Of a DNA stretch of 12,892 nt, positions 1 to 12,892 are shown in pieces. This DNA comes from a virus. Its lineage: Duplodnaviria > Heunggongvirae > Uroviricota > Caudoviricetes. The stretch spans positions 64,001 to 76,892 of IMG/VR virus record IMGVR_UViG_3300024343_000007; one strand, given 5' to 3'. The position numbers and the translations under genes are program-made. The number at the start of each line of letters is the position of its first letter. Positions within the stretch are counted from its first letter, which is position 1. The notes below the pieces were generated by a model. That model ran no database searches. It worked only from the letters and a program-made list of their open reading frames with translations, and was not told the origin of the DNA.

Positions 1-3000
1 AAGAAGTATGGTGGAAATATAGTAAAGCTTAAGACCACATCATCAGGAATGAATTCAAAGGTAACTATTGATGTTCACCCTATTGCTGAAAAAGAATTTA
101 ATAAACTAAACCCACAGCAAGTATTGTTCTCTAAGAAAGGACAATTAGAAAGCTCTAAAGCTTCTCCTAAAACATTAGTAGTCATTAAAGACTTCTTAAA
201 TAGAATAGGAGTAGACATGCAGACTGTAGATAAGATTGTTGTAGATGGTGTGAGACAAGATGCTAATGGTGCTGCGTTGATAATGCAAAAGCTATTACAA
301 GTTGTAGAAGGTAAAGATGACATTGCCCTTCCTGAGGAAGCTATGCACTTTGCTGTAGAGATCTTAGAACAAAAAGATCCTGCATTGTTTAATCAATTAT
401 TAAAAGAGATTGGTAGCTATAGAATGTTACAACAAGTAATAGATCAATATAGCTCTGATCCAAATTATCAAACTGCTGATGGTAAACCTAACATCAGAAA
501 GTTAAAGAAAGAAGCTATTGCTAAAGTATTAGCTGAGGTAGTAATAGGTAAAGCTGAAGGTGTTGTTGAGAAGCCTGAGCTTATGGCTAAAGCAGAAACT
601 TGGTGGCAAAAGATTATTAGCTTCTTTAAGAATTTACTTGTAGAAAGTGGATTTGATACAGCTGCAATAAAGGTTCTTACAGGAGAAGGTATTGGTACAG
701 CTGAAGATATTAGAGCTGAAGAGGGAGAGTTCTTTTTACAGACCCCTGGTAATTCACAAGCTGCTGTATATCAAGGAATTAAAAACTTACAGAATCAAGT
801 TACTACTAAAGATGAAGTACAATCTGATGGAACAATAAAAACTTTCTATTATATTAATGGAAAGAAAGTTCCTAGAAGGGTAAGTGATCTTGTACAAGAT
901 TGGTACACTAGAAGATTTAAAGCTAATGATTTAACTAAAAGTGAATATGCTAAGTCATTAGATGATTTTAGAATGGAGAAAGGTACAAAAGGACATTCTG
1001 ATATTCAATATGCATTCAGCAGATTTGTAGATGAGAATGGATACTTACGTCCTAAAATGTTAGATGATTCTGATTACACGTCTCAACTTGATCCATACAA
1101 CAGAGACTACTATGAAATCCTTAGAGATAACTTGGAGGCAAGATTAAATTCTTTCCCTCCAAATACAAGATTCATGGCTGAGGTTACAATATATGATGAG
1201 AAAAGAGGAATTGCAGGCACAGTGGATTTCTTAGCTATTGAAGAATCAGGTAAGGTAAACATCTTAGATTGGAAGTTTATGGATATTAATCTTGAAAAAT
1301 CTAAAGGAGATATTCCTTGGTACAAGGTTAATTCTTGGAACCTACAAATGGACCAATACAAATCTATTATTAAAACAATGTTCAGTTTAAAGGATAAAGA
1401 CTTTAAACAAACAAGAATGATTCCTATCAGAGCAGTATATGAAGGAGGTAGTGCTAAAGAGAATGTACTTCCTATATTAACTTCAGTGGAGATTGGAGAT
1501 GTTAATATACAGAATATACAAGAAAACTATTTAATTCCTGTAGGTCTTGAAAAAGAAGAAACAGGTAATAAAAAGATTGACAAGTTATTAGAAAAGCTTA
1601 ACGCTGTATACAAACAGATATCTAATATCAAAGCTCTTCCTTCTCAGAAACTATCTAAAGCTGAACAGTTAAACGCATTGTTCTCTGCTATTAGGCAATT
1701 GCAGATGAAGCAGAACATTGTGCCATTGATATATCAAGCTAAGGTATTGAACAAACAGATTCAAACTAATATTGATACATATAATAATAAATGGAAAGGT
1801 ACAGATCCTAAGTCTTTCTCTATGGAAGAAATAGATGAATTCACTGATTCAATTATAGGAGCACAAGAAGCTATTCAAACTTATGCTACATTAGATACAG
1901 ATCTTAAATTCTTATTCCAAGGAGAGTTATCTGAAGAAGATAAGAAATTAAGAGAAGACTTAAGAGATGCTGCTGATAATGCTAGGGATCTAAATACAGA
2001 ACTATTAGAAGTAATGGATGAGTTTGCTGATAAAATTGTTGCTAATAGACAAGGTATATCTGATATACTTAAACCTGAGAAGATTGTTAGAGGGTTTGCC
2101 AAGTGGTTTTCTTCTACATCAATAACACAGGTTAAGGCTATACAGGTTTTATATAGAATGGCAAACAAAGCATTTGGTATAGGTGCTCAGCAAACACTTG
2201 ATGAAACTAAAAAATTACAAACTCTTCAAACTGCATATGAAGAGTGGGCTAAGTCTAAAGGACTTATTCCTAAGAACTACTTTGATATCTTGATGAAGAA
2301 AGGAGAGAATAAATTAATTGATCAATATGATCCTCAGTTTTATAAAGAACTTACTAAAAATGTAGGTGAGAAAAACTTTGATTGGATTAAAGACAATATT
2401 GATATTTCTGAATATAATAAGTTCTTAAAAGAAAGACTTGAGAAAGAAACTGAATACATTAATGAAAAGGCTAGAGTAGAAGAAGGAGAGGAAAGAGAAA
2501 AAGCTATTCAGCAAGAGATTGCTAAAGCTGAAAGAATGTATGACACTTCTACAACTGAAGGTCTTGGGTGGTTACAATATGATCTTATTAAGAAGTTTCC
2601 TAAAGAGAAATGGGAATCTGCTGAATGGAAAGAACTTAAGAACGTTAAACCAGCTAAAGATTTCTATGATTACATTATAGAAAGAAATAACTACTACCAA
2701 TCTATAGGATATATCCATGCAAAAGAAGCAAGGGTATTCCTTCCTTGGGTTAGAAAAGGAATGATGGAGAAGTTAATCTTTGGTGGTAAGATAGCTATAG
2801 GTGAACAGTTCTTAAGAAACATATCTGTAGATGAAGGTGATTTAGGATATGGTGAGACTGATCCTCTAACAGGTAGACCAGTGAACAGAGTTCCAATCTA
2901 TTTAACTAGAGAACTAGAAACAGATTATAGTACAGACTTGTTTAGAAACATGGCTCTTTATAATGAGATGGCTATTAAGTTTAAACAAATGTCTGATATA

Positions 3001-4746
3001 GAAGCACAAGCTAGATTACTTATTAGTGTAGAAAGAAACAAGAAAGCTATTGCTACATCTAGATATGGCAAGACTATAACAAATGAAAAAGGTGAGTTAG
3101 AATATACACCAGATAACACTGAGAACACTCAGCTATTAGAAGATATGGTGAAGGGTATTGTGTATGGACAGAAGTATATAGAAAGCGAAACCTTTGATCA
3201 GTTATTAGGTAAGATGGGTAACTTTGGTGAATCACTTAATAATGGTCTTGCCAAGTTAGGTGTTAATAGTAGAATATTTCCAGAGAACATAGCTAGTAGA
3301 CAGTTTAGCGTAAACAAGGTACTTAATCAAATTAATAATACATATCAAATCAATGCATTAGGATTCAACGTTCTATCAGCTCTTTCTAACTTGTTTGGTG
3401 GTACAGCTCAGTCTATTATCAACGCTGGTACATACTTTACACATGAAGAGTTTGCAGCCACTGAGTATTGGATGATGTTAGGTAAGATGACTGGTAATGA
3501 TAAGGATAAAAGAATTGCAGCATTAGAATACTTCCTTCCTTTAACAGATAATTATAATAAAGAAATTGCTAAGACATTATCTATTAGTAAGTTAAGTCAG
3601 GAGAACATCCAAGAGTTTTTAATGATCTTGATGAGAAAGTCAGACTTGTATGTACAGTCAGCTAACTTCTTTAGCTTCTTAAGTAATACTATTATAGTAG
3701 ATGGTGAGGTGGTAAATGCTAGAGAGTATTTAAGAAAGCAACCAGACTATCAAAAGAAATATCAAGGAACAGCTGAAGAACAAAAAGCTTTCAAACAGAA
3801 GTTTGAAGATGATGTTAAAAAGCTAATTGAAGATAAAGGAATCATGAAGGTTGCTACTATTAAAGATGGTAAATTAGAAATCCCTGGTGTAGAAAGATCT
3901 TCTGATAGCGTATTAGAATTAAGAAGAAAAGTGCAGTCTTTAAGTAAAGCTGCATTAGGTAACTTATCTGAAGATGATATTAGAAAGATTAACCTAAATA
4001 TATATGGTAAGTCTTTCATGTTATTTAAGAACTGGATTCCTAGACTTGTAGATGTAAGATATGGTAACTTAAAATTCAACGCTGGATCTGATGCCTATGA
4101 GTGGGGAAGAATGAGAAATGTATTTAGAATTATGTCTGAAGATATAAGAGGTTCATTATCAAATCTATACAACACACTACAAGGTAATGAGAAAGGTGTA
4201 GACTTTATGAGAAAGCTTTTTGAAAAGAAAAAGGCTGACTATGAATCAGATACAGGTAAGGAACTAGAAATGGATGAAGTGGCATTCATGGATTTAAATG
4301 TAAAGAATGTTAAGGCTCAGTTACTTGATACCATCTTCTTATTAACATTAGTTTCTTTATATGCTGGAGTTAAAGCATACGCTCCAGATGATGATGAGCT
4401 TAGCAAAAACCAACACAGATTCTTTGTCAAAGCAACAGATAAACTTAAGGATGAGCTTTTATATTTCTACAATCCTACAAGCATACTTAATCTAGTTTCA
4501 CAAGGTTTCTTCCCAGCAAAAGGTCTTATTGAAAACTATGTAAAGTTCTTTAACAATTTCATGTTAGAAAACTACTACATAGTTACAGGAGATGAAAAAG
4601 CTGCAGATAAAAACTTTGTACTTAAATATGGTATGAAAGCTGTTCCTGGTTTGAATCAGTTTGCATCTTGGTTACCAATGTTCTATCCTCAAGCAGCCAA
4701 AGACCTAGGAATTAGGGCCCAAGCACAATATGGATTTGTTAGATAG
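1..4746 (+). CDS. Giant phage virion / DNA-ejection-type polyvalent protein (at least 1565 aa, probably 5'-truncated) with N-terminal zincin-like motif, RecB-family PD-(D/E)xK nuclease domain and long alpha-helical C-terminal region
   Basis: Frame 1 has no stop from base 1 (KKYGGNIVKLKTTSSG) to the first Met at 49, so the true start may lie upstream; stop TAG at 4744-4746. No Cys in 1565 aa. K/E-rich helical composition. C-terminal segments (LGFNVLSALSNLFGG, FMLFKNWIPRLVDVRYG...EWGR, hydrophobic TIFLLTLVSLYAGV) recall giant internal virion proteins of podoviruses and crAss-like phages (recognised from memory, not searched). Directly upstream of a fibre operon. Confidence 0.7.
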   Translation, partial: KKYGGNIVKLKTTSSGMNSKVTIDVHPIAEKEFNKLNPQQVLFSKKGQLESSKASPKTLVVIKDFLNRIGVDMQTVDKIVVDGVRQDANGAALIMQKLLQVVEGKDDIALPEEAMHFAVEILEQKDPALFNQLLKEIGSYRMLQQVIDQYSSDPNYQTADGKPNIRKLKKEAIAKVLAEVVIGKAEGVVEKPELMAKAETWWQKIISFFKNLLVESGFDTAAIKVLTGEGIGTAEDIRAEEGEFFLQTPGNSQAAVYQGIKNLQNQVTTKDEVQSDGTIKTFYYINGKKVPRRVSDLVQDWYTRRFKANDLTKSEYAKSLDDFRMEKGTKGHSDIQYAFSRFVDENGYLRPKMLDDSDYTSQLDPYNRDYYEILRDNLEARLNSFPPNTRFMAEVTIYDEKRGIAGTVDFLAIEESGKVNILDWKFMDINLEKSKGDIPWYKVNSWNLQMDQYKSIIKTMFSLKDKDFKQTRMIPIRAVYEGGSAKENVLPILTSVEIGDVNIQNIQENYLIPVGLEKEETGNKKIDKLLEKLNAVYKQISNIKALPSQKLSKAEQLNALFSAIRQLQMKQNIVPLIYQAKVLNKQIQTNIDTYNNKWKGTDPKSFSMEEIDEFTDSIIGAQEAIQTYATLDTDLKFLFQGELSEEDKKLREDLRDAADNARDLNTELLEVMDEFADKIVANRQGISDILKPEKIVRGFAKWFSSTSITQVKAIQVLYRMANKAFGIGAQQTLDETKKLQTLQTAYEEWAKSKGLIPKNYFDILMKKGENKLIDQYDPQFYKELTKNVGEKNFDWIKDNIDISEYNKFLKERLEKETEYINEKARVEEGEEREKAIQQEIAKAERMYDTSTTEGLGWLQYDLIKKFPKEKWESAEWKELKNVKPAKDFYDYIIERNNYYQSIGYIHAKEARVFLPWVRKGMMEKLIFGGKIAIGEQFLRNISVDEGDLGYGETDPLTGRPVNRVPIYLTRELETDYSTDLFRNMALYNEMAIKFKQMSDIEAQARLLISVERNKKAIATSRYGKTITNEKGELEYTPDNTENTQLLEDMVKGIVYGQKYIESETFDQLLGKMGNFGESLNNGLAKLGVNSRIFPENIASRQFSVNKVLNQINNTYQINALGFNVLSALSNLFGGTAQSIINAGTYFTHEEFAATEYWMMLGKMTGNDKDKRIAALEYFLPLTDNYNKEIAKTLSISKLSQENIQEFLMILMRKSDLYVQSANFFSFLSNTIIVDGEVVNAREYLRKQPDYQKKYQGTAEEQKAFKQKFEDDVKKLIEDKGIMKVATIKDGKLEIPGVERSSDSVLELRRKVQSLSKAALGNLSEDDIRKINLNIYGKSFMLFKNWIPRLVDVRYGNLKFNAGSDAYEWGRMRNVFRIMSEDIRGSLSNLYNTLQGNEKGVDFMRKLFEKKKADYESDTGKELEMDEVAFMDLNVKNVKAQLLDTIFLLTLVSLYAGVKAYAPDDDELSKNQHRFFVKATDKLKDELLYFYNPTSILNLVSQGFFPAKGLIENYVKFFNNFMLENYYIVTGDEKAADKNFVLKYGMKAVPGLNQFASWLPMFYPQAAKDLGIRAQAQYGFVR
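280..636 (+). other. Zincin-like metallopeptidase (MPTase-type) domain with variant EExxH motif
   Basis: LPEEAMHF (E96-E97-x-x-H100, nt 334-348), downstream KEAIAKVLA (E155, candidate third ligand, nt 511) and WWQKIISFFKNL helix (nt 601-636). This motif order matches MPTase domains of phage polyvalent proteins, but the first His of HExxH is Glu. Boundaries approximate. Confidence 0.5.
847..1368 (+). other. RecB-family / PDDEXK_1-like nuclease domain inside the giant protein
   Basis: Ordered motifs YYING...RVSD, KGTKGH (H316), E378, GIAGTVD (D393, nt 1225), ILDWK (D407-x-K409, nt 1267-1275) and QMDQY (QxxxY). All expected catalytic positions are present. Confidence 0.8.
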
Positions 4747-4747
4747 T

Positions 4748-4775
4748 TATTGCTATATTATGTAGTAATACTTTT
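4748..4775 (+). terminator. Weak AT-rich hairpin right after the giant gene stop; possible intrinsic terminator or protein-binding inverted repeat
   Basis: tattgcta (4748-4755) pairs with tagtaata (4763-4770) with one G-U pair, followed by ctttt. Low stability. Confidence 0.3.
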
Positions 4776-4784
4776 CCTAACTCA

Positions 4785-4813
4785 TTGAAAATAAATTAAA
4801 TTCACTATTTTTG
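4785..4813 (+). promoter_or_regulatory. Bacteroidota primary-sigma promoter (-33 TTG, -7 TAnnTTTG) for the fibre operon
   Basis: TTG at 4785-4787, 18-nt spacer, TAttTTTG at 4806-4813: an exact match to the Bacteroidota -7 consensus, in the only sizeable intergenic gap of the window. Confidence 0.65.
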
Positions 4814-4820
4814 CTAATAC

Positions 4821-4851
4821 AGGTGCATATGCTATGGCTAGTTATGCACCT
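4821..4851 (+). promoter_or_regulatory. Stem-loop at the predicted transcript 5' end (5' stabiliser or attenuator), or terminator of the upstream gene
   Basis: aggtgcata (4821-4829) is the exact reverse complement of tatgcacct (4843-4851). The stem extends by gcta/tagt around a tggc loop and is followed by tcttgt. Confidence 0.55.
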
Positions 4852-4911
4852 TCTTGTATATCATACACATATGTATAGCAAAAAATTGTTATAACATTAC
4901 AATCTAAAAAC

Positions 4912-7497
4912 ATGAACGTCACCTGTCAAGCAATCCCTTGCCCAGTAATACTGGATTCGACCTGCGTATTCTACGAAGGCCCATACCTTGTATACTCTGG
5001 TATTAATACTAACGACAATTTACAAACAGCATTAGAGAAGATTGATGCAGCTTTTGCATCAGCTGGCTATGGTACGTCTGGTACCTCTGGTTCCTCTGGA
5101 AAGAATGGCACATCTGGAACAGCAGGTTCTAGTGGTAAGTCAGGCACTTCAGGAACTGCTGGTACTTCTGCTAGCTCTGGTAATTCAGGTACAGCTGGTA
5201 CATCAGGAAGCTCTGGTAGCTCTGGAAAGAATGGTACTGCTGGAACATCAGGTTCATCAGGCAGTTCTGGCTCTAGTGGAAATAATGGTACATCAGGAAC
5301 CTCTGCTACATCTGGTAGCTCAGGCTCTAGTGGTACGTCTGGATCTTCTGCATCTAGTGGAACATCTGCTAGCTCAGGAACAGCAGGTTCTTCTGGTATT
5401 TCAGGTGACAGATATGCAACTATATCTAGTAGCACATTTACATTAGGTGCTGCAGGTTCTATTGTTATTGGATTAGGCTTAGCTTATACAGCAGCACAGA
5501 ACGTAATCATAGCATATAACTCAAGCAATCACCAAACTTCTGAGATAATTTCTTATAATCCTACTACAGGAGTGTTGACTTTTGATACTCCTACAGACGT
5601 TGCTGGTTCTGGCACATACTCAGTATGGTCAGTTAACTTAGCTGGAGCAGCAGGTGGTGATGGTTCTAGTGGTACAAGTGGAAGCTCTGGTACATCTGGA
5701 TCTACAGGAACCTCAGGATCTTCTGGATCAAGTGCAACTAGTGGATCAAGTGGAACAAATGGCTCTAGTGGTACCAATGGTTCTAGTGGTATTACAGGTA
5801 CTTCTGGTACTTCAGGAGGTACAGGATCAACAGGATCAGGTGGTACGTCTGGTACTAATGGTACATCAGCAACAGCTGGTACTTCTGGTGTTCCTGGAAC
5901 ATCTGGTACTTCAGGCACATCTGGTGCAGATGGTAGCTCTGGTACAGCCATTGCTAACTGGTATGGTCAGTGGTATTCTTCAGTATCTCAACAAGTTAGT
6001 GCTGCGAATACACCAACAGCTTGGTATTATACAAATACAGAATTATCATATGGTATTACAAATGTCTTGGGATCAAGATTGGTAGTAGCATATCCTGGAC
6101 AATATGAGTTTGCATTCACAGCAATTGTTGATAAACAAACTCCTGGTAGTGCTACATTAAATGTATGGTTAAGACTTAATGGTTCTGATTTAGCTAATAG
6201 TAAAGTTTCTATTGAACTTGTTGGTCAAGAAGTAGAACAATTACCACATACAGCACAAATTATAAACTTACTACCAGGTGATTATATTGAGTGGTATTTT
6301 GCTTGTGACGATAGCACTGCTAGGATCAAAGCAATTCCTCAATTAATCAGTCCATATTTATCTCCTGCTGCTCCAGCAGTAACTGCATACGCTAAACAAA
6401 TTGGTGTGGCAGTAAGTGGAACGTCTGGTACGTCTGCTTCTTCTGGAACATCTGGAACATCTGCTACAGATGGATCAAGTGGTACATCTGCATCATCTGG
6501 AACTTCTGGTTCGTCAGGTTCAACAGGTACCTCTGGTTCTTCTGGTACAAGTGGCACTACAGGAACAAGTGGTACAACAGGTACGTCAGGTACAACTGGA
6601 ACTGATGGCTCAAGTGGTACTAGTGGTACAACTGGAACAGATGGTTCTAGTGGTACTTCTGCATCAAGTGGTACTTCAGCTTCTAGTGGAACCTCAGGTT
6701 CATCTGGAACTGCAGGAACAAGTGGTACAGATGGTTCGTCTGGAACTTCTGGCACTGATGGTAGTTCAGGAACTGATGGTAGTTCAGGTACAAGTGGCAC
6801 TGATGGATCAAGTGGAACTTCAGGTTCTAGTGGTACAGCTGGAACAGCTGGTACTGATGGTTCATCAGGAACATCTGCATCTAGTGGAACCTCAGGTACA
6901 ACAGGTACAGATGGTTCTTCAGGAACAGATGGCTCTTCTGGTACCTCTGGTACAGATGGCTCTAGTGGAACAAGTGGAACAACAGGTACAGATGGATCAA
7001 GTGGTACAAGTGGAACAAGTGGAACTGATGGAAGTTCAGGCACTAGTGGAACTTCAGGTACTAATGGTTCAAGTGGAACTGCTGGTACAACTGGAACTGA
7101 TGGATCTAGTGGAACAGCAGGTACTGCTGGTACAACAGGTACAACAGGAACTTCTGGTACATCAACAAGTACATTAGGTACATCTGGAGATTCAATCACT
7201 ATTCCTCCTGCTGAAGCTACAACAACAACAAGTACAACATCTACAACATCTACTACAACAACAGCAGCACCTGTATACTACTATAATGTAGATCAATATA
7301 ACTGTCCAGGATGTACACTATTTGCACCATCAATACTTGCAGTTTCTACAGTATTATTAACTAATGGAGATTATTACAATATAGGTGATGGTTATGTTTA
7401 CCAAGTTAACTTTGGAGCTCCAGCTGGAACACCTATTGTTGATCTTAGTACAGCTGCATCAGCTGGAACAGATTGTTCTGCAACTTGTGCAATATAA
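4912..7497 (+). CDS. Multidomain Gly-X-Y (G-T/S-S/T) fibre protein, 861 aa
   Basis: Architecture: Cys-containing N-terminal domain (CVFYEG..L..SGI.T.DNLQTALEKID); G-X-Y block 5071-5406; repeated beta module 5407-5640; G-X-Y 5644-5949; C1q/BclA-C-like beta domain 5956-6402; 83-triplet G-X-Y block 6418-7164; Thr-rich linker; Cys-containing C-terminal domain. A-rich start context without SD. Confidence 0.8.
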   Translation: MNVTCQAIPCPVILDSTCVFYEGPYLVYSGINTNDNLQTALEKIDAAFASAGYGTSGTSGSSGKNGTSGTAGSSGKSGTSGTAGTSASSGNSGTAGTSGSSGSSGKNGTAGTSGSSGSSGSSGNNGTSGTSATSGSSGSSGTSGSSASSGTSASSGTAGSSGISGDRYATISSSTFTLGAAGSIVIGLGLAYTAAQNVIIAYNSSNHQTSEIISYNPTTGVLTFDTPTDVAGSGTYSVWSVNLAGAAGGDGSSGTSGSSGTSGSTGTSGSSGSSATSGSSGTNGSSGTNGSSGITGTSGTSGGTGSTGSGGTSGTNGTSATAGTSGVPGTSGTSGTSGADGSSGTAIANWYGQWYSSVSQQVSAANTPTAWYYTNTELSYGITNVLGSRLVVAYPGQYEFAFTAIVDKQTPGSATLNVWLRLNGSDLANSKVSIELVGQEVEQLPHTAQIINLLPGDYIEWYFACDDSTARIKAIPQLISPYLSPAAPAVTAYAKQIGVAVSGTSGTSASSGTSGTSATDGSSGTSASSGTSGSSGSTGTSGSSGTSGTTGTSGTTGTSGTTGTDGSSGTSGTTGTDGSSGTSASSGTSASSGTSGSSGTAGTSGTDGSSGTSGTDGSSGTDGSSGTSGTDGSSGTSGSSGTAGTAGTDGSSGTSASSGTSGTTGTDGSSGTDGSSGTSGTDGSSGTSGTTGTDGSSGTSGTSGTDGSSGTSGTSGTNGSSGTAGTTGTDGSSGTAGTAGTTGTTGTSGTSTSTLGTSGDSITIPPAEATTTTSTTSTTSTTTTAAPVYYYNVDQYNCPGCTLFAPSILAVSTVLLTNGDYYNIGDGYVYQVNFGAPAGTPIVDLSTAASAGTDCSATCAI
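5956..6402 (+). other. Probable C1q/TNF/BclA C-terminal-like jelly-roll trimerisation domain, internal to the fibre
   Basis: YGQWYS...ANTPTAW.Y......GI....SRLVVAYPGQYEFAFTA...VWLRLNG...GDYIEW pattern: alternating beta strands with the G-x-Y-x-F-x-F and GDYIE-type motifs typical of C1q/BclA-like heads, flanked by G-X-Y repeats. Confidence 0.55.
6418..7164 (+). repeat. 83 in-register triplets ([15 protein letters not shown], occasional Ala for Gly), no Pro, Lys or Arg
   Basis: Counted from the translation; contains 13 GTD-GSS hexapeptides. Confidence 0.95.
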
Positions 7498-7520
7498 ATA
7501 AAAATATAAAATAAATATAA

Positions 7521-8864
7521 ATGCCTTACGCTAATATTACAATAACAGTACAACCTAATTTGAACTTTGTTCTTGGTCAGTACATCCAAGTGATCAATGA
7601 TGAGAATAATTTCTTATATGGTCAAGTGGTTACATATGATTCAATTACAGGAATCTTAGTATTTGAACCAACAAACTATGTTGGTAGTGGTACATATACT
7701 AGTTGGACTGTAATTGGTTCAGGTATACCAGGATCAAGTGGAACATCTGGCACTGATGGTTCTAGTGGAACCAATGGATCTAGTGGAACAAATGGTTCCA
7801 GTGGAACAGATGGTAGCTCAGGAACCAATGGTTCTAGTGGAACTGCTGGAACTTCTGGTCTTTCTGGTACAAGTGGATCTTCTGGTACAGCAGGTCTTTC
7901 TGGAGACTTATACAAAACAACATCAGTTAGTAGCTTAACAATAGGAACTGGTACACAAAACTTAACTGTTGGTACAGGGTTAGCGTACACTGTAGGACAG
8001 GTGGTAGTTATTGCTTATGACATAAGTAATAGTATGGGTGGTGATGTGTTATCATATGACGCAGGTACAGGTGCCATGTCAGTTAGCGTTAGTGCTACTG
8101 CTGGTTCTGGTACATACACAGCATGGCAAGTGAACTTAGGTGGTGCTGCTGGAGGTGATGGTACATCAGGTACTTCTGGTTTGCAAGGTTTGGATGGTAA
8201 CTTAGCTACTTGGAGATTATCTAGTTCTACAAACACAGGAACAGATCCAGGCAGTGGTTTCTTTGCTCTAAGCAGTGGCTTAACTTGGGGTACAACTACA
8301 ACAAGCATTGCTATTGACAACATATCTTATGACCCAGCAATTAACTTCTCATCTTACCTTGACTATTTACAACCTAATACAGTTCTTAAGATAGTTAAGA
8401 ATGATGATAAGAATACATATAAAATATTATTAATTACAGCAAGAGATCCATTGGAGCCTGGCTTTGAGCAATTCTCTGTTTCACAGATTGCTTCTGCAGG
8501 TCCTGATCCAGATGTTAATGATGTATTCTATTTTAACGTTATTGGTGTAAGTGGTAGCTCAGGTACTGCAGGTACTTCAGCATCTGCTGGTACAAGTGGA
8601 CAAGATGCTACATCAGGAACAAATGGTTCATCTGGAACTAGTGGTACATCAGGTTCAAGTGGTACATCAGGTACTGATGGAAGCTCTGGTACTAGTGGAA
8701 CATCTGGTACTAATGGAACGTCTGCGTCAAGTGGATCAAGTGGGACATCTGGCACAAGTGCCTCAGCAGGTACAAGTGCTTCTTCTGGAACTGCAGCAAC
8801 ATCAGGTGAAACAACAATATACTCAGGAACAAGTGGTACAACAGAAACATTACCTCCTGCTTAA
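7521..8864 (+). CDS. Gly-X-Y fibre / adaptor protein, 447 aa, with two copies of the repeated beta module and one unrelated beta domain
   Basis: N-terminal module 7521-7715; G-X-Y 7722-7904; internal module 7905-8138; ~114 aa domain 8199-8540; G-X-Y 8544-8813; ends ...GTSGTTETLPPA. No S74 chaperone. Preceded by a 23-nt A/T-only spacer. Confidence 0.8.
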   Translation: MPYANITITVQPNLNFVLGQYIQVINDENNFLYGQVVTYDSITGILVFEPTNYVGSGTYTSWTVIGSGIPGSSGTSGTDGSSGTNGSSGTNGSSGTDGSSGTNGSSGTAGTSGLSGTSGSSGTAGLSGDLYKTTSVSSLTIGTGTQNLTVGTGLAYTVGQVVVIAYDISNSMGGDVLSYDAGTGAMSVSVSATAGSGTYTAWQVNLGGAAGGDGTSGTSGLQGLDGNLATWRLSSSTNTGTDPGSGFFALSSGLTWGTTTTSIAIDNISYDPAINFSSYLDYLQPNTVLKIVKNDDKNTYKILLITARDPLEPGFEQFSVSQIASAGPDPDVNDVFYFNVIGVSGSSGTAGTSASAGTSGQDATSGTNGSSGTSGTSGSSGTSGTDGSSGTSGTSGTNGTSASSGSSGTSGTSASAGTSASSGTAATSGETTIYSGTSGTTETLPPA

Positions 8865-8873
8865 TAAATATAT

Positions 8874-10193
8874 ATGCCTTACAGTAATATAACATTCAAT
8901 ATCACCACAGGTCGTGCATTCAAAGTGGATGACTTTGTCAAAGTTGCAGCTAATTCAAATAACTACATCACTGGTAGGGTTGTATCTTACAACCCAGCCA
9001 CTGGTGATTTAGTTGTTACTCCATATGAGGCAGTTGGATCAGGTACGTTTAGTAGCTGGACAGCAACCCTCACTGGATACAATGGAAGTGCTGGAACTGC
9101 AGGATCATCTGGTACTACAGGTACAGCTGGAACAAGTGGTTCCTCTGGTACAAATGGTACAACAGGAACTGCTGGAACAACTGGCACAGCTGGAACAGAA
9201 GGCAGTTCAGGATCTACAGGTACAAGTGGCACATCTGCAGAAAGTAATTCTAGTGGATCTTCTGGTACTTCTGCTAGTTCAGGAACAGTTGGTGACTCAG
9301 GATCTACTGGAACATCTGGATCTGCTGGTACAGCAGGTACTTCAGGAACAAGTGGAAGTAGTGCATCAAGTGGAACATCTGGTGCATCAGGTACAAGTGG
9401 TAGTTCAGGAACCTCTGGATCTACTGGTACTGCTGGATCTACTGGTACAACTGGAACCTCTGGATCAAGTGGAGCTACAGGACCTCAAGGACCTATAGGT
9501 CCAACAGGACCTCAAGGAGCAACAGGTGGCAAAGGTGCTTCTGGATCTTCTGGAGCTACTGGTCCTCAAGGTCCAACAGGTCCTGCTGGTGGACAAGGTC
9601 CACCAGGTGCTGCAGGTGCTCCAGGTCCACAAGGACCTCAAGGACCTACTGGAGGGCAAGGCCCAACTGGAGCTACTGGAGCTCAGGGACCAACAGGTAC
9701 ATCTGCTTCATATAATCAAAATTTGAATATTAACGCAGGCCCAACAATGGTTTTTACAAACTTTGCTGGTGCTGTTGCTCCTACAATAAATTATAGAACA
9801 TATTTTAATAACTATAAGCAATTTGTGCAAGGTGCAAATCAAGGTGCAGGTTGGACAGGCTTTGGTCCAGGTTGGTATACTCCTGCATCATTAGGTGCTG
9901 CTAGTTTTTATATTACATCAACTAGAGATACTAAGACTAACATCCAATCATATGCTCCTTCTGCAGTGGATTTATTAAAACAAGTTGATATAGTATCTTA
10001 TAATTTAGAGATAGAACAATGTGATGAGGATAAGAGAATAGGATTTATTGCTGAAAATACTCCTAAAGAATTATCCACTGATTCAAAAAATCAAATGGAA
10101 ATAAGTTGTACCTTAGCATTTGTTTTAAAAGCTATACAAGAGATTGACGCAAGAATTGTAAACCTACAAAATAAGAAGAACAATGCCAGCTAA
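8874..10193 (+). CDS. Collagen-like fibre protein A with C-terminal peptidase S74 intramolecular chaperone, 439 aa
   Basis: N-terminal module 8874-9071; 70 triplets 9075-9704 (first Pro at triplet 46); YNQNLN at 9711; aromatic tip; S-T-R-D-T-K-T-N-I (Ser 9918, Lys 9933 at +5); IGFIAE; terminal heptad helix LKAIQEIDARIVNL. Confidence 0.85.
   Translation: MPYSNITFNITTGRAFKVDDFVKVAANSNNYITGRVVSYNPATGDLVVTPYEAVGSGTFSSWTATLTGYNGSAGTAGSSGTTGTAGTSGSSGTNGTTGTAGTTGTAGTEGSSGSTGTSGTSAESNSSGSSGTSASSGTVGDSGSTGTSGSAGTAGTSGTSGSSASSGTSGASGTSGSSGTSGSTGTAGSTGTTGTSGSSGATGPQGPIGPTGPQGATGGKGASGSSGATGPQGPTGPAGGQGPPGAAGAPGPQGPQGPTGGQGPTGATGAQGPTGTSASYNQNLNINAGPTMVFTNFAGAVAPTINYRTYFNNYKQFVQGANQGAGWTGFGPGWYTPASLGAASFYITSTRDTKTNIQSYAPSAVDLLKQVDIVSYNLEIEQCDEDKRIGFIAENTPKELSTDSKNQMEISCTLAFVLKAIQEIDARIVNLQNKKNNAS
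9918..10190 (+). other. Peptidase S74 / intramolecular chaperone auto-processing domain
   Basis: S-x4-K dyad, K-x-x-I, GFIAE motif and C-terminal coiled coil. Confidence 0.85.
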
Positions 10194-11466
10194 CATGACC
10201 TTTAATATAAATACTGAGCTAGCTTATCAAGCAGGTGATAATGTACAATTAAGCCATGATGCTGATAACTATGTCATTGGTACTGTTGTGTCATATAATA
10301 AAGGAACAGGTTCAATAACAATTACTCCCACTGCTTGGAAAGGTAGTGGTACATATAGCTCTTGGACAGTTAACTTAACTGGTACACCTGGCTCTTCTGG
10401 AACATCTGCTTCTGGAGGTTCATCAGGTAAAGCTGGTGAAAGTGGAAGCTCAGGTAAAGATGGAGCACCTGGTCAATCAGGAAGTTCTGGTAAAGGAGGT
10501 AAGTCAAATACTTCTGGTCAATCAGGAGATGCTGGTAGTGCAGGAACAACAGGTACGTCAGGTACACGTGGTCAATCTGGATCTAGTGGTAAAGCTGGAG
10601 CTCATGGTAGTTCTGGTAATAGTAGAACATCAGGAGCTGCTGGTGGAAAAGGATCAAATGGTAATTCAGGCTCAGCTGGTAACAGTGGTGGCTCAGGATC
10701 AAATGGTACATCTGGATCTGCTGGTGCAAGTGGTGGATCAGGTAAAGCTGGTGCAAGTGGTCCAAGTGGTGGATCAGGAGTAAATGGACCCACAGGTCCT
10801 ACTGGTGGACAAGGGCCAATTGGTCCCACTGGAGCTCAAGGAGCAGGTGGTACATCTGGTGTTAATGGTGCAACAGGAGCACAAGGAGCACAAGGAGCAC
10901 AAGGACCAAGAGGTCCACAAGGTGGCACTGGTCCTCAAGGGGGCACTGGTCCAGGGGGTGCTCAAGGTCCAGCTGGTGCACAAGGCCCTACAGGCTCTCC
11001 AGGTGGACAAGGCCCTCAGACAATTTACAATCAATCACTTAACCAAGGAGATGCTGTTCAATTTAGTAATACAGTTACTCAGAATGAAGCTTATTCTGGT
11101 GGTGGATGGAGAATTCAAAATCAAGCAGCATGTAGTGCTAATCAAGGAGCATATTGGTATAGTAATGGTAACTGGGTTTCTGCTGGCGTAGTAGGTTCTA
11201 GTAACTACTTTGGTACATCTTCATCAATATATAAGACAGATATTAAACCTTATCAAGCATGTGCAGTTGATTTAATAAACACTGTAGATATAGTTGAATA
11301 TGAACTTGAGAATCCAATGTATAATCATGTAAAGTTAGGATTCATTGCAGATGATACAGCTGAAGAATTTGCAGGTCCAAATCATGATAAAATGGATATC
11401 ACTAACAGTATAGGTGTTGCTTTAAAAGCTTTACAGGAACTAAACAAAAAAATAGATAATTTATAA
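10183..11466 (+). CDS. Collagen-like fibre protein B with C-terminal peptidase S74 intramolecular chaperone, 427 aa
   Basis: Overlaps the previous gene by 11 nt (possible translational coupling). MPANMTF start is homologous to MPYSN(I/M)TF. Module 10183-10377; 71 triplets 10381-11019; YNQSLN at 11026; S-S-S-I-Y-K-T-D-I (Ser 11218, Lys 11233); LGFIAD; LKALQELNKKIDNL. Confidence 0.85.
   Translation: MPANMTFNINTELAYQAGDNVQLSHDADNYVIGTVVSYNKGTGSITITPTAWKGSGTYSSWTVNLTGTPGSSGTSASGGSSGKAGESGSSGKDGAPGQSGSSGKGGKSNTSGQSGDAGSAGTTGTSGTRGQSGSSGKAGAHGSSGNSRTSGAAGGKGSNGNSGSAGNSGGSGSNGTSGSAGASGGSGKAGASGPSGGSGVNGPTGPTGGQGPIGPTGAQGAGGTSGVNGATGAQGAQGAQGPRGPQGGTGPQGGTGPGGAQGPAGAQGPTGSPGGQGPQTIYNQSLNQGDAVQFSNTVTQNEAYSGGGWRIQNQAACSANQGAYWYSNGNWVSAGVVGSSNYFGTSSSIYKTDIKPYQACAVDLINTVDIVEYELENPMYNHVKLGFIADDTAEEFAGPNHDKMDITNSIGVALKALQELNKKIDNL
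10876..10905 (+). repeat. Exact 9-bp tandem repeat (ggagcacaa x3; GAQ triplets)
   Basis: Read directly from the sequence. Confidence 0.9.
11218..11463 (+). other. Peptidase S74 / intramolecular chaperone auto-processing domain
   Basis: S-x4-K dyad, GFIAD motif and terminal coiled coil. Confidence 0.85.
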
Positions 11467-11476
11467 AAATAAAGAT

Positions 11477-11845
11477 ATGGTAGTTAATTATAATTTCATA
11501 CTTGATGATTTGCACGTAGCACCAACGTTAGAAGGTCATTCTCAAGTTGTATTGAAGATTAGTTGGTTTCTAGTTGGTACAGCAGTTGATGCTGCAGGTA
11601 ATATACATGAAGAAAGATACTCTGCTACTACTACTATTAAACCTGATGTTGCTCCTGGTGAGTTCATTGCTTTTGAGCAATTAACTCCTCAAGTACTTCA
11701 ATCGTGGGTTGAGATTAGTGAGAATAGAAAGAAAAGAAACATGGCTTGGATAAAAGCTAACATGATAGATAAAAGACTTGAAGATAAAGTGACTCCTAAA
11801 GTCGTTTTAATTAAACCAACTTGGTTACAAAATAACAATCAGTAA
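11477..11845 (+). CDS. Small phage fibre-associated protein, 122 aa (resembles the family I recall as DUF7936)
   Basis: Pattern Y.F.L..L...P...G...VV..ISW...G ... FI.FEQLT...L..WV ... P..W, seen in small proteins encoded beside S74-containing fibre genes. Family name is from memory and unverified. Confidence 0.55.
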
Positions 11846-11847
11846 TT

Positions 11848-12892
11848 ATGCCATACTCTAATATGACATTTAATGTTAGTACAGGACTTGCGTTCGTTGT
11901 CAATGACTTCGTCCAAGTAAGTTATGATGCTAATAATTATATAATTGGTAGAGTTGTATCTTATGATTCTGGTACTGGTGTATTAGTAATCACTCCATAT
12001 GACTATAAAGGATCTGGATCATATAGTAGTTGGACTGTATCTTTAACAGGATACAATGGAACAGCTGCTACATCAGGTACATCAAGTATCTCAGCAACTG
12101 CTGGTACTGCTGGTACTGCTGGTACTAGTGCTACAGTGGGAACGTCTGGAGAAAGTGATAGTTCTGGTACATCTGGAACAGCTGCAACCTCTGGCACAAG
12201 TGCATCTGCAGGTTCATCTGGAACAGGTGGATCATCAGGAACAGCAGGTGACTCTGCTCAATCTGGTACAACAGGTACGAGTGGTACGAGTGGATCTTCA
12301 GGAACGTCTGCAGAAAGTGGTACGTCTGGATCAAGTGGAACCAATGGTTCTTCTGCTACAACAGGTGCATCAGGTGGAAGTGGTACATCAGGTTCTTCAG
12401 GATCTTCAGCTTCATCAGGAGTTTCTGGAACATCAGGTTCTTCAGGAGTTAATGGTCCCACTGGTTCTACAGGTCCAACAGGAACACAAGGTCCCACTGG
12501 TTCAACAGGATCTAGTGGTGTATCAGGGGTAAATGGACCTACTGGTGCTACAGGTCCACAAGGTCCACAAGGACTTACAGGTTTTCAAGGACCAACTGGA
12601 CCAATAGGTGCAACAGGAGGTCCTGGACCACAAGGACCCACAGGTCCTCAAGGGGCTCAAGGTCCTCAGGGCCCATCAAATAGTAATAACCAATCATTGA
12701 ATGCTAGTAATAATTCAGTTTTTGAAGGAGGTGTAACAACAAGTCAATGGTATACTGCACAAAGATTTTACCAAGGTGGTCATAGAGGAATGATAAGTCC
12801 TTCAACTCCAACCTTTTTTGGAGAAGGATTTGGATGGTATACATTTGCTTCGATAGGATCTACTTATTTCTTCACTGTATCTACAGAAGAAG
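11848..12892 (+). CDS. Collagen-like fibre protein C (3'-truncated by the window; absent from the ORF track)
   Basis: ATG at 11848, two bases after the previous stop, no stop to the window end (348 codons). [44 protein letters not shown]...SWTVSLT module; 70 triplets 12049-12678; NNQSLN at 12685; aromatic tip; ends ...YFFTVSTEE where the S74 Ser is expected (12880). Confidence 0.9.
12097..12126 (+). repeat. Exact 9-bp tandem repeat (actgctggt x3)
   Basis: Read directly from the sequence. Confidence 0.9.

Follow-up and report, generated by a model that had tools for sequence, protein, structure and literature searches.

Why should a stretch of phage DNA lack a single trinucleotide in both orientations? 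The question is raised by the window analysed here, a whole stretch of 12,892 nt (contig positions 64001-76892; 38.5% G+C), from which a sequence-only reading had reported CCG and CGG to be missing while about 58 CG dinucleotides were left. The window comes from an uncultured freshwater crAss-like phage (Crassvirales), as seen from its crAss-type terminase, portal and major capsid protein (profile matches phrog_6681, E = 3e-82; phrog_6547, E = 2e-103; phrog_11589, E = 5e-33) and its giant virion RNA-polymerase-like ORF (4306 aa). The GenBank phage collection gave a distant match to cr108_1 and no near-identical phage record. The whole family is CpG-poor (CG observed/expected ratio, O/E, 0.14-0.5) and devoid of CCGG. 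In the first 50 kb of crAss001, CG O/E is 0.03. No tRNA genes were found in the contig (G000) or in its relatives G001, G003 and G004, and two ARAGORN calls of tmRNA both look spurious.

Loss of CCG and CGG from the window and the contig

Exact counting bears out the initial impression, with 58 CG in the window (O/E 0.12) and none in a CCG or CGG context: by 5' base they divide into ACG 38, TCG 9, GCG 11 and CCG 0, and by 3' base into CGT 39, CGA 9, CGC 10 and CGG 0. A first-order Markov model predicts 6.4 CCG and 15.5 CGG (~22 together), and 1000 synonymous-codon shuffles of the seven window ORFs, which preserve protein sequence and codon usage, give a mean of 74.9 CCG|CGG and a minimum of 51. 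Under-representation is therefore found against nulls keeping composition, dinucleotides, codon usage and protein sequence, and a count at the level predicted by CG depletion and codon usage, the outcome that would have made the absence unremarkable, was not seen. Among the 609 Gly codons of these ORFs, none follows a C-ending codon (55 expected), just as had been noticed by eye. GATC (64), GGCC (8), CCWGG (20), ACGT (23) and TCGA (2) all occur, again as first described, and the window is also without GCGC, CGCG, CCGG and GGATCC.

All seven ORFs lie on the plus strand. The first (1..4746) is the 3' part of a 1653-aa ORF of virion/cargo type, which matches no Pfam family; no codon phase of this part contains CCG or CGG. 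It is followed by an 861-aa, very Gly-rich collagen-repeat fibre gene (4912..7497; PF01391, E = 5e-53), in which no Gly codon is preceded by a C-ending codon, and then by three collagen-repeat fibre genes of 447 aa (7521..8864), 439 aa (8874..10193; with a Peptidase_S74 chaperone domain) and 427 aa (10183..11466), a 122-aa DUF7936 gene (11477..11845) and a further collagen-repeat fibre gene cut off by the end of the contig (11848..12891), each of these last five holding zero CCG/CGG.

The window is part of a genome-wide purge. Normal frequencies elsewhere, the other result that could have made the window a local accident, were not found: the whole 76,892-nt contig has 425 CG (O/E 0.18) but 0 CCG and 2 CGG, against 62 CCG and 87 CGG under the first-order Markov model (149 in total) and 97 CCG and 206 CGG under synonymous shuffling (~302 in total). 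Codon phases 0, 1 and 2 are all at zero but for one site, and neither a particular 5' base nor a particular 3' base spares a CCG. Since CCG (0) and CGG (2) are both all but gone from the plus strand, both orientations have been purged, which differs from the one-orientation loss of a Type III-like site, and the avoidance operates at the DNA level, on both strands and in all codon phases, independently of codon usage.

Distribution and repeated origin of the trait

Complete CCG-free relatives (105-113 kb) contain 0 or 1 CCG/CGG, including G003 (0 in 112.7 kb; ~300 expected from its own CG count) and G010 (0 in 112.9 kb with 1197 CG; 381 expected). In G010, GCGC is seen 35 times against 36 expected and CGCG is also present, so that the avoidance signal there is specific to CCG. 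Pooled over CCG-free rows, 27 sites remain of ~1960 expected. The trait is patchy (38 of 173 distinct relatives): well-supported branches of a TerL tree force at least eight changes of trait, and a tree built from six proteins of 13 genomes rejects one common CCG-free clade (AU p = 2.4e-13). The purge has a repeated origin, having arisen at least six separate times within this one family of phages. A sister clade is without TCGA, CCGA/TCGG and CCGG (together YCGR) and retains ACGG/CCGT (147 seen vs 94 expected). Avoidance thus differs among related phages, and the gains and losses described below indicate that selection maintains it.

CCG-free, YCGR-free and ordinary relatives share metagenomes (3300042448, with L005, L033 and L045; further shared metagenomes are 3300021354, with L017 and L060, and 3300032286, with L258, L261 and L070). 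This co-occurrence, the presence of the trait in 38 distinct assemblies and ORFs that are intact up to 4306 aa make an artefact of assembly, base-calling or databases hardly conceivable, and nothing speaking for one came to light.

The relative G001, whose core proteins are 96-98% identical to those of G000, carries 34 CCG/CGG sites, nearly all in imported segments and 20 of the 34 in a new fibre C-terminus, a natural relaxation of the purge through recombination. As G011 has four sites as well, some lineages are under a pressure that is less than absolute. What is left in G001 and L077 is mainly CGG, but these sites fall within Gly-rich plus-strand genes.

Selection on one word or on several

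The earlier reading had counted methylation-driven C-to-T decay and a deaminase among the possible causes. In such decay a context-specific cytosine deaminase, or deamination of 5mC at methylated CCG, would erode sites without selection. Such decay would be in line with the mild over-representation of TG and CA in the contig (O/E 1.22 and 1.20) and with TGG being the commonest counterpart of CGG in CCG-free genomes. However, for most C-ending codons that precede Gly only TGG is synonymous, ~40% of CCG counterparts are transversions such as CAG, CCT and ACG, and CC overall is near expectation (O/E 0.90). Nor was the raised C>T at CpG of vertebrate-type methylation and deamination observed, with rates per 1000 site-branches of 17.3 at CpG vs 18.05 at other C, and 43.8 vs 42.8 in the sister pair. 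Outgroup-polarised CG losses run at the neutral rate (22 observed vs 19.3 expected), whereas CG gains are suppressed (64 vs 162); gains of CCG|CGG number 8 against 63 expected in the G000/G001 pair, and 76 against 149 and 109 against 213 in CCG-containing pairs. Neutral losses combined with suppressed gains of CG and CCG fit selection and not deamination decay, and the exact zeros in 113 kb and the both-strand symmetry also misfit decay, which we consider a most improbable cause.

The proposal that a 3-nt word is avoided, and not CCGG alone, is upheld by the distribution of its four-letter extensions. CCG-free genomes lose every CCGN/NCGG class together, while the rest of the family has lost CCGG and keeps ACGG/CCGT at ~0.9 of expectation (median 0.88). 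ACGG/CCGT falls to 0.1 or below only where one or both of the remaining CCGN classes are depleted as well; all three classes are lost in 32 of 36 rows, and ACGG/CCGT alone in none. A single agent would suit these sequence patterns better than several agents. Several ordinary restriction-modification (R-M) systems, each with a site of at least 4 bp (CCGG, CCGC/GCGG and further ones for CCGA and CCGT), might jointly remove CCG, corresponding to the overlapping host sites suggested at first, and classical sites are plainly avoided: CCGG is missing throughout the family, these phages have next to no GCGC, CGCG or GGATCC (G010 excepted for the first two), GGCC is absent from G003 and TCGA from the sister clade, and the remaining family members already show a 2-3-fold deficit of CCGA/TCGG and CCGC/GCGG. 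HpaII-type (CCGG) and AciI-type (CCGC) enzymes exist, but at least two more non-palindromic 4-bp specificities (CCGA, CCGT) would be required, and we know of no 4-bp enzymes for either. Because three non-palindromic classes vanish jointly in each of at least six independent lineages, and no flanking base saves a CCG, a combination of ordinary systems seems quite unlikely.

A proposed host reader of CCG and its nearest known counterparts

Of the candidate causes first put forward, the short-specificity nuclease stands as the best reading, and decay and overlapping R-M sites are disfavoured. We attribute the purge, with a probability of roughly 0.58, to recurrent selection by a restriction-type DNA reader of the host with a CCG target. 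In this account, natural selection on synonymous and non-coding positions has stripped CCG/CGG from the phage genome, on top of the family-wide CG depletion and loss of CCGG. The agent would be a restriction-type, DNA-targeting defence of the host, probably a member of Bacteroidota, which recognises a bare 3-bp CCG in duplex DNA in either orientation; very few sites might be enough to kill the phage, such that phages meeting reader-bearing hosts would survive only once every site had been removed. As no enzyme, methyltransferase or host was identified, we infer from the genomes that the agent would be host-encoded, a single reader with a 3-bp target, and active on unmodified DNA. The data point to a recognition word that almost all known restriction enzymes exceed in length; we are not aware of any enzyme that targets CCG in unmodified DNA, and the literature searched yielded no account of a CCG-specific enzyme, of phages purged of a trinucleotide or of crAss-like phages depleted in CpG. 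Two considerations weigh against a CCG reader: a host with a 3-bp target must bear the cost of methylating tens of thousands of sites in its genome, and such a reader alone does not account for the family-wide CG depletion (O/E 0.14-0.5).

Restriction-site avoidance is a textbook effect for 4-8 bp sites, reportedly surveyed by Rusinov et al. in 2018. As in unmodified phages that display it, a short word has disappeared here from both strands through synonymous changes and changes in non-coding DNA, in a lineage-specific manner and without a phage methyltransferase, and CCGG, GCGC, CGCG and GGATCC are lost as well. Unlike in the loss of 4-6-bp Type IIP sites, the word is 3 bp and non-palindromic, and the purge is an exact zero in 113 kb with at least six origins in one family. 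The nearest known enzymes to a CCG reader are Nt.CviPII (CCD) and FspEI (Cm5C).

Nt.CviPII/M.CviPII of chlorella virus NYs-1 reads CCD (PMC3017599). Like the proposed reader, Nt.CviPII is a natural DNA cutter with a 3-nt asymmetric target that includes CCG; however, this nickase is encoded by the virus together with a partner methyltransferase, and its further targets CCA and CCT are abundant in these phages. No CviPII homologue was found in them, nor a methyltransferase in the five near-complete genomes searched. The phage might by analogy encode a frequent cutter of its own that breaks down host DNA at CCG and spares the phage, self-protected by having no sites, and with ~1 CCGN/NCGG per 100 bp of candidate-host DNA the word would separate host from phage well. 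Yet a gene for such a self-protected cutter of the CviPII type was not detected, and no gene follows the trait across 13 genomes, that is, none is in all CCG-free and in no CCG-containing genomes. The nearest to it is a Gly_rich_2 fibre protein in three of four complete CCG-free genomes. Genes specific to the CCG-free clade are only an 81-aa ORF, which was rejected as a trait gene because it is missing from the independent CCG-free G010 and G011, and a GT2-like gene. The 1653-aa protein was also considered as a nuclease and gave no Pfam, PADLOC or PDB sequence match; its homologue is 98% identical in G001, which nevertheless has 34 sites, and only ~30% identical in other relatives, and its allele types therefore do not track the trait. 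We judge a nuclease of the phage itself to be very improbable.

FspEI reads Cm5C and LpnPI reads Cm5CDG (PMC3874153), and E. coli McrA reads N(Y>R)m5CGR (PMC2847215). These enzymes of the MspJI family (FspEI, LpnPI) and McrA read a cytosine and one neighbour, and on CpG-methylated DNA their targets would be CCG and YCGR. A modification-dependent host nuclease (Type IV/IIM) of the MspJI/FspEI or McrA kind could accordingly cut phage DNA that bears the 5-methyl-CpG of a previous host: an FspEI-like Cm5C reader would see exactly C-mC-G and a McrA-like reader Y-mC-G-R, the forbidden set of the sister clade. As such enzymes typically read one flanking base, all forbidden sets would be CG-centred, and the family-wide CG depletion would be accounted for too. 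However, they require 5-methylcytosine, and CpG in these phages is not hypermutable, the lack of C>T excess giving no sign of methylated phage CpG. The phage methyltransferase proposed for scrutiny by the sequence-only reading did not turn up, as five near-complete genomes gave no match to PF00145 or PF01555 and thus no C5 or N4/N6 methyltransferase. In addition, a CpG-methylating host would not carry such a nuclease, so pressure would be confined to the time after a host switch, which would make a total purge surprising. This explanation is therefore unlikely in our view.

Evidence on the host itself is weak, as relatives were binned with Sediminibacterium, Cytophagales and unrelated MAGs. 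In candidate-host MAG DNA, CG O/E is 0.56-0.78, CCGN is normal and ACGT is low; the phage has the opposite profile, and host mimicry was rejected on this ground. No CRISPR-spacer-like match was found in ~800 Bacteroidia genomes (~400 from the order of the Sediminibacterium MAG and ~400 from the class of the Cytophagales MAG), where matches were to collagen-repeat and low-complexity sequence only; a 36-nt match was dismissed as a spacer because it sits in a Ser/Thr-rich coding repeat and not in a CRISPR array. If a host Type I or II system needed CCG/CGG beside the protospacer, a phage lacking this PAM would be untargetable, and PAMs are indeed 2-5 nt long and, over a whole genome, free of orientation; one study reportedly observed phages depleted in PAMs. 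But the reported depletion is weak and falls short of total loss, PAMs are usually recognised promiscuously, and the neighbouring forbidden sets (YCGR, GCGC, CGCG, CCGG) are palindromic, which is typical of dimeric restriction enzymes. PAM removal is accordingly a very unlikely cause.

Under the preferred reading, a host restriction-type reader of CCG, these genomes are the negative imprint of a 3-bp target. The same zero appears independently in several lineages of an abundant family, a sister clade has another CG-centred set, and both types share samples. A wider proposal, plausible but tentative, is that freshwater Bacteroidota carry widespread undescribed DNA-targeting defences reading CG-centred 2-4-bp words (CCG here, YCGR in the sister clade), with specificities that differ between strains of one lake, and that phages recode whole genomes repeatedly and reversibly in response. 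It predicts that some freshwater Bacteroidota methylate every CCG and others every YCGR, destroying DNA that carries the bare word. If confirmed, this would represent a new class of restriction-enzyme specificity with possible use as frequent cutters, and the forbidden-word profile would provide a sequence-only marker linking uncultured phages to host strains. It would also help to explain the CpG poverty of crAss-like phages, including crAss001.

CCG and CGG in the window and in its contig

The window (12,892 nt, 38.5% G+C) contains exactly 58 CG dinucleotides, with an observed/expected ratio (O/E) of 0.12, and none of them lies in a CCG or CGG context, which bears out the sequence-only reading that both words are completely absent. 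The preceding base is A in 38 cases, T in 9, G in 11, and C in 0, and the following base is T in 39, A in 9, C in 10, and G in 0, against a first-order Markov expectation of 6.4 CCG and 15.5 CGG. The seven ORFs (encoding a large virion protein, five collagen-repeat fibre proteins, and a DUF7936 protein) contain 609 Gly codons, none of which follows a C-ending codon (55 expected), and 1000 within-gene synonymous-codon shuffles that preserved protein sequence and codon usage gave a mean of 74.9 and a minimum of 51 CCG|CGG occurrences where none is observed. Counting also confirmed the earlier statement that GATC, GGCC, CCWGG, ACGT, and TCGA are present; GCGC, CGCG, CCGG, and GGATCC are not. Across the window (1-12892), GGG is markedly scarce on the + strand only (38 vs 202 expected) and CCC is at expectation, probably because the collagen-like repeats favour the Gly codons GGT and GGA.

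The window makes up the final 12.9 kb of G000, a single contig of 76,892 nt, which must be a fragment since complete genomes among its more than 500 relatives in IMG/VR measure 105-119 kb. The contig is crAss-like: its terminase, portal, and major capsid protein hit PHROG families of the crAss type, one ORF of 4306 aa resembles the giant virion RNA polymerases, and the first ORF of the window has distant similarity to a protein encoded by the crAss-like phage cr108_1. The whole contig has 425 CG (O/E 0.18) with 0 CCG and 2 CGG, far below the 62 + 87 expected under the Markov-1 null and the 97 + 206 under synonymous shuffling. The words are missing in all three codon phases, and NNC|GGN boundaries number 0 where 174 are expected. 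Because boundary-spanning CG as a whole is depleted only 4.5-fold (164 vs 734 expected), the loss of CCG is absolute and adds to a general CG poverty. The contig also avoids GCGC (0), GGATCC (0 vs 17), GGTACC (10 vs 41), and CATG (179 vs 318). One of the two remaining CGG, at position 12808 of the contig (locus L001, outside the window), lies in a G-tract element of a divergent control region, inside the near-palindrome TGCAC-GGGGG-TGCA; it is retained in the closest relative, G001, and may be functionally constrained.

A three-base word lost repeatedly among relatives

In ordinary, CCG-containing relatives, median O/E is 0 for CCGG, 0.31 for CCGA/TCGG, 0.42 for CCGC/GCGG, and 0.88 for ACGG/CCGT. 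ACGG/CCGT falls to ≤0.1 of expectation in 36 of the sequences compared; at least one other class is also gone in all 36, and all three CCGN classes are lost in 32 of them. Pooled CCG-free sequences hold 27 CCG/CGG sites where about 1960 are expected, TCGA remains nearly normal in them (528 vs 645 expected), and CCG is avoided whichever base precedes or follows it. As the classes vanish jointly and irrespective of flanking base, one reader of a 3-bp word is the simpler account. Four separate 4-bp restriction systems jointly removing every CCG would be a less simple one, given that ACGG/CCGT is never lost alone, and it would need readers of CCGA and of CCGT; we know of no enzyme for either.

CpG is depleted in every relative (O/E 0.14-0.53), and CCGG is missing from nearly all of them and GCGC from most; total loss of CCG/CGG is patchy. 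A first TerL tree placed the CCG-free phages in one clade of 24 sequences around the genome of the window. In a wider TerL sample, 38 of 173 distinct sequences are CCG-free and occupy approximately seven separate places, with well-supported branches forcing at least eight changes of CCG state. A six-protein tree of 13 genomes sets G011 beside the ordinary G018 and groups G010 with the ordinary G015 and G016; placing all CCG-free genomes in one clade is rejected by the AU test (p = 2.4e-13). Both words are entirely absent from G003 (112.7 kb, 939 CG), G010 (112.9 kb, 1197 CG), and G013 (61.9 kb); G002 (105 kb) has 0 CCG and one CGG, G012 (62.9 kb) has one site, and G011 (112.8 kb, complete with terminal repeats) has four. 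G010 retains GCGC (35 vs 36 expected) and CGCG, so the CCG purge is independent both of the GCGC/CGCG purge and of the degree of CG depletion. GGATCC occurs 0-3 times and CGCG 0-2 times per genome in G000-G005, among which G003 alone has 0 GGCC in 112.7 kb. The + strand of L077 (14 kb, sister of the CCG-free L189) has one CCG but 12 CGG, a bias that may stem from codon use in Gly-rich genes or from escape in one orientation.

A sister clade (whole genomes G004 and G005 plus 11 further sequences; loci L019, L023-L033, L026, and L027) lacks a different set of words. In G004, TCGA (0 vs 89 expected), CCGA/TCGG (0 vs 94), and CCGG (0 vs 25), together YCGR, are absent, and ACGG/CCGT (147 vs 94 expected) and CCGC/GCGG are retained; the clade also lacks GCGC. 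An artefact of sample or method is excluded, since metagenomes 3300042448, 3300021354, and 3300032286 yielded CCG-free, YCGR-free, and ordinary relatives alike. Further afield, CG poverty is extreme in the first 50 kb of crAss001 (L158, 1-50000), with only 44 CG (O/E 0.03), and absent from cr108_1 (L159, 1-50000), where CG O/E is 0.54 and shows no bias by context; crAss-like lineages differ in CG purging, which is near total in some. ARAGORN called two tmRNA genes (L107:7160-7543 and L099:14058-14469) in phage genomes without tRNA genes, both probably false positives.

Selection against new sites

Substitutions in close genome pairs were polarised by outgroup. Between G000 and G001, C>T changes run at 17.3 per 1000 site-branches at CpG and 18.05 at other C, and CG losses (22) are near the 19.3 expected from context-free rates. 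Gains are suppressed, for CG (64 vs 162 expected) and above all for CCG|CGG (8 vs 63); in CCG-containing pairs, CCG gains are about 2-fold low (76/149, 109/213), matching their general CG deficit. Since losses are neutral and gains suppressed, existing CG sites are not hypermutable and new CG, especially new CCG, is removed, a pattern of purifying selection based on parsimony and modest counts. These observations do not fit deamination decay. Where the sister clade has CCG/CGG, its CCG-free counterparts show transitions (TGG, CCA, CTG, TCG) as well as transversions (AGG, CAG, CCT, ACG).

Possible readers, hosts, and natural relaxation

Searches of five near-complete phage genomes gave no match to the C5 (PF00145) or N4/N6 (PF01555) DNA methyltransferase families, and no gene tracked the trait when gene content was compared between complete genomes, four of them CCG-free and five CCG-containing; a Gly_rich_2 fibre protein, encoded by three of the CCG-free genomes, came nearest. 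An 81-aa ORF specific to the clade of the window was rejected as a trait gene because it is missing from G010 and G011. Likewise rejected, as a candidate nuclease, was the 1653-aa virion protein of the window: sequence searches against Pfam, PADLOC, and PDB gave no match, and its allele types do not correlate with the trait.

G001 shares 96-98% identity with G000 in core proteins, yet it has 34 CCG/CGG sites, nearly all in segments without a homologue in the clade, one of them closest to the sister clade. The C-terminal two-thirds (G001:C1:85700-90950; L094, L095) of a 2631-aa fibre gene accounts for 20 of the 34, chiefly in the form GCGGT (GGC-GGT, Gly-Gly). Lacking any nucleotide homologue in the other genomes, this part of the gene resembles a recently acquired receptor-binding region. 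A phage that cut CCG itself would be barred from such imports, and the 34 sites thus weigh against a phage-encoded cutter; a change of host, or a host without the reader, would make them possible. Beside the fibre genes, a cassette (L094:14329-19083 and L095:6-11411) encodes glycosyltransferases (GT1, GT2, GT9), an FkbM-type methyltransferase, and a class I SAM methyltransferase, probably modifiers of protein or sugar rather than DNA methyltransferases.

The MAGs to which relatives were assigned carry names such as Sediminibacterium (twice), Cytophagales, and Aquiluna, indicating a freshwater habitat and hinting weakly at a host among the Bacteroidota. In MAGs containing related phage contigs, CG O/E is 0.56-0.78, CCGN and GCGC are normal or high, and ACGT is low, the reverse of the phage, in which ACGT is the commonest CG context (135 vs 44 expected); drift towards host composition is therefore rejected. 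In the Sediminibacterium MAGs G006 and G007 (L140-L151), ACGT is 2-4-fold under-represented (e.g., 13 vs 42 per 20 kb). The Cytophagales MAG G008 (L122, L124, L130, L133-L139, L152-L154, L350) includes several contigs from the phage family and encodes eight C5-methyltransferases, and CCGG, GCGC, and TCGA are scarce in its own DNA. It shows that restriction-modification-rich hosts of the expected kind exist, which is not evidence that G008 is the host.

The most likely mechanism would be a host restriction-type defence reading CCG in duplex DNA in either orientation; a reader of unmodified DNA would be paired with a cognate CCG methyltransferase of the host. With 0-4 sites left per genome, tolerance for them seems to be very low. 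Type III-type systems leave a strand bias, whereas both orientations are purged here. An attractive alternative is a reader of methylated CpG, as both forbidden sets agree with published specificities: FspEI recognises Cm5C (PMC3874153), and E. coli McrA prefers N(Y>R)m5CGR on methylated DNA (PMC2847215), the YCGR of the sister clade. Mild evidence against it is that no methyltransferase was found in the phages and that CpG is not hypermutable. For the host defence against CCG, the CCD target of Nt.CviPII (PMC3017599) is a precedent for a natural 3-nt target.

Avoidance of a restriction target as such is well known. As far as we know, and within the literature searched, the variant described here is new in combining a non-palindromic 3-bp word at exact zero in 113 kb, convergence inside one family, a sister clade purging YCGR, and natural relaxation through recombination.

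Follow-up and report, generated by a model that had tools for sequence, protein, structure and literature searches.

Three collagen-like fibre genes of a freshwater crAss-like phage, matched in shaft length and charge, as candidate chains of one heterotrimeric fibre

The stretch of DNA analysed here (the window; 12,892 nucleotides, positions 64,001 to 76,892 of viral record IMGVR_UViG_3300024343_000007) ends with three adjacent paralogous genes, A, B and C, whose products carry collagen-like shafts of almost the same length. The locus raises the question of whether these are three separate fibres of equal reach or the chains of a single fibre.

Organization of the three genes and their shafts

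The trio belongs to an uncultured freshwater crAss-like phage. Gene A (8874–10193, plus strand) encodes 439 aa, with a Pfam Collagen match at 1.4e-26 and a Peptidase_S74 match of 24.0 bits (cut-off 22). It is made up of an N-terminal beta-barrel (8874–9074), the shaft (9075–9704), a tip (9705–9920) and an S74 chaperone region (9921–10190), and its shaft is divided into a Ser/Thr zone (9075–9479) and a Pro zone (9480–9704). Gene B (10183–11466, plus strand; 427 aa) shares its first 11 nt with the end of A and matched Collagen at 6.8e-18 and Peptidase_S74 at 19.1 bits, under the cut-off of 22; its parts are the N-domain (10183–10380), the shaft (10381–11019), the tip (11020–11229) and the S74 region (11230–11463). 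Gene C (11848–12891, plus strand; Collagen 2.7e-20) lacks its 3′ end, which lies beyond the end of the contig, and contains the N-domain (11848–12048), the shaft (12049–12678) and the tip (12679–12891). The window's C is cut upstream of the S74 domain, whereas a full-length, near-identical copy of the gene (P0027), with a tail identical at 71 of 71 residues across the part present in the window, carries PF13884. The PF13884 profile was thus matched above its cut-off by A, below it by B, and by C through P0027. The PHROGs annotation of the collagen part was tail fibre. Matches of A to cultured phages were confined to the S74 domain, and came from Chryseobacterium and Bacillus phages with 31–36% identity over 19–20% of A.

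The count of 70, 71 and 70 in-register Gly-X-Y triplets in A, B and C, put forward in an earlier note on this DNA, was exact, and all triplets were in frame with the open reading frames. The other details that it had reported for the shafts were also recovered. In A and C, the Pro-rich part begins at triplet 46 (GPQ and GPT, respectively); GVN45, GPT46 and GVN54 occupy the same positions in B and C; and the NQxLN motif is preceded by 280, 282 and 280 residues in A, B and C, respectively. Moreover, exact 9-bp tandem repeats are present in shaft B (10875–10905, plus strand, 3.4 copies, GAQ triplets) and in shaft C (12097–12126, plus strand, 3.3 copies), so that slippage is possible. In B, the switch consists of a single GPS at triplet 43, followed by GPT at 46. 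Pro is nearly absent from triplets 1–45 and abundant only in the final 25 or so, among which a Pro-free island (triplets 50–54) occupies the same place in each of the three chains. Triplets without a first-position Gly number 4 in A, 3 in B and 11 in C, and all lie upstream of triplet 42. All three shafts have the long uninterrupted Gly-X-Y periodicity of the collagen family (PF01391); Gly at every third residue with imino-rich X and Y positions along the whole rod, also looked for under PF01391, was not found. In relatives, the register breaks of B and C coincide. An origin of the extra triplet of B from a "healed" two-residue break was considered, and it was dropped as not demonstrable.

Shaft length, zone switch and net charge co-evolve across the three chains

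The amino-acid identity among A, B and C was 50–64% in the N-domain, 54–56% in the shaft and 27–39% in the tip, with a dS of about 1 or more everywhere, meaning that synonymous divergence was saturated. In the tree of the non-collagen parts, the paralogues formed three orthogroups, each extending across all length classes and with agreeing topologies. The duplication is ancient by these data, and older than the whole clade. A recent duplication with low synonymous divergence, which the earlier note had named as an outcome that would leave equal length simply inherited, was rejected on the dS values. Furthermore, the shafts diverged faster than the end domains. The shaft nucleotide identity between paralogues was 0.55–0.58 within one genome and equal between genomes, and gene conversion was rejected because the paralogues of one genome had no excess similarity.

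Triplets were then compared across about 40 related contigs, as the earlier note had proposed, and the three lengths were found to change together. Every related contig contained exactly three copies, which overlap or abut in the order A-B-DUF7936-C or B-DUF7936-A-C. Nine shaft-length classes were distinguished (residues in A/B/C): the shorter were 132/134/132, 135/137/-, 180/181/178, 186/188/185 and 198/198/198, and the longer were 207/210/207, 210/213/210, 213/216/213 and 228/231/228. Rods of about 60 nm would be expected for the window, and of 38–66 nm over the range of classes. Single triplets were gained or lost by all three genes from 207/210/207 through 210/213/210 to 213/216/213. By independent contrasts, in which some A and C lengths were adjusted for variant tail starts after the data had been seen, the length correlations were 0.96 for A-B, 0.74 for A-C and 0.80 for B-C (p from 7e-22 to 8e-6). 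The zone switch was matched within every class, at triplet 23–24, 41–42 or 46–47. In one contig (L126), the three genes had each undergone a separate tandem duplication within their own sequence (144, 141 and 141 nt). The copies were 88–90% alike within a gene and 65–71% between genes, which indicates three separate mutations with one resulting length. Independent variation of length among relatives, which the earlier note held would speak against its view, was not seen. Its proposal that equal length implies selection is supported, since the duplication is ancient and the shaft lengths co-vary.

The length lock claimed in that note stood as a match beyond chance, but it is not absolute, as in four to five related contigs one chain was 2–6 triplets off. 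The mismatched sets were 213/213/195 (L128), 213/213/207 (L127) and 195/213/204 (L043), together with A of 120 and C of 132 in L077 and A of 204 in L046. Such mismatches are either tolerated, transient, or assembly artefacts of the repeats; a few of these variants are young recombinants or deletions. In L128, B is identical to that of the window, C differs only in having lost five triplets, and A has a foreign 5′ half. Between the window and L065, dS was 0–0.1 in the chaperone and 0.6–0.8 in all three shafts. These patterns are those of active recombination, with L128 a fresh mosaic, and the matching is thus maintained even though new mismatches keep arising.

The net charges of the shafts also compensated one another. 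In the window they were −2, +7 (the Lys-rich B) and −4 for A, B and C, and the corresponding values were −3/+10/−5 in L125, −3/+9/−5 in L017, −5/−1/+8 in L060 and 0/0/0 in L065. Summed over the three chains, the charge had a variance of 5.4, compared with 27.6 for the sum of the single-chain variances, and none of 20,000 shuffles reached the observed value. The charge contrast of one chain against the other two gave r of −0.85 for B, −0.75 for C and −0.52 for A, and the sign tests gave 13/18, 14/20 and 13/18. The axial closeness of opposite charges was marginal (P 0.04–0.24, circular-shift null with clustering respected). In addition, triplets lacking Gly coincided between chains 33 times against 42.7 expected (P 0.02, with genomes that are not independent), a weak sign that such coincidences are avoided.

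One mixed fibre or three equal fibres

Of the two readings offered in the earlier note, a ruler that sets three tips at the same radius and the co-assembly of three chains, the concerted single-triplet steps and the compensating net charges lean towards co-assembly, although the choice is unsettled. We put at about 55% the probability, judged from sequence, that A, B and C are the chains of one A-B-C heterotrimeric collagen-like fibre with self-cleaving S74 chaperones. From the N to the C terminus, each chain comprises a beta-barrel of 66–67 residues, a shaft of two zones (about 45 Ser/Thr-rich triplets that tolerate loss of Gly, followed by about 25 that are rich in Pro), a tip of some 70 residues and the Peptidase_S74 domain. 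This intramolecular chaperone would trimerise, nucleate folding at the C terminus and release itself by cleavage. One chain of each kind would enter a single triple helix with both ends pinned by globular domains. Any gain or loss of a triplet in one chain would then require the same change in its two partners, and a basic chain would call for acidic ones.

The main rival is that the genes encode three separate homotrimeric fibres (A3, B3 and C3) with different tips, selected for equal reach, which could serve, for example, the simultaneous contact of the tips with the cell surface or the spanning of the same capsule layer. It agrees with the strong difference of the tips among the paralogues, with tip starts that shift in single chains, one at a time, and with the existence of 2–6-triplet mismatches; given the shared zone architecture, equal-sized duplications could also be the mutation that each gene undergoes most easily. 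No characterised S74 fibre or bacterial collagen-like protein is known to be other than a homotrimer. The twelve hubs of crAss001 dock trimeric fibres that bear further fibre proteins (PMC10172136). However, a step of 0.9 nm on a flexible 60-nm rod should escape selection on reach, yet the steps are concerted, both in the 207 to 216 series and at 135/137. Independent fibres also give no cause for charges to cancel between genes, and the charge of a B3 rod would be +21 to +30, hardly countered at all within its Pro-free zone. Moreover, the copy number is constant at three, unlike that of the usual arrays of receptor-binding proteins. We therefore regard separate fibres as rather unlikely.

A nine-chain fibre, in which three homotrimeric rods are bundled side by side and held by charge, would let length and charge co-evolve without a mixed helix, because both the length match and the charge compensation need only association along the rod. 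We know of no precedent among phage fibres, extra assumptions would be needed for docking three different trimers at both ends, and the strongly charged homotrimers remain a problem; the bundle is accordingly improbable. That equal length was never selected, and was inherited or spread by gene conversion or another shared mutational process, is very improbable and largely refuted: slippage at the exact 9-bp repeats and the common architecture of the paralogues would allow it, but the duplication predates the nine length classes, the shafts outpace the end domains, paralogues of one genome share no extra similarity, L126 acquired three gene-internal duplications, and the contrast correlations reach 0.74–0.96.

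End domains, comparison with known systems and gene neighbourhood

The N-domain was modelled with a pLDDT of 82.5. In a Foldseek search of this model against the PDB, nothing was found at an E value of 0.001 or better; among the weak rows, the N-terminal beta-barrels of V-type ATPase subunits ranked highest. The same beta-barrel module is present in single-copy collagen genes, which indicates that it is not specific to a heterotrimer. No Pfam or PHROG family was found for the tip, the family match being confined to the S74 region. The profile of a family of 29 tails matched the tail fibre of PDB 8jov (E 7.5e-6), and the Ser-x4-Lys dyad, which does not vary among the aligned tails (S84 and K89 in A3), was aligned to the S-x4-K of 8jov and was kept. 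For the A tail, a poor model was obtained as a monomer, with a pLDDT of 47.8. The predicted complex of the three tails (tip and S74, own alignments) gave 0.39, compared with 0.46 for the control in which chain 1 was replaced, scores that favour neither binding nor its absence. All known structures of S74 chaperones are homotrimers, which speaks against a mixed fibre.

The Peptidase_S74 (PF13884) fibres, such as K1F endosialidase, T5 pb1 (PMC4690869) and PDB 8jov, have a C-terminal S-x4-K domain after a trimeric fibre, as in the trio. They are homotrimers of a single gene, whereas the trio is a conserved set of three paralogues in which rod length and charge co-evolve. Like vertebrate complement C1q, with its chains A, B and C, and other heterotrimeric collagens (types I and IV), the trio has three distinct chains whose paralogous genes are linked, whose collagen regions are equally long and which share an irregular stretch at one level; a head made of three different C-terminal domains, as in C1q, would be expected. 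Compared with C1q, no gC1q/TNF-like globular head was detected in the tip by Pfam or PHROG, folding would proceed through the self-cleaving S74 chaperone, Pro is absent from one half of the rod, in which missing Gly residues are tolerated, and the heterotrimer is proposed from sequence data. On balance, the trio would represent a natural A-B-C phage collagen in which S74 domains select and register the chains and compensatory evolution in three genes preserves the length and charge balance of the rod, an analogue of C1q with an origin independent of animal collagens.

Scl1 and Scl2 of Streptococcus and BclA of Bacillus anthracis have, like the trio, Gly-X-Y rods without the animal-type dependence on Hyp, and the Thr-rich triplets of the trio resemble those of BclA. 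The lengths of bacterial collagen-like proteins vary freely between strains. These proteins (Scl1/Scl2, BclA) are homotrimers encoded by single genes (PMC8968730). In virophage DSLV2, three consecutive tail proteins were reported to form a heterotrimer (PMC12724248). As in the trio, these viral fibre genes are paralogues that lie side by side, are conserved together and have been proposed to yield one mixed trimer. However, the DSLV2 proteins are gp37-like rather than collagen-like, belong to another virus group and come without the argument from length and charge co-evolution. In the crAss001 virion, trimeric fibres are docked on hubs that are A2B heterotrimers (PMC10172136); its fibres are unresolved and not described as collagen.

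If the heterotrimer is real, it would be the first natural heterotrimeric collagen outside animals and a simple, genetically tractable system for chain selection and register in collagen, and it would offer natural chain-selection domains for collagen engineering. Tandem fibre paralogues of phages could then be read as one composite receptor-binding fibre, not three alternatives. Even with separate homotrimers, the trio shows unusually precise selection of fibre length in an abundant group of freshwater phages.

A small DUF7936 gene (11477–11845, plus strand; 122 aa; PF25590, 3.5e-7) lies between B and C. By synteny, it is always within the trio in relatives, in either the B/C or the B/A gap, and its Atlas clusters contained viral members only. 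Upstream, two larger collagen-like proteins of 861 and 447 aa are encoded (4912–8864, plus strand); they reuse the same beta-barrel module internally, and the lengths of their collagen tracts do not match the trio. No prolyl-hydroxylase-like gene was found in the searched contig, which is about 67% complete and stops within C. In relatives, glycosyltransferase and prolyl-hydroxylase-like genes adjoin the trio.

Gene layout and anatomy of the fibre proteins

The window is the final 12.9 kb of a linear 76.9-kb IMG/VR viral contig with a CheckV completeness of 67%, and its plus-strand ORFs were close-packed head to tail. The upstream neighbour, a 1565-aa ORF (49-4746), had no Pfam or PHROG match, and between it and gene A lay the genes of two large collagen-like proteins (861 and 447 aa; 4912-8864). 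The three fibre genes were located at 8874-10193 (A), 10183-11466 (B, with its first 11 nt overlapping the end of A) and 11848-12891 (C, whose 3' end ran off the contig). A gene for a 122-aa DUF7936 protein (11477-11845) was placed between B and C.

Each of the three proteins consisted of an N-terminal domain, a Gly-X-Y shaft, a tip and a C-terminal Peptidase_S74 (PF13884) region. The N-terminal domain (66-67 residues) was modelled by AlphaFold2 as a small five-stranded beta-barrel with a pLDDT of 82.5; the model had no significant match in the PDB, and the domain had none in Pfam or PHROG. The tip, of about 70 residues, matched no family. Against Pfam Peptidase_S74, this region scored 24 bits in A and 19 in B. 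Furthermore, a profile built from 29 tails matched the putative tail fibre PDB 8jov (E 7.5e-6), and the S-x4-K dyad was invariant in the tails. The complete tail of C was known from P0027, the full-length protein of a near-identical contig, which was identical at 71/71 positions across the portion within the window. S74 domains trimerise, assist fibre folding and then self-cleave. Fibres that combine collagen-like tracts with S74 chaperones are well known in phages, and A, B and C belong to this kind; what is new is that the trio is conserved and co-evolves. The beta-barrel module was also found inside the 861- and 447-aa proteins, with Gly-X-Y on either side, and in single-copy collagen genes of three other viral contigs (L033, L034 and L117).

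The numerical statements of the earlier note were all correct when each was rechecked on the window sequence. The in-frame shafts had 70, 71 and 70 triplets, and 280, 282 and 280 residues preceded the NQxLN motif in A, B and C, respectively. The onset of proline at triplet 46 held in A and C, with one earlier GPS at triplet 43 in B; GVN45, GPT46 and GVN54 had the same positions in B and C. The exact 9-bp repeats were located at 10875-10905 and 12097-12126. Triplets without Gly numbered 4, 3 and 11 in A, B and C, and all were within the first 41 triplets. In chain C they lay in the Ser/Thr zone (12049-12460) and kept their positions even in deeply diverged orthologues, with positions 5, 6, 10, 18, 24, 30 and 35 common to the window and two related contigs (L065 and L017). 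They are features of the chain rather than decay.

Concerted change of shaft length

The protein search gave more than 4000 matches, and the triplet count was sharply quantised among the best 120, in which it was taken. About 40 contigs bearing the locus were gathered from IMG/VR, JGI metagenomes and exact-protein look-ups, and collagen residues were counted by a walk tolerant of register breaks. Every contig with sufficient flank had exactly three trio genes; three seeming exceptions were detection misses recovered by sequence reading.

The length classes, as A/B/C shaft residues, were 132/134/132, 135/137/-, 180/181/178, 186/188/185, 198/198/198, 207/210/207, 210/213/210 (the window), 213/216/213 and 228/231/228, where some A and C lengths were adjusted for variant tail starts after the data had been seen. 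These variants had a few extra Gly-phased residues in place of the tip start, with total protein length constant. Extra Gly-phased triplets took the place of the first 10-15 tip residues in A of three contigs (L016, L051, L053) and in C of four (L018, L019, L056, L044). When the classes were mapped on a concatenated end-domain tree, at least seven separate transitions were found, and all measured chains shifted equally in each. The independent-contrast correlations of length were 0.96 (A-B), 0.74 (A-C) and 0.80 (B-C). Moreover, three contigs (L125, L126 and L041) had been picked for one protein of unseen length, and the remaining two chains turned out to match. All classes had a matched switch from Ser/Thr to Pro (at triplet 23-24, 41-42 or 46-47), so both zones were matched in length, not just the total.

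The equal lengths were not the result of recent duplication. The N-terminal domains of A, B and C had an amino-acid identity of 50-64%, the shafts one of about 55% and the tips one of 27-39%, and dS was about 1 or more in all parts. When a tree was built from the non-collagen parts of 91 distinct proteins encoded on related contigs, it resolved three orthogroups, A, B and C, with concordant internal topologies. Each orthogroup contained every length class, which indicates that the triplication predates the whole clade; recent duplication was ruled out by the dS values and this tree. Gene conversion was also ruled out, because the nucleotide identity of paralogue shafts was the same within a genome as between genomes (0.55-0.58). 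In L126, the expansion by 16 triplets was a separate tandem duplication within each gene (144, 141 and 141 nt), whose copies were 88-90% alike within a gene and only 65-71% between genes. The duplications are three independent mutations of equal size, position and age.

The shafts diverged faster than the end domains: the window and L065 were 66-76% identical in the former and 82-98% in the latter. Between these two, dS was 0-0.1 in the chaperone and 0.6-0.8 in all three shafts, a mosaic within single genes. Such heterogeneity indicates that recombination inside the fibre genes is frequent. In the closest relative, L128 (213/213/195), B was identical to that of the window, C was identical except for a 5-triplet deletion, and the 5' half of A was foreign, from another lineage. 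Together, the recombination and this mosaic indicate that mismatches continually arise. They were found only as young singletons (L128, L127, L043, L077 and perhaps L046), and some could be assembly collapse of repeats; matched sets persisted over deep branches. The view of the earlier note that equal length implies selection was supported by this comparison of sequences, and an absence of such selection is highly improbable.

Proposed association of the three chains

The shared length would be best explained by a single A-B-C heterotrimeric fibre, to which we assign a probability of roughly 0.55. All three genes took single-triplet steps in concert (69/70/69, 70/71/70 and 71/72/71 triplets); a small concerted step was also found between 132/134 and 135/137 residues. 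Collagen rises about 0.29 nm per residue, by which one triplet adds about 0.9 nm to a rod that is flexible and about 60 nm long. Three separate homotrimers kept at equal reach, the ruler of the earlier note, would also hold three shafts at one length; this reading is rather unlikely, since it is hard to see 0.9 nm as a selectable reach, whereas such a step would be natural if the chains were pinned together at both ends.

The net shaft charge of A/B/C was -2/+7/-4 in the window, -3/+10/-5 in L125, -3/+9/-5 in L017, -5/-1/+8 in L060 and 0/0/0 in L065. The variance of the summed charge was 5.4, compared with 27.6 expected from the separate variances, and none of 20000 shuffles was as low. The contrast correlations of one chain with the other two were -0.85, -0.75 and -0.52, and the more conservative sign tests gave 13/18, 14/20 and 13/18. 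The charge compensation and the concerted single-triplet steps favour a physical association of the three chains, which might also be a side-by-side bundle, a distinctly improbable arrangement. Two further tests were weaker or neutral: coincidences of triplets without Gly between chains were a little fewer than expected (33 vs 42.7), and opposite charges were axially close only marginally more often than under a circular-shift null. In L126 and in the 132- and 186-residue classes, B and C shared the coordinate (117, 164 or 171) of a two-residue register break in the shaft; such breaks were never seen in chain A, and the long classes, including the window, had none.

Functionally, the proposed heterotrimer is closest to C1q, in which three linked genes encode chains of equal collagen length and the head is composite; no head of the C1q type was found in the trio of the window. 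In a virophage, three consecutive fibre proteins, not collagen-like, have been reported as a heterotrimer (PMC12724248). In addition, in the crAss001 atlas the fibre hubs are A2B heterotrimers and the fibres, made of several proteins, are unresolved (PMC10172136). A literature search found no paper that describes collagen trios in Crassvirales.

Genes around the trio in relatives

The downstream genes, which lie outside the window, were read in eight relatives (L041, L043, L044, L125-L128 and L014). Directly 3' of gene C was a 2OG-Fe(II) oxygenase of the prolyl-4-hydroxylase family (PF13640), a family absent from the 76.9-kb contig of the window, which ends before that point. It was followed by one to three PF13759 2OG-Fe(II) oxygenases, DUF6445, glycosyltransferases and, in one case, a sulfotransferase. 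By its gene content, this stretch looks like a fibre-modification cassette. The gene order of the trio was A-B-DUF7936-C, or B-DUF7936-A-C in two lineages. DUF7936 is a viral-only family, and its gene always lay within the trio, with B on one side and C or A on the other; its protein could help to assemble the fibre or serve as an adaptor.
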